Assembly: GCA_042217585.1 (NCBI GenBank)
Contig: JBDGSJ010000008.1
Coordinates: 1-47,232 of the forward strand
Length of the DNA stretch: 47,232 bases
Source of the DNA: Candidatus Nanohaloarchaea archaeon
Lineage (GTDB): Archaea > Nanohalarchaeota > Nanosalinia > Nanosalinales > Nanosalinaceae
Direction: 5' to 3'
In this document: positions 1-47,232 of the stretch, in pieces
How positions within the stretch are numbered: position 1 is the stretch's first letter
Layout of the letters: every line of letters starts with the position of its first letter
Notes under the pieces: generated by a model
What the model was told of the DNA's origin: nothing
Seen by the model: only the letters and a program-made list of their open reading frames with translations
The model's database searches: none
Position numbers and translations under genes: made by a program

Positions 1-581
1 TTCTTCTTGGTCTTTCCCTTCCCGTCGTTGCCGCGGAGCTGGGGGTCCGAGTGCGTCATGTAGATACCCCCGGACTCGTCCACGTAGACAGAGGTGTGGA
101 CGTAGAGGACCTCGACGTCCTCATCCAGCTTTTCCGTGTTGTTGCCGGTGATCCGGCCCTCGGACGGGTGGTAGAGCTCTTCCTGGAAGGTCAGGTCGTA
201 AAGCTCGCCTTCCGGGTGGTAGTCAAGCCCTCTACCGGTCTTCTCGTCGTTCAGGTACATCCTCCACTTCCTCATATCCTTCGGGTCCTCCTCGGGCTCC
301 AGTGATTTCTCCGTGAGAACTGCCTTGTGACCGATTTCCTGGCATTCTCCGTAGGGGCTCTCCGAGCTCAGCAGTTCCAGTCCCTCCCGGTCGATGGGAA
401 GGTCTATACCCTTCACACGTCCCGGATCGTTCATCTGGTTCAGGAAACGGTCCCTTCCACGGAATACGACCTTCCTGCCGGGCGCGTCGTCCTCGAAGAA
501 GAAAAGGTCCTCGTCCTCGAAATCGCCGACGGCGAAGTGGGGGACGGCTGAGAAATCTTTTCTTTCGACCCCCTGAGCCAT
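1..581 (-). CDS. Hypothetical acidic protein, runs off the left edge of the window
   Basis: Manual translation from ATG at 581 (MAQGVERKDFSAVPHFAVGDFEDEDLFFFEDD...) is open to position 1 with halophile-like composition. Absent from the ORF track because its stop lies outside the window. Confidence 0.75.
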   Translation of the reverse strand, partial: MAQGVERKDFSAVPHFAVGDFEDEDLFFFEDDAPGRKVVFRGRDRFLNQMNDPGRVKGIDLPIDREGLELLSSESPYGECQEIGHKAVLTEKSLEPEEDPKDMRKWRMYLNDEKTGRGLDYHPEGELYDLTFQEELYHPSEGRITGNNTEKLDEDVEVLYVHTSVYVDESGGIYMTHSDPQLRGNDGKGKTKK

Positions 582-665
582 CACGTAAACATTGTCGCTC
601 GCGGGTTAAAACCGTTTGGTTTTCCCATCAAAACTTTCAAAGGCGACGAGATATCTATTTGATAT

Positions 666-1982
666 ATGACTTCGGTGGGTACGGGCAGAGTGAAAAAAAG
701 TGATTTCGACGGGGAAGATGCAGGAAAAGAACTTGTTCACCGAGCGAAAAAGGACGCCGATGTCGAAGATCCTGACTTCGCGATGGTTTTCTGCTCCTTC
801 AGTTTCGACATCGAGAAGATGAGGAAGGCTCTCTCCGAAGAACTCGGTGACGCTCCTTGGATAGGAGCGACCACTAATGGAGAGATCTTGAACGAAGGAC
901 CGGGTAGGAAGACAGCGGTTATGATGGTGATAAGCTCTGAAAAGATGGATTTCGATTCTGGTATAGAGGAAGGTATATTCGACGATGCTGAGGGAGCGGG
1001 GAAACGGCTCGCGGATGAACTGGTCGACGACGAGTTCATCGATTCGGACAGGGACAAGTTGTTTTTGATGGTCAACAGTTACGATTCTTTCTACCCGGGA
1101 GCCGAGACAGAGATACTGGAGGGTGTCAGAGAAGTCATAGGTTCTGAGGCGCCGATAGTCGGCGGCGCGGCGGGGGATGACTTTAGCTTCAAGGGTTCCA
1201 AGGTCTTCAACGGCGAGAAAGTGACGTCCTCGGGAGTCGCCGCCGCCACTCTTGAGACTGACTACAGTATAGAGATGGACCAGAGAAACGGCGTGACCAG
1301 CCAGATAGCTACCGGCATGGTTACGGACTGCGGCCCTGGGGACGCTCGGTTAAACGAGATCGACGGAGTGCCGGCGCTAGAATGGTATGCGGAGAAGATA
1401 GAGGTCCCAAAGTGGAAGCTGAAACTACCGTTTTCCTACGGTGACTGGTTCCGGGATTTGAGAACCCTGCTGAAACTTACCCCCAAGATAATCCGCTATA
1501 TTCTGAGGGAGAGGGAGATGCCGAGGATGGCAAGGCGAGGAGTGAACTACGCCATGAACTACCCGTTCGTGGACGGCCTCACACCCGCTGAAAACAGGGT
1601 GAGGATACCTCTCGATATTAGGGGAAATTCGATAATCTTCTACAGACCTCCGATATACGAGAACATGGAGATCGGAGTCGGCGTGAGTTCGACTGCCTCC
1701 TGTATGGAATGTGCTAAAAGCCTGTTCGATGAAAGCACCGGCGAAACCGTCTTTGGTTTCGTTTCGGACTGCGCCCTCAGGAACTTTCTGCTTGAAAAAG
1801 GAGATATAGGTTTCGAACAGTCGGACCAGTCAGGTAAAGAGGTCGAAAACCTAAACAAAGCTATCGGAGGGCCTTTCATCGGCTTTTACACTTATGGAGA
1901 GCTTGGAGGGAAGGACAAGTACAACTGCAACTTCAAAACGTATACTTTGACAAGCTTCGTGGTGAAGAAAGATGACGAGTAA
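666..1982 (+). CDS. FIST-domain sensory protein (FIST_N + FIST_C)
   Basis: FIST motifs: 'FAMVFCS', 'IGATTNGEI', 'IVGGAAGDD', 'LNEIDGVPALEWY', 'SDCALR', 'GFYTYGELG'. Confidence 0.88.
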   Translation: MTSVGTGRVKKSDFDGEDAGKELVHRAKKDADVEDPDFAMVFCSFSFDIEKMRKALSEELGDAPWIGATTNGEILNEGPGRKTAVMMVISSEKMDFDSGIEEGIFDDAEGAGKRLADELVDDEFIDSDRDKLFLMVNSYDSFYPGAETEILEGVREVIGSEAPIVGGAAGDDFSFKGSKVFNGEKVTSSGVAAATLETDYSIEMDQRNGVTSQIATGMVTDCGPGDARLNEIDGVPALEWYAEKIEVPKWKLKLPFSYGDWFRDLRTLLKLTPKIIRYILREREMPRMARRGVNYAMNYPFVDGLTPAENRVRIPLDIRGNSIIFYRPPIYENMEIGVGVSSTASCMECAKSLFDESTGETVFGFVSDCALRNFLLEKGDIGFEQSDQSGKEVENLNKAIGGPFIGFYTYGELGGKDKYNCNFKTYTLTSFVVKKDDE

Positions 1983-2337
1983 AGAGGAGAAACTTGAAGA
2001 ATCGCTGGACGAACTGGATGATGTTCAGGGTGTCAAGGGTGCTGCCGTGGTCCGGAGGGACGGTTTACTGATCGCTTCCAACTTGAAGCAGGAGATAGAC
2101 GATGATCAGGTCGGAGCGATGACCGCCTCCACTGTCGGCTCAGGTGAGACCGCTTCCGGAGCCCTCAACATGGGAGATGTCGAGCAGGTGACGGTCGAGA
2201 GTGAAGAAGGTAAACTGGTCTCGACGGGAGCTGGGGAACAGGCGATCCTGAGCGTCCTCGCCAAGGAAGACGTTAACATGGGTCTCGTGAAGGTAGAGAT
2301 GGAGGGCGCAGTGGAAAAGATAGACCGGGTTCTCTGA
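1972..2337 (+). CDS. Roadblock/LC7 (MglB-like) domain protein
   Basis: 'GVKGAAVVRRDGLLIAS...GAMTAS...LNMGDVEQVTVESEEG...NMGLV' matches the roadblock pattern; overlaps the FIST stop by 11 bp. Confidence 0.9.
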   Translation: MTSKEEKLEESLDELDDVQGVKGAAVVRRDGLLIASNLKQEIDDDQVGAMTASTVGSGETASGALNMGDVEQVTVESEEGKLVSTGAGEQAILSVLAKEDVNMGLVKVEMEGAVEKIDRVL

Positions 2338-3279
2338 TCACTCCCCCACTATTCCCTCGTCCTTGACCTTGAAGACCGCCTCGCCCTCGGGCATGTAGGG
2401 GGAGTCGACGAGTCTTGCGATCCTCTTGTCCTTCTTGGACTTCCTCAGGTAGATCCTGATGGCGGAGTTGTGGGCCACGATGTGGCCTCCGATCGCCTTC
2501 GTGGGGTCCCCGAACATCTGGTCCGGGTTGGACATGACCTGGTTCGTGACCAGGACCGCGGCGTTGTGGGAGTTCGCCAGCCTCAGCAGCTTGTTCATGT
2601 GCTTGTTGAGCTTCTGCTGTCTCTTTGCGAGTTCTCCACGGCCGACGTAGTCGGACCTGAACTGTGAGGTCAGGGAGTCGACCACGATCAGACCTATGTC
2701 GTTTTCCTGGCAGATGCTCTGCGCCTCCTCCGCGAGAAGCATCTGGTGGTCCGAGTTGAACGCCCGTGCGACGTGGATGTTCTCCAGCGCCTCATCAACG
2801 TCCATCCCCCGGGCTTCGGCCATCTGCTCTATCCTGTCGGGTATGAAGGTGTCCTCGGTGTCGATGTAGACCGCTCCCTTGTCCAGACCTCCTTCTCCCT
2901 CCGGTAGCTGGACGTTCACGGCAAGCTGGTGTGCTATCTGTGTCTTAGCCGATCCGTACTCTCCGTAGACCTCTGTTATGGCCTGAGTCTCGATTCCTCC
3001 TCCGATTATTTCGTCGAAGTCTTCGCAGCCGGTGGTTATCCGGCCCATGTTCTCTCTTGTCTCGTACTTGTCCTTGGCGCTCTCGAATCCAAGGTCCAGC
3101 TGCTGTCTCGCCGATGTTATTATCCCCTGCGCCTTCTTCTCGCCGAGGTCCGCCACTTCCGCGAGCTCTCCGGCGCTCATCGTCGCTATGGACATCAGTT
3201 CGTCGTATCCTGCGTCCCTCAGCTTTTCGGCTGTTTTTCCTCCCACGCCCTTGATGTCCTCGAGTTCTTTCTCAGACAT
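2338..3279 (-). CDS. radA: DNA repair and recombination protein RadA
   Basis: N-terminal HhH '[12 protein letters not shown]', Walker A 'GEYGSAKT', 'YIDTEDTF', '[10 protein letters not shown]', '[12 protein letters not shown]', 'RIARLVDSP'. Confidence 0.97.
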
Positions 3280-3283
3280 TTTA

Positions 3284-4276
3284 TCATACCTCCATTATCT
3301 CGAGCAGGTCCTCGATCTGGTCCTCGACCTCGACCCTCTCGAGTTCGTTGCATATCATCTCTATCCTTCCGAAGTAGTCGTTGTACCGGGTCCTTCCCTC
3401 TATCTCCAGTTCCTGTCCCAGCGCTTCCTCCGCGGCCTTCTCTATACCGTCCTGGTCGCCCTCCTCGACGACCTCCTCGTCTATATCGAGTATGTCGCGT
3501 GCCTGCGGTCCGAAGAAAACTATCCTTATGTTGCCGGTCCCGTCGTCCAGCACTCCTGATATCGCGAGCCTGTTCTCAGGGTCCTCGACCTCCTTGCCCT
3601 CGTCGGTGAGGTAGTCTCCTTCCTCGGATTTCCTGACGGTCGCACCGGTCTCCGGGTCGACCTTGTAGAACGGGTTGTTGGTGTACACCGCCATCAGCAT
3701 TCCCTGGACTCTGTAGGTAGTGTTCTCGCTGACGACCTCTCTTATGTCGACCTCGTCGGGCTCGAAGCTCTCCACGCTGGCGACGTCGTCCTCGTCGGCC
3801 ATCTTGACCTGCGCCTCGTCGCCGAGCCTGAGCTCCGCGTTGCCCTGGTTGTCCTCTATGGAGTACGCGCCAGCGATCTCTATAGCGTCTCCCTCATCGA
3901 TCTTCTCCGCGATCTCGGTCTGTTCGTCCCAGAGGGTGACTCTTATCGTCCCTGATTCGTCCCCAAGGACGATGTTCTGGACCTTTCCCTCCTCGTCTTC
4001 ATCGTCCCTCTCGAAGGTGTTCGCGTCCATTATGTTGACTACGCGGGCCTTCAGGTGGACCTTCCGCATATCGGGAACTATGTTCTCTATCTGCAGGTCC
4101 TCGGCCTCTGATTCCGAGATCTGGACGCCGTGCTCCTTCGCGACGAGGTGGACCGCTCCCTCCTCGGAGACCAGTCCCTCGAACTCGTCCATCTTTTCCT
4201 CTACCTTGTCCCTAACGTCTTCTTCCTCGAGTTCGGATTCCTCGACGATCTTCTCGATTATGTCGTCGGCGTCCAT
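3284..4276 (-). CDS. rpa: Replication protein A (OB-fold ssDNA-binding protein)
   Basis: N-terminal '[18 protein letters not shown]', OB folds '[15 protein letters not shown]' and '[14 protein letters not shown]'. Start moved to ATG 4276; ends 4 bp before radA. Confidence 0.85.
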
Positions 4277-4370
4277 AAGAAAGAACTGGCTGGAAGACTT
4301 AAATCCTCTTTCATTTGGGTCTTTACCGCATTTCGGCGAGGTCCCTGGCGGCTGCAAAAAAATTGAAGAG

Positions 4371-4571
4371 CTATTTCAGGGCTTCTTCTATATCCTCTGC
4401 TCTCACTGTCTTTCTGCCGGCCTCTTCCGCCACGGCAACCGCCTCTTCGGCTACATCGCCGGCGAATATCTCCAGTATGTTGCCCAGAGACTCGGCGCTG
4501 TCCTCTGATACTCTTTTTTCTCCTTCCTGTTTTATCATGCTCTTCATTTTGGAGATGGAGAATTCATCCAT
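4371..4571 (-). CDS. Archaeal histone (divergent, acidic paralog)
   Basis: Histone fold 'RVSEDSAESL...AGRKTVRAEDIEEA'; GGTGA RBS upstream of ATG 4571; T-run downstream. Confidence 0.88.
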   Translation of the reverse strand: MDEFSISKMKSMIKQEGEKRVSEDSAESLGNILEIFAGDVAEEAVAVAEEAGRKTVRAEDIEEALK

Positions 4572-4660
4572 TCTGATCACCACTTACAATATTGGGTCGA
4601 ATACATTTAAATGGAGAGTTTGAGCGGCATCTTTTAACGTTCCAGTGCCTTACTGTATAC

Positions 4661-5614
4661 ATGACAGAACTCGAAGAGGGAGCGGATACCATCGTGGACC
4701 AGTGCCTGAAAATCCAGGAAGACGAGGACGTGGTGATAGTGACCGATGGGGTCGATAGAGGGATCACTGAAGCCCTCCGGTCGGTCCTGGACCGGAAGGA
4801 CCTCGAGAACGAGCTCCTGGAGTACGAGGAGGTGGAAAACCACGGCGAGGAGCCTCCGGAACACGTTGCGGAGAGGATGAAGGAAGCGGATGTCGTGATA
4901 GCGCCGACGAACAAGTCGCTGTCCCATACCCACGCCCGCGGAGATGCGAACGAGGCAGGGACCCGTGTCGCGTCGATGCCGACCATAACGCGTGAGATAT
5001 GGGGGAGCTCCCTCCAGGCGGACTACCACAGGATAGAGGAGATCACTGAGAAGGCCCACGGGAAACTGGCGGAGACGGACGAGGTCCGGGTGAAGACGCC
5101 TTCCGGGACCGATCTCACTCTGAGGATTGAACCAGAGCACCTCGAGCTGGACACCGGCCTGATCCATGAACCCGGCGACTTCGGGAATCTGCCCGCGGGA
5201 GAGACCTTCGGACCGGCGATAGCGGTCAACGGGACTCTGGTGATAGACCACACCCCGATCGTCGACGGCGCGGAGGGCATCGAGATAGAGATAGAGGACA
5301 GCGAGGTTGTGGCGGTCCGGGGACCGGAGACGGAGCTACAGAGGACGTTCGAGGAGGTCGAGAACGCAAGGAAGCTGGCGGAGTTCGGCTTCGGGACCAA
5401 CCCTGAGGCGCACCTGATCGGCAACGTCCTGCAGGACGAGAAATCCCTGGGGACGGTCCACTTCGCCTTCGGCGACAACACGTTCTTCATCCCTGAGGGA
5501 CACGAGTACCACAGCGAGTCGGAGGTCCACTGGGACTTCGTCTCCGAGAACCCGACGGTCTGGTTCGACGACGAGAAAGTCCTTGATGAGGGCGAGCCGG
5601 TCTTCCTCGAGTGA
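4661..5614 (+). CDS. M29-family (aminopeptidase T-like) metallopeptidase
   Basis: 'SLSHTHAR', 'GTDL', 'GNLPAGE', 'AEFGFGTNP', 'DEKSLGTVHFAFGDN', 'HWD'. Start set at ATG 4661. Confidence 0.88.
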   Translation: MTELEEGADTIVDQCLKIQEDEDVVIVTDGVDRGITEALRSVLDRKDLENELLEYEEVENHGEEPPEHVAERMKEADVVIAPTNKSLSHTHARGDANEAGTRVASMPTITREIWGSSLQADYHRIEEITEKAHGKLAETDEVRVKTPSGTDLTLRIEPEHLELDTGLIHEPGDFGNLPAGETFGPAIAVNGTLVIDHTPIVDGAEGIEIEIEDSEVVAVRGPETELQRTFEEVENARKLAEFGFGTNPEAHLIGNVLQDEKSLGTVHFAFGDNTFFIPEGHEYHSESEVHWDFVSENPTVWFDDEKVLDEGEPVFLE

Positions 5615-5622
5615 CCGGTTCC

Positions 5623-6633
5623 TCATCCCATCGCTTCTTTCTTCTGCCTGATGGCGGACAGGTCCGCACCGAGTACAGCACCGGCGACACCGTATACCAC
5701 GCCCACGGCGGGAGAGACCCCGAGCCCGAGCGCAAGCCCCACCGCCGAACCGCCGAACATCGAATGAGTCATCCTGTCCTGGTCGTACTTCCTCAGGCGT
5801 CCGACACCCCGGTCTCTCTTGCGGTCCCATGCCTCCGGGACCGGCATGTCAGCCCATCCGATCCGGCCGAACGCGCGGTCCATCCTTCTCTGCATCTTCC
5901 GGGCGTGCTCTTCTACCCTATCCGTCCTGATGTCGGAGAAATCCACATCGTAGACCGGTTCGATCCCCTCTTCCTCCAGCGATTCAAGTTCTCCGGGCTT
6001 CTCCACCTTCATCTCGTCCTCGTCCCCGTCCAGCGCGTGGAAGACGGAGTCGGAGAAAAGCCTAATCTCGTCCCCTGAATCCTCGTAGACCACGGTCTCA
6101 CGTGACCCGTCCACGTCCATCACGGCGACCCCGTGGTCCTCGCCGTACTCCTCGAGCTCTCCGTCCAGCGCGGACCTGTAGAGCTCATCCATCACGGGGT
6201 TCTCGCCGAGGTTGAAATCGATCTGCGCGTCGTGGACCGCCTTCAGAGCCTTCTTCTCGTCCTGGTTGAAGTACCGGTCGGATTCACGGAGTTCGCGGGC
6301 CTGCATCCATCTCATGGTCTCGGAGTAAAGGTTCCCCGCCATCGCTCTCTCCGTGTCGTCGAGCTCTCTCCAGTCCTTACCCTCCAGCGGTCCGGAGCCG
6401 AGGAACAGCTCCCGGTCCAGGACTATCTCGTCGGACTCGCTGACCTGCTCACGTTCGCCGTCCTTCACGTAGGAGGTCCTGCGCCGGAACGAGTTCCGCT
6501 CTCCCAGCCCCGTGACCGGCATCGTGCCGGTTAAAAGCTCTATGGCTCTTTCTGCTTCCACGTTTGCGGCGTAGTTCTCCAGCGAGAGCTGTTCGTTCTC
6601 GCCCGGTGTGTCAACGACCTCCCTATCCATCAT
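5623..6633 (-). CDS. Hypothetical acidic protein with a C-terminal Gly-rich hydrophobic segment
   Basis: 336-aa ORF with genome-typical composition; C-terminal 'GGSAVGLALGLGVSPAVGVVYGVAGAVLG'. Confidence 0.75.
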   Translation of the reverse strand: MMDREVVDTPGENEQLSLENYAANVEAERAIELLTGTMPVTGLGERNSFRRRTSYVKDGEREQVSESDEIVLDRELFLGSGPLEGKDWRELDDTERAMAGNLYSETMRWMQARELRESDRYFNQDEKKALKAVHDAQIDFNLGENPVMDELYRSALDGELEEYGEDHGVAVMDVDGSRETVVYEDSGDEIRLFSDSVFHALDGDEDEMKVEKPGELESLEEEGIEPVYDVDFSDIRTDRVEEHARKMQRRMDRAFGRIGWADMPVPEAWDRKRDRGVGRLRKYDQDRMTHSMFGGSAVGLALGLGVSPAVGVVYGVAGAVLGADLSAIRQKKEAMG

Positions 6634-6696
6634 AGGTCTGTTATAACCACGAGGTGTTAAAAGATTTGCGTGACGGTGGGTTTCCAGGTGTTGTCC

Positions 6697-6981
6697 ATGG
6701 GAATCGGAGATGATCTGAGGGACAGGCTTTCTGAAGAGGTCGAAGGAGACGAAATCAGGTACGGAACAGGCGCCAGCTTCAACGACGCCCTTGAGGAGGC
6801 CGAGAGGAAGCTCCCCGAAGGCGTGGGGACCAAGGACGCCGACCAGGCAAAGGCAAGGAGCGGTGACGAAAAGATAGTCGCACTCGGATACGAGGACCCC
6901 AACAGCGGTGTATCCGGTGGCGGCGCCTACGAGCCGGCAGGACTCTCAGAGGAGTCCCTGGAGCCTGACCCCGAGTTCTGA
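6697..6981 (+). CDS. Small acidic hypothetical protein
   Basis: ATG 6697 preceded by AGGTG; ends 2 bp before the next gene. Confidence 0.65.
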   Translation: MGIGDDLRDRLSEEVEGDEIRYGTGASFNDALEEAERKLPEGVGTKDADQAKARSGDEKIVALGYEDPNSGVSGGGAYEPAGLSEESLEPDPEF

Positions 6982-6983
6982 AT

Positions 6984-9749
6984 ATGCTGCCGGAAGAGAG
7001 CCTTGAGAGAGCCCGGGAGGAGACCGCGGACTGGGAGGAAGAGATAGAGGAGAAGATATACGCACGCGGCAAGCAGATAGAGTACGGGTACGGCGGCGCA
7101 CTCGAGAGCGACCGCACCCTCAGACTGCCGCACGAGATAGATGACCAGTCCAACTGCCACGAGCAGGGTCTCTTCATCTACTCCCTCGCCAAAGCCGCGG
7201 GGAAGGACCCGAGGTTCCTCAGGCTCCAGCAGTCAGGCACCTGGCACGCCGCAGTTGACGTCGAATCAGGGGACGGAAGAGTCCTCATCGACCCCTACGC
7301 CGATACCTTCGGACCCGTAAAGTACGAGGACCAGAGGATAGAGGTCGAGGACAACGACCTCACCGCCAGGACGGAGAGATCGTTCCGCAAGGTCAAACAG
7401 CTGTCAGAGGAGGAGTTCATGGAGGAGGCCGAGGTCCTGAGGCAGGACCTCGTATCCATGATAGAGGACGGGCAGAGGATCAACGCCGACCTCGACATCT
7501 CAGAAGACGTTCTAAGGACCTCGGACATGGTGAAGATAAACGACGAGGAGAGGGCGCTGGAGAGGACCGTCAAGGCCGACATACTCGCAGGTTACCGGGA
7601 CCCCAACGCCAAGGTCCTGAGACCCTTCGACGAGGAAGGAGGACTGGAGGGGAGGACCGAGGTCTTCCTCGATGTCACGGGGAGCGACTGGGCCCACACC
7701 TACGGCGAGGCGGTCCTCGCGAAGAGAAAGGACGGAGAGCTCGAGGTTAACGACTCCCTCGGATCCCCCGCCAGGGAGAACATGGCGAAGAGGATGAAGT
7801 ACAGGGAACTCCGGGACGGCTCGAAATTCCTGTACGACAGGGAGGAAAGAGAGGAGTTCATACAGCGGAAAAGAGAAGAGACCAGGGACCTGAAGGAAGG
7901 TCCGCCCGCGCTCCACGACTACGTCATCGAGAGACTGTTCTACGGGAGCGTTTTGAGCGAGGCCCGGGAGGAGGACGTCGAGAGAGAAAGACAGAGGAGG
8001 CTCGACTGGCTGAAATTCCTGGAAGAGCACGAGGTCGAGGTCCCGGACCAGGAGGAGGCCGCCGAGAAAGTGCCCGAGTACATACAGATACACGAGGAGA
8101 TGCTGGAAGAGGCCTCCGGCTCCGGGGAAGAGCTGGAGAAGATGGAGGAGGACCTCGAGGGAGGTCTCGAGGCACGCAAAGAGTACGAGGTGGAGGAGGT
8201 CCTCGGCGAGATAGAGGAGGCAGGCCTCTCAGAGACCTACGACGAGATGGCGGACTGCTTCAGGGAGCTCTACGAAGCGGATGAACTGGAAAGAGAGGAC
8301 GTCAGGGAGCTGGACCGGTACGGCGCACTCCTGCTGGTCGAGGACGGGATGATGGACCGGTTCGACGCACTCCTCTGCGACCTCCAGTCAGAGAGGGACG
8401 GGGAGATAGCAGAGTTCATAGGCGACTACAGGGAGGCGACCCGTCAGACCATGAGGGAGGTCCGGTCCCAGAAAGCCCAGGCCTTCATCTACGAGTGGGA
8501 GTTCAGCGAGGAGGAAGACGAACTCAGGTTCGAGATGAAGAACACGGACAACATGCTTTCACCCCACGACAGCCACGTGGTGGCCGCCTTCGAGCTCGAT
8601 GAGCTGGGACGGCTCGAGGGAAGAAGGATGGAGGCCTTCGACACGATGGAGGGAGTGGACGAGAAGTACACCTTCCTCGAAACCGAGGTCGAGGACTTCC
8701 AGGGTATCGATCTCGAGATGTTCCAGGACATGGCGATGGAGAACATGGAAGAGGTGCTGGACAGGAAGAACCTCGTCGCCCCGGAACCCCACACCGACAG
8801 GGACCTCCTCGACAAGAACCTCGAGTACCTCGCGCTCTCGCCGACCGCGGAACTGGTCCAGAGACACCAGTCAGGCAACCTGGAGGAACTCCCCGATGAA
8901 CTCCCGATATACTTCACCGAGGAAGACCTTGAGGATTTCCACGAAAAGATGGTGAGACAGGAGGAGTGGATAAGGGACTCCGAGTTCCTGAGACCGGCGT
9001 GGAGAGAGAAAGCCAGGAAAACCCTCGAGAACTTCGGGGAGATAGAGGAGGGGTCCAGGGAATGGTACCTCGCCCTCGAACAGAACAGGATAATGGGTAT
9101 GCACCTCAACGGCCAGAAGGACGAGGTCAGGGACCTCGCCCGCGAAAGGTACGGCTCAAAGGAGGAGATGTACCGGGAGTACATGACCCGGCACCACGGA
9201 CTCCTGAGGACAGGCCTCCAGAACGGCGACGGACCCGCGATAGCCAGCGCGATGCTCAACCGGGTCAGGGAGGGAAAGAAGATGAAGATCCCCGACCGGG
9301 ACAGGGTCAGGGAGTTCGCGGAGGAGAACGACTTCACCGAGATACTCGAACTGGACCGCGCCATCAGCGAGGGAGACCAGGAGGAGGCACTGGATAAACT
9401 CTCACATCTGGACCGGATGGAGGAGAGGATACAGGACGACTACCAGAGGAAGGCACTCAGGGACTCCATGAAACACTTCAGGCAGAGGATACTGAGAGGG
9501 GGGTCCGTGGAAACGGACCTCTCACCCTCGACAGGGATGGGGGAAGAGCCGGAGAAAGGTGTGGACGTGACAGCGCAGGGGGACGGGAACCAGATGCCCG
9601 AACCCGTGGACCTCAGCGATCTCTTCAGCCCTCCAGCCACCGCGGACAACTCACATGAACTCCAGGACTCGGAACTGGTGGAGAAGCTGAAGGAGGCCGC
9701 CGAACACCTGGACTCGTACCGCCACCTCGGCGACCTCTCCAGGGAATGA
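6984..9749 (+). CDS. 921-aa protein with an N-terminal transglutaminase-like (Cys-His-Asp) domain
   Basis: 'SNCHEQGLFIYSLAKAAG...WHAAVDV...LIDPY' has the C/H/D order and spacing of the transglutaminase-like superfamily; the remainder is acidic and helical. Confidence 0.75.
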   Translation: MLPEESLERAREETADWEEEIEEKIYARGKQIEYGYGGALESDRTLRLPHEIDDQSNCHEQGLFIYSLAKAAGKDPRFLRLQQSGTWHAAVDVESGDGRVLIDPYADTFGPVKYEDQRIEVEDNDLTARTERSFRKVKQLSEEEFMEEAEVLRQDLVSMIEDGQRINADLDISEDVLRTSDMVKINDEERALERTVKADILAGYRDPNAKVLRPFDEEGGLEGRTEVFLDVTGSDWAHTYGEAVLAKRKDGELEVNDSLGSPARENMAKRMKYRELRDGSKFLYDREEREEFIQRKREETRDLKEGPPALHDYVIERLFYGSVLSEAREEDVERERQRRLDWLKFLEEHEVEVPDQEEAAEKVPEYIQIHEEMLEEASGSGEELEKMEEDLEGGLEARKEYEVEEVLGEIEEAGLSETYDEMADCFRELYEADELEREDVRELDRYGALLLVEDGMMDRFDALLCDLQSERDGEIAEFIGDYREATRQTMREVRSQKAQAFIYEWEFSEEEDELRFEMKNTDNMLSPHDSHVVAAFELDELGRLEGRRMEAFDTMEGVDEKYTFLETEVEDFQGIDLEMFQDMAMENMEEVLDRKNLVAPEPHTDRDLLDKNLEYLALSPTAELVQRHQSGNLEELPDELPIYFTEEDLEDFHEKMVRQEEWIRDSEFLRPAWREKARKTLENFGEIEEGSREWYLALEQNRIMGMHLNGQKDEVRDLARERYGSKEEMYREYMTRHHGLLRTGLQNGDGPAIASAMLNRVREGKKMKIPDRDRVREFAEENDFTEILELDRAISEGDQEEALDKLSHLDRMEERIQDDYQRKALRDSMKHFRQRILRGGSVETDLSPSTGMGEEPEKGVDVTAQGDGNQMPEPVDLSDLFSPPATADNSHELQDSELVEKLKEAAEHLDSYRHLGDLSRE

Positions 9750-9788
9750 CAGAAAATTCTCGATACCGTACCTCTGAGACTCACACAG

Positions 9789-9917
9789 GACCCGAGAGTG
9801 TTCGCATCTCCTGAACAGTAATGTGTTCGAGAATATCGAACAAACCAATTACTTAAGAACCTTTTGTTGTGGTCAGTCGGTGAATCCAGCCTGATGAGTG
9901 TTGAGTCTGGTCGAACA
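9789..9917 (+). repeat. Left arm of a diverged inverted repeat, with three TGTT-N11-AACA palindromes
   Basis: TGTTCG-catctcc-TGAACA 9799-9817; TGTTCG-agaatat-CGAACA 9824-9842; TGTTGA-gtctggt-CGAACA 9899-9917. Collinear with the reverse complement of 10797-10928. Confidence 0.8.
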
Positions 9918-10006
9918 ATCTTTCTCTCCACCGGTTTTTCGCGGTTCTCCGGCTTCCACGGCCAACATAATTAGGGATCGAGAAGAAATTTGGTTACAGA
10001 AGTACG

Positions 10007-10485
10007 ATGGCAGACAGAAAGGATGAGGAGAGCGCTATAAGGAGGATCGAACAGAGGGCCACGGACTCGGAGAAAAGCCTGAAGAAGATGATAGAGGGCC
10101 TGGAGAAGGAGAAAGACAAGCACGAGAGGCTGATGAAGGAGAACGAGCAGATCCTCCAGCAGCTCCGTGAATCCTTGACGTCGTGAGGGACATGGAGAAG
10201 ATAGGCGAGCACCTCGAGAAGACCGCAGAGAAGGTCCGCAGGGGGCAGCCCGGAGCCACGAAAGGGATAGAGAAGGACCTCAAGAGCCTGAAGAAGGACG
10301 TCAAGAAGTTCAAGAAACAGATGCAGCAGATACTCCAGGAGCTCCGCGACACGCGCCGTGGTCTTGAGGAGGAACAGGAGATAGAGAAGAAACTGGAGAA
10401 GATAGAGAACCACCTCGAGGAAAACCTCCAGGAGCTCAGGAAAAGAGAGAAACAGATCCGGGATATGGAGAGGGAAGTCAGGTGA
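10007..10485 (+). pseudogene. Coiled-coil protein gene split by a single-base frameshift near 10170 (or a sequencing error)
   Basis: ATG 10007 frame reads MADRKDEE...QILQQLRE and stops at 10186. Adding one A at CGT GA|ATC joins it to ILDVVRDMEKIGEH...EREVR (stop 10485), giving a continuous 159-aa heptad protein. Confidence 0.7.
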
Positions 10486-10498
10486 GGAACACCAGAAC

Positions 10499-10676
10499 TC
10501 TCGTAACAAAGAAGGTATAACAGGAACGAGTGAATCGGTGAATTCCTCAGGAGGTCGCGAAGATATACCTCCTTTATTATATGGTGTATCTTTCTCGATT
10601 ACCCTTGTTGAAGCACCAAGGATGTTGCAAGAACCACGTTTCCCGCATTCTCGGATAAAGGTCCTTTGTTAAGAGA
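10499..10676. repeat. Three copies of a 22-bp motif (reference ATATACCTCCTTTGTTAAGAGA)
   Basis: Matches to the copy at 17449-17470: 10499-10520 on the minus strand (19/22), 10563-10584 (17/22) and 10655-10676 (19/22). Confidence 0.8.
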
Positions 10677-10719
10677 GGTTTCTCGAGTTTTCGCTCAAAG
10701 GCTCCCTGGATGGCAGGGA

Positions 10720-10928
10720 TGTTCTCTCAGAGTCAACACTCACGAGGTCCTTCTCTGGTCGAAAGCTGCTCGACCTCCCGCCCAGGGGTCGATGGGTGTT
10801 CACATCCGCCAAACACTCGTCAGACTCTTATTTACCGTAGAATGAAAACATAAGGAATTAAAGAGAGTAGTGTGTTCGTCCGGAACGAACATATCTGTGT
10901 TCGCTCTGTCTCAACAGTCTCAGGGGTC
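10720..10928 (-). repeat. Right arm of the inverted repeat region, with four TGTT-N11-AACA palindromes
   Basis: TGTTCT-ctcagag-TCAACA 10720-10738; TGTTCA-catccgc-CAAACA 10797-10815; TGTTCG-tccggaa-CGAACA 10873-10891; TGTTCG-ctctgtc-TCAACA 10898-10916. Confidence 0.8.
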
Positions 10929-10957
10929 GCGTGAGTTTCCCTGAGAGCGAGCGGCTT

Positions 10958-11368
10958 TCAGCTTCCGATCCGGTCCAGGAACCGGTCCATCGCTTCCCGT
11001 GGAGAGGGCTCTTCCTCTCCTCCTGTGCCGTTGCTGTAGTTGGCCCTGACCTGGTCCATGAGCTTCTCCCTGTCCGAGGGCTCCTCTACTCTCTTTGCCT
11101 CTCCCGTCTTCCTGTCGTACTCGGCGTCGGCCTTCGGACCGTTGAGGATCCTCTGCTTGCGGGCCTCTCCCTCGAAGTCGTAGTCGAAGCTGTCGTCCTG
11201 GTTGGCTTTGCCGTACTTCTCGTCGTGATAGGTGGGGTCCTCGCGTGAGGTTTCGTCCTCCTCCAGGTCCTGTCTTGTACCTGCCTCGGGTCCCTGGTCC
11301 AGTTTCACGTTCATGGTTTCCCGGCCGGACCCGGAGTCTCCGTTCCGTACGATGTTCTTGTTTTCCAT
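10958..11368 (-). CDS. Hypothetical acidic, probably disordered protein
   Basis: 136-aa D/E-rich ORF with an AT-rich TATA-like element about 25 bp upstream. Confidence 0.7.
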   Translation of the reverse strand: MENKNIVRNGDSGSGRETMNVKLDQGPEAGTRQDLEEDETSREDPTYHDEKYGKANQDDSFDYDFEGEARKQRILNGPKADAEYDRKTGEAKRVEEPSDREKLMDQVRANYSNGTGGEEEPSPREAMDRFLDRIGS

Positions 11369-11384
11369 ATGTCACTGTAAGATA

Positions 11385-11403
11385 ACAACTTTTTTAAAGT
11401 TGT
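11385..11403. promoter_or_regulatory. Perfect inverted repeat overlapping the TATA-like element of a divergent promoter
   Basis: ACAACTTT-ttt-AAAGTTGT between the 11368(-) gene and the ZIP transporter (+). Confidence 0.5.
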
Positions 11404-11427
11404 CGTCTTTTCCGGACCTTCATAACT

Positions 11428-12195
11428 GTGGGATATCCATACTGGGTCGTGTCAGTCGATCTCTACATAATGGCGAGCGTGCTGGTCTCCGGTCTCGTGT
11501 CCGGTGTGGGAGCGTTCTTTCTGGTACTGGGGGAGGATTCGATGGACCGCCTTGTCCACTTCCTCGTGGCTCTTTCCGCGGGCGCGATGTTCGGGGGAGC
11601 GTTCATACACGTCCTGCCTCGTTACGCATCGGTGTTCGGTATGGATCACCTGGCGGGCCTCCTGATAGCGCTTTCGATAGCTTTCTCGTACCTCCTTGAA
11701 GAGGTCCTCCACTGGCACTGCCATCACACGGACCATGACGTGAAACCCTACAGCTACATGGTGGTGGTAGGTGACAGCATACACAACGTGATAGATGGGG
11801 TCCTGATAGCCTCCAGCTACTACGTATCGGTCCCCGCGGGGCTGGCTGTGACCTTGGCGGTGATGATCCACAAGCTCCCGAAGGAGCTCGGCGACTTCGG
11901 GGTCCTTGTAAACGGAGGTTTCTCACGGCTCAGGGCGCTGGAGTTCAACCTCGCGGTGAACTTCTTTGCGCTCCTCGGGGCTTTCCTCGTTGTCTTGATG
12001 TCCTCGGTCCGGGGAGTGAACGCAGTCCTGATACCGCTCGCGGTCGGTAACTTCGTCTACGTGGCGGGTTCGGACCTTCTCCCCGAGATAAAGCACAAGG
12101 AGGTGAGGGGGAAGGTCCTCCACACCGCTCTGTTCCTGACAGGTATAGCGATGATGTACGGCGTGGTCCTCCTGAAGGGTTTCATCCCTCTGTGA
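11428..12195 (+). CDS. ZIP-family zinc/metal transporter
   Basis: 'ALSAGAMFGGAFIHVLP', His loop 'HWHCHHTDH', 'GDSIHNVIDG', 'HKLPKELGDFGVL', 'YVAGSDLLPE'. Start uncertain (11428, 11449 or 11470). Confidence 0.9.
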   Translation: MGYPYWVVSVDLYIMASVLVSGLVSGVGAFFLVLGEDSMDRLVHFLVALSAGAMFGGAFIHVLPRYASVFGMDHLAGLLIALSIAFSYLLEEVLHWHCHHTDHDVKPYSYMVVVGDSIHNVIDGVLIASSYYVSVPAGLAVTLAVMIHKLPKELGDFGVLVNGGFSRLRALEFNLAVNFFALLGAFLVVLMSSVRGVNAVLIPLAVGNFVYVAGSDLLPEIKHKEVRGKVLHTALFLTGIAMMYGVVLLKGFIPL

Positions 12196-12232
12196 ATCAG
12201 GAATTTGCCAGGTAACTTTCGGAGAGGGTTGT

Positions 12233-13297
12233 CTAGATAAAGTCCTTCACGGTCTCGAAGAACGATTTGTCCTGCTTCTTTTTCTCTCGGTACTTCTCGA
12301 AGAACTCGCGGTCCTCCTCATCGGTTTCTTCGGGTATGTCGACGTCGATCTTCACGTAAAGATCTCCGTAGCCTCTTCTGCCTGGCATCCCCTTCCCGCG
12401 GAGCCTGAGGACCTGGCCGGGCTGGCTTCCCTCCGGTATGTCCACCTTTATCTCGCCGTCTGGATGAGGTATCTCTGCCTCGGCGCCGAGGACCGCGTCG
12501 CCGATTCCGACGGTGACTGTCGTGTATAGGTCGTTTTCCCGTCTCTCAAGCGAGTCGTGGTCCTGTATCATCACGACGGCATACAGGTCTCCGGCGTTCC
12601 CGTTCCTGTCCTCGTGTCCCTTGCCTCTCAGCCTCATCTTCTGGCCGTCCCGGACGCCCTTCGGGACCTCGAAGCTGATAGTTTCTTCCTTCTCGATCAC
12701 GCCTTCTCCGCTGCACCGTGAGCATTTTACCTCCGGTATCTGTCCGGTTCCTCCGCATTCAGGGCATTCCGTGACTTTCTGTGCGCGACCGAGCGGGGTC
12801 CTCTGGACCTGCCTCACGCGTCCCTCTCCGCCGCATTCGGTGCATGTTGTCGTCTGTCCGTCTTCTGCACCGCTTCCGCCGCAGTCCGGGCATCTCTTCT
12901 TTCTGCTGACGTCGTAGGTTTTCTCGACTCCGTTATAGGCTTCCTCAAGGGATATATCGACCTTTATCCTGAGGTTTTCGCCTCCTCTTTCTCTTCTTCG
13001 TCCGCCCCCGCCGAATATCTGCTCGAAGATGTCCTTGAAGTTGGATGCGGCTCTTCTCTGGCCTCTCTCAGCGTGACCTTCTACGCCCTGCTTGCCGAAC
13101 TGGTCGTACTTCTTCCTTTTCTCCTCGTCCGAGAGGACGTCGTAGGCCTTGTTTATCTTCTTGAACTTCTCCTCGTCTGACTCTTCAGAGTTGGAGTCGG
13201 GGTGGTATCTCTTCGCCTTCTCCCTGTACGCCTTCTTTATCTCCTCCTGGCTGGCGTCCTCGGATACACCGAGCAGTTCGTAGTACTCCTTGGCCAT
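12233..13297 (-). CDS. dnaJ: Chaperone DnaJ
   Basis: J domain with HPD and four CxxCxGxG repeats; start moved to ATG 13297 (MAKEYYELLGV). Confidence 0.96.
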   Translation of the reverse strand: MAKEYYELLGVSEDASQEEIKKAYREKAKRYHPDSNSEESDEEKFKKINKAYDVLSDEEKRKKYDQFGKQGVEGHAERGQRRAASNFKDIFEQIFGGGGRRRERGGENLRIKVDISLEEAYNGVEKTYDVSRKKRCPDCGGSGAEDGQTTTCTECGGEGRVRQVQRTPLGRAQKVTECPECGGTGQIPEVKCSRCSGEGVIEKEETISFEVPKGVRDGQKMRLRGKGHEDRNGNAGDLYAVVMIQDHDSLERRENDLYTTVTVGIGDAVLGAEAEIPHPDGEIKVDIPEGSQPGQVLRLRGKGMPGRRGYGDLYVKIDVDIPEETDEEDREFFEKYREKKKQDKSFFETVKDFI

Positions 13298-13537
13298 CGC
13301 ATCAAAACCGGTGTCTGGAAATGTTTTAAGAGTGAAAGTCCTTGTCCTCCACTGCGTCGTCGCCGGGCGCGTCAACGTCGACCGTGGTGTCGGCCGGTGA
13401 ATCCGCGCTGTCGTCATCCAAGACTGCCGCTACATTCAGGGAAACTGTCAGAGTCTTCGTCTGGTCCCGACGTCCCTGAGCTTCTCGATGCTTAGTGCCA
13501 TTATAACGGTGAAGTCCGGGAAAAACCGGGGGAGGGA

Positions 13538-15427
13538 TTACTCCTCCTCTTCGTCGTCTACCTCCTCGTAGTCCGCGTCGACGACGTCCTCTCCGGACCC
13601 GGGGTTTCCGCCGCCCATGTTCATGTTCTGGGCTGCCTGCTGGATGTCCTCGGGGTCCATATTGGAGGGGTCGAATCCCTGTGGTCCGCCCTCGCCGCCG
13701 TAGATCTCCTTTCCTATCTCCTGGATCTCTTCCTCCAGCTTCTCAACGGCGTCCTCGAGCTCTTCTTTGTCTTCAAGCTCTGCGTCCTCACGGACCTCGC
13801 GGACCTCGTCGATCGCGTCCTCTATGGATTCAATCACTTCGTCGTCGACCTTGTCTCCGTGTTCCTCTATCTGGTCCTCTGCCTGGGAAACCAGATGGTC
13901 GGCACGGTTCTTTGTCTCTACGAACTCGCGGCGTTTCTGGTCTTCCTCGGCGTGCTTCTCGGCTTCTTCCTTCATCTCCTCTATCTCTTCCTCGTCAAGC
14001 CTTGAGGCCTCGTCGATCGTGATGGAGGCTTCTTCCCCGCTCTGCTGCTCCTTCGCGGAGACGTTGAGTATGCCGTCGGCGTCGATCTCGAAAGTGACCT
14101 CGATCTGCGGCTGTCCGGCGGGCGCCGGCGGGATGCCCTGGAGGTTGAACTGTCCGAGGGACTTGTTGTCCTTCGCCATCTCCCTTTCTCCCTGCACGAC
14201 GTGTACCGTGACCGCGGTCTGGTTGTCCTGTGCGGTCGTGAAGGTCTTGGACTCTTCCGCGGGTATCGTGGTGTTCTCTTCTATCAGGGTCTCGGTGAGC
14301 CCGCCCTTGACCTCTACTCCGAGGCTGAGCGGTGCGACGTCAAGGAGCAGTAGGTCGTCCATGTCCCCGGAGATGCTGCCGGCCTGGATCGAGGCACCCA
14401 TGGCTACCGCCTCGTCGGGGCTGACGCTCTGGTCCGGCTTCATGCCGGTTATCGCCTGTACGTGCTCGCGGACCGCCGGAACCCTGGTCGTTCCCCCGAC
14501 CAGTATCACGTCGTCTATCTCCGACTTGTCGATACCTGCGTCATCGATCGCCTTCTCGGTCGGCTCGGTGGTCCTCTGGATCAGGTCCTCGACGAGGTCC
14601 TCGAACTTCGACCGGGTCAGCTCGTAGTCGATGTTGTACGTGTCTTCGTCGTCCTGGTAGATGAAAGGTATGTTGATATTCGTGTTCTCCCGGGAGGAGA
14701 GCTCCTTCTTGGCCTCCTCGGCCTTCTCCCTTATCCTCTGGAGGGATTCGTCGTGCTCGGAGAGGTCGATCCCGTTCTCGTCCTCGAACTTCTCGAGCAC
14801 CCAGTCGACGATCCGCTGGTCGAGGTCGTCTCCTCCGAGTTCATTGTCTCCCTCTGTGGACTGGACCTCGTAGACGCCGTCACCCATCTCGAGGACGGTG
14901 ACGTCGAAGGTCCCTCCTCCGAAGTCGTAGACCAGCACGGTCTTCTCGGACTCGTCGTCGAGCCCGTAGGCAAGGGCCGCGGCGGTCGGCTCGTTCAGTA
15001 TCCTTTCCACCTCGAGCCCGGCGATCTCGCCCGCGTCCTTGGTGGCCTGTCTCTGCGTGTCGTCGAAGTGCGCGGGGACCGTGATGACCGCTTTCTCGAC
15101 CTCGTCGCCCAGCTTCTCCTCGGCGTCGGTCTTCAGCTTCTGGAGGATCATCGAGGAGATCTCCTGCGGCGTGTAGTCTTCGCCCTCGAGCTCTACCTCG
15201 TAGTCCTCACCCATGTGTCTCTTTATCGATTTGACGGTGTTCTCCTCGTTCGTTATCATCTGGTTCTTCGCCGGCTTCCCGACGAGCCGCTCACCGTCGT
15301 CGAACGCGACTATCGACGGCGTCACGCGGTCTCCCTCCCTGTTCTCCAGGATTTTTGGTTCTCCGTCCTCTACTGCTGCGATTGCGCTTCTCGTCGTTCC
15401 GAGGTCGATCCCGATTATTCTTCCCAT
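13538..15427 (-). CDS. dnaK: Chaperone DnaK (Hsp70)
   Basis: 'IGIDLGTT', 'AVITVPAHF', 'NEPTAAAL', 'DFGGGTFDV', '[13 protein letters not shown]'. Confidence 0.98.
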
Positions 15428-15479
15428 GTTGAAGACACCTGTTTTTGTTGAGGTGATTAAAAATTTTTAAATAGTCCCC

Positions 15480-16076
15480 TCAGATGGCGTAGAACGCGCC
15501 GAGGAGAATCGAGCCGATGTACCCGAGCGCCTGCATAGGGTCCAGCAGGTTCACGACCCGTGGCGAGACCCCTGCGATCCGCGGTCCCGGCGCCGCGACA
15601 CAGTGTAGAGGGGCAAAGTTCTTCCTCCAGTCGACAAGGTAGAAATCTCCTCCCTCCGAAACAGAGGTCTTCCAGCATCCCTGCTTTCTCGACAGTCCGT
15701 CCCTGCTGAACTCGTCCATGGGGTAGAAGTCGTGCCTGGTGTCGAAGATGTAGCTCCGTCTCGGCGGGAGGCCGCCGTCTCCCCTCTCTATCCTCACCGG
15801 GGCCCTGTAACCTATCCCTGTCCTCGAGGTCACGTTCCATCCCTCTCCCCGGAGTTCCTCCAGCTCGTCCAGATCCGTGGAGTTCAGGGGCCTCAGCTCC
15901 GGGTCCTCCGACGAGAAGTTGGTCCTTCCCAGCCTGAACTCCTCCGGCAGTTCTCCGCCGCAAAGCCCTTCCCCGCAGTGCATCACGTAGGTTATCTCGC
16001 TGATGGCTACGCTGGTCGATGATGCGGCTCCCGCCAGCATCAGGACCGCCAGGGGAAGCAAGAGGAGCTTTTCCAT
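15480..16076 (-). CDS. Secreted or membrane-anchored hypothetical protein
   Basis: Signal peptide 'MEKLLLLPLAVLMLAGAASS', four Cys and a C-terminal hydrophobic helix. Confidence 0.7.
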   Translation of the reverse strand: MEKLLLLPLAVLMLAGAASSTSVAISEITYVMHCGEGLCGGELPEEFRLGRTNFSSEDPELRPLNSTDLDELEELRGEGWNVTSRTGIGYRAPVRIERGDGGLPPRRSYIFDTRHDFYPMDEFSRDGLSRKQGCWKTSVSEGGDFYLVDWRKNFAPLHCVAAPGPRIAGVSPRVVNLLDPMQALGYIGSILLGAFYAI

Positions 16077-16103
16077 ATCTTGTTTTCCGTGGAGCCGGTT
16101 TAA

Positions 16104-16607
16104 TCAGTTTTCTTCATCGTTCTTCCCGACGACGACCTCGGATTCCCTCAGGACCTCGTCGTTGTACATGTAGCCCTTGCGCTTCTCCCGGACCACCCTG
16201 TTGTGCTCCTCGTGGGTCTCGGTGTCGACCGCCCTGTGGAGGCTGGGGTTGAACTCCTCGCCTTCCGCGTGTATCCTCTCCAGTCCTCTGTCCTGGAGCG
16301 TCTCGTAGAGCTGGTCCGCCACCATCTTGACACCCTTCACGACTCCGGTCTCCTCGTCGGCGGAAGCGATGGCTCTTTCCAGGTTGTCCATCACCTCTAT
16401 CAGCTCTTCCGCCAGCTGCTTCCTGGCGTCCTCCTGCCAGCGCTCCTTCCGGTCCTCTTCACGTTTCCTGTAGTTGTCGAAGTCCGCCTTGACCTTTTTC
16501 GCCTTTTCCTCGGCGTCTTCCTTTTCCTGCTCAAGTCGGCTGACCTTTTCCTCAATCTCTTCAAGTGCCTCGACAAGCTGTTCGCGGGAGAGGTCCTCGT
16601 AACTCAT
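16104..16607 (-). CDS. grpE: Nucleotide exchange factor GrpE
   Basis: 'ADFDNYRKR', 'VMDNLERA', 'GEEFNPSLHRAV', 'KGYMYNDEVLRESEVVV'; start ATG 16607. Confidence 0.95.
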   Translation of the reverse strand: MSYEDLSREQLVEALEEIEEKVSRLEQEKEDAEEKAKKVKADFDNYRKREEDRKERWQEDARKQLAEELIEVMDNLERAIASADEETGVVKGVKMVADQLYETLQDRGLERIHAEGEEFNPSLHRAVDTETHEEHNRVVREKRKGYMYNDEVLRESEVVVGKNDEEN

Positions 16608-16645
16608 CAGTGACCTAAACGTCGTCAAATCTTTTAACAGGTAGC

Positions 16646-17407
16646 TCAGAACCGTTTCGCGATGAAGTCCTTTATCCTGCCCGGTACGAACTTCGCCAGC
16701 CGGGTGATGAAGAAACCGTCCCATCCGATGGAGTACCTCTGGCCAGACCTCTTCTCGGCGATATCCGCAAGTTTCTCCCCGGCCTTATCAGGGCTCATCC
16801 CGCCGAGAGGCTGGTCCAGTCTCTCCCTGCACCAGTCGCCGTAGACAGTCTCCAGGTAGTTCTCCAGGTTCTCGCGTCCTCTCTCGTTGAAACCGGTCCG
16901 GACACCGCCCGGCTCCACGACGACGACATCGACGTCGAACCGTTCCACCTCCATCCGGAGTGCGTCGCTCATAGCCTCGACTCCGTGCTTGCTCGCGGAG
17001 TAAAGGCCCCAGAAAGGCCCCGATTCCTTTCCCGCGACCGACGAGACGTTCACGATCTTCCCGGACCTCTCCCTGAGCATCGGAAGTGACTCCTGTATCA
17101 TGTTCACCATCCCGAACAGGTTGGTCTCGAAGTGGCGCTCCACCTTGTCCATATCCATCTCCTCGACAGGTCCCTGCCTCTGGTAGCCTGCGCAGTTCAC
17201 CAGCACGTCGAACTCCTCCGTGTCGAGGACCTCCGCCACCCTCTCCCTGTCGTAGACGTCTCCCTCGTGGGTCTCCACCTCCTCAGGAAGTTCGTCGAGG
17301 TACTCCTCCTCTATGTCGAAGACGACTACCTCGTGGCCGCGGTCCAGCAGTTCCTCAGCCGCGTTCCGTCCGATCCCGTGTCCTCCGCCCGTTATGAAGA
17401 ACCTCAT
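16646..17407 (-). CDS. Short-chain dehydrogenase/reductase (SDR)
   Basis: 'TGGGHGIG', 'LVNCAG', 'NVSS', catalytic 'YSASK'. Confidence 0.93.
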   Translation of the reverse strand: MRFFITGGGHGIGRNAAEELLDRGHEVVVFDIEEEYLDELPEEVETHEGDVYDRERVAEVLDTEEFDVLVNCAGYQRQGPVEEMDMDKVERHFETNLFGMVNMIQESLPMLRERSGKIVNVSSVAGKESGPFWGLYSASKHGVEAMSDALRMEVERFDVDVVVVEPGGVRTGFNERGRENLENYLETVYGDWCRERLDQPLGGMSPDKAGEKLADIAEKRSGQRYSIGWDGFFITRLAKFVPGRIKDFIAKRF

Positions 17408-17448
17408 GTCAGGGGTTTAGGTCCGGAGCAACATAAACCTGAACCTTG

Positions 17449-17470
17449 ATATACCTCCTTTGTTAAGAGA
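17449..17470 (+). promoter_or_regulatory. 22-bp motif overlapping the start of the winged-helix gene
   Basis: ATATACCTCCTTTGTTAAGAGA; its last A is the A of ATG 17470. Three related copies lie at 10499-10676. Confidence 0.65.
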
Positions 17471-17952
17471 TGTTCATGTCCGAGGATGACCATCCCTTCG
17501 TGGACGAGGACGCGAGGAAGTCGAAAACCCTGGTGACTAAGCACTCCATCGCGATACCGGAGGACGAGCAGAAGTACAGGAAGGGCGACAGGGCCTGGAA
17601 CTGGGAGAAGATAGTGGACCTTTTCTTTCCGCACGAGCAGTCCCCGAAGCGGAACAAGTACGCGAAGATATTCCTGCAGGAGCTGAAGAAGGAGGGCGAA
17701 ATCGACTCTGAAAAACTGAACGCGTTCGATGAATGGGGTCACGAGAAGGGAAAGTCGAACCTGAAGAACAATATACTGCCGAAACTGAGAAGACTTGGCG
17801 TGATCAAGTACGAGTATCTGGAGTATCGAGACCGCAGCGAAGGGTCTCAGGGCCGCCACAAGGTCGTCAAACCTGCCAGGTCCTTCACATCGATACTGGA
17901 CTCTATGGCGAACGGCTGGGCTGCTTTCGAGTCAGCGGCCTTCCAAGATTGA
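17470..17952 (+). CDS. Putative winged-helix DNA-binding protein
   Basis: 'KSNLKNNILPKLRRLGVIKYE...GRHKVVK' resembles a wHTH recognition helix plus wing; more basic than neighbouring proteins. Start 17470 or 17476. Confidence 0.6.
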   Translation: MFMSEDDHPFVDEDARKSKTLVTKHSIAIPEDEQKYRKGDRAWNWEKIVDLFFPHEQSPKRNKYAKIFLQELKKEGEIDSEKLNAFDEWGHEKGKSNLKNNILPKLRRLGVIKYEYLEYRDRSEGSQGRHKVVKPARSFTSILDSMANGWAAFESAAFQD

Positions 17953-17954
17953 AT

Positions 17955-18015
17955 GCCTTCCGATCTTCTCCGGAGTTTCAGCGCATCCGGAAGGCGGTCT
18001 CAGAGGCCGGCCTCT
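17955..18015. terminator. Hairpins between convergent genes
   Basis: GCCTTCCG (17955-17962) pairs with CGGAAGGC (17988-17995); palindrome AGAGGCCGGCCTCT at 18002-18015. Confidence 0.4.
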
Positions 18016-18023
18016 TCGTCATG

Positions 18024-18140
18024 CTATAGAGTAGTTGCTGGAACTACGTTTGCCTTGGGCGAGACTTCTGGCTGAGTCTTCGCGACTTCCTCGACCTGAG
18101 CTGAGAGCTCAGCTTCGAAGTCCCGGACGTTCGCGTTCAT
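18024..18140 (-). CDS. 38-aa small protein MNANVRDFEAELSAQVEEVAKTQPEVSPKANVVPATTL
   Basis: GAGGTG RBS 7 nt before ATG 18140; TAG at 18026-18024; shorter than anything in the ORF track. Confidence 0.6.
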   Translation of the reverse strand: MNANVRDFEAELSAQVEEVAKTQPEVSPKANVVPATTL

Positions 18141-18204
18141 TCGTTTGCACCTCGTGTTTTGTTTGGTGGTGTACGTGTGTTGTGGTCGCGATCTGGAAGG
18201 CCTG

Positions 18205-18503
18205 AAATGTTCCGGAGATGGGTCCCACCTTGCAAGCAGGACCCATCCTGAGTTCCATCCCCTTACAGGCTCACGCCTGTAGTTCCACAGAGACAGGAGG
18301 AATGGAACTTCCGTGTTGTGTTTGAGTTTTCGCGGTCAACCGTTGACTCCTTTCCGGAGCCAAGGCGTCATCCCGCTTTACTCAGCCAGGAAGTTGATAA
18401 TGGAGAAGTCGGCCTTGGCCTTGGCGTGGTTATAGTTACATCTCACCGGCATCATCAGGGTCCCGGTGAGCCAGGAGGTCTGTTGGACCAAGGCCATTTT
18501 ATC
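18205..18503 (-). ncRNA. Unidentified structured RNA or long structured 5' leader
   Basis: At least six 7-11 bp stems; G-U wobbles and GNRA-type loops fit only the minus strand; TTTATAAA box at 18527-18534. Ends are approximate. Confidence 0.65.
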
Positions 18504-18526
18504 TAACCTAATCTTGTCCGCCGACC

Positions 18527-18534
18527 TTTATAAA
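18527..18534 (-). promoter_or_regulatory. TATA box for the structured RNA
   Basis: TTTATAAA about 30 nt upstream of the first stem on the minus strand. Confidence 0.6.
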
Positions 18535-18545
18535 CGTTCGCCCGG

Positions 18546-19298
18546 TCACGGGACGTGAGGTTCGAAGACCTCGCCTCTCAGGCGCTGATGGACTTCTTCA
18601 AGCAGGTCCTGGAGGTTCTCGGCGTCGTACTGGTTGTACCTGATGAGCTTCCGGAGCGCCTCCCGGTCGCCGTTCTTCTCGTACTGCTTCCACAGCCGGA
18701 CCGCCTCGCGTCCGTCGATGTCCTCGAGCTCTCTCTGGATCCCGAGCTCCTTCTCGATGGGCTTCAGGCCGCCGGTGAGGCCCATCCTCTTGCAGGGGTA
18801 CATCAGGTCTATGTGGGGGTTCTCGATGTCCAGGTCGAAGTTCTTCTCGAGGAAAGGGACGTCGAAACGTTTCCCGTTGAAGGTGACCACGATGCTTGAC
18901 TCGAAGAACTCCTGTCTCAGGTTCTCGGCCGTAAGGTCCTCCCCGCGGACCAGCGTCCGGGATTCGCCGTTGCGGTAGAAGCTGACGGTCGTGACCCGGT
19001 TCCTGTCGAAGTCGAGTCCTGTGGTCTCGATGTCGAAGAAGCAGGCGTCCTCACGGAAGTTCCGGTACATCCTCCAGTAGCTGTCAGACGGAAGTTTGTC
19101 GCCGAAGAATACGCTGTTGCCGACCTCGAGGTTCTTCCTGGCCTTCCCGAGAAAGCCGGTTATCCGGTCCTTCTTCCCGTCCGATATGTTCGAGGAGTCC
19201 TCGACGTGGTCCCAGTGGGTTATACCGTTCTCCCATAGCTTCTTCTCCGTCTTTTCGCCCACGCGGGGTACCTGTATGAAGCTGTTCTCCAGTCTCAT
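18546..19298 (-). CDS. YprB-like RNase H-fold (DEDD-type) exonuclease with an N-terminal HhH
   Basis: 'VPRVGEKTEKKLW', 'FFDIETTGL', 'VTFNGKRFDVPFL', 'HIDL', 'YNQYDA'. Confidence 0.88.
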   Translation of the reverse strand: MRLENSFIQVPRVGEKTEKKLWENGITHWDHVEDSSNISDGKKDRITGFLGKARKNLEVGNSVFFGDKLPSDSYWRMYRNFREDACFFDIETTGLDFDRNRVTTVSFYRNGESRTLVRGEDLTAENLRQEFFESSIVVTFNGKRFDVPFLEKNFDLDIENPHIDLMYPCKRMGLTGGLKPIEKELGIQRELEDIDGREAVRLWKQYEKNGDREALRKLIRYNQYDAENLQDLLEEVHQRLRGEVFEPHVP

Positions 19299-19349
19299 CC
19301 CTGCTCTGGAAAAGAATAAGAAGTGAGAAATTAAAAGTGGACTCCCCGC

Positions 19350-19547
19350 TTACTGGGAAGTCTTCACGTCGTCTGCCTGAACGGTCTTTCTGCCAGCGTG
19401 CTCCGCGTACTTCTTGGCTTCTCGCGCTCTTTCCTCTGCGTAGTCCTCCAGCTCATCCCTGAGCTCTTCTACTGCGTCTTCGGATACGCGTGAAGCACCT
19501 GACTGTTTGATGATTCTCTTGACCGGTGCAAGTGGTAGTTCTGCCAT
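19350..19547 (-). CDS. Archaeal histone (HMf-like)
   Basis: 'MAELPLAPVKRIIK...RVSEDA...HAGRKTVQADDV'; GGAGGTGA RBS and TTTTATAAAA box near 19607-19617. Confidence 0.96.
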   Translation of the reverse strand: MAELPLAPVKRIIKQSGASRVSEDAVEELRDELEDYAEERAREAKKYAEHAGRKTVQADDVKTSQ

Positions 19548-19799
19548 CGTGTGTTTCACCTCCGTTTGGAGAGACTGGTTGTCGTCTAAGGGGTAATTGA
19601 AATACCTTTTATAAAAACGTTTGCTTTTTTCCCGGCTCCAAAGGTCTCTGACGGCCCGTTGAAAACTCCCCTGACTGAAAGACGGACCAGGACTGGATTT
19701 CTCAATGATTCAGGGGTGGGTGGAACCTTCTTCCCGGGTCGGAGCTTTCAGTGTTGTCCAATAGCTGATTGGTCCGGGCCTGTTAACCCATTCGGTTAA

Positions 19800-20456
19800 T
19801 CAGATTTGTTTCAGTTCCACTTCCGGCTCTTCGCCGATCTCGGCCACTGCGTATCTCCCCTCCATCACGGGTCCGGGGTTCACCATCAGCGTCCCAGAGA
19901 GCCTGTCAGTTCCGAAGGATTCATGGATGTGGCCGGTCACGAACAGGTCGAAATCCTTCTCCTCCACCAGTTCCCGGACATCCGGGCTCCCGACGTGGTC
20001 CCCGTCGACCAGGTCCAGAGAGGTATCGGAGGGCGGCTGGTGGACCACCGCCACCTTCGTCCCGGACTTCATCCTGCCGTAGAGCGTGGTCAAGGCCTCC
20101 TCTATTTCGGAGCCTTCCGGCTCGAACGGGGTGCCGAACGGGGTCTTTCCCCCGCCGTAACCTACCACATCGAAGCTCTCGAAGGATGCGATCTTCTTGT
20201 GGATGTTGAGCCTCCTCTGGATCAGCTCCTCCACGCACTCCTCTTCGGGGTCCATGTTACCCGGGACGGCCTTGACCAGTTTTCCCTTCCTGTCGAAGGT
20301 GTCCAGCACCTCCTCAAGTTTCTCACCGTAGTCCTCGTACTCCCTCGCATCACTGATGTCGCCCGCGCACAGGACCGCGTCGTATTCCTCTTTTTCCAGG
20401 ATTTTCTCGAGTTCTTCGGTGTGTCCGTGTATGTCGGTCACTAGAACTGTCCTCAT
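19800..20456 (-). CDS. Calcineurin-like metallophosphoesterase
   Basis: 'DIHG', 'AGDI', 'PGNMD', 'HQPP', 'GHIHE', 'NPG'. Confidence 0.92.
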   Translation of the reverse strand: MRTVLVTDIHGHTEELEKILEKEEYDAVLCAGDISDAREYEDYGEKLEEVLDTFDRKGKLVKAVPGNMDPEEECVEELIQRRLNIHKKIASFESFDVVGYGGGKTPFGTPFEPEGSEIEEALTTLYGRMKSGTKVAVVHQPPSDTSLDLVDGDHVGSPDVRELVEEKDFDLFVTGHIHESFGTDRLSGTLMVNPGPVMEGRYAVAEIGEEPEVELKQI

Positions 20457-20489
20457 GTATTCATCAAGCGGGAGGCTGTTTGAAAAATG

Positions 20490-21134
20490 TCATTCGTCCC
20501 GGGCCCTGACCTCGTAGAGAATGGCCGCGGCACCAGCCAGTACCAGCAGGGCCAGGACTGCCAGCAACGAGTAAAAGAGCGCATCCTTCATCCCGTTCCT
20601 TTCCCCTTCACTGCTGTCGGGACTGAAGGAGATGATCGTGTAGCTCTCCAGGTCTTCACAGCTCATCTTCATCACCGGTTTCCCGTTCTGGAGGACGCAT
20701 CCGGCATCGTAGACGCCTCCCGCCGTCCGGTAGCCTTCCCCAAGGTAGCGGTCGTGGAGAGCCTTCCCGTGGATGACCGATGTCCCCCCAACCTCGGGTT
20801 CCTCGATACCGTCCAGTTCGTCCTGGCGTGAGAACCAGTTCGAGGCTATTATCCATTCATGTCTCTGGATCCTGCTCATGTTCTCCGTCACCTCGGTCTC
20901 GTCGATCAGGGTAAGGTTCGCTGTTTCCAGCATGTAGAACTTTTCCTTCACCGATCTGTTCCAGCTCTCAGGTATCAGCAGGGTATCGTTCCTGGCGAGG
21001 ACCTGTACGGTGTCGATCTCGCCGCCCCGGCACAGTTCCTGGACGTTCTCCGCCGTTTTCACGCATCAAAGGCCTTCTGATCCCGTTACAGGTGCCGCAA
21101 GGACCAGGACCATCACCAGAGCTGTGTATCGCAC
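20490..21134 (-). pseudogene. Surface-anchored protein gene with an in-frame TGA after the signal peptide
   Basis: GTG 21134 reads MRYTALVMVLVLAAPVTGSEGL-TGA(21068-21066)-CVKTAENVQELC... in frame with ORF 20490..21062, which ends in a transmembrane helix. Confidence 0.65.
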
Positions 21135-21200
21135 GGGCAGAGATTGTCTCCTCTGATTAATATCACTGGCTACTTAATTCTCCAGTCCGAAACCTGGGAC

Positions 21201-23603
21201 ATGAAGAAGAAAATCCAGGTCCTTGACGTGGACTACGTGGTCCGGGATGGAGATCCGGTAGTCAGGCTGTTCGGCAGGGACGGCGAAGGAAAGGACTTCC
21301 TCGGGGAGGTCGAATGGTTCCGGCCCTATTTCTACGCGGTCCCGTCGGGGGAGCTGGAGGAGCTGAGGAAGGCGGTCGAGTGTGAGACCTTTGAGCAGGA
21401 CGAAGAAGATGTCTCCGTCGATGGCGTCGAGGAGGTCACGCGTCTCGACGGCAACGACGAGGTGGAGATCCTGAAGATATTCGCAGAGGTCCCTCCAGAG
21501 GTCCCCAAGCTGAAGGAAGCGGTCTACCACCTGGAGGAGACCGACCACTGCAGGGAGTACTCGATACCTTTCTACAAGCGTTTCCTCATAGACGAGGGTG
21601 TCGTCCCGGTAAGCTGGATAGAGATCCGGGGCGAGGAGTTCGAGGAAGATGAGTTCGAGAGGGCGGTCCGCGTCGAGGAGATCGAGACCGGGGTGGAGGA
21701 AGAGGACCCGGATTACCGTGAGGTGGCGTTCGACCTCGAGGTTTACCAGGACGAGATAATCATGGCCTCTTTCTACGGGGAGGGCTTCGAGAAACTGCTG
21801 ACTACCGAGGAGATAGACAGGGATTACGTCGAGGAGGTCCAGGACGAGAAGGAACTCCTGGAGAGGTTCCGGGAGATAGTAAGGGATAGGGACGTGGACA
21901 TACTGACCGGGTACAACACTGACGAGTTCGACTTCAGGAAGCTGAGGGAGAGGTTCCAGCACCACGGCATGGAGCTGACGCTGGGCAGGAACGGCGAGAG
22001 GATGAAGTTCAAGCGCCGGGGAAGGTTCTCATCCGCCCGGCTGAAGGGGAGGATGCATCTGGACCTCTACCCGTTCGTCACCCACATACTTTCCCAGACC
22101 CTGGAGTCGGAGACCCTGGACCTGGACTCGGTCGCGGAGGAGCTGCTGGGCGAGAACAAGGACGAGATGAGCTGGGAGGACATGAAGGAGGCCTGGAGAG
22201 AGAAGGAAGGTCTCGAGGAGTTCGCGGACTACGCCCTCAAGGACGCCAAGCTCGCGTACCGGCTTGCAGAGGAGCTGGTCCCCCAGATCCTCGAGCTTTC
22301 CCGGCTCACCGGCCTCATACCTTTCGACGCCTGCCGGCTGACCTACGGCCAGCTTACCGAGAACTTCCTGCTGAAGGAGGCATACGAGAAAAACATGCTG
22401 GCGCCGAACAGGCCGACCCAGCAGGACCGCCGGAGAAGAAGGAACCAGGGTGCCTACGAGGGAGGGTTCGTGTACACGCCGGAGGCAGGGCTTCACGAGG
22501 ACATCGCTCTGTTCGACTTCCGGTCCCTTTACCCGACAGTGATGGTGGCGCACAACATATCTCCGGACACGCTGAACATGGATGACTGCGATGACCGGTT
22601 CCAGCTCGAGGAGTTCGACTACGACTTCTGCCAGGACGAACAGGGATTCTTCCCGGAGCTTGTGGAGAGGCTTGTCGAGGACCGTTACAGGCTGAAGAAG
22701 GAGATGAGGGAGTACGAGGAAGGGTCCAGCGAATACGTCAGTATCTACAGCCGGCAGTCAGCCGAGAAATACCTTGCAAACTCGTTTTACGGCTACCTGG
22801 GCTACGACGGCGCGCGATGGTACTCCCGTGAATGCGCTGAGGCGACCACGTACCTCGGAAGAGAGTACATCGAGGACACTATCGAGATGGCGGAGGAAAA
22901 GGGCTTCGAGGTGGCCTACGGCGACACCGACTCCGTCTTCCTGAAGGGCGAGGACATCCGGGAGCGGATGGATGAGTTCCTTGAGGACGTGAACTCGGAG
23001 CTACCGGAGTTCATGGAACTGGAGTTCGAGGGTTACTTCGTTCGCGGCTTCTTCACCTCGACGGACTCCGGGGAGGGCGCGAAGAAGAAGTACGCCCTGC
23101 TGGACGAGGACGGAGACCTGAAGATAACGGGCTTCGAGCAGGTCCGGAGGGACTGGAGCCCGATAGCCAAGAAGACCCAGAAAAAGGTGCTGGAGAAGGT
23201 CCTGAGGAACGAGATTGAGGAGGCGGCCGAGATAGTGAAGGAGACCATCGGGGACCTCAAGCAGGGGGAGATACCTGTCGAGGACCTCAGGATATATACC
23301 ACGCTGACGAAGGAGCCGGAGGAGTACGACTCCACGGCCCCGCACGTCGAGGCGGCGAAAAAGGCGATCGAGCGGGGAGACGATATACCGCCGGAGACCA
23401 CCATCGACTACGTGATCACGAAGGGACCGGGAAGCATATCGTCCCGGGCCGAGCTCACGAAGTACGCGGAGGACTACGACGCCTCCTACTACATCGAGAA
23501 CCAGGTGATACCTGTCGCCCTCAGGGTGCTGAAGGTTTTCGGTTACACCGAGGGCCAGCTGAAGGGGAAGGGAAGGCAGAGCGGTCTGGGAAGGTTCGGG
23601 TAG
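21201..23603 (+). CDS. polB: Family B DNA polymerase
   Basis: Exonuclease motifs 'FDLE', 'YNTDEFD', 'YALKD'; polymerase motifs 'DFRSLYP', 'KYLANSFYGY', 'YGDTDS'; C-terminal PIP-like 'QSGLGRF'. Start ATG 21201. Confidence 0.97.
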   Translation: MKKKIQVLDVDYVVRDGDPVVRLFGRDGEGKDFLGEVEWFRPYFYAVPSGELEELRKAVECETFEQDEEDVSVDGVEEVTRLDGNDEVEILKIFAEVPPEVPKLKEAVYHLEETDHCREYSIPFYKRFLIDEGVVPVSWIEIRGEEFEEDEFERAVRVEEIETGVEEEDPDYREVAFDLEVYQDEIIMASFYGEGFEKLLTTEEIDRDYVEEVQDEKELLERFREIVRDRDVDILTGYNTDEFDFRKLRERFQHHGMELTLGRNGERMKFKRRGRFSSARLKGRMHLDLYPFVTHILSQTLESETLDLDSVAEELLGENKDEMSWEDMKEAWREKEGLEEFADYALKDAKLAYRLAEELVPQILELSRLTGLIPFDACRLTYGQLTENFLLKEAYEKNMLAPNRPTQQDRRRRRNQGAYEGGFVYTPEAGLHEDIALFDFRSLYPTVMVAHNISPDTLNMDDCDDRFQLEEFDYDFCQDEQGFFPELVERLVEDRYRLKKEMREYEEGSSEYVSIYSRQSAEKYLANSFYGYLGYDGARWYSRECAEATTYLGREYIEDTIEMAEEKGFEVAYGDTDSVFLKGEDIRERMDEFLEDVNSELPEFMELEFEGYFVRGFFTSTDSGEGAKKKYALLDEDGDLKITGFEQVRRDWSPIAKKTQKKVLEKVLRNEIEEAAEIVKETIGDLKQGEIPVEDLRIYTTLTKEPEEYDSTAPHVEAAKKAIERGDDIPPETTIDYVITKGPGSISSRAELTKYAEDYDASYYIENQVIPVALRVLKVFGYTEGQLKGKGRQSGLGRFG

Positions 23604-24263
23604 CTACCTGAATACCTCTCCTGTCTCCATGGACCAGAGAACGAGGTCGAGAGCCTTCAAATCGATACCTGTTTTCTCAGCCACTCTTCTCACTGACTCC
23701 TCGCACTCCATGTACTCGCCACGGTCCGCAGGGGGTTCAGGGGAGTCCTTCATATCGAGTTCGTAGAGTTTCTTGGCTATATAACCCGAGACTATCGCGA
23801 AACGGTCCCCGTAACCGATGTTCCTCAGAAAATGTGAGGCTCCCTTCATCCCGATCCCCTTCACGTTCTCCTGGAACCAGTCCCTGCTGGAGTCAAGGCG
23901 GTCGGGGTTCACCCGGTCCTTCAGTTTCAGGTCGCCTGAAGGGTCCTCAAGCGTGGGCTGGGAAAGTTTCTCCCTGTTCTCCACTATGTAGCCCGCCTTC
24001 TCCCTCTCGTACTGGATTTCGTGCTCCGCAAGCACCCTCTCGATCTCCTCTCTCCCGCTTTTGAACAGATGGCCGGACCTGTCCATCCTTACTGCCGCGT
24101 CCCACGCGTTCTCAGCCTCTGACCGAGAGGACATTATCACGAAGGCGAGTTCCCTGAAAAGACGCTGGTCTCCGGCATCCCTCAGTTCTCTGAAATCTTC
24201 CAGCCGATCCTGTATCTCGTCTTCTCTATCCCTGTACTGCTTCCTCACTTCTTCAAGGTTCAT
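23604..24263 (-). CDS. Ogg2-like 8-oxoguanine glycosylase homolog with atypical catalytic motifs
   Basis: 'LFRELAFVIMS', HhH 'KGIGMKGASHFLRNIG', 'LDLVLWSMETGEVF'; start ATG 24263 overlaps the upstream stop. Confidence 0.8.
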   Translation of the reverse strand: MNLEEVRKQYRDREDEIQDRLEDFRELRDAGDQRLFRELAFVIMSSRSEAENAWDAAVRMDRSGHLFKSGREEIERVLAEHEIQYEREKAGYIVENREKLSQPTLEDPSGDLKLKDRVNPDRLDSSRDWFQENVKGIGMKGASHFLRNIGYGDRFAIVSGYIAKKLYELDMKDSPEPPADRGEYMECEESVRRVAEKTGIDLKALDLVLWSMETGEVFR

Positions 24264-25078
24264 CCTACGAGCTCTGCCTCTATCTTGGACTTGAGAACCG
24301 CCCACTGGTAGGATCTGAGCTGCTCGCCGTTCACGAATATGGTAGGGGTGGAGTCAACGTTGTTTCCGTTAGCTATCCTCTCGTCGCTGCTGACCTCGTC
24401 GGCGGTCTCCCCGCTGTTCAAGCACTGCCTCAGTTCTTCTCCTGTCATGTTTGTGTGTTCCTCAGCGAGTCTCGCGAGGAAGTCCGTGGTCGCCCAGTCG
24501 TTTTTCTCACTTCCCTGGTTCCTGTATATCGCGTGGTGGTAATCCCAGAAGCTGTCCCTGTCTTCCTTGTAGACGCATTCAGCCGCTCTAGCGGCTCTTT
24601 GGGAGCTCCTGCCCGGGAAGCTCTTGTCAAGGAACGGGTAGTTTATGAAGTAGAACTTTACCTTGCCGGTCTCAATGTACTGTTTCTTCAGCTTCGGGAA
24701 AACGTTCATCGCGAAGTCCTTGCAGTAAGGGCACCTGTAGTCTCCGAACTCCACCACGGTCACGGAGGCGTTGGGATCTCCCATCATCGGTTGCTGGTCC
24801 AGGTTGAAAGGCGCCTTCTGAGTTCCGCCTCCCGAAGTGAACCACTGGAATACGAGAAAACCTACGAAGACCACGGCCGCCATCCCTGCGAGCCCGCGGA
24901 AGGCTATCTTCTTCCTCCATTCTCTCTTGGCCTGAAGCGCTTCCTCCTTCTTGCGCTCTGCCTTCTTCACTTTCTCCTCCTTGTGGGAGTTGAGTTCGTC
25001 CTCGTGCTCCTCTCCCCAGTGGATGTGCATCTCTTCCTTGGAATCGAACTCCTCTCCGCAGAACTCACATTCGGTCAT
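24260..25078 (-). CDS. DsbA-family oxidoreductase with an N-terminal C2H2 zinc finger and TM anchor
   Basis: 'CEFC...HWGEEH', one TM helix, 'EFGDYRCPYC', 'STPTIFVNG'; start ATG 25078. Confidence 0.88.
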   Translation of the reverse strand: MTECEFCGEEFDSKEEMHIHWGEEHEDELNSHKEEKVKKAERKKEEALQAKREWRKKIAFRGLAGMAAVVFVGFLVFQWFTSGGGTQKAPFNLDQQPMMGDPNASVTVVEFGDYRCPYCKDFAMNVFPKLKKQYIETGKVKFYFINYPFLDKSFPGRSSQRAARAAECVYKEDRDSFWDYHHAIYRNQGSEKNDWATTDFLARLAEEHTNMTGEELRQCLNSGETADEVSSDERIANGNNVDSTPTIFVNGEQLRSYQWAVLKSKIEAELVG

Positions 25079-25160
25079 ATGTAATGGGATTCTGCTTCCA
25101 GTTTTTATAAGGTTGTGATACACCCTTAGATAGAAAACAGCGAGGTCAGAAACTTCAGGT

Positions 25161-25427
25161 ATGTTCCATCAGGGTCCGATAGATGCGGGGATGCACGCGG
25201 CCACAGTGCTTCTCTCCGCTCTGCTGCTCCTGGTATCTTACAGGTCCTACAGGGAGTCCTCGAACCCCAGGTTCTTCTACGTGATGTTGGCTTTCGGTAT
25301 ATTCTCCTTCAAGGAGACGATGATACTGGCGAACGTCGCGGTCATCCAGTCGAGCGTTGTCACCTGGTTCACACATGTTTTAAATCTGCTGATACTCCTA
25401 GTGTTCTTCAGGGGGACCGTGAGATGA
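25161..25427 (+). CDS. Small three-TM membrane protein
   Basis: 88 aa with three hydrophobic segments; ATGA overlap with the HTH gene. Confidence 0.7.
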   Translation: MFHQGPIDAGMHAATVLLSALLLLVSYRSYRESSNPRFFYVMLAFGIFSFKETMILANVAVIQSSVVTWFTHVLNLLILLVFFRGTVR

Positions 25428-25897
25428 AAACGAGGATAGAAAAAGCCGTGGAAGATAGCCCCGGGATACATTTCCGGGGACTTAAGAGGGAGGTAGGGTG
25501 TTCAGTCTCGACACTGGAGCACCACCTCAGAAATGACAGCAACATCAAGGACACCAAGATAAGGAGTTACAGACGTGTCTACCCTGCGTCGGTCCCGGAA
25601 AGGTACTACAGCGCCCTTGCCGCGATGAACCACGAGAGGAGGGGAAAGATACTGTGGATGGTCGAGAACGGGGAAGAGGTGGCTTTCGGTGACATAGCCG
25701 AGAGGATGGATTCCTCGAGGTCCACGGTGTCCCACCACCTCAAGATCCTGGCCGATGACAACCTGGTCGAAGAGGAATCAAGGGGGAGAACAAAGATATT
25801 CTCCACCTCAGGAAGGGTGCACACCGCTTTCAGGAAGTACACCACAAACATGGTAAAGGAGATGTCTGGGAACTTCACGGAGATGTGGAGTCAGTAG
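25424..25897 (+). CDS. Double winged-helix (ArsR-like) transcriptional regulator
   Basis: 'PGIHFRGLKREVG...STLEHHL' and 'RGKILW...SRSTVSHHLKILADDNLVEEESRGR'. Confidence 0.85.
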   Translation: MKTRIEKAVEDSPGIHFRGLKREVGCSVSTLEHHLRNDSNIKDTKIRSYRRVYPASVPERYYSALAAMNHERRGKILWMVENGEEVAFGDIAERMDSSRSTVSHHLKILADDNLVEEESRGRTKIFSTSGRVHTAFRKYTTNMVKEMSGNFTEMWSQ

Positions 25898-25951
25898 GTT
25901 CGTCTCACGTTCCATAGGGTTTAACTTATTGGAAGGTTCTACTACACCTGT

Positions 25952-27592
25952 ATGAAAGGTTCGGGAAACAGCCTGATCTTGCTTACAGCTCTGGCCCTGC
26001 TCATGGTGACATCCGCGGCGGGACACGCGACTTCACAGGGTGGCGGTCCTCCGCCTGCGTACCAGCCAGCTCCACCATCGCTCAATACTACTCTACCGGA
26101 GCCGGAGGAGTTCTGCCAGACCGACAAGCCCTCATGGCGGAAACAGCAGAGCGTTTACGGTGTCCTAATACAGGAATCTCTCAGGTGCAGTCCGGACCAG
26201 CCCCGACTCGTTGCCGCGGTGGTCAAAGGCACCAACAACGTCCCGATGAGCGCGCTCAGGAAGACAGGGCTGAGCAGAGACGCGGTCCGGAAGGGCAGGG
26301 ACCTCGACGGTGACGGAGATCCGGACGTGATAAACATGACACTGGAGGTTGCGGAGATAAACGGCTGGTCAGGGTCCTCCGGTCTCTCGGCATCCCAGGA
26401 GATCGCGCCGGGAGTAACACCTCCGATGTGGGTCTTCGCACCGAAAACCAGGGGGATGGCGACTGAGGGAGCGGCCGCCTCCGATGTTATCAGGGCCCCG
26501 TCCCCGGCTATCAGGGTGGAGAAAGGTGACAGGGTCCGCGTGACTCTGGAGAACACGCATTACATGCCGCACACCATACATTTCCACGGGGTGGACCATC
26601 CCTACATGAGGAACGGGACAGGTATGGACGGCGTCCCGCAGACAAGCGGAGAACCGGTTTCACCGGGCGAGGCGAAGACCTACAGGTTCAGCCCTTCACA
26701 GGCCGGGACGATGTTCTATCACTGCCATGTCCAGCCGAATATCCATGTCCTGATGGGTCTCCAGGGAATGTTCATAATCACGAAGGAAAGGGATAATAAC
26801 ACGGTCCAGACCTTCAACGTCGGGAACGGCAAGGTGAGGCATCCTTCCGAAGCTGTAGAGGGAAGATACGCCAGCTCGTACGATTACCTGTACCAGGGAG
26901 TGGATATCCAGCTGCACAACATAGTCAATATCTCGAACGATCCCCGGGTCATCTCCAAGACCATGAACCGGAGGTACGATGTAACGGAGAGAGAGCCCGA
27001 CTACTTCCTCCTGAACGGCAAGTCCTTCCCCTACACGATAAGGGAGTCGAACATCGTGGTGGAGAAGAACCAGAGGGTCAAGCTCCGGATACTTAACGCT
27101 GGCAGCGAGAGTATATCTGTACATACTCACGGCCACAAGCCGACGATTACCCATTACGACGGCGTGAAGGCTCCAGAAGGAAAGAGGATTCAGAGAGACG
27201 TTTTCAGTATAAGCGCGGCACAGAGACTGGACCTTGTGATAAATACCACGGAGGACGGCCTCAACTCATACGGTCCGGGCGTATGGTTCGTGCACGACCA
27301 CAAGGAGGAGGCCGTCACCACTAACGGTATCGCGCCCGGCGGCGATATATCGCTCATAGTTTACGAGAAATACCTTAAGAAGAACGGTTTCCCGGAGACC
27401 CACGGGGTCTCATGGGAAAAGTACTTCACCGAAGAGTACTATAACCGGAAGGTCCCGGTCTGGAAGGGATACGAGAAATCGGTGTTCTTCGGGGAGATAA
27501 AGCTCAGGCCCGCCCCGGTGTGGCCGATGATAATCTCGTCCTTCCTCGGGGTGCTGGCGGGTCTGGGACTGACATGGAGGCTGGTACTGTGA
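25952..27592 (+). CDS. Secreted, membrane-anchored two-domain multicopper oxidase
   Basis: Signal peptide; Cu motifs 'HTIHFHG', 'YHCHVQPNIHVLMG', 'HTHGH', 'WFVHDH'; C-terminal TM helix. Confidence 0.88.
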   Translation: MKGSGNSLILLTALALLMVTSAAGHATSQGGGPPPAYQPAPPSLNTTLPEPEEFCQTDKPSWRKQQSVYGVLIQESLRCSPDQPRLVAAVVKGTNNVPMSALRKTGLSRDAVRKGRDLDGDGDPDVINMTLEVAEINGWSGSSGLSASQEIAPGVTPPMWVFAPKTRGMATEGAAASDVIRAPSPAIRVEKGDRVRVTLENTHYMPHTIHFHGVDHPYMRNGTGMDGVPQTSGEPVSPGEAKTYRFSPSQAGTMFYHCHVQPNIHVLMGLQGMFIITKERDNNTVQTFNVGNGKVRHPSEAVEGRYASSYDYLYQGVDIQLHNIVNISNDPRVISKTMNRRYDVTEREPDYFLLNGKSFPYTIRESNIVVEKNQRVKLRILNAGSESISVHTHGHKPTITHYDGVKAPEGKRIQRDVFSISAAQRLDLVINTTEDGLNSYGPGVWFVHDHKEEAVTTNGIAPGGDISLIVYEKYLKKNGFPETHGVSWEKYFTEEYYNRKVPVWKGYEKSVFFGEIKLRPAPVWPMIISSFLGVLAGLGLTWRLVL

Positions 27593-28257
27593 AGAAGATG
27601 GCTGTAATACTGCTGGCGCTGGGAATGATCGGAAACGCATCGGCGGCGATGAAGATAACGGAGGACGGGATGGTGATGGGTCAGAACACCGACCGCCTTC
27701 CTCCCGGATGCGATTCGATAAGCGGATGGAAGAACATAACCGTTCACGCCGGAAAAGAGTACGCGGATAACTTCACGGGAAAGATGTTCACCTACAGTGA
27801 ACGCAGTTTCAGCTATGAACAATGTACGAAGCTCACCGTCACATTCGTCAACCACGATGAGATCAGGCACCAGTGGATGGTCCACGGCCTACCCACCAGC
27901 ACCTACAGGATGGGCATGTTCACCATAGAAGTCAGCGACGGACCGGGGAACGTGACAGGGACCTTCATCCTTCCATCTAACAGCGAGACACTGCTGGTCC
28001 ACTGCGGAGTCCCCCAGCACATGCAGAAAGGGATGAAGGCCCAGCTCAAGGTAGGTGGCGGAGACGGCAAGATAGCCAATATACCCGGAATCACCGACGC
28101 CAAGGATGAGTACAACTATCCCTCGCAGAGCCCGGTCCAGCCAGCGATAATACTCGGTCTCCTGGGATTCGTTTTCTCGGCAGGAGCCCTCCTGATATAC
28201 GACCTGTGGAGGTCCCGCGAGGAGATGGAGGAAGAGAACAGTGAAGAAGAGGGATGA
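27589..28257 (+). CDS. Membrane-anchored blue copper (cupredoxin) protein
   Basis: Signal peptide; type-1 Cu ligands 'RHQW...HCGVPQHMQKGM'; C-terminal TM; GTGA overlap with the oxidase gene. Confidence 0.82.
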   Translation: MKKMAVILLALGMIGNASAAMKITEDGMVMGQNTDRLPPGCDSISGWKNITVHAGKEYADNFTGKMFTYSERSFSYEQCTKLTVTFVNHDEIRHQWMVHGLPTSTYRMGMFTIEVSDGPGNVTGTFILPSNSETLLVHCGVPQHMQKGMKAQLKVGGGDGKIANIPGITDAKDEYNYPSQSPVQPAIILGLLGFVFSAGALLIYDLWRSREEMEEENSEEEG

Positions 28258-28335
28258 TGAAGAGAACCTCTGACTTGGTGAAGCGTCTGAAAAGTATCTT
28301 CGGTCCTCAGGCACGACTGAGGTCTTCAGAGGACG

Positions 28336-28611
28336 TTAGTTTATGTCAAGATGCTTCTCGTACAGGAAAGCCACGTCCTCATCGATCTCCTCGAGGATTC
28401 CAAAGGCGCGGTCCCTCAGTTCCTCGGTGGTTACCACGTTATCCTCATGATCTCCTATCCAGGACATGATTTTCGCCTTGGCCTGGTCGGCGAGTTCCAC
28501 TGCTTCCTCCTCTGCGTACTCTGCTTCTCTCGCTGGCCAGTAAAGCGAATCCCAGAGCTTTCCCTCATCAAGTTGCTCCTTCCTGCCGTCGTCTTTTAAC
28601 ACCTTGATCAT
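28336..28611 (-). CDS. Stand-alone ATP-cone domain protein
   Basis: 'KVLKDDGRKEQLDEGKL...VTTEELRDRAFGIL...VAFLY'. Confidence 0.75.
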   Translation of the reverse strand: MIKVLKDDGRKEQLDEGKLWDSLYWPAREAEYAEEEAVELADQAKAKIMSWIGDHEDNVVTTEELRDRAFGILEEIDEDVAFLYEKHLDIN

Positions 28612-28615
28612 TTTA

Positions 28616-29326
28616 TCACCCGAACCTGACGATGCCCGTCGCGAGGATGAGGAGTATCCAGCCCAGCGAAACCATGAGCAGCCCCGCGGCCATCCTCATC
28701 CGGTCCTTGTTCATGTGTTTCCACTTCTTCATGTCCTTGACCTTGTAACTTCCCAGGTACGAGAGGACCACGATCACCACCAGAGGCATCACGAAGATGA
28801 GATTGTACAGAGCCATCAGCGCGTAGGCGGTGAGGTCGACTCCCTGCTGGGCGAGCACGGTAAGTATCGCGAGGTAAGGTCCCCCGGTACATGGGAGCTC
28901 CACGGCGGCCACGAAGATCCCCAGGACTATGGCAGCCGGTGTCGTTATGTCTTCCATCTTCTCGGAGATCTTCTCCGCGTACTGCTCCGGTATCATCAGT
29001 GACTGGCCCTTGCCGTACCAGTAGAAGTCCTTGATCTCCAGCAGGCCGCCGAATATAACTATCAGAGCCACCGTTATGGTCACATAGTTGGCTATCTGGA
29101 CGGGCAGACCCACGAGGAAGTGGATTATCCCGAGTCCGGCCACGAAATACGTCGTGAAGACGAAGAATATGTATATCAGACCGACCTTCAGTATATCCCT
29201 GCGGCGGTCCTGCTTCACCAGCGTGGCCACCAGCAGGAGTATCACCCCTATAGCACAGGGATTGATGGAGTCGACCGCGGCCGTGATGAGGACCGCTGCC
29301 AGTGTCGGTAGTTCAGCTGTTACCAT
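28616..29326 (-). CDS. CcdA/DsbD-like transmembrane thiol-redox protein
   Basis: About six TM helices with 'DSINPCA' and 'ELPCTGGPYL'. Confidence 0.85.
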   Translation of the reverse strand: MVTAELPTLAAVLITAAVDSINPCAIGVILLLVATLVKQDRRRDILKVGLIYIFFVFTTYFVAGLGIIHFLVGLPVQIANYVTITVALIVIFGGLLEIKDFYWYGKGQSLMIPEQYAEKISEKMEDITTPAAIVLGIFVAAVELPCTGGPYLAILTVLAQQGVDLTAYALMALYNLIFVMPLVVIVVLSYLGSYKVKDMKKWKHMNKDRMRMAAGLLMVSLGWILLILATGIVRFG

Positions 29327-30217
29327 TCAGTATCCCTCACCGCTCTTCTTCAGGCCGAAACCTCTGTACTTGTCGTCCTCACGGAGGTCCTGTAAGGCCT
29401 CTTTCGTTGATTTCGAGTCGTAGACTATGAATATATCGTCCAGGGTAGCCCCTCTCTTGTATGCCGATATCACGTAGTCTGCGGGCGAATCCGCTATCAT
29501 GTCGTCCGGACCCAGGTTCCGGGACCGGGTCCTGCAGGTGTTCTCGCGAGAGACCTCGTTGCCCACGGCGCACCATGACCTTGATCCGCCGACACCTCTC
29601 TGCACGAGGACCTTCAGCTCCATACTGCTGTTCTCCGTCACCTTCAGCGTCCCCGTATTCGTCGGCATCACAAGTTTACTGTTCGTGAGATTGCCGTTGA
29701 AGGTCTCGAAGAACGCCTGGAGTGTCGCGTGCGCCCTCTTGTCGAAAACTCCCTCGAGATGTATCCTGTTATCGTTATGCTCGTGGTACGCCTTCACTCC
29801 TGTCCTGTCGTTAACCGCACACAGGTAATCGCCCTCACAGAAGTTTGATGGGTCCACGAGTTCGATCCTCTGTAGTTCTCCTCCTCTCTGGACAAGGACC
29901 TCGAAGTCCGCGTGGTAGTGGACTTCGCCCCCGCTCCAGGAGGTCCGGCTCTGGTGGACGAACGCTCCAGCGGTGTAGAGGCTGGGGACGAGGACCACGA
30001 TGATGAAACCGTTCATCAGCATCTTCTTGTCGTGTAGAGTCATGTCGTCCTCTTTCCTGAACGAGAGCGCCGCCAGGATCAGACTGGAGACGAACCCGAT
30101 ACCCATGAGAGGTAGAACATACGGTACGAACCTGAATTTCGGGAGGAATTCTACGGCTCCTGCCGTGGCCAGGGCCGCTATCACCACTCCGTATACTATC
30201 CGTTTAGGTACGTTCAT
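29327..30217 (-). CDS. Membrane protein with a His-motif soluble domain
   Basis: Three N-terminal TM helices followed by 'HYHADF' and 'HEHNDNRIHLEG'. Confidence 0.75.
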   Translation of the reverse strand: MNVPKRIVYGVVIAALATAGAVEFLPKFRFVPYVLPLMGIGFVSSLILAALSFRKEDDMTLHDKKMLMNGFIIVVLVPSLYTAGAFVHQSRTSWSGGEVHYHADFEVLVQRGGELQRIELVDPSNFCEGDYLCAVNDRTGVKAYHEHNDNRIHLEGVFDKRAHATLQAFFETFNGNLTNSKLVMPTNTGTLKVTENSSMELKVLVQRGVGGSRSWCAVGNEVSRENTCRTRSRNLGPDDMIADSPADYVISAYKRGATLDDIFIVYDSKSTKEALQDLREDDKYRGFGLKKSGEGY

Positions 30218-30220
30218 CCT

Positions 30221-30391
30221 TCAGCAGAATTCGCAGATTTCTTCCTTGTCATCCGGTTTTTCCTCATCCTCGTACTGCTCCTTGCATTCCTTGCAGCAGA
30301 ACTTGTGGCCGTCGAACTCTACGCAGTCATCGGAATCGATGTCCTTTCCGCAGACATAGCATTCCTCTCCCGAACTTCCCAGAAGTGACAT
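30221..30391 (-). CDS. 56-aa Cys-rich TRASH/YHS-like metal-binding protein
   Basis: Manual translation MSLLGSSGEECYVCGKDIDSDDCVEFDGHKFCCKECKEQYEDEEKPDDKEEICEFC; stop 3 bp before the next gene; not in the ORF track. Confidence 0.8.
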   Translation of the reverse strand: MSLLGSSGEECYVCGKDIDSDDCVEFDGHKFCCKECKEQYEDEEKPDDKEEICEFC

Positions 30392-30426
30392 ATCTTCCAA
30401 TTGTAGATGGTCGTTTTAAATTCTTA

Positions 30427-33135
30427 CTATCTCTCCGCTCCCTCTATTTCATCGAATATCCTGTCGAAGACGGCCAGGGTGGCCGCTCCGAGCGCGATGA
30501 AAGCCACGACCCCTGCCCCTATGTACATCCAGGGTCCCGCTCCCAGTGCGGCAGTGTTGAACAGCTGCTTCTGGTTGAGCGGCGTGTAGAGGACCAGGAG
30601 CTGGAGCACTATCGATGAACCCAGCGCACCCAGCAGCCACTTGTTGGACAGTATACTCTGGTTGTACCTTGACCTGATTATCTGGATTCGGACCATCTCT
30701 ATCATCACCATGAAAGTGAAGAGGACCGTCTGCGCCAGCACAAGCCCCCTGCTGAGGAATTTGAAGAACAGAGGGAGGCTGACAACCGCCATCAGCAGCC
30801 CTATACCCAGTATCGAGGCCATCATCCGCCTGTTGATCACCGGTTCATCGTTGCCTCTCGGCTCCCGGTCCATTATCCCCTCGCTCTTGGGATCTGAACC
30901 CAGCGCGAGCGCGGGAAGCCCGTCAGTCACGAGGTTCATCCAGAGGAGCATCATCGGGGTCAGTATTATCGCCTCTGAGTGGCCGCTGAACGCATTGAGG
31001 TAGGCGCCGATCATCACCCCCAGGAAGACGACCAGGACCTCGCCCGCGTTCGCGGACAGCAGGTAGTTCACGAACTTCCTGATGTTGTCGAATATACCTC
31101 TGCCTTCAGCCACAGCATCCCTTATCGTGACGAAGTTGTCGTCCTGGAGTATCATGTCGCTGCTCTGCTGGGCAACGTCGGTCCCCCTCTCCCCCATCGC
31201 TATACCGACATCCGAGTTCTTCAGGGCCGGAGCGTCGTTCACCCCGTCCCCCGTCATCGCGACGTTGTGTCCGTTGGACTGTAGGGCCTTCAGTATCCTT
31301 ACCTTGTGTTCCGGCGAGACCCGGGCGAAGACCTCCACTTCCCTGACCTTCTCCCTCAGTTCATCCTCGGTGAGGTCTTCCACCTCGTTCCCTGTCATGG
31401 CTCCCTCCGGGCTGAAACCTATCTCGCTACCTATCGCCTTCGCGGTCTCCACGTTGTCGCCGGTCGCCATTATCACCTTTATGCCTGCGTCACGGCAGTC
31501 CTGGACCGCTCCCTCGACCTCCTCCCTCGCGGGATCTATCATCCCCTGGAGACCGAGGAACACCATACCCGACTCCAGCTGGTCAGCATCCGCTTCAGGG
31601 TCCGCATCTGTCTTACGGGCGAAGGCGAGGACCCTCAGTGCGTCCTCGGCGAACTCCTCGTTCTTCTTAAGTATCTCTTTCCTGGTCTCGTCGTCGAGCT
31701 CCTTCTCCTCTCCGTCTTCAAGGTAGCGGTCGCATCTCTCCAGCACGACCTCGGGTGCGCCCTTCATGTAGCCGGTCCTGTCCCCGGTCACGACCGTCAT
31801 CCTCTTCCTGTCCGAGGAGAACGGCACCTCTCTCAGCCTCTCCTTCCCGGGTCTTATCCCGGCTTTCTCCGCCGAGACCTTCAGCGCGACCTCGGTCGGG
31901 TCGCCGAAGTACTCCTTATCTTCGTCCTCCGGAGCCTTCTCTGCGTTGTTGCATATGGTTCCGCATTCGAGGACCGGTCTCAGGTGCTCCGGGTCAGTCT
32001 CGTGCCCGTGCCTCTCGAAACCTCCATCGGTGCTTGTACCGGTCCCTGTAACGCCGAAGTCCTCGCCCCCGAAGTAGAGTTTTCTCACGGTCATCACTCC
32101 CTCCGTGAGGGTTCCGGTCTTGTCCGTCACGATGACGTCGATGGAGCCGAGCGATTCGACGACCGGCAGCCGGCGGACCAGCGCGTTCTTCTCCAGCAGT
32201 TTCTTGGACCCCAGCGACAGGGTGAGGGTCACGACCGCGGGAAGTCCTTCAGGTACGGCAGCGACCGCCAGAGTTATCGCGGTCAGTATAATCGTTACCG
32301 GGTCCGCGGCGGAGAGCGAGTACTCTGTTATGGCAAATGGGTGCGGCTGCGCGAGCATGAACTGTGTGGCGGCCACAACCGCTATCACGCCGATCACCCC
32401 GTATCCTATCTTCCTTCCCAGCTCGTCAACCTCCTCCTGGAAAGGAGTCTTCTTGTCGTCAGCCTCCTCTATCTGCTCGGCGATGTCGCCGACCTCGGTT
32501 TCCATCCCGGTCTCGACGACGACCGCCTTGCCGCGGCCCTTGACCGCGGTGGTGTTCTTGAAAACCATGTTCGTTCGTTCCGCCAGCGAGGCGTCCTCCT
32601 CCAGTACGCCCGGCTCCTTCGAGACGTTGGTGCTCTCCCCTGTGAGGGCGGATTCGTCAGTGTTCAGGCTCTGGGATTCGAGCACCCGTGCGTCTGCGGG
32701 TATCGCGCTGCCCTGTTCGATGAAAAGTATGTCGCCGGGGACCACGTCCCTGGAGTCCACGATCTTCTTCTCCCCGTCACGCATCACCGTCGCGTCAGGG
32801 GTGGAAAGATCCTTCAGCGCCTCGATGGATTTCTCCGCGCGGTAGTCCTGGACGAAGCCGAATACTCCGTTGGCGATCAGTATCAGAAAGATCAGGGCGG
32901 CGTCGACAGTTTCTCCGATGATGAATGAGAAACCTGCGGCGACCATCAGAAGGTATATCAGGAAGTCCTGGAACTGTGAGATGAATATCTTCACCGGCGA
33001 GACTTCTTCCCCGCTTCTGATCTCGTTCCTTCCATCCTCCTCCAGACGTCTTTCAGCTTCTTCCGAACTCAGGCCTTCATTTCCTGTATCCAGCTCGGAG
33101 AAAACTTCCTCCTCTTCCTCGCTGTGCCAGGCCAT
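30427..33135 (-). CDS. P-type cation-transporting ATPase (P2A, Ca2+-type)
   Basis: 'LTGES', 'AVPEGLP', 'DKTGTLT', 'KGAPE', 'TGD', '[10 protein letters not shown]', 'NLVTDGLPA'. Confidence 0.95.
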
Positions 33136-33185
33136 GAAAACGGTTTTCTCCTCCCGACTTAAACAACTTTGTTCGGTTCCCGGCC

Positions 33186-34598
33186 TCAGAGCTTGTGGAC
33201 CGATTCATCTTGGGCGTCCTCGCACGCCTCGGCGAACGCCTCCGGGAAGGTCGGGTGGGCGTGGATGGTGTTCGCGACGTCGTCGAGATACGCCTGCATC
33301 TCCAGTGCGAGGGTGGCCTCCGCTATCATGTCCGACGCTCTCGGACCGAGTATCGTCGATCCCAGCAGTTTGCCGTCTCCCGAGGCGACTACCTTGACGT
33401 ATCCGTCCTCCTTGTTGGTCGTGAGCGCTCTGCCGGACGCCGACATCGGGAACCTGCCGACAAGGACCTCGTCGTGCTCCTCTCTTGCCTCGTCCTCGTT
33501 CATCCCGACGGTGGCGACCTCGGGCTCGGTGTACATCACCTTCGGGATGTACTGGTTGTCGAACGCCGCCGGCTCTCCCGCGACGACCTCCGCGGCGACC
33601 TTCGCCTCCCTGTACGCTTTGTGAGCCAGCAGGGGTCCTCCGGCGACATCGCCTATCGCGTAGATGCTGTCGTCGGTCGTTCTCATCTGGCTGTCCGTCT
33701 GTATGAAACCGTCCTCGTCGAGTTCGACGTCCGTGTTCTCCAGCTCCAGCGCATCGATGTGGGGCTCCGGGGTCCTGCCCGCGGCGACAAGCACGTAGTC
33801 GCCCTGGACCTCGAGATCCTCACCGTCCTGTTCCGCCTCGACGATCACTTTATCGTCCTCGTAACGGACGCCCTGCGCCATCGCCGACGTGTATATCTCG
33901 TCCCGGTAGTTCTCGCTGGTCTCCTGTATCGAGTTCACGACCTCCCGGTCGAACATCGGAAGTATCCGGTCCTGTGCCTCCAGCACCTTTACCGTGGAGC
34001 CGAACTTGCAGAACTTCGTGACGGCCTCCATCCCGATGTAACCGCCGCCTATCACCACGAGCTCGTCCGGCACCTCATCGATCTGGAGGAGTTCACGTGA
34101 GGATATCACGCGGTCCTTCTCGAACTCCAGGCCCGGTATCTCGACAGGGACGGTCCCCGTTGCTATTATCGCCTCCTCAAACTCGACCTTCTCGGCGTTG
34201 TGCTCCTCCTCGATGCGGACCGTGTTGGAGTCGATGAAGAAGGCCTCTCCCTCCCTGAACTCGACCCCGACGCTCTCCAGTATCCTCTCGACGCCGGAGT
34301 CGAGCCGCTGGATGACTCCGTCCTTCCAGTCCTGTATGCTGTCGAACTCTATCTCCAGTTCTCCGGTGTGTATCCCTATCTCGTCCCAGTGGTCCAGGTC
34401 CGCCTGGTACTTGGCGGCGTGGATCAGCGCCTTCGCCGGTATGCATCCGTGGTTCAGGCAGACCCCGCCGACCTTCTCCTTGTCGACCAGGACCACGTCC
34501 TTTCCCTTCTGCGCGGCTCTTATCGCAGCCGCGTAGCCTCCGGGTCCTGCGCCGATGACCAGGACCTCGGTGCCCGTCGCTATATCTCCGACTACCAT
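33186..34598 (-). CDS. lpdA: Dihydrolipoamide dehydrogenase (E3)
   Basis: 'GAGPGGY', 'GGVCLNHGCIP', 'GGGYIG', 'HAHPTFPE'; start ATG 34598. Confidence 0.96.
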   Translation of the reverse strand: MVVGDIATGTEVLVIGAGPGGYAAAIRAAQKGKDVVLVDKEKVGGVCLNHGCIPAKALIHAAKYQADLDHWDEIGIHTGELEIEFDSIQDWKDGVIQRLDSGVERILESVGVEFREGEAFFIDSNTVRIEEEHNAEKVEFEEAIIATGTVPVEIPGLEFEKDRVISSRELLQIDEVPDELVVIGGGYIGMEAVTKFCKFGSTVKVLEAQDRILPMFDREVVNSIQETSENYRDEIYTSAMAQGVRYEDDKVIVEAEQDGEDLEVQGDYVLVAAGRTPEPHIDALELENTDVELDEDGFIQTDSQMRTTDDSIYAIGDVAGGPLLAHKAYREAKVAAEVVAGEPAAFDNQYIPKVMYTEPEVATVGMNEDEAREEHDEVLVGRFPMSASGRALTTNKEDGYVKVVASGDGKLLGSTILGPRASDMIAEATLALEMQAYLDDVANTIHAHPTFPEAFAEACEDAQDESVHKL

Positions 34599-34602
34599 GG
34601 TA

Positions 34603-36093
34603 TCAAAGCTCGAAAAGCATCTTTTCCGGGTCCTCAAGGTTTTCGATGACCTCGTTCATGAACCGGGCGGCGGTAGCCCCGTCGACAACCCTGTGGTCAT
34701 AGCTCAGAGAAAGCTTCACCGTGGTCCTCGGGACCACTTCGCCGTCCACAACCTCCGCGGTCTCCTTTATCTCCCCTATGCCGAGGATGGCGGTCTGCGG
34801 CGGGTTGATTATCGGCGTGAACTCCTCTCCGCCTATCACGCCGATGTTGGTGATCGAGAAGGTTCCGCCCTGCATCTCCTCCCGGCTCAGCTCGCCCTTC
34901 CTTGCCCTGTCGACTTTCTCCTCTATATCCTCCGCGAGCTCGATGATGCTGTCCTCGCCGACGTTCTCGATGACCGGGACGAGAAGTCCACGGTCCGTGT
35001 CGACCGCTATGTTGAAGTCGTAGTACTTCTTCTGGATTATCTCGTCGTTCTCCTCGTCAAGCTCGGCGTTCAGGTCCGGGTACTCCTTCAGTGCCTCGTA
35101 GGCCGCCTTCATGACGAACGGCAGGTAGGTGAGGTGGGTGTCGAACTTCTCCTTCTCGCGCTCTCTCATCTCCTTCAGCTCGGTCACGTCGGCCCTGTCC
35201 ATGTGTGTGACGTGAGGGGCGTTGAAACGGGATTCCTCCATCTTCTCGGCCACGGACCTCCTGAGGCCCGACATCTCGACCCTCTCCACAGGTTTCTCCC
35301 CGGCAGGTTCCCGTACCTCTGTCTCCCGGGTCTCTTCCTCCTCTTTCTCGGGTTCGGTGGAGCTCTTTTCCCTCTCCTCTTCCTGCTCCTCTTCCTCTGC
35401 TTCGGTCTCGCCGGACTCTGCGGCCCGGACCACGTCGTTGCGGGTTATCCTTCCGTGCGGACCTGAGCCGTCGACCTCTGTGAGGTCCACGCCTCTCTGG
35501 CGGGCGAACTTCCGGACCGCGGGCGTCGCCTCGACGTCCTCCGCGGCCTGGACATCCTCTCCGGTTCCTTTTTCTTCTTTATCTTCTCTCTCCCGGGTCT
35601 CTGTCTCTTCCTCTTCTGCCTGTTCCTCTACATCTTCCGCGGCCCTGAGTACGTCTTCCTCGGTTATCCTTCCCTCGATCTCGAGGGATTCCAGGTCGAC
35701 GCCTTTCTCGGCCGCCAGGTGGCGGACCTTCGGCAGGGCGAGTACGTCCGCGGAGCTCGTGGATACTTCTCTTTCATCCGTGGTGCCGGTCTCCTGCTCC
35801 GCTTCACCGGTTTCCTCTTTCTCCGTGGTCTCCCCGGGTTCTTCGTCTTCTTCCGCTGTCTCCATCCGGAGTATGACGTCGCCGACCTCGACCGTGTCGC
35901 CGGGTTCGACGAGCAGTTCCTTTACCGTTCCGTCGGAGGGAGATGGGACCTCGACCACAGCCTTGTCGGTCTCGGCCTCTGCAAGGACCTGGTCCTCCTC
36001 GACCTCGTCGCCCTCTTTGATCTTCCATTCGAGGAAGGTTCCCTCGGTGACTCCTTCACCGGTGTCCGGAAACTCGAACTCTATGATTCCCAT
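34603..36093 (-). CDS. pdhC: Dihydrolipoamide acyltransferase (E2)
   Basis: Lipoyl motif 'ETDKAVVEVPSP', E3-binding domains and catalytic 'DHRVVDG'. Confidence 0.94.
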   Translation of the reverse strand: MGIIEFEFPDTGEGVTEGTFLEWKIKEGDEVEEDQVLAEAETDKAVVEVPSPSDGTVKELLVEPGDTVEVGDVILRMETAEEDEEPGETTEKEETGEAEQETGTTDEREVSTSSADVLALPKVRHLAAEKGVDLESLEIEGRITEEDVLRAAEDVEEQAEEEETETREREDKEEKGTGEDVQAAEDVEATPAVRKFARQRGVDLTEVDGSGPHGRITRNDVVRAAESGETEAEEEEQEEEREKSSTEPEKEEEETRETEVREPAGEKPVERVEMSGLRRSVAEKMEESRFNAPHVTHMDRADVTELKEMREREKEKFDTHLTYLPFVMKAAYEALKEYPDLNAELDEENDEIIQKKYYDFNIAVDTDRGLLVPVIENVGEDSIIELAEDIEEKVDRARKGELSREEMQGGTFSITNIGVIGGEEFTPIINPPQTAILGIGEIKETAEVVDGEVVPRTTVKLSLSYDHRVVDGATAARFMNEVIENLEDPEKMLFEL

Positions 36094-36102
36094 CGTCCTG
36101 CC

Positions 36103-37065
36103 TCAGAACTCCAGCACGTTTTCAAGTCCTTTGACCGCACGTTTTTTGTTCGGCATGTAGAGGTCCTCCAGCCTGTAGATCGGGTAGGGGACGTCCGGTG
36201 CGGTGACGCGCTCGACGGGCGCCTCCAGCTTCAGCAGCGCCTCCTCGTTGATCCGGGAGGTGATCTCCGCGCCGAAACCCCCGGTCTTGTGGGCCTCGTG
36301 AAGGACCATCGCCCTGCCGGTCTTCCTGACCGAGTCTATGACTGTGTCGAAGTCCGTCGGGTAGATGGTTCTCAGGTCGATTATCTCGACGTCTGCGTCG
36401 ACCTCGTCCGCGGCCTCCTCGGCCAGCGGCATCATCGCGCCCCAGGAGATCAGGGTGACGTCCTCTCCCTCTCTCCGGACCGCGGAGCTCTCGAGTTCGA
36501 CCTCCGCGTCCTTGTCGACCTCTTCCTTGAAAGCCCTGTAGGTCTTCTTAGGTTCGAGGAACATCACCGGGTCGTCGAGCTGTATGGATTTCCTCAGCAG
36601 GGAGTAGGTGTCCTGCGGGGTGCTGGGTATCACCACTCTCAGGCCCTTCATGTGGGAGAAGAACGCCTCGGGGGATTCGCAGTGGTGCTCCAGCGCGCTT
36701 ATGCCGCCGCCGTACGGCGCCCTGATCGTCAGCGGGACCTCGAACCCGCCGCGGGACCTCATCCGCATCCGTGCGGCGTGCTCCTTGATCTGGTGGAACG
36801 CGAGGAACGAGAAACCCGAGAACTGGATCTCGACGACCGGTCTCATACCGTACATCGACATTCCGATACCGGTCCCGACGATCCCTGACTCGGCGAGCGG
36901 GCTGGAGAAACAGCGGTCCCGGCCGAACTCCTCGGTAAGTCCCTCGGTGGCGCGGAAGACACCGCCGTCCTCTCCGACGTCCTCACCGTACACCACGACG
37001 TCCTCGTTTTCTTCCATCTCGTCCGTCAGCGCTTCGTTGACCGCCTCTACTATGTTCATCTCCAT
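36103..37065 (-). CDS. pdhB: Pyruvate/2-oxoacid dehydrogenase E1 beta subunit
   Basis: 'GEDVGEDGGVFRATEGL', 'PLAESGI', 'EIQFSGF'; GAGGTGA RBS before ATG 37065. Confidence 0.94.
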   Translation of the reverse strand: MEMNIVEAVNEALTDEMEENEDVVVYGEDVGEDGGVFRATEGLTEEFGRDRCFSSPLAESGIVGTGIGMSMYGMRPVVEIQFSGFSFLAFHQIKEHAARMRMRSRGGFEVPLTIRAPYGGGISALEHHCESPEAFFSHMKGLRVVIPSTPQDTYSLLRKSIQLDDPVMFLEPKKTYRAFKEEVDKDAEVELESSAVRREGEDVTLISWGAMMPLAEEAADEVDADVEIIDLRTIYPTDFDTVIDSVRKTGRAMVLHEAHKTGGFGAEITSRINEEALLKLEAPVERVTAPDVPYPIYRLEDLYMPNKKRAVKGLENVLEF

Positions 37066-37070
37066 CGTTA

Positions 37071-38120
37071 TCACCTCAGGGCCTCCTTGAGCTCTTCCTT
37101 GTTCTTTTTAAGGTCCTCCGGCATGTCTTTGTAGACGTAGTCGAACAGGTCGTCGATTCCGGGGTCCTCGGATTCCATCGCTTCCTCGGAGGCCTCCTGT
37201 ATCCTCTGCTCGGCCTCCTCCTCGAACTGCTCCAGTTCATCGGTCCAGAGGTCGTGCTCCTTCAGGAACTCCCTGAAACGTCTCAGCGGGTCCTTCTCCT
37301 TCCATTCCTCGACCTCCTCCTCGTCCCTGTAGCGGGTGGAGTCGTCGGAGGTGGTGTGATCCTCCAGCCGGTACGTCACCGTCTCGATGAGGACTGGCTC
37401 GCCGTTGCGCGCCTTTTCGAGAGCTTCCTGGACCGCCTTGATGACTGCGAGTATGTCGTTTCCGTCGACCTGTATACCCTCGATCCCGTACGCGAGGGCT
37501 TTCTGCGCCAGCGTCTCCGACTTCGTCTGTCTCTCGACGGGCATCGAGATCGCGTACTGGTTGTTCTGTATCAGGAATACCGAGTGGGCGTCGTTCACCC
37601 CGGCGAAGTTGAGGGCCTCGTGGAAGTCTCCCTCAGAGGTGGATCCATCGCCGGTGAACCCGAGGACCGCCTTCTCATGGCCTTTCTTCTCCATCGCCAT
37701 CCCCAGGCCGGTGTTGTGCAGGTTCTGGGTCCCGACAGGTATCGCGACGGGAAGGTCGTTCTCGAGTCCGGCCTGTCCCCGGGCGTCCCCCATCCACCTC
37801 ATGAATATCTCGTCGAGAGGGGCGCCGCGGGCGATGTAGGCGGCGGTCTCCCTGAACGACGGGACCATCCAGTCCTCGTCGTCCATCGCGAAGACCGCGC
37901 CGATCTGGGCGGCCTCCTGGCCCTTGTGGGGGGCGTAGGTCGATATCTCTCCCCTTCGCTGGAGGGAGAAAGCTTTTTCGTCGAATTTCCTGGCCAGCAT
38001 CATCTGTTTGTACAGTTCCCGGTACTCGTCCTCCTCGATCCAGGGGAAGTCGTCCTCATCGTCAGTCCCCATTACCTCGATTTTCTGGACGGAGCCGGAG
38101 TACACTTCTTTTCGGACCAT
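37071..38120 (-). CDS. pdhA: Pyruvate/2-oxoacid dehydrogenase E1 alpha subunit
   Basis: 'GQEAAQIG', TPP motif 'GDGSTSEGDFHEALN...NNQYAIS', 'HTTSDD'. Confidence 0.94.
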   Translation of the reverse strand: MVRKEVYSGSVQKIEVMGTDDEDDFPWIEEDEYRELYKQMMLARKFDEKAFSLQRRGEISTYAPHKGQEAAQIGAVFAMDDEDWMVPSFRETAAYIARGAPLDEIFMRWMGDARGQAGLENDLPVAIPVGTQNLHNTGLGMAMEKKGHEKAVLGFTGDGSTSEGDFHEALNFAGVNDAHSVFLIQNNQYAISMPVERQTKSETLAQKALAYGIEGIQVDGNDILAVIKAVQEALEKARNGEPVLIETVTYRLEDHTTSDDSTRYRDEEEVEEWKEKDPLRRFREFLKEHDLWTDELEQFEEEAEQRIQEASEEAMESEDPGIDDLFDYVYKDMPEDLKKNKEELKEALR

Positions 38121-38210
38121 TATAATTGAAAAAGGCTCACTCTCGTATATAAAAAATGGCTCCGGTCCGGCGCCGGAAAGATATAAGGTGGAAGAGGAGA
38201 ACTCTTACAC

Positions 38211-40250
38211 ATGAAGGACCTGTTTCTCCCGGAGAAAGTCGCGGTCGTAGGAGCCTCCAGAGAGGAGGGTAAGACCGGCCACGAGGTCTTCGACAACCTG
38301 ATGCACGAGTTCGAGGGCGAGGTGGTCCCGGTGAACCCAAACGCGGAAGAGATACACGGATACGAGTGCCGGGACGAGGTCCCGCAGGACGCGGACCTCG
38401 CGGTGGTCGTGGTCCCCGCCTCGATAGTCCCTGACGTGCTGGAGGACTGCGGGGAGAAAGGTGTCGGGGCCGCGGCGGTGATATCCGCGGGCTTCTCCGA
38501 GACCGGTAACCAGGAGCTCGAGGACGAGATAAGGGATATAGCGGAGGAGCACGGCATCGAGATGCTTGGTCCGAACGTCCTCGGGCTGATAAACACGGAG
38601 AACTCGATGAACGCCTCGTTCGCCTCGAAGATGCCGGAGTCAGGCGACATGAGCTTCATGTCCCAGTCCGGGGCGTTCTGCACCGCGATACTGGATTACT
38701 CGAAGGTCGAGCACATCGGCTTCAGGCACTTCGTATCGCTCGGGAACAAGGCGATGCTGAACGAGGTGGACTTCCTGAGGCACTGGAGGGAAGACCCCTC
38801 CGACGCGGTCCTCGCCTACACCGAAGGTATACAGGACGGAAGGGAGTTCATGGAGGAGGCGAGGAAGACCTCAGAGGAGAAGCCGATAGTGATGATCAAG
38901 TCCGGCAGGACCGAGAAGGGAGGAGAGGCGGCGTCATCCCACACAGGGAGCATCGCCGGCAGTTACCAAGCCTACCAGGCCGCGTTCAGGAAATCAGGTA
39001 TAATAGAGGCGGAGTCGAACCGCGAGCTCCTCGACTTCGGCCGGGCGTTCTCCTACCAGCCGGTCCCTGAAGGCGACTCCATCGCGGTCATAACCAACGC
39101 CGGAGGACCCGGCGTCGTGACCGCTGACGAGGTATCACAGCGGGGACTTGAACTCGCCGAATTCTCCGAGGATACAGGTGAAAGGCTTGAACAGGTCCTC
39201 CCGGATGAGGGCACGGTCCACAACCCTCTGGACGTGATCGGGGATGCGGGACACGAGAGGTACAGGGGGGCGCTGGACGCCGTGCTGGAGGACCCCGGCG
39301 TGGACTCGGTGCTGGTGCTCCTGACCCCGCAGGCGAACACGGAGATAGAGAAGACCGCCAGCACCATCGTGAAGGCGCAGAAGGGATCGGAGAAGCCGGT
39401 CTTCGCCTGCTTCATGGGAGAGGAGGACGTCCAGCCCGGCGCCGAGATACTTGAGGAGGGCGACGTCCCGGATTTCCAGGATCCTGTCGACGCCATCAAG
39501 GCGTTCCGGGCGATGGCTGACTACAGGGATTTCCTCGAAAGGTCCGAGACCGAGAGAGAGGTCGAAAGGGACGAGGAAAGGGCGAGAGATGCGCTCGAGG
39601 ACTACTCGGGTTACAGGGACGGCGAGGAGCTCCTGAAGGCGTACGGCTTCTCGGTCCCGCTCACAGAGATCGCCGGAAGCCCTGTGGAGGCGACTGAATC
39701 CGCAGCCAGCGTCGGTTATCCGGTGGTGATGAAGGTCGAGTCCGAGGATATAGGTCACAAGACCGACATGGGAGGGATCAGGACCGGTCTTGAAGAGCGT
39801 GAAGAGGTAGAAGAGGCCTACAGGGAGATAATGGAGAACGCCAGCGTGGAGAGGCCGGACGCGGAGATAGAGGGCGTACAGGTCCAGGAGGAGATGGACG
39901 GCCTGGAGGTCGCTCTCGGTCTACAGAAGGATCCGCAGTTCGGCCCGATGGTCATGGTCGGCCTCGGCGGGATATACATAGAGGCTCTTCACGACGTCTC
40001 CTTCGGGATCGCACCCATAACCGAGGAGGAGGCGGACCGGATGACACGCGAGCTCCGATCCCATGAACTGTTCGAGGGGGTCAGGGGAGAGGAATACGCA
40101 CTCGACGCCCTGAAGGATGCCATCGTGAGGCTTGGTCAGGTAGGACTGGACCACGGCGAGATAACCTCGATGGATATCAACCCTCTCATCCTGAAGCAGG
40201 ACGATGCCTACGTCGCCGACATCGAGGTAGAGCTGGCCGAAACTGATTAA
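38211..40250 (+). CDS. acdAB: ADP-forming acetate--CoA ligase (fused alpha-beta)
   Basis: 'VAVVGAS', 'GPNVLG', 'SQSGA', 'SHTGS', 'TNAGGPGV', ATP-grasp 'HKTDMGG', 'DPQFGP', 'DINP'. Confidence 0.92.
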   Translation: MKDLFLPEKVAVVGASREEGKTGHEVFDNLMHEFEGEVVPVNPNAEEIHGYECRDEVPQDADLAVVVVPASIVPDVLEDCGEKGVGAAAVISAGFSETGNQELEDEIRDIAEEHGIEMLGPNVLGLINTENSMNASFASKMPESGDMSFMSQSGAFCTAILDYSKVEHIGFRHFVSLGNKAMLNEVDFLRHWREDPSDAVLAYTEGIQDGREFMEEARKTSEEKPIVMIKSGRTEKGGEAASSHTGSIAGSYQAYQAAFRKSGIIEAESNRELLDFGRAFSYQPVPEGDSIAVITNAGGPGVVTADEVSQRGLELAEFSEDTGERLEQVLPDEGTVHNPLDVIGDAGHERYRGALDAVLEDPGVDSVLVLLTPQANTEIEKTASTIVKAQKGSEKPVFACFMGEEDVQPGAEILEEGDVPDFQDPVDAIKAFRAMADYRDFLERSETEREVERDEERARDALEDYSGYRDGEELLKAYGFSVPLTEIAGSPVEATESAASVGYPVVMKVESEDIGHKTDMGGIRTGLEEREEVEEAYREIMENASVERPDAEIEGVQVQEEMDGLEVALGLQKDPQFGPMVMVGLGGIYIEALHDVSFGIAPITEEEADRMTRELRSHELFEGVRGEEYALDALKDAIVRLGQVGLDHGEITSMDINPLILKQDDAYVADIEVELAETD

Positions 40251-40273
40251 GTAGTTGGCACGGAACCGCCGGT

Positions 40274-41431
40274 ATGGTAGACAGGGAGAAAGCTCTGGAG
40301 ACTCATTCTGAAAACCCGGGAAAGATAACTGTGGAGCCCTCGATGGAACTGGAGTCGAGGGAGGACCTGGACTACGTCTACACGCCGGGCGTCGCGGAGC
40401 CGTGCCGGGAGATCGACTCGGACCGGGAAAAGGTTTACGACTACACCTCGAAGGGGAACCTGGTGGCGGTCGTCTCCGACGGTTCGGCGGTCCTCGGACT
40501 GGGAGACATAGGTCCTGAAGCCTCGATGCCGGTCATGGAGGGAAAGGCGAACCTGATGAAGAAGTTCGGTGACGTGGACGGCTTCCCGCTGGTCCTCGAC
40601 TCCGACGAAGAGGGGATAGTCGAGACCGTCGAGAGGATGGCTCCCGGGTTCGGCGCCGTCAACCTCGAGGACATCAGGGCGCCGAGATGCTTCCGCGTCG
40701 AACAGGAACTGAAGCAGAAGCTGGACATACCCGTTTTCCACGACGACCAGCACGGGACCGCGATAGTTGTACTCGCGGCCCTGAGGAACGCGCTGGAGCT
40801 CGTCGATAAAGACCTCGAGGACTCCAGGATAGTGGTCCTCGGGATGGGAGCCGCGGGCTACGCCGTCACGAAGTTCCTCGGTTCAGCCGGCGCCGAAAAG
40901 ATACTGCCGCTGGACTCCTCCGGTATACTGGATGAGGACCGTGAGGAAGATTACAAGAGGGAGATAGCCCGCGAGACAGCGGCTTCAGAAGTTTCAGGAG
41001 GTCTCGAGGAAGCCATGGAGGGTGCGGACGTCCTGATAGGTCTCTCCACGGGAGGGATAGTCTCGGGGGAGATGGTACGGTCCATGGAAGACGATGCGGT
41101 GGTCTTCGCCCTGGCCAACCCTGAGCCGGAGATACTTCCACGGGAGGCGAGGGAGGCAGGAGCCGCGATAACCGCGACCGGTAGGTCCGACTTCGACAAC
41201 CAGGTGAACAACTCGCTGGCGTTCCCGGGAGTTTTCAGGGGTGCCCTGGACGCCCGGGCCCGGGAGATAAACGAGGAGATGAAGATCGCTGCCTCCGAGG
41301 CTATATCGGATTTCATCGAGCCTGAAAGGGACAGCATAGTCCCGGAGACCGTGGACCGCGAGCTCGCGATGGAGATAGCGGACCGCGTCAGGGAGGCGGC
41401 GAGGGAATCCGGAGCGGCGGAAGGACAGTGA
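40274..41431 (+). CDS. NAD(P)-dependent malic enzyme
   Basis: 'YTPGVA', 'PVMEGKA', 'NLEDIRAPRCF', 'FHDDQHGTA', 'FALANPEPEI', 'NQVNN'. Confidence 0.94.
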   Translation: MVDREKALETHSENPGKITVEPSMELESREDLDYVYTPGVAEPCREIDSDREKVYDYTSKGNLVAVVSDGSAVLGLGDIGPEASMPVMEGKANLMKKFGDVDGFPLVLDSDEEGIVETVERMAPGFGAVNLEDIRAPRCFRVEQELKQKLDIPVFHDDQHGTAIVVLAALRNALELVDKDLEDSRIVVLGMGAAGYAVTKFLGSAGAEKILPLDSSGILDEDREEDYKREIARETAASEVSGGLEEAMEGADVLIGLSTGGIVSGEMVRSMEDDAVVFALANPEPEILPREAREAGAAITATGRSDFDNQVNNSLAFPGVFRGALDARAREINEEMKIAASEAISDFIEPERDSIVPETVDRELAMEIADRVREAARESGAAEGQ

Positions 41432-41458
41432 AATAAAGTTCGAGGTGAATTACCAGTC

Positions 41459-42346
41459 ATGGACGAAGACACGAGGAAGAAATACGTGGAAGCCGGTGAA
41501 GCGGTCCAGGACGCCAGAGAGGTGGCGCGAGAGGTCGCTGAACCCGGCACCAACCTCAAGGTCATAGCGGACAGGATAGAGGAAGAGATAAGGGAGAAGG
41601 GACTGGAGCCTGCCTTCCCGGTCAACCTCTCCATAGACGAGGAGGCGGCGCATTACACGCCGGGGAACTCCGAGGACCGCGAACTCGGGCCAGAGGACGT
41701 CCTGAAGATAGACATAGGTGCGCACTCGGACGGTTTCATAGCTGACACCGCTCTGACCGTGAACCCATCGGGTAACAGGTCGGAGATGGTCGAGGCGGTC
41801 GAGGAGGTCCTGGAGAAGGCGCTGGAGTTCATCGAGCCCGGCGTGAAGCTGTCCGAGTTCGGCTCCTACGTTGAGGGCCAGGTCCCGGATGAGTACAACG
41901 TGGTCCAGAACCTCACCGGCCACTACCTCGGGAAGTACACCCAGCACGCGGGCGTTTCCATACCGAACGTCTCCACCGCCTCGGGCCACGTCATCGAGAA
42001 GGGGGACGCCTTCGCCATCGAGCCCTTCATCACGGACGGCGCGGGAAAGGTCAAGGAGGGAAAGAAAGGGAACATCTACAAGCTGGAGGAGGACCGCGGC
42101 GTTAGGGGCAGGCACCAGAGAAAGCTTCTCGGACAGGTGAAGGACTTCAACGGACTGCCCTTCACGACCAGGTGGATCGACGGGTTCGGCGGCCGGCAGA
42201 AGATGGCGATGAAGAAGCTCGTGGACTCAGGGATAGTTCACTCATACCCGGTCCTGAAGGAGGTCGAGGACGGCGTGGTGGCGCAGGCGGAGCACACCGT
42301 AGTCCTGACCGATGAAGGCGAGAAGATAATCACGACGAGGCGCTAG
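41459..42346 (+). CDS. map: Type II methionine aminopeptidase
   Basis: 'AFPVNLS', 'AAHYTP', 'KIDIGAHSDGFIADTA', 'NLTGH', 'AIEPF', 'AQAEHTV'. Confidence 0.96.
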   Translation: MDEDTRKKYVEAGEAVQDAREVAREVAEPGTNLKVIADRIEEEIREKGLEPAFPVNLSIDEEAAHYTPGNSEDRELGPEDVLKIDIGAHSDGFIADTALTVNPSGNRSEMVEAVEEVLEKALEFIEPGVKLSEFGSYVEGQVPDEYNVVQNLTGHYLGKYTQHAGVSIPNVSTASGHVIEKGDAFAIEPFITDGAGKVKEGKKGNIYKLEEDRGVRGRHQRKLLGQVKDFNGLPFTTRWIDGFGGRQKMAMKKLVDSGIVHSYPVLKEVEDGVVAQAEHTVVLTDEGEKIITTRR

Positions 42347-42864
42347 ACCTCGCAGACCTCGGGGTCTCCGCTCATGCTCATCGCGAACGCTATAAGCATG
42401 ACGCCGCCGGCGCGGACCAGGTTGCCGTCGAGAGGAAGGTTGCTGAAAACCCCTCCGAGACCCATGAACGCAAGAAGGCCTGCTCCACAGCTCGCACATC
42501 CTGACGCGGTGACTCCGGGTAAGACGCTGGCAAGATTCTTCAGCCCGCTTCCCGTGGACCTCAGCTGTACGCCCAGGTTGGTCAGAGCCGCTCCTGCACC
42601 CAGAGAGTACAGTGAGGTGAGTCCGAGTCCCAGCATCCCCGAGTTCCATATAAGGCTGGAGAGGCGGGTCCTGAAAGCCAGCGCCCAGAACTCCGTCCCT
42701 GCCGTCAGCAGGTCGATAGAGTACCCAGGATTGGTGGAGAACACGGCCACGGCGAAAACCAGCGCCGAGAGAAAAGCGGTGGAAAGAAGCCTCATCGGGG
42801 AGCTTACCGACGCGCGGGCCGCCCTTCTGACCTTCCCTGCTCGTTTGGTCAGCCTGAGGTTCAT
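42343..42864 (-). CDS. Membrane protein with an intramembrane CxxC
   Basis: About four TM helices, 'GCASCG' and a C-terminal Cys; ATGA overlap with the upstream DsbA gene. Confidence 0.75.
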   Translation of the reverse strand: MNLRLTKRAGKVRRAARASVSSPMRLLSTAFLSALVFAVAVFSTNPGYSIDLLTAGTEFWALAFRTRLSSLIWNSGMLGLGLTSLYSLGAGAALTNLGVQLRSTGSGLKNLASVLPGVTASGCASCGAGLLAFMGLGGVFSNLPLDGNLVRAGGVMLIAFAMSMSGDPEVCEV

Positions 42865-43757
42865 GACTCCGATAGCTTGGACTCTATCACGCTTTTGATC
42901 CGGCTGTACGGCTGTGCCCCTGATATCTTCGTGTATCCGGTCTCCTCGTTTCCTATAAGGAAGGTCGGTGTTCCCGCCTTCGGGAGGGCATTTTCTATGC
43001 TCTGGTAATCGTTTCTGAGCTCCGTGAAATCTGTGGTCTTCACGCACTGCACCAGGGCGGTGCTGTTGGCTCCCACGTCGTTCGCTATGCTCCTGAAGGT
43101 GCTGTAAGGCTGGTTCTGACCGCTCTGCATCCAGCTGTCACGTCGTTTGTATAGCTGGGAGTTGAAGTCCCAGTAGTAGCTTTCCTTCTGCTTCCTTGCG
43201 CAGTTGGCGGCCTGGTGTGCCAGCGGCGAGTTCGGGTGGGCGGGATAGTCCTTGTAGATGAACTGGACCTTTCCCGGATCGATGTAGTTCCTCTTTATCT
43301 TCTGGAAGGAGTCGTCGCGGTCCACCGTGTATCCCTGGCGTGGTATCGCGTTTACACCGTACCACTCCGCACAGTACGGGCATCCGTAGTCGCTTATCTC
43401 GATTATCTTCACGGGTGCGTCGTCAGGACCCAGCGCGGGTTCGTCCTCTATGCCTATCTGCTTCGCGATGGATTTCTGCGGTCCCGTGCTGTTCGCCGCT
43501 GCAATCGATGGACCGAGCATCCCCGAGCTGTATGCCAGGGATGTCAGCAGGGCACCGAGGATCAGACCTGTCAGGGCGGAAGCCGCTGCCACCTGTCTGA
43601 TATCGAGGAACACCCCTCTCTCCCCGGAGCCTTCATCATCTTCGCTTTCCTCATCGTTCTTCCTGTGGGACCGGGACTGGTGGACGTGGAGACCTCTCTT
43701 CGAGTCGTATGTCTCCCCGCATATCTGGCACTTGAACTCGTCTTTTTCCTCGGACAT
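42861..43757 (-). CDS. Second DsbA-family oxidoreductase with an N-terminal C2H2 zinc finger and TM anchor
   Basis: 'CQIC...HQSRSH', one TM helix, 'SDYGCPYC', 'GTPTFLIG', 'SGAQPY'. Confidence 0.88.
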   Translation of the reverse strand: MSEEKDEFKCQICGETYDSKRGLHVHQSRSHRKNDEESEDDEGSGERGVFLDIRQVAAASALTGLILGALLTSLAYSSGMLGPSIAAANSTGPQKSIAKQIGIEDEPALGPDDAPVKIIEISDYGCPYCAEWYGVNAIPRQGYTVDRDDSFQKIKRNYIDPGKVQFIYKDYPAHPNSPLAHQAANCARKQKESYYWDFNSQLYKRRDSWMQSGQNQPYSTFRSIANDVGANSTALVQCVKTTDFTELRNDYQSIENALPKAGTPTFLIGNEETGYTKISGAQPYSRIKSVIESKLSES

Positions 43758-43815
43758 GTTCTTGAATTCTCCAGAGCTGTTAATAAGGAGAAGGGTTACT
43801 GGCGGGAAACCCGGA

Positions 43816-46089
43816 TCAGGCGTAGTAATCCGGTGTTCCGCCGCCGTCCTCGTTCTCGAGGTCCTTCATCTTCTCCATCATCCGCTCGTACCGCTCCCTG
43901 TTCTCCTCGTTGGCGGTGGGCTTCACTTCCTTCATCGCTTCCTCGAAGTCATCCATCCGGACCTCCTCGGACTCGTCGTTCTCTCTGAGGGCGTGGAGTC
44001 CTGCCTCACGGGCTATGGACTCGATGTCGCTCCCCACGTAGCCCTCGGACCTCTCCGCCAGGCTTTCAAGGTCCACGTCGTCGGCCAGCGGCATGTCGCG
44101 CGTGTGGATGTCGAAGATCCTCTTCCGGGCTTCAAGGTCCGGTACGGGTATCTCCATCGACCTGTCTATCCTTCCCGGCCTGGTGACCGCGGGGTCGATT
44201 ATATCCGGCCTGTTCGTCGCGGCGATCACCGTGACGCCCTCAAGCGACTCTATGCCGTCCAGCTCTGTGAGGAGCTGGTTGACGACCCTGTCTCCTGCTC
44301 CCGAGTCCATCCTTGAACCTCTCTGCGGGGCTATCGAGTCGATCTCGTCGATGAACAGTATGCAGGGTGCGACCTGTCGCGCCTTCTTGAACACTTCGCG
44401 GACCGCTTCCTCGGATTCACCGACGTACTTGGAGAAGACCTCGGGACCCTTTATGGATATGAAGTTGGCGTTGGCCTCGTTCGCGACGGCCTTCGCGAGC
44501 AGAGTCTTCCCGGTCCCCGGCATCCCGTACAGCAGTATCCCGGTCGGGACATCGATACCCATCTTCTCGAACCTCTCGGGGTATTCCTGGGGCCATTCCG
44601 CCATTTCCCTCAGGCGTTCCTTGGTCTCCTCGAGACCGCCGACGTCGTCCCATGAGACCTTCGGGACCTCGACCATGACCTCTCTCATCTGCGACGGCTC
44701 GACGGACCGCATCCCGTCTATCATCGCGTCGCGGTCCACGACCAGTCTCTCCAGGACCTCGGAGGGTATCTCCTCGTCCATGTCTATCTCCGGGAGTATC
44801 TCCCGCAGAGTGGACATCGCCGCCTCCTTCGCGAGCGCCTCCAGGTCCGCACCGACGTAGCCGTGGGTCTTGTCAGCGATCTCGTCGAGGTCCACGTCGT
44901 CCTCCAGCGGCATGTTCCGTGTGTGTATCTGGAGGATCTCCTTCCTGCCGCTGCGGTTCGGGACGCCGACTTCTATCTCACGGTCGAACCGTCCACCTCT
45001 TCTCAGCGCGGGGTCGATGCCGTCGATCCGGTTGGTCGCGGCGATGACTATGACGTTCTCACGTTCCTCGAGTCCGTCCATCTCGCTCAGCAGGGTCGCG
45101 ACGACCCTTCTCTCTACTTCGCCTCCGGTCTCGCCACGCTTCGGAGCTATAGCGTCTATCTCGTCGATGAATATTATCGCCGGGGAGTCCTCAGAGGCTT
45201 CCTCGAACTTTTCACGGAGCTGTTTCTCTGATTCGCCGTAGTACTTGCTCATTATCTCTGGTCCGTCGATGGAGAGGAACGTGGCGTCGGCCTCGTTCGC
45301 GACGGCCTTCGCGAGCAGTGTCTTTCCCGTCCCTGGAGGTCCGTGGAGGAGCACGCCGGAAGGAGCGTTTATCCCGAGCTGCTGGAAGACCTCCGGGTGC
45401 TTCAGCGGTAGCTCTATCATCTCCCGGACCTTCTGGACTTCCTCATCCAGTCCTCCGATGTCCTCGTATGTTACCTCTGGTACCTTTACCTGCGACTGCT
45501 CCGGTTCTACTGCCTGCTGTTTCATCTCGATCTCCGTCTTCTCCGTTATCTTGACGACTCCGCCAGGATCGGTGCTGACGACAGTCAATTTTGTTTCGCC
45601 GAAGGAGAACCTGAACTGGTCTCCTCCCATGTCGAACATGTCATCGAAAAGCGACTGAGGTCCGTCTCCCCTTCCGGGGACCACTATGTCGCCCTCTGTG
45701 ACGACCCTTCCGCCGAGCCCTCGCTTGAAGATGTTGGGGTTGCTGACCTGCAGCATCACGCCCTCTTCCGCGGGCGCAAGCACCACTTTTTCGGCTTCTT
45801 TCATCTCCGCCTTCTGGACCTTCACGGTCTCCCCCAGCGAGGTCCCGGCGTTCTTCCTCATGTAGCCATCCATCCGGGCTATACCGAGTCCCTTGTCCGC
45901 GGGGTAGCTCCTGGCGACTATACCTGCCGTGTCGCGGTCTCCCTGTATCTTGACCGCGTCGCCCTCGCGGACGTTTATCTCTTCCATGATTTTGCTGTCT
46001 ATCCGGACTATCCCCTGCCCGACGTCCTGCTGGGCGTTGGGCGGGACTTCGCCGACCTTCAGTTTGACCTCTTTGTTTTCGTCAGTCAT
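43816..46089 (-). CDS. cdc48: Cdc48/VCP-type AAA+ ATPase
   Basis: N-domain plus two AAA modules: '[23 protein letters not shown]' and '[21 protein letters not shown]'. Confidence 0.96.
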
Positions 46090-46436
46090 TCGAGTTCACC
46101 TTTAGTATCGTCATTTTCCGTCCTTATCTCCTCGAGTATCTCCTTCTCCTCCACTATAACCGTGAACACGTGGTGAGAGACCTTCCCGGTCCAGTCCATC
46201 AGGTATTCCTTCACCGGTCCTATCTGCTCCTGCGGTATGATGAACACGGAGTCGTCGATCCGGACGTTCGGGACCTCGTCGAGGATCCCCTCCTTGTCGT
46301 ACTCGTAGACCTTGCCGTTCCTCTTCACGGTCTGTGTGTATCCGAAAAGCCCGCGGTAGAACTTGTTCCTCTCGTAAACCGACTCGAAGTTCTCCCTTTT
46401 CGTGTTGTATGTCAGCAGCGAGCATTTCCGGGACAT
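46086..46436 (-). CDS. Hypothetical protein, possibly with a Cas2/VapD-like ferredoxin fold
   Basis: ATG 46436 ([13 protein letters not shown]...); ATGA overlap with cdc48. The longer ORF-track N-terminus is antisense to radB. Confidence 0.7.
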
Positions 46437-46542
46437 AGTTACCAGTTGGTTCGGAAGGTTTATATGGATTTTTATACACGTCCGTAAAAAATTCTGCCGG
46501 GGAGGGTGGATGGATAAAAGGTTTCGAAACGGGTTTAGGGCT

Positions 46543-47232
46543 GTGGAAGTCGAGAGGATCGCCACGGGCTGCGAATCGATAGACTCCCTCCTGAAGGGAG
46601 GTATAGAGAAAGGTATAATCACCAACGTTTTCGGCGGTTCGGGGTCCGGCAAGACCAATTTCTGCATCCAGCTTGCCGCGAGGATGACATCGCAGGGGGA
46701 AAAAGTCGCCTTCATAGATACAGAGGGAGGTTTCTCGCCAGAGAGGTTCATGCAGCTCGCGGATGAGGAGGCGCTGGACAACCTGCTGGTCCGGGACCCG
46801 GTGGATTTCGAACAGCAGCAGGAGGCGATAGAGGAGCTTTCAGATGTGGTCCAGGAGCAGGACGTGAAGATGATAGTGGTCGACTCGATGGTCTCGCTCT
46901 ACCGGCTGAAGGTGAACGGAGACAACGTGTCAGAGATCAACCAGCAGCTCTCCGAACAGCTCTCCGAGCTATCCCGCCTCGCACGGACCCATGACATCCC
47001 GGTGATGATCACCAACCAGGTCTACACCAGCTTCGACGAGGAGGGCACCGAGCTCGTGGGAAGGGACGTGCCGAGGTACTGGTCCAAATGCCTCCTCGAA
47101 CTTTCAGAGGACGACAGCAACGTCAGGAAGCTGAGGGTGGAGAAGCACCGGTCGATGCCGGAGGACCGCACCACGAGGTTCCAGATAACCGACGACGGGC
47201 TGGAGTCGCCGGACGAGAAAGGGCTGTTCTGA
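46543..47232 (+). CDS. radB: RadA paralog RadB
   Basis: 'IATGCESIDSLLKGG', 'GGSGSGKT', 'FIDTEGGFSPER', 'SLYR', 'KHR'; no N-terminal HhH domain. Start GTG 46543 or ATG 46510. Confidence 0.93.
   Translation: MEVERIATGCESIDSLLKGGIEKGIITNVFGGSGSGKTNFCIQLAARMTSQGEKVAFIDTEGGFSPERFMQLADEEALDNLLVRDPVDFEQQQEAIEELSDVVQEQDVKMIVVDSMVSLYRLKVNGDNVSEINQQLSEQLSELSRLARTHDIPVMITNQVYTSFDEEGTELVGRDVPRYWSKCLLELSEDDSNVRKLRVEKHRSMPEDRTTRFQITDDGLESPDEKGLF

Follow-up and report, generated by a model that had tools for sequence, protein, structure and literature searches.

The window analysed here is the whole stretch of 47,232 nucleotides from contig JBDGSJ010000008.1 of a Candidatus Nanohaloarchaea archaeon, the source assembly of which we call G000; the source names of protein homologues put the host in the Nanohaloarchaeota. 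The window contains dnaK, dnaJ, grpE, polB and an SDR gene, all named from their translations, a FIST-domain gene adjoining a Roadblock/LC7 gene (666–2337) and, directly to the left of the locus described below, a gene for an acidic protein of 921 aa without a Pfam match (6984–9749). The locus itself (Table 1) is marked by palindromes of the form TGTT-N11-AACA, which we refer to as motif A. A preliminary description of this DNA had listed seven of them, and all seven are present at the starts given in Table 1, as compared to an expectation of 0.16 copies, with no shuffle yielding more than one. When the motif was scanned for across the 0.98-Mb assembly, as the same description had proposed, the locus emerged as the sole cluster: the 12 copies outside it are scattered and occur at the level seen with other spacer lengths (1–12 per spacer).

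Table 1. Features of the locus and of the P160 gene, in window coordinates (strand ".", palindrome assigned to neither strand).
Feature	Position	Strand	Remark
Left arm	9777–9917	+	Three motif A palindromes (9799, 9824, 9899); TATA-like tract 9850–9857; likely inward-facing promoter
Motif A copy	9799–9817	.	Pattern match and profile
Motif A copy	9824–9842	.	25 bp from the copy at 9799
Motif A copy	9899–9917	.	75 bp from the copy at 9824
59-aa coiled-coil ORF	10007–10186	+	Variable cargo; most relatives have the 70-aa gene here instead
97-aa coiled-coil ORF	10192–10485	+	Variable cargo
Motif B copy 1 (B1; AAYAAAGRAGGTWTA)	10505–10519	+	Start of the conserved core
Motif B copy 2 (B2), inverted	10564–10578	-	59 bp from copy 1
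Conserved block ATCT..TC(T/G)G...ACCC	10584–10610	+	Between B2 and B3; similar block in sister-family cores
Motif B copy 3 (B3)	10656–10670	-	2 mismatches; 92 bp from copy 2
Motif A copy flanking the core	10720–10738	.	Phased to B3
Right arm	10797–10941	-	Three motif A palindromes (10797, 10873, 10898); TATA-like tract 10857–10864; likely inward-facing promoter
Motif B copy 4	17450–17464	-	Likely site of autoregulation (predicted), 5 nt ahead of the P160 start
P160 (P0001)	17470–17952	+	160 aa; predicted winged helix; no Pfam match; likely binder of motif B (predicted)

The left arm aligns almost gap-free with the reverse complement of the right arm, as had been noted before, and the similarity exceeds that of the boxes: when the TGTT/AACA boxes were held and the remainder shuffled, the score of 99 compared with 42 ± 9, and none of the 2000 shuffles reached it. 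While the palindromes of the earlier layout are real, its reading of the copy at 10720 as an extra right-arm repeat is not borne out, as this copy is a core-flanking site in 21/21 loci compared. A profile built from 102 sites at 17 loci (G000 and G013 excluded) has the consensus GAGTGTTCR-N7-YGAACACTC, with an outline of 11-7-11 and spacers that vary from copy to copy; searched genome-wide, it places 7/14 matches inside the locus in G000, and likewise 7/14 in G013. There are 5–8 A sites per locus (median 7, 21 loci), laid out as a three-site arm, a core with single flanking A sites and a second arm, and the cargo genes between these elements differ. The gaps between A sites are 25 bp (16 cases), 35 bp (8 cases) or 76/77 bp (23 cases), with gaps of about 86 bp also occurring. 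Finally, most of the 29 arm segments have a TATA-like TTTTAA 11–13 bp further inward than their second A site.

The inventory of the interval had been incomplete: the two short ORFs for coiled-coil proteins had been overlooked, as had a conserved core in which a second motif, the 15-bp motif B, occurs three times. The core spans 10505–10670, with one copy forward and two reversed, and has a GC content of 43% as compared to 58% for the window. Since the centre of B3 is flipped in some relatives, we take motif B to be a pseudo-palindrome. The stretch from B1 to B3 aligns gap-free (±1 bp) across 20 genomes. Exact motif B is present in 20/24 host-family genomes (reversed control, 0) and, allowing for one mismatch at most, it is confined in the G000 assembly to the core and the region upstream of P160. 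A tandem duplication of the B core in one genome (L258, G061:C5) has yielded two cores, at 9209–9359 and 10405–10555. The distances from A to B sites are stepwise, near 42, 54, 65 and 76 bp, with a best period of 11.6 bp and an R of 0.74 (99.9% null, 0.55; the genomes are related and thus not independent). Helical phasing of this kind suggests a bent or wrapped protein–DNA complex. Taken together, conservation, fixed spacing and phasing argue for the 'multi-site protein-binding platform' of the preliminary description.

A conserved core between promoter-like arms, with B1 and B2 able to pair, could also encode a non-coding RNA transcribed from the arms. We consider this highly improbable: an Rfam match is absent, RNAalifold returns a B1/B2 stem only (covariation term of −0.02, A–C mismatches in 2–3 of 20 rows), the spacing is kept without indels, and motif B precedes P160 in either orientation. 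As the sole stem is trivial and lacks covariation, and as Rfam is empty, the core motifs appear to behave as DNA sites. For the G019 copy no RNA holder was listed, a result that weighs neither for nor against an RNA.

The locus is a real, phylum-wide element. The tandem palindrome pair was found in 10/41 genomes (reversed control, 0), and the matches in the nine relatives comprise eight instances of the same locus and one match (in G001) upstream of nrdR. In the host family, as read in 20-kb stretches, the locus lies between radA-rpa-histone(-wHTH90) and dnaJ-dnaK-grpE-P160-polB; in the sister families it lies between wHTH90 and the P160-like gene. It is single-copy and occupies one syntenic position across five families, with variable cargo. 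Among viral contigs the tandem pattern has 87 matches, roughly the chance estimate, and none of the 80 that were read had the layout of the locus. A metagenome scan, for which the pattern was too loose, found a cluster on a single contig in 80 loci, and the search for loci related via P0065 returned one locus. No description of such a locus was found in the open-access literature searched.

The most frequent cargo is a 70-aa gene found in 33/49 host-family genomes, usually inside the locus (for example, L015:1089–1325); this gene or other cargo starts 45–90 bp inward of an arm. The model of the 70-aa protein resembles the ArgR oligomerisation domain (a middling Z of 7.6, rmsd 2.1, 65 aligned), and wHTH90 is a relative of AF1382 (PDB 2qvo, E 1.7e-12). 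As the 70-aa gene often lies beside the wHTH90 gene and its product has an ArgR-like fold, the two possibly constitute a split ArgR-like pair. The wHTH90 gene beside the locus in G019 (L053:10341–10592) looks frameshifted, with an intact paralogue elsewhere in that genome.

Multi-box inverted arms around variable cargo, together with a 6-bp direct repeat (CTGAGA) that flanks 9780–10940, would suit the ends of a non-autonomous mobile element, one of the four candidates put forward in the preliminary description. However, CTGAGA lies off the matched termini, and about 0.2 such 6-bp matches are expected (840 end pairs tried), so that there is no convincing target-site duplication; moreover, the boxes are palindromic, the single copy keeps the same syntenic place phylum-wide, and none of the loci read is an empty site. 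The absence of a transposase or integrase from the window, noted previously, was confirmed among the window ORFs scanned in Pfam. We give this reading next to no credence.

The orientation of the core varies: it points towards radA in 7/25 genomes and away from it in 18/25 (the radA side being inferred from dnaJ for two of the 25), and both states occur within two genera. One could thus picture a cer/psi-like site, equipped with accessory binding sites, at which site-specific recombination or inversion flips the core; the 11-7-11 outline of motif A and the ArgR-like 70-aa protein would also speak for such a site. We find this improbable, given that the A spacers are unequal among copies, that a PF00589 tyrosine recombinase, present in 3/5 genomes, was not found in G000 or in the complete genome G013, and that ordinary homologous recombination between the inverted arms would account for the flips.

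Which protein binds the core? The P160 model (pLDDT 65, moderate quality) consists of a winged helix and a C-terminal helix; its best structural match is TFE-alpha (Z 8.1, rmsd 4.2, 100 aligned), while matches to the PadR family are weak (E about 0.03) and AspA is not among the matches listed. P160 is single-copy in 44/49 host-family genomes, and its identity between G000 and G013 is 80.9% (TBP, 82.9%). Motif B is found upstream of P160 in 30/30 loci read, in one orientation in 26 and in the other in 4, and the host-family gene, with its own B site, lies 2–23 kb from the core. Distant relatives occur in other archaea, including in 33/41 genomes of the phylum to which an Altiarchaeia record belongs; in that phylum, wHTH90 is located about 1 kb away in 2/4 loci read.

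The P160-like proteins of the sister families have diverged into a subfamily of their own, in which the recognition helix differs. hhalign relates them to the wider family at 96.8%, and the direct comparison of host-family P160 with the sister-family protein is not significant (0.6–0.9%); we treat the two as homologous because of the wider profile and synteny. Motif B was not found near the P160-like gene in sister-family genomes. Its place, both upstream of this gene and in the core, is taken by motif C (GTTKAC-N6-GTHAAC), which is located 48–56 bp upstream of the gene in 7/8 sister-family loci with a located gene start (a ninth locus, the start of which was not found, was dropped). In the host family, motif C is present in 0/30 promoters and 0/16 cores. 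Since protein and site change together between families, which is the main support for the assignment, P160 likely binds the motif B core.

The preliminary description had raised the possibility of a non-ORB replication origin, noting that the window is devoid of orc1/cdc6; indeed, cdc6 is encoded on a separate contig (C35). In 8/8 single-contig genomes checked, the locus is 18–62 kb, or 1.8–5.9% of the genome, away from cdc6. ORB-like boxes, recognised by the ORB consensus, lie upstream of cdc6 in 10/10 genomes read, G000 included, and are not among the conserved motifs of the locus (A and B). On G000:C35 (L041), as in each of the 10 genomes read, the boxes are inverted and enclose a conserved AT-rich stretch of ATAACA repeats, forming a canonical ORB origin. 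Two sister-family loci (L247:9360–9390 and L121, about 18920–18945) have an ORB-like string next to an A site of the arm. In the complete genome G013, whose terminus falls near 468 kb, the codon-corrected keto skew switches at cdc6 (95% interval of −6.5 to +0.7 kb), and a switch at the locus (24.6 kb) fits 25–29 log-likelihood units worse. For G001 and G006, placing the switch at the locus gives the wrong sign; in G006, the switch is not at cdc6 either. With ORBs at cdc6 and the skew switch elsewhere than at the locus in three complete genomes, we conclude that the locus is not the origin.

A second or dormant origin, with P160 acting as a WhiP-like winged-helix initiator, would be a variation on the same theme. 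The inverted B sites around a central spacer, the low GC content of the core, the high conservation of a winged-helix protein and the replication genes nearby would all fit, and rare firing is compatible with the skew; nevertheless, given the boxes at cdc6 in every genome read and the G013 switch at cdc6, we assign only a small probability to this option. For its part, the proximity of the locus to the origin may simply come with its neighbours, the radA, rpa, histone and polB genes.

Outside the locus, the best A site in G000 precedes an ftsZ gene, about 40 bp ahead of its TATA box and with no ORF between the site and ftsZ. As this paralogue is not linked to secE-nusG, it is probably of the ftsZ2 type. 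A sites scoring at least 10 bits are located upstream of one ftsZ paralogue in 13/30 genomes, as compared to 0.31 in shuffles, and the profile search detected no such enrichment at nrdR promoters (1/29) or P160 promoters (0/29). Tandem GAACA half-sites at intervals of 10–11 bp are also found upstream of the ftsZ TATA box (L260–L282; 74 vs 16 in shuffles). The nrdR promoters (L305–L326) carry a degenerate A-like box, WRTTCR-N7-YCAACA, 8–9 bp upstream of the TATA box, with a profile score that is not significant, followed by a conserved ACATRT-rich inverted repeat.

The ftsZ2-type gene (G000:C13, about 17920–18164; L260–L289) is further distinguished by a conserved leader of 170–290 nt with about three hairpins that share the loop UUGGGC: 70 of the 123 TGGG[CA] words fall in hairpin loops, 45 of them as UUGGGC, and the median z is −2.5. 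The leader has the look of a cis-regulatory RNA, so far not described, on which an RNA-binding protein would act, and it occupies the place of cdrS.

Several small proteins were considered as binders of motif A. wHTH90 is missing from G000 and the complete genome G010, and its promoters contain no A site (best, 5.8 bits). The 70-aa protein is missing from G000, the complete genome G001 and nearly all sister-family genomes (present in 1/20), and its model is not AbrB-like. A 48-aa RHH protein, the one small conserved RHH tested, is missing from the complete genomes G013, G017 and G019. All three fail as the A-binder, since for each there is a complete genome, or more than one, with the sites but not the protein. 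Of the 256 small proteins common to G000 and G013, 93 were scanned with NCBIfam, and no decisive candidate emerged.

Of the four candidates of the preliminary description, a partition or chromosome-organising locus is now the leading, if putative, one. Our preferred reading, which we hold at slightly below even confidence, is a centromere-like or titration site that links duplication of the origin to chromosome organisation and division. The two-motif array, with its fixed and phased spacing, would likely assemble a wrapped nucleoprotein complex in which dimers of P160 bind the three core B sites, repressing their own gene via the fourth, and a second, putative dimeric protein binds the 5–8 A sites and also regulates ftsZ. 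Being copied shortly after initiation, the locus would double its A and B sites, and the doubled sites could anchor the newly copied origin regions or organise them, could titrate the A-binder away from the ftsZ promoter, or could do both, so that division would be timed to replication. SMC is present in 5/5 genomes; in G013, ScpB scores above the cut-off and an ScpA-like match below it. Against this reading, no gene of the ParA/MinD family lies near the locus, the nearest AAA_31 match above the cut-off being 65–144 kb away in four complete genomes.

The main competitor of this reading is a control region with a purely transcriptional role, in which the arms are promoters, the core is the ancestral P160 promoter, P160 and a division regulator are the regulators, and the phasing reflects repression loops. 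Such a role is plausible because the arms are promoter-like and because the core of the compact sister-family loci simply coincides with the region preceding the P160 gene, as a promoter would; it directly precedes P160 in L246 and L241. The fixed position of TTTTAA in the arms, the short distance from arm to cargo start and the A site upstream of the ftsZ TATA box point the same way. The first of these also lends substance to the homologous convergent promoters of the preliminary description, which, however, leave the core unexplained. In the host family, on the other hand, P160 is 2–23 kb off and has its own B site, yet the core keeps its exact spacing without a conserved gene to control. 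Furthermore, one arm often faces no ORF (as does the right arm in the window), the cargo genes are dispensable, and an RNA product is unsupported by Rfam and RNAalifold. On balance, we regard a purely transcriptional role as rather unlikely.

The fuller version of the centromere-like reading, namely that Nanohaloarchaeota possess a dedicated, replication-sensing locus of this type served by the undescribed winged-helix family P160 and a regulator shared with ftsZ, is tentative and slightly less probable than its general form. If true, this would be the first known cis-acting element for chromosome segregation or the cell cycle in DPANN, operating without ParAB or SegAB, and would bear on how DPANN and most archaea that divide by FtsZ segregate their chromosomes and time division. 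The analysis delineates a locus and links it to ftsZ, describes two motifs by their profiles and names a candidate protein that co-changes with its site. If the plainer reading holds instead, a widespread archaeal protein family whose function is not known would still gain its first candidate DNA target in the core.

How does the locus compare with known systems? On the features tested, it does not belong with ParABS, SegAB, oriC, Xer sites or transposon ends. Like archaeal oriC (ORB with Orc1/Cdc6, or the WhiP origin), it has inverted sites around a spacer and replication genes nearby, but the ORB origin is here a separate locus at cdc6. With bacterial parS and SegAB it shares palindromic sites close to the origin or to a gene and a binder that has, as predicted here, a site in its own promoter. 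Unlike in these systems, there is no adjacent ParA/SegA, P160 has neither a ParB nor an RHH fold, and the sites form one phased two-motif cluster instead of scattered boxes. Its motifs also differ from that of SegB, which is reported to recognise a 13-bp motif, TCTAGA-S-TCTAGA, and to have sites ahead of segA (PMC12284271; PMC11381335).

The link to ftsZ invites comparison with the CdrS and aCcr1 regulons, in which an ftsZ promoter is likewise preceded by a palindromic site. The haloarchaeal ftsZ regulator is CdrS, with a palindromic site at −50 of ftsZ1 (PMC8406309); unlike the regulator postulated here, it is reported as undetected in DPANN (PMC7439475). The aCcr1 box, a 9-bp motif, differs from motif A (PMC9976878).

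Two further systems bear comparison. P160, with its predicted winged helix, weak PadR-family matches and a B site upstream of its own gene, may be set beside AspA, from the AspA-ParB-ParA system of the Sulfolobus plasmid pNOB8, a small PadR-like winged-helix protein that binds a palindrome upstream of its own gene. P160 differs in having no parB/parA neighbours and no detected sequence match to that system, and its locus is chromosomal and phylum-wide, with a second motif and arms. The datA locus of E. coli and crtS of Vibrio are non-coding multi-site loci at a set distance from the origin that act on replication initiators. Similarly, duplication of the present locus could titrate a cell-cycle protein, although its sites bear no relation to ORBs and an ftsZ promoter is the target to which it is linked. 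By analogy, then, the locus would in its working be most like a parS- or datA/crtS-type element.

Follow-up and report, generated by a model that had tools for sequence, protein, structure and literature searches.

Palindromic sites shared by a winged-helix gene and a non-coding core near the replication origin of Nanohaloarchaeota: a possible centromere-like anchor

Why does a motif at the start of a winged-helix gene recur in non-coding DNA 7 kb away, and what would assemble there? The window (the whole stretch of DNA analysed, 47,232 nucleotides, contig JBDGSJ010000008.1) belongs to a 0.98-Mb nanohaloarchaeal assembly. An earlier note had described four copies of a 22-bp motif, and all four proved real: 10499–10520 (minus strand, 19/22 identical), 10563–10584 (plus, 17/22), 10655–10676 (plus, 19/22, with 15 contiguous identical bases) and 17449–17470; in 100 shuffled sequences no match with ≤3 mismatches turned up. 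The 22-mer is not common: a scan of the whole assembly (979,871 bases, ≤5 mismatches) returned those four copies only. As a control, 150 start-proximal 22-mers were sampled from a pool of 679; two had at least two further copies at ≤3 mismatches. The features were assigned as follows.

2338..4568, minus strand: linked histone-RPA-radA cluster.
9796..9920, plus strand: left promoter module, a TATA-like box surrounded by motif-2 sites 9796, 9821 and 9896, directed toward the core.
10007..10485, plus strand: slot with variable cargo, here a coiled-coil gene split over two frames (59 + 97 aa).
10506..10520, minus strand: core site A, motif 1; 55–57 bp from site B in 30/30 complete cores.
10563..10582, plus strand: core site B (10563–10577) with TATA-like low-stability patch; kept family-wide.
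10583..10654, no strand: B–C spacer, conserved and indel-free, non-coding, without consensus RNA fold.
10655..10669, plus strand: core site C, a motif-1 dyad; its distance to B is 92 bp in 28/30 cores and 91 bp in 2/30.
10717..10741, no strand: motif-2 palindrome GAGTGTTC-N9-GAACACTC beside the core.
10794..10919, minus strand: right promoter module, motif-2 sites 10895, 10870 and 10794, directed toward the core.
17449..17463, plus strand: motif-1 dyad over the TATA-like box (17446–17453) of w1; 30/30 loci.
17476..17952, plus strand: winged-helix gene w1, putatively related, at a distance, to the AF_0843 (PF27297) family; 17476 is the most likely start, in an ORF that opens at 17470.

Comparison with relatives reduced the conserved unit to a 15-bp imperfect palindrome, AYAWA-N5-TWTRT (motif 1); the TAAGAGA tail does not persist at the core in relatives. 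The array of 22-bp iterons proposed before is thus replaced by dyads in mixed orientation: the core holds three, one of them inverted, and they are not phased direct repeats. Of 77 exact motif-1 matches in 42 genomes, 71 fell on either the w1 promoter or the core; outside these two places only two weak matches were obtained in 1.257 Mb of chromosome (nine genomes). With the fixed spacing of 30/30 cores, these counts favour the proposal that a single distant cluster is the main target. The family member G012 (79% complete) carries w1 without the promoter site, and 80 kb of it contained neither a motif-1 match nor a good motif-2 match. A motif search in 38 genomes of another phylum gave 7 single matches vs 7 in the control.

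The w1 start is most likely 17476, since the orthologue ATG lies 27 nt past the site and the Atlas record begins at residue 3. The site therefore covers the TATA box and not the first base of the gene, as had been claimed; its position on the gene's own promoter was upheld. The promoter dyad was found at 30/30 w1 loci (3 reversed) vs 0/30 control windows, counted with a matrix whose training set included part of the same loci; the dyad at 17449..17463 is, as judged by sequence, likely the autoregulatory operator of w1, in keeping with the autoregulation suggested earlier.

Orthologues of w1 (73–88% identity) were present in 33/36 same-family genomes; by profile, 44/49 family genomes were positive vs 1/20 sister-family genomes. 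The AF2 model of the 158-aa protein comprises one wHTH (about residues 43–137) and a C-terminal dimer helix. The predicted homodimer scored 0.82 vs 0.17 for the best control, a mark reached by 20/30 solved homodimers and 1/23 single chains in the benchmark; at least 96% of contacts agreed between runs, with pLDDT ≥85. Structure search with the model gave the Fur DNA-binding domain as best match (Z 9.0, rmsd 2.1, 77 aligned) and TFE-alpha at Z 8.5, both at the generic wHTH level, which speaks neither for nor against likeness to WhiP, RepA or the Orc1 wHTH; AspA had no entry among the fold matches listed. Model and search thus support the winged-helix fold read from the sequence. A PDB sequence search with w1 gave no match, Pfam and NCBIfam assigned no family, and an alignment scan returned weak, generic wHTH matches; the AF_0843 (PF27297) label (Atlas feature score 0.91) is a lead only, and a literature search for that family found no published function or DNA site.

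By sequence comparison there is one core per genome, about 170 bp long, in which three dyads of motif 1 are combined with a TATA-like patch. The patch of site B belongs to the least stable 0.02% of 20-bp windows genome-wide and is kept in sister families also, beside a different motif. At site C the dyad centre varies or, often, is inverted in relatives. The AT-rich hairpin GATATACC...GGTGTATC noticed around site B did not hold up, being kept in 1/33 stretches tested, the window's own. No peptide and no conserved ORF after the core sites were found in a coding test, no conserved or consensus fold in an RNA fold test of the core, and nothing with Rfam and ARAGORN on the window. A Shine-Dalgarno reading of the reversed motif was rejected, as the core sites lack a conserved downstream ORF. 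With moderate confidence the core would be a DNA-level scaffold and not a gene. Its orientation relative to w1 is flipped in 3/24 genomes with both on one contig. The B–C spacer shows a weak 10–11-bp periodicity. In some assemblies contigs break at the core; these breaks carry no weight in the readings below.

What had been taken for palindrome arms around the core is a pair of promoter modules, inverted relative to each other and built on a second motif. Motif 2 has arms of about 9–11 bp and a 7-bp centre; seven scattered matches and one in G000 are isolated and lie mostly in coding DNA. The gene driven by the right module in relatives is missing from this locus; flanking genes aim inward in 17/24 cases on the left and 14/21 on the right. 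Two candidates for a motif-2 binder were considered: a 68-aa small gene (24/36 family genomes; not found in G000 or three genus g2 genomes) and w2, a MarR-like wHTH (60/70 genomes; not found in G000, and a weak unrelated match in single-contig G010). G000 and the three g2 genomes retain motif 2, and on account of genomes without either candidate neither is established. Cargo genes beside the core vary within genera; one low-depth contig (run X3) has one extra base inside the coiled-coil cargo gene. The histone of the linked cluster lies at most about 2.5 kb from the core in 19/30 loci, and near the core in sister families too.

The earlier note had asked whether orthologues carry a co-varying motif; across families one was found, upstream of the gene and in the distant core. 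Sister families are without motif 1; a distant w1 homologue, w1', occurs in 16/20 sister-family and 0/49 family genomes (profile-profile comparison with w1: probability 89.8, E 1.8e-6). The palindrome GTTGAC-N6-GTCAAC (motif 1') lies 48–56 nt before its start at 14/16 loci with upstream DNA and is present in sister-family cores also; in 4 loci core and w1' gene stand back to back. Protein and motif thus appear to have been swapped as a pair between families, at the same promoter and core positions. The AF_0843 label was attached to 3/57 w1' homologues. In Altiarchaeota, 27 loci with homologues had no motif 1, no motif 2 and no shared dyad, and w1' was not found in 5 genomes.

By its sequence, the layout is that of a core enclosed by motif-2 palindromes and by a pair of promoter modules that face it, beside histone-RPA-radA. 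The window is tentatively read as containing a chromosomal nucleoprotein hub of Nanohaloarchaeota, acting as an origin-proximal centromere-like anchor; this is the preferred reading, held at rather less than even confidence, and it takes up the segregation system that the earlier note had offered beside an origin. There are strong grounds to expect that a w1 dimer would bind motif 1, repress its own promoter and occupy the core; such repression would keep the w1 level low. With equal strength a second, separate protein is predicted to bind motif 2. In the weakest step, the core might tether the origin region, or load or stall SMC-ScpAB, replacing ParB/parS, and the motif-2 sites would limit transcription entering it. 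SMC (below the curated cut-off), ScpA and ScpB were each matched in 5/5 genomes and a ParB_N query in 0/5; against the reading, neither a ParA-like ATPase gene nor an SMC gene stands next to the core or w1, the strong matches of MinD/ParA type being at least tens of kb distant. The absence of both motifs from the Altiarchaeota loci and the G012 exception weigh against it as well. Taken further, the locus would be an archaeal centromere that does without ParB. Beside the origin, a scaffold of two proteins and several sites would anchor or load condensin in DPANN archaea; its recognition code (protein and all sites) would have been swapped in place within a single family, and nanohaloarchaeal viruses would have copied the scaffold so as to persist along with the host chromosome. 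This fuller claim is unlikely to be right in its entirety.

A regulatory or titration hub is a possible, though somewhat unlikely, alternative. Here w1 would be a repressor tied to cell state or cell cycle, the core would either drive a short non-coding RNA from a tightly controlled promoter or act as a sink buffering w1 while the origin region is copied, and viruses would carry the site to read the host state. The TATA-like box abuts site B in both lineages, in the order (site, then TATA) of the w1' promoter, and this promoter-like layout fits the regulatory reading equally well; the modules beside the core are promoters and the flanking genes face inward. Three virus-like stretches have motif-1 sites between or upstream of genes, adjoining rep-like, ATPase or integrase genes, which suits regulation and replication alike; a scan of a viral collection found neither w1 nor paired motif-1 sites, and phage records had matches at chance level only. 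The two weak matches beyond promoter and core amount to no regulon, however; site B is followed by no ORF and no conserved RNA fold, and the indel-free 92-bp spacer would seem to exceed the rigidity needs of a promoter.

The note had also thought of a WhiP-like main origin. Orc1/Cdc6 was found in 36/36 same-family genomes; ORB elements lie at orc1 on another contig of this genome and beside orc1 in nine relatives, with the core 18–62 kb from the ORB origin, in either orientation. The four-fold-site GC contrast was +0.19±0.04 between origin and core, +0.17±0.02 beyond the core and −0.04±0.02 past the origin, away from the core, where the reversal is clear in the nearest 20 kb only; its sign was the same across the core in 8/8 scorable genomes, and strand skew switches near the ORB origin. 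That switch and the ORB origin beside orc1 argue, on these sequence data, against the core as the main origin. Contig depth had no peak at the core, depth being no substitute for marker frequency. An auxiliary or conditional origin or initiation-control element, with w1 as WhiP- or Rep-like initiator, is distinctly unlikely, although an origin that fires only rarely would go unseen in the skew. It would account for a binder that controls its own gene and has inverted sites by a patch about as unstable as the ORB origin (40-bp windows: 0.04% vs 0.07%), for the replication and repair genes nearby, for the back-to-back arrangement of core and w1' gene in sister families, as at oriC3/whiP in the accessible text of PMC3607249, and for a perfect motif-1 site that precedes a rep-like gene by ~65 bp on a virus-like contig. 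Against it stand the Orc1 and ORB origin already present, the GC contrast kept across the core, a promoter module as unstable as the patch, and a single, not tandem, wHTH in w1.

A platform for gene capture or site-specific recombination, resembling an integron or a dif module and using motif 2 for crossover, would suit the arm-and-centre build of motif 2, the within-genus cargo differences and the G017/G030 inversion, both of whose breakpoints lie inside promoter modules. It is very improbable: motif-2 centres agree no better within genomes (2.65/7) than between them (2.82/7; 17 genomes), so that the crossover-spacer match expected of dif/att tyrosine-recombinase sites is lacking; a search of 5 genomes for a tyrosine recombinase gave no strong, conserved candidate, and none in G000, and the matches listed for three runs included no joint at the locus. 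Chance similarity or an assembly artefact, with nothing in its favour, is refuted by the shuffles, the 30 conserved cores and an identical second-sample contig (same study) spanning 9878–11726 without a difference, and is of negligible probability.

For the centromere-like reading, the available text of PMC5120986 lists the appearance of archaeal centromeres as an open question, and, according to that of PMC11840125, loading of Smc-ScpAB in Thermococcus does not seem to depend on the ParB homologue there. The locus offers a named protein, an exact site, a single target and a natural specificity-swap control (w1/motif 1 vs w1'/motif 1'), which makes the archaeal centromere question directly testable; even if the regulatory reading were true, an order-wide conserved element beside the origin would remain. 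A literature search, with most subscription papers and bioRxiv supplements outside its reach, found no description of the element.

Among known systems, plasmid iteron/Rep modules have an operator on the initiator's own promoter and a site cluster, built of phased direct repeats. The putative operator over the w1 promoter at 30/30 loci is similar, whereas the w1 sites are dyads in mixed orientation, chromosomal and family-wide. Bacterial ParB/parS with Smc-ScpAB shares palindromic sites near the origin, and Smc-ScpAB is matched in the genomes here (PMC11840125, as far as its available text goes); it differs in that w1 has one rigid cluster, not scattered sites, and at 158 aa no CTPase-sized domain. 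WhiP of Sulfolobus, in the portion of PMC3607249 at hand a crenarchaeal protein with a predicted tandem wHTH, required for firing, with oriC3 beside whiP, likewise combines a winged-helix protein, repeated sites near its gene and a separate Orc1 origin; w1, in contrast, has one wHTH and dyad sites, and its core lacks a skew switch. SegAB of Sulfolobus carries imperfect palindromes at the promoter of the system, where they may serve as operator and centromere at once (PMC5120986, accessible part); w1 appears alike in its promoter palindrome, and unlike in having no segA-like ATPase in an operon with it. A further parallel is AspA-ParB-ParA of Sulfolobus pNOB8, where, in the available text of PMC5120986, the dimeric wHTH protein AspA recognises a palindrome that precedes the aspA gene and is a putative centromere: w1 is a predicted winged-helix dimer with such a palindrome, but in a chromosomal system without adjacent parB/parA, with its main cluster apart from the gene and with a second motif and inward promoters.

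The four copies of a 22-mer reported in the earlier note were confirmed in position and identity: 17449–17470; 10499–10520 (minus strand, 19/22); 10563–10584 (17/22); 10655–10676 (19/22). No match to the 22-mer was obtained in shuffled sequences (0/100), and across all 38 contigs of the assembly (979,871 bases, 89.7% complete) these four copies were the only ones at ≤5 mismatches. The window is taken as nanohaloarchaeal because its close homologues carry the name Nanohaloarchaea. Recurrence of the motif stood; the 22-mer as its unit did not, the conserved part being the 15-bp dyad AYAWA-N5-TWTRT (motif 1).

Core sites of motif 1 and the winged-helix gene w1 in the window
10506–10520, minus strand: site A, non-coding
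10563–10577, plus strand: site B, non-coding
10655–10669, plus strand: site C, non-coding
17470–17952, plus strand: w1 ORF, predicted single winged-helix protein

The exact motif-1 pattern gave 77 matches in 31/42 genomes (reversed control, 13), of which 71 fell either on the w1 promoter or within a single cluster (the core), in agreement with the distant cluster being the main target; outside promoter and core, just 2 weak matches were found in 1.257 Mb of chromosome from nine genomes. The dyad lay within 45 nt of the w1 start in 30/30 loci (best-scoring 30 of 35; scoring matrix partly trained on the same loci), reversed in 3/30 (control windows, 0/30), which is consistent with the proposed site over the gene's own promoter. 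Beyond the best 30, altered promoter sites were present in two loci (L064 and L107); no motif-1 site was found at the w1 promoter of one genome, G012. The three core dyads were spaced 55–57 and 91–92 bp in 30/30 complete clusters (picked for holding a match; two contig-end-cut clusters and one virus-like locus excluded); the B–C spacer aligned nearly gap-free. Each of its reading frames was broken by stops in 7–18 of the 25 sequences, synonymous changes were not in excess, and no consensus RNA fold emerged. Core orientation relative to w1 was inverted in 3/24 genomes, the window included. One locus (L090) carried the complete three-site core twice, at 1432–1610 and 2628–2810, 1.2 kb apart; duplication or assembly error.

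w1 matched nothing in Pfam, NCBIfam or the PDB sequences; it was present in 33/36 same-family genomes (73–88% identity) and, by profile search, in 44/49 genomes of the window's family; more distant relatives (23–35% identity) include Altiarchaeota. The winged-helix nature of the product was supported by an AlphaFold model (mean pLDDT 75.9) of one winged helix and a long C-terminal helix; fold matches were generic (Fur, Z 9.0; TFE-alpha, Z 8.5). The predicted homodimer scored 0.82 (best control 0.17; contacts agreeing at least 96%, pLDDT at least 85), a mark reached by 20/30 solved homodimers and 1/23 single chains; the modelling supports a candidate w1 dimer.

Convergent with w1, the stretch 18024–18534 (minus strand) is conserved family-wide and gave no Rfam match:
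18497–18378, minus strand: leaderless 39-codon ORF, preceded by a TATA box
18140–18024, minus strand: 38-codon ORF, Shine-Dalgarno-led, after a conserved RNA-like spacer
A 9-base tract in the 39-codon ORF has two alternative pairing partners, attenuator-like; the 38-codon peptide is present in 24/30 loci, and its start codon varies by genome between ATG and ATC, ATT or ATA.

Sister families retain histone–RPA–radA, motif 2 (a second palindrome) and a related core, from which motif 1 is absent. A homologue, w1' (121–136 aa; the w1 and w1' profiles are homologous), was found in 16/20 sister-family vs 0/49 window-family genomes, and w1, oppositely, in 1/20 vs 44/49; a single genome (G051) had both, its w1 on a 2.9-kb contig. 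Downstream of w1', as of w1, stand a histone gene and often an RNase-H-like exonuclease gene. The dyad GTTGAC-N6-GTCAAC (pattern defined after inspection of the loci) lay 48–56 nt ahead of the w1' start in 14/16 loci with upstream DNA and recurred two to five times per sister core; core and w1' gene were back to back in four loci. The co-variation asked about in the earlier note was thus found: the sister families, largely lacking w1, have a homologue and a different dyad at promoter and core. Because relatedness among the genomes makes them non-independent, the swap counts as a single clean event and not as many; it would still be difficult to account for if each protein did not recognise its own motif, and the pairing of w1 with motif 1 appears very probable.

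Motif 2, GAGTGTTC-N9-GAACACTC, is present either side of the core, in modules whose three sites, at 0, +25 and +101, surround a TATA box; the modules act as promoters directed at the core. Motif 2 was found in 40/49 genomes of the order, almost solely at the core locus, and elsewhere at control level only. Gene content between modules and core turns over inside genera, and one inversion has both breakpoints within the modules; histone, RPA and radA are regular core neighbours. Histone genes lie at 19350–19547 and 4371–4568 of the window, with four across the assembly. A 921-aa acidic ORF (window 6984–9749; no Pfam/NCBIfam match) adjoins the left side of the element. A conserved gene of 67–78 aa and no known family (locus L144, 2135–2356, and relatives) is driven coreward by a motif-2 module in many relatives; it was not found in the window's genome. 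At Altiarchaeota-type loci (L110–L136) the w1 homologue is convergent with an operon 0.5–2.5 kb downstream, which holds rpoL, csl4-like and KaiC-like genes and, in 19/27 loci, a wHTH like the MarR-like w2; both wHTH families are therefore linked in a second lineage.

Six exact motif-1 matches lay away from promoter and core, three of them in non-coding DNA of virus-like stretches:
L059/L249, 2263: site upstream of a rep-like gene
L060, 2516–2608: paired sites near an AAA ATPase gene
L063/L250, 12736–12818: paired sites between NTPase and integrase genes, downstream of tRNA-Ser
Two of these three stretches also encode a w2-like protein; two of the remaining three matches were within coding frames. 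Scans of the viral collection found nothing matching, and the sites in mobile elements are therefore treated as a lead only.

Tentatively, the core may work as a centromere-type anchor bound by autoregulated, dimeric w1, because it is single-copy, orientation-tolerant, rigidly spaced, non-coding and origin-proximal, and because its putative binder has almost no other targets. SMC, ScpA and ScpB were each matched in 5/5 genomes, ParB_N in 0/5. Against an anchor, no motor is linked to the core, motif-1 sites were not found in the examined G012 DNA, and site B resembles a promoter by the usual TATA/BRE geometry. A regulatory or titration hub at the core is somewhat less likely than an anchor. In five genomes (G000, G001, G010, G017, G019) the SMC-like frames are just ~845–935 aa, and a PF00589 search gave no strong conserved XerA-like recombinase.

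Orc1/Cdc6 was found in 36/36 family genomes; in G000 the DNA upstream of orc1 contains ORB elements (recognised by the standard consensus) together with an AT-rich stretch, and ORB-like elements adjoin orc1 in nine relatives, with the core 18–62 kb from this origin. Strand contrast at four-fold sites (1,023 ORFs, nine genomes) was, for GC, +0.19 between origin and core, +0.17 beyond the core and −0.04 on the origin's far side, and for TA +0.33, +0.28 and +0.07; the far-side reversal was clear only within 20 kb and absent in G001, G006, G010 and G017. That the contrast is the same on either side of the core speaks against the core being a dominant origin or terminus, though rare firing would escape the skew test; with ORB elements at orc1, the candidate origin of the earlier note is not supported in its dominant form. 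An auxiliary origin is improbable; site B melts as easily as the ORB origin, but so does the promoter module. In nine genomes gene orientation on either flank favours the coreward direction, with 146 kb against 55 kb in the origin-to-core interval and 243 kb against 147 kb past the core (counted over 60 kb). Many genes consequently meet forks leaving the ORB origin head-on; a few shared operons may account for the bias. A recombination platform is very unlikely.

The w1–core system falls outside the iteron/Rep systems as usually defined, and the iteron-like reading was dropped; it likewise falls outside the ORB origins. It also differs from WhiP/oriC3 (PMC3607249), AspA-ParBA (PMC5120986) and ParABS with Smc-ScpAB (PMC11840125). 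In the literature covered (PMC3914693 and PMC12141716 among it), no published description of the core element or of AF_0843 function was found, and the main text of bioRxiv 10.1101/2025.02.15.638363 has no 'motif' or 'intergenic'; the system is apparently undescribed, as had been supposed. Judged by sequence comparison, w1 and the core form a real, order-wide protein–DNA system, most plausibly with centromere-like action.

Follow-up and report, generated by a model that had tools for sequence, protein, structure and literature searches.

On the minus strand of the 47,232-nt stretch of DNA analysed here (the window; contig C37 of a 980-kb genome, G000, 89.7% complete), a first-pass annotation made from the letters alone had placed an unrecognised structured RNA of about 300 nt, downstream of a YprB-like nuclease gene and ahead of a 38-aa ORF, and had proposed a new non-coding RNA or a riboswitch-like leader. 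The question is what kind of element this locus holds. The homologues of the window's proteins come from sources that label them Nanohaloarchaea.

The element is a real, conserved structured RNA, but it is partly coding and not a plain non-coding RNA: it is driven by a promoter and its helices covary among homologues, while the first 120 nt at its 5' end code for protein, with selection on the frame. Two features had been missing from the annotation, a 39-codon ORF in the 5' part (uORF, or ORF1) and a kink-turn. The element lies between the exonuclease gene and a convergent gene for a 160-aa protein (Table 1), and its linkage to the nuclease gene and to the 38-aa ORF (ORF2) was confirmed by synteny.

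Table 1. Features of the element and its neighbours in the window
Feature	Position	Strand	Evidence or remark
YprB-like exonuclease gene, upstream neighbour	18546..19298	-	PF13482 RNase_H_2, E 1.4e-43
TATA box	18527..18534	-	TATA-like word 5' of the uORF in 42/44 loci with enough upstream sequence
uORF (ORF1), 39 codons, C-terminal end FSIINFLAE-stop	18378..18497	-	frame conservation
P1, 5' strand	18488..18495	-	first base is the G of the uORF AUG; partner 18417-18424
P1a, hairpin inside the uORF	18442..18470	-	93% and 92% of cells paired; double changes in 4/8 pairs
Tandem CCAAGG CCAAGG C	18412..18424	-	serves P1 as 3' strand and P2 as 5' strand, 2-3 bases in common; encodes K-A-K-A
Kink-turn	18332..18376	-	pattern in 51/51 loci; invariant alignment columns
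Kink-turn C stem	18373-18376 with 18332-18335	-	four pairs
Kink-turn GAU bulge	18370-18372	-	GAU or AAU among loci
Kink-turn tandem G.A pairs	18368-18369 with 18336-18337	-	
Kink-turn NC pairs	18365-18366 with 18339-18340	-	
P4, hairpin capping the kink-turn	18343-18363	-	
Switch strand GCCUUGG	18360..18366	-	P2 partner 18412-18418; alternative partners, the kink-turn NC stem and P4
A-rich linker and variable domain P5, GUGA hairpin included	18251..18331	-	linker 58% A; length and fold vary between homologues
P6 hairpin, 13-14 bp	18216..18248	-	96.2% paired; double changes in 10/14 pairs
Short pyrimidine tract 3' of P6, weak candidate 3'-end site	18204..18209	-	47% U, 0% G over 7 columns
Shine-Dalgarno-like (SD) GAGGUG	18148..18153	-	conserved 5' of ORF2; complementary site on contig C6 of the same genome
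ORF2, 38-aa acidic micro-protein, N-terminal helix	18024..18140	-	purifying selection
Convergent conserved 160-aa gene, neighbour	17470..17952	+	distantly AF_0843-like; downstream in nearly all loci; atlas lead PF27297

Distribution and genomic setting

The window genome belongs to a family here called f1; f2 to f5 are other families. A covariance model of the core matched once, and only once, in 45 of the 49 other Nanohaloarchaea of the family, the four misses being genomes 72-85% complete, and BLAST detected the element in 32/36 same-family genomes; the genomes are kin, so these counts are not independent. The same layout, traced through ORF2 and the convergent gene, was found in all eight f4 genomes and at three of the five f3 loci that carry ORF2, so that it recurs in 11 of the 13 ORF2-bearing loci of these families; the other two lack the kink-turn pattern. 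The f4-type records bear the title Asbonarchaeaceae. Sequence drift between families is strong, and the f1 covariance model gave a weak match at the syntenic site in only two of the eight f4 genomes. No element was found at the corresponding locus of the single f2 genome or the single f5 genome, and the one genome searched from outside the phylum Nanohaloarchaeota gave no match. Among 1.84 billion representatives there were 56 matches, which carry no taxon labels; the source names seen for homologues were all Nanohaloarchaea. In the three families the element is always directly upstream of ORF2.

Locus L007 (G051:C114), of f1 type, lies on a short contig and is likely mis-binned: its genome is classed as f3 and carries an f3-type locus (L127) as well. 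The f3 loci L125-L128 share a different short motif upstream of ORF2; L126 and L127 are those without the kink-turn pattern, and another leader fold may be present there.

The exonuclease gene is directly 5' of the element in most same-family loci, a histone gene having this position in f4 loci. From its sequence, a winged-helix fold may be guessed for the convergent protein, which is 73-86% identical within the family and only ~20% identical to the AF_0843-like form of other families; no metagenome contig searched with its profile was confirmed. Genes resembling grpE, dnaK and dnaJ are located at 12233-16724 (-) of the window, with a gene for a 198-aa membrane-like protein between grpE and dnaK (names read from translations).

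Comparison with known RNA classes

Every stem that had been named at the locus was found to be fully complementary: 18488-18495 with 18417-18424 and 18463-18470 with 18442-18449 (8/8 pairs each), 18356-18363 with 18343-18350 (8/8, with the GGAAA loop), 18299-18309 with 18251-18261 (11/11), 18275-18281 with 18264-18270 (7/7, with the GUGA loop) and 18239-18247 with 18217-18225 (9/9). The TATA box TTTATAAA is also present, and the downstream GCCUUGG pairs with 18412-18418 of the tandem motif in 7/7 positions. The region has a folding z of -3.79, and 0/100 shuffles were equally stable. The choice of the minus strand is borne out by the TATA box, both ORFs and GC-to-GU changes. Other details are peculiar to this locus: the GGAAA and GUGA loops vary freely among the aligned homologues, and the 14-nt repeated motif, which does occur twice here, is not conserved, its exact pattern being found in 2/137 loci, both of them this window's own.

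A search with Rfam 15 gave no match in the window at the gathering threshold, and up to E 10 only two chance matches (E 0.21 and 1.5), far below the cut-off. The locus had been taken to be neither SRP RNA nor RNase P RNA, and both exclusions stand. The archaeal SRP RNA (RF01857) of this genome is at C6:29374-29645 (125 bits), which speaks against a divergent SRP helix 8 here, and RNase P RNA (RF00373) was found in 25/36 same-family genomes, away from the element. As a separate observation, RF00373 had no match in G000, where Rpp30 is present and neither an RNase P RNA nor HARP was found; 11/36 relatives also lack a match, and in many cases the score fell below the cut-off; RNase P RNA may be divergent or unassembled in these genomes.

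A short ORF under frame selection behind its own promoter

A stop codon is found at a fixed place, one base 5' of the kink-turn, in 44/44 loci. When the frame is set by the kink-turn alone, it is open over the 99 nt before this stop in 43/44 loci, against 0/44 and 3/44 for the other two frames. Motif spacings inside the uORF stay in frame (40/44 and 39/40 loci) despite length variation, whereas spacings outside it do not, and the stop switches among UAA, UAG and UGA seven times on the tree (38 loci). In 37/43 loci the nearest AUG downstream of the TATA box shares the uORF frame, and transcription presumably starts a few nucleotides before it. In f3 and f4 the uORF has 25-32 codons, with its stop 0-4 nt 5' of the same anchor; it begins at the first AUG in 9/11 loci and at the second in two. 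The uORF of locus L082 is shifted.

The peptide itself appears to be under weak constraint. Across the 37 loci used, pN/pS is 0.62 in the last six codons of the uORF, against 1.05 and 1.31 in shifted frames, while ORF2 has values of 0.22 and 0.35, against 1.17 and 1.35 in its shifted frames. Acidic residues (D+E) make up 5% of the uORF and 20% of ORF2, and profiles of uORFs from different families show no likeness (0.4%), whereas their ORF2s match (95%). No conserved run of control codons was found in the uORF. An isoleucine near the C-terminus is present in 43/43 loci (last 9 residues) and 11/11 loci (last 11), and a Leu-x-Glu end is common in f1. Because the peptide is weakly selected, not acidic and without a match across families, we infer that the act of translating the uORF matters more than its product.

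A kink-turn at the stop codon

A three-nucleotide bulge and tandem G.A and A.G pairs between two helices, as in kink-turns, were found in 51/51 loci and in six further f3/f4 loci; these loci had been picked by BLAST or the ORF2 profile and the pattern was used for their placement, but its columns are invariant in an unanchored alignment too. The C stem and NC pairs are 100% paired in the 39 rows of alignment A8 (39 of 43 anchored loci; L030, L085, L086 and L091 were omitted as poorly anchored). The 5b:5n pair is CG in 30 and UA in 9 rows, with four joint changes on the tree; 6b:6n pairs in only 24/51 loci. The pattern occurs seven times in the G000 genome, and only at this locus after a stop. 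An L7Ae gene is encoded in the genome, and both L7Ae binding and the kinked fold are predicted. The -1b:-1n pair is G:C, which blocks protein-free folding of kink-turns, and 3b is C in 17/51 loci, which favours it (both rules are given in the accessible part of PMC6298567); the present locus carries both.

A kink-turn, together with the fibrillarin and Cbf5-type genes present in the genome, could point to an H/ACA or C/D guide RNA, and an H/ACA-like, ribosome-associated RNA is the published guess for a homologue (see below). The anatomy makes this very improbable. A lower stem of at least 5 bp under the pocket was found in only 9/51 loci, and an ACA nearby in 27/51, within an A/C-rich stretch; between the C-like and D-like boxes there is nothing more than a hairpin of 12-35 nt, where a C/D guide would have C'/D' boxes and two guides, and no Rfam guide family matched.

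Competing helices

P1 forms at least 6/7 pairs in 40/43 loci, and most loci have the G of the AUG as its first base; one of its pairs is UA in 23 loci and CG in 13, switching about 6-7 times on the tree, and a P1-like hairpin is also present in f3/f4 loci. The first-pass annotation had proposed mutually exclusive pairings of the tandem motif. Competition does exist, but its main contest is between the CCAAGGC:GCCUUGG helix (P2) and the kink-turn arm; the overlap of the two helices formed by the tandem, P1 and P2, is limited to 2-3 bases, which makes the tandem switch a minor part. In the P2 state 98.9% of cells are paired, with double changes in 3/7 pairs from few lineages (1-2 events per pair on the tree). 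In the alternative state (kink-turn arm plus P4) the paired share of cells is 91.3%, a value reached by 0/500 shuffles in a control that ignores relatedness. In predicted ensembles P2 exceeds 0.5 in 12/39 loci and the C stem in 14/39, and neither dominates. The uORF, which is predicted to be translated, overlaps the alternative helices, as the leader ORF of a leader-peptide attenuator does, and both folds covary. P2 was not seen in f3/f4 loci, where P1, the uORF, the kink-turn and a P6-like hairpin remain; the contest between P2 and the kink-turn is therefore family-specific.

The alternative pairings and some conserved junction bases are also what a metabolite- or ion-sensing riboswitch with the kink-turn as a structural elbow would display, as had been suggested from the sequence. 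We consider this quite improbable, as Rfam gave nothing beyond the two chance matches, the element has one match per genome and never precedes a second kind of gene, few unpaired bases are conserved across families, and selection on the uORF frame would be left unexplained.

The spacer and ORF2

P6 has an invariant G.U (30/30) beside a variable loop, and two columns of the tract that follows have U in 28/30 and 29/30 loci. A simple scan found no terminator-like site on the minus strand; the termination factor FttA (aCPSF1) is encoded in the genome. The distance from the kink-turn to the ORF2 start is 143-276 nt among loci, with an A/C-rich stretch 5' of the SD. No conserved helix hiding the SD was found, nor a long-range helix joining the two ends of the spacer.

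ORF2 has 37-38 codons for amino acids, and an AF2 model of a 40-aa homologue shows one helix (residues 3-24, pLDDT 80) plus a tail. It belongs to no Pfam or NCBIfam family, an atlas search gave no usable match, and neither its profile nor a DNA pattern matched viral contigs. In profile comparison the f1 protein has a match (95%) to the Cys-x-x-Cys form of f3/f4, and in the latter it starts AUG-Cys. A TATA-like word of its own was found at only 1/46 loci, and ORF2 therefore depends on the upstream promoter.

The aligned first codon of ORF2 is AUC, AUU or AUA in 16/46 loci, with six switches on the tree. This, the fixed stop at the foot of a helix and the A/C-rich stretch before the SD could be read as translational coupling or a shunt, in which a ribosome that terminates on the uORF would be handed over the folded spacer to the SD of ORF2 and transcription would be unchanged. 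Such a transfer is improbable, since no long-range helix spans the spacer, ORF2 has its own SD, and in 14 of the 16 loci a GUG lies in frame nine bases further 5', which leaves only two that need a non-standard start. At L024, L058 and L072 the first codon of ORF2 or a paralogue is AUU, with no in-frame AUG, GUG or UUG nearby, and a non-standard start is possible there.

Free-standing ORF2 paralogues without the RNA element also exist, and the RNA is thus an add-on to this copy. Free-standing or weak paralogues without the RNA are found just 3' of a conserved gene for a winged-helix-like regulator at L069-L071, L075, L077, L103, L107 and L109. With gene names read from translations, the paralogue at L097:561-674 (-) precedes glutamine synthetase as a leader ORF, accompanied by a divergent Lrp-like gene; others adjoin another divergent regulator at L081:825-875 (+) and L104:890-1006 (+), and one follows a TFB-like gene at L105:485-625 (-).

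The small ORF invites comparison with tmRNA: small hydrophobic residues form its C-terminus, and the context of its start is similar to the tmRNA resume context. An archaeal tmRNA-like RNA with ORF2 as its tag is nevertheless barely credible. ARAGORN found no tmRNA in the window, a low-threshold run returning noise; SmpB was not found in the 89.7% complete genome; the alignment has no conserved tRNA-like end; and ORF2 is preceded by an SD, begins with AUG-Cys in f3/f4 and also occurs as free-standing paralogues.

A published homologue

The lack of an Rfam family agrees with the novelty claimed for this RNA, but a homologue is already in print as an abundant non-coding RNA of unknown family. 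In the available text of Reva et al. 2023 (PMC10266531), SVXNc_nc0001 of Ca. Nanohalococcus occultus is a 322-nt, unknown H/ACA-like RNA with 39,987 RPKM, against 1,272 RPKM for the exonuclease gene, and a homologue is reported in Nanohalovita. By eye, the printed sequence matches a member of the present RNA family in reverse complement, conserved motifs included, and ends just 5' of the SD; the SRP RNA of that article is likewise printed antisense. Its locus resembles the window, with the order DnaJ, DnaK, GrpE, hypothetical, exonuclease, histone and PolB. The accessible account gives the RNA in antisense as putatively H/ACA-like, and those parts describe no uORF, kink-turn, covariation, ORF2 or order-wide range.

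Such abundance would also be expected of a stable L7Ae ribonucleoprotein acting in trans, for example on ribosomes, with the uORF docking a ribosome or maturing the RNA and ORF2 merely co-transcribed. An elaborate conserved fold with an invariant G.U and an occurrence in almost all near-complete genomes of the family speak for it, and L7Ae structures many non-coding RNAs (PMC5539422, available portions). We regard this as unlikely, although a serious alternative: the element is always directly 5' of ORF2 in three families, the competing folds fit a switch better than a scaffold, and the sequence drifts strongly between families.

Discussion

Comparison of the homologues demonstrates one promoter, a uORF frame, a stop at the foot of the kink-turn, two covarying folds on one strand (in f1), a conserved P6, and an ORF2 with an SD and without a promoter. 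Our preferred reading, to which we give a probability of roughly 45%, is that the element may be a cis-acting, L7Ae-gated, ribosome-coupled leader of a two-ORF transcript that controls the 38-aa gene. A ribosome would load on the nascent 5' end and melt P1 and P2. On terminating, it would cover the bulged strand of the kink-turn, so that ribosome and L7Ae would compete for the site. With L7Ae bound, the kink-turn and P4 would lock, P2 would be freed and P1 would close over the uORF start; the ribosome-free spacer would then, most likely, be cut or terminated by FttA before ORF2, leaving the abundant ~300-nt RNA. In the other state the transcript would extend to ORF2, and either state could be the ON state.

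Several observations are consistent with this leader reading: the frame and the stop position, the weaker selection and fewer acidic residues of the uORF relative to ORF2, the covariation of both folds with neither dominant, the G:C at -1b:-1n, the presence of L7Ae and FttA genes, the absence of a TATA box for ORF2, the single copy, the ORF2 paralogues that lack the RNA, the profile match of ORF2s but not of uORFs between families, and the high level of the published homologue relative to the exonuclease gene, with an end that by eye lies just before the SD. Others argue against it. P2 was not seen in f3/f4, and its 5' strand is also coding, with few double changes. A static fold is possible, in which the NC stem of 2 bp stacks on a shortened P2, given the pairing of 6b:6n in less than half of the loci. 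No helix hides the SD, and the tract after P6 is 47% U while FttA prefers U-rich RNA (PMC11616081, accessible text). C at 3b would favour protein-free folding, and two of the 13 f3/f4 ORF2 loci lack the kink-turn pattern.

The closest known systems share parts of this design. Archaeal L7Ae operators in l7ae, nop5 and other mRNAs, in which L7Ae binds leader kink-turns and represses translation (PMC5539422, PMC6298567, as far as their accessible text goes), likewise have a GAU bulge, tandem G.A pairs, a short C stem and G:C at -1b:-1n, and the present genome encodes L7Ae. In these operators, however, the kink-turn is at the ribosome-binding site, whereas here it follows the uORF stop and ends ~180 nt before the SD of ORF2, and the downstream gene does not encode an RNP protein. 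The 5' UTR of MM2442 in Methanosarcina mazei also has small ORFs within a long archaeal leader, but it is controlled by an antisense sRNA, and the available part of its description mentions no kink-turn (PMC3510493).

The element also resembles another group in its short leader ORF, long spacer and competing helices overlapping the leader. Bacterial leader-peptide attenuators, especially the factor-dependent tnaC type, combine a short translated leader, a long untranslated spacer and competing helices over the leader. Unlike these, the element has no conserved run of control codons, no terminator/antiterminator pair shown, a kink-turn at the stop, an archaeal host and a micro-protein as target. 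We describe it as a candidate variant of kink-turn and leader-peptide control that falls outside every tested family, and the literature searched, mostly without subscription papers, contained no account of an archaeal leader that combines a uORF with a kink-turn. More specifically, and still doubtfully, it might be an archaeal kink-turn-gated leader-peptide attenuator, in which a ribosome ending the uORF is set against free L7Ae, and the symbiont would sense active ribosomes versus spare assembly protein and set the level of the micro-protein.

Few regulators are known from Nanohaloarchaea, whose genomes are close to 1 Mb, yet this single-copy element is kept across three families, and in the accessible published data its RNA is highly abundant in one cultured species. 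The analysis explains the anatomy of a published orphan non-coding RNA, namely its strand, hidden ORF and kink-turn, and adds two micro-genes outside known families. The element would also bear on whether FttA acts on ribosome-free RNA, the exclusion of FttA by ribosomes and its policing of translation coupling being a hypothesis in the available text of PMC11616081, and it is a candidate for translation-coupled control in archaea.
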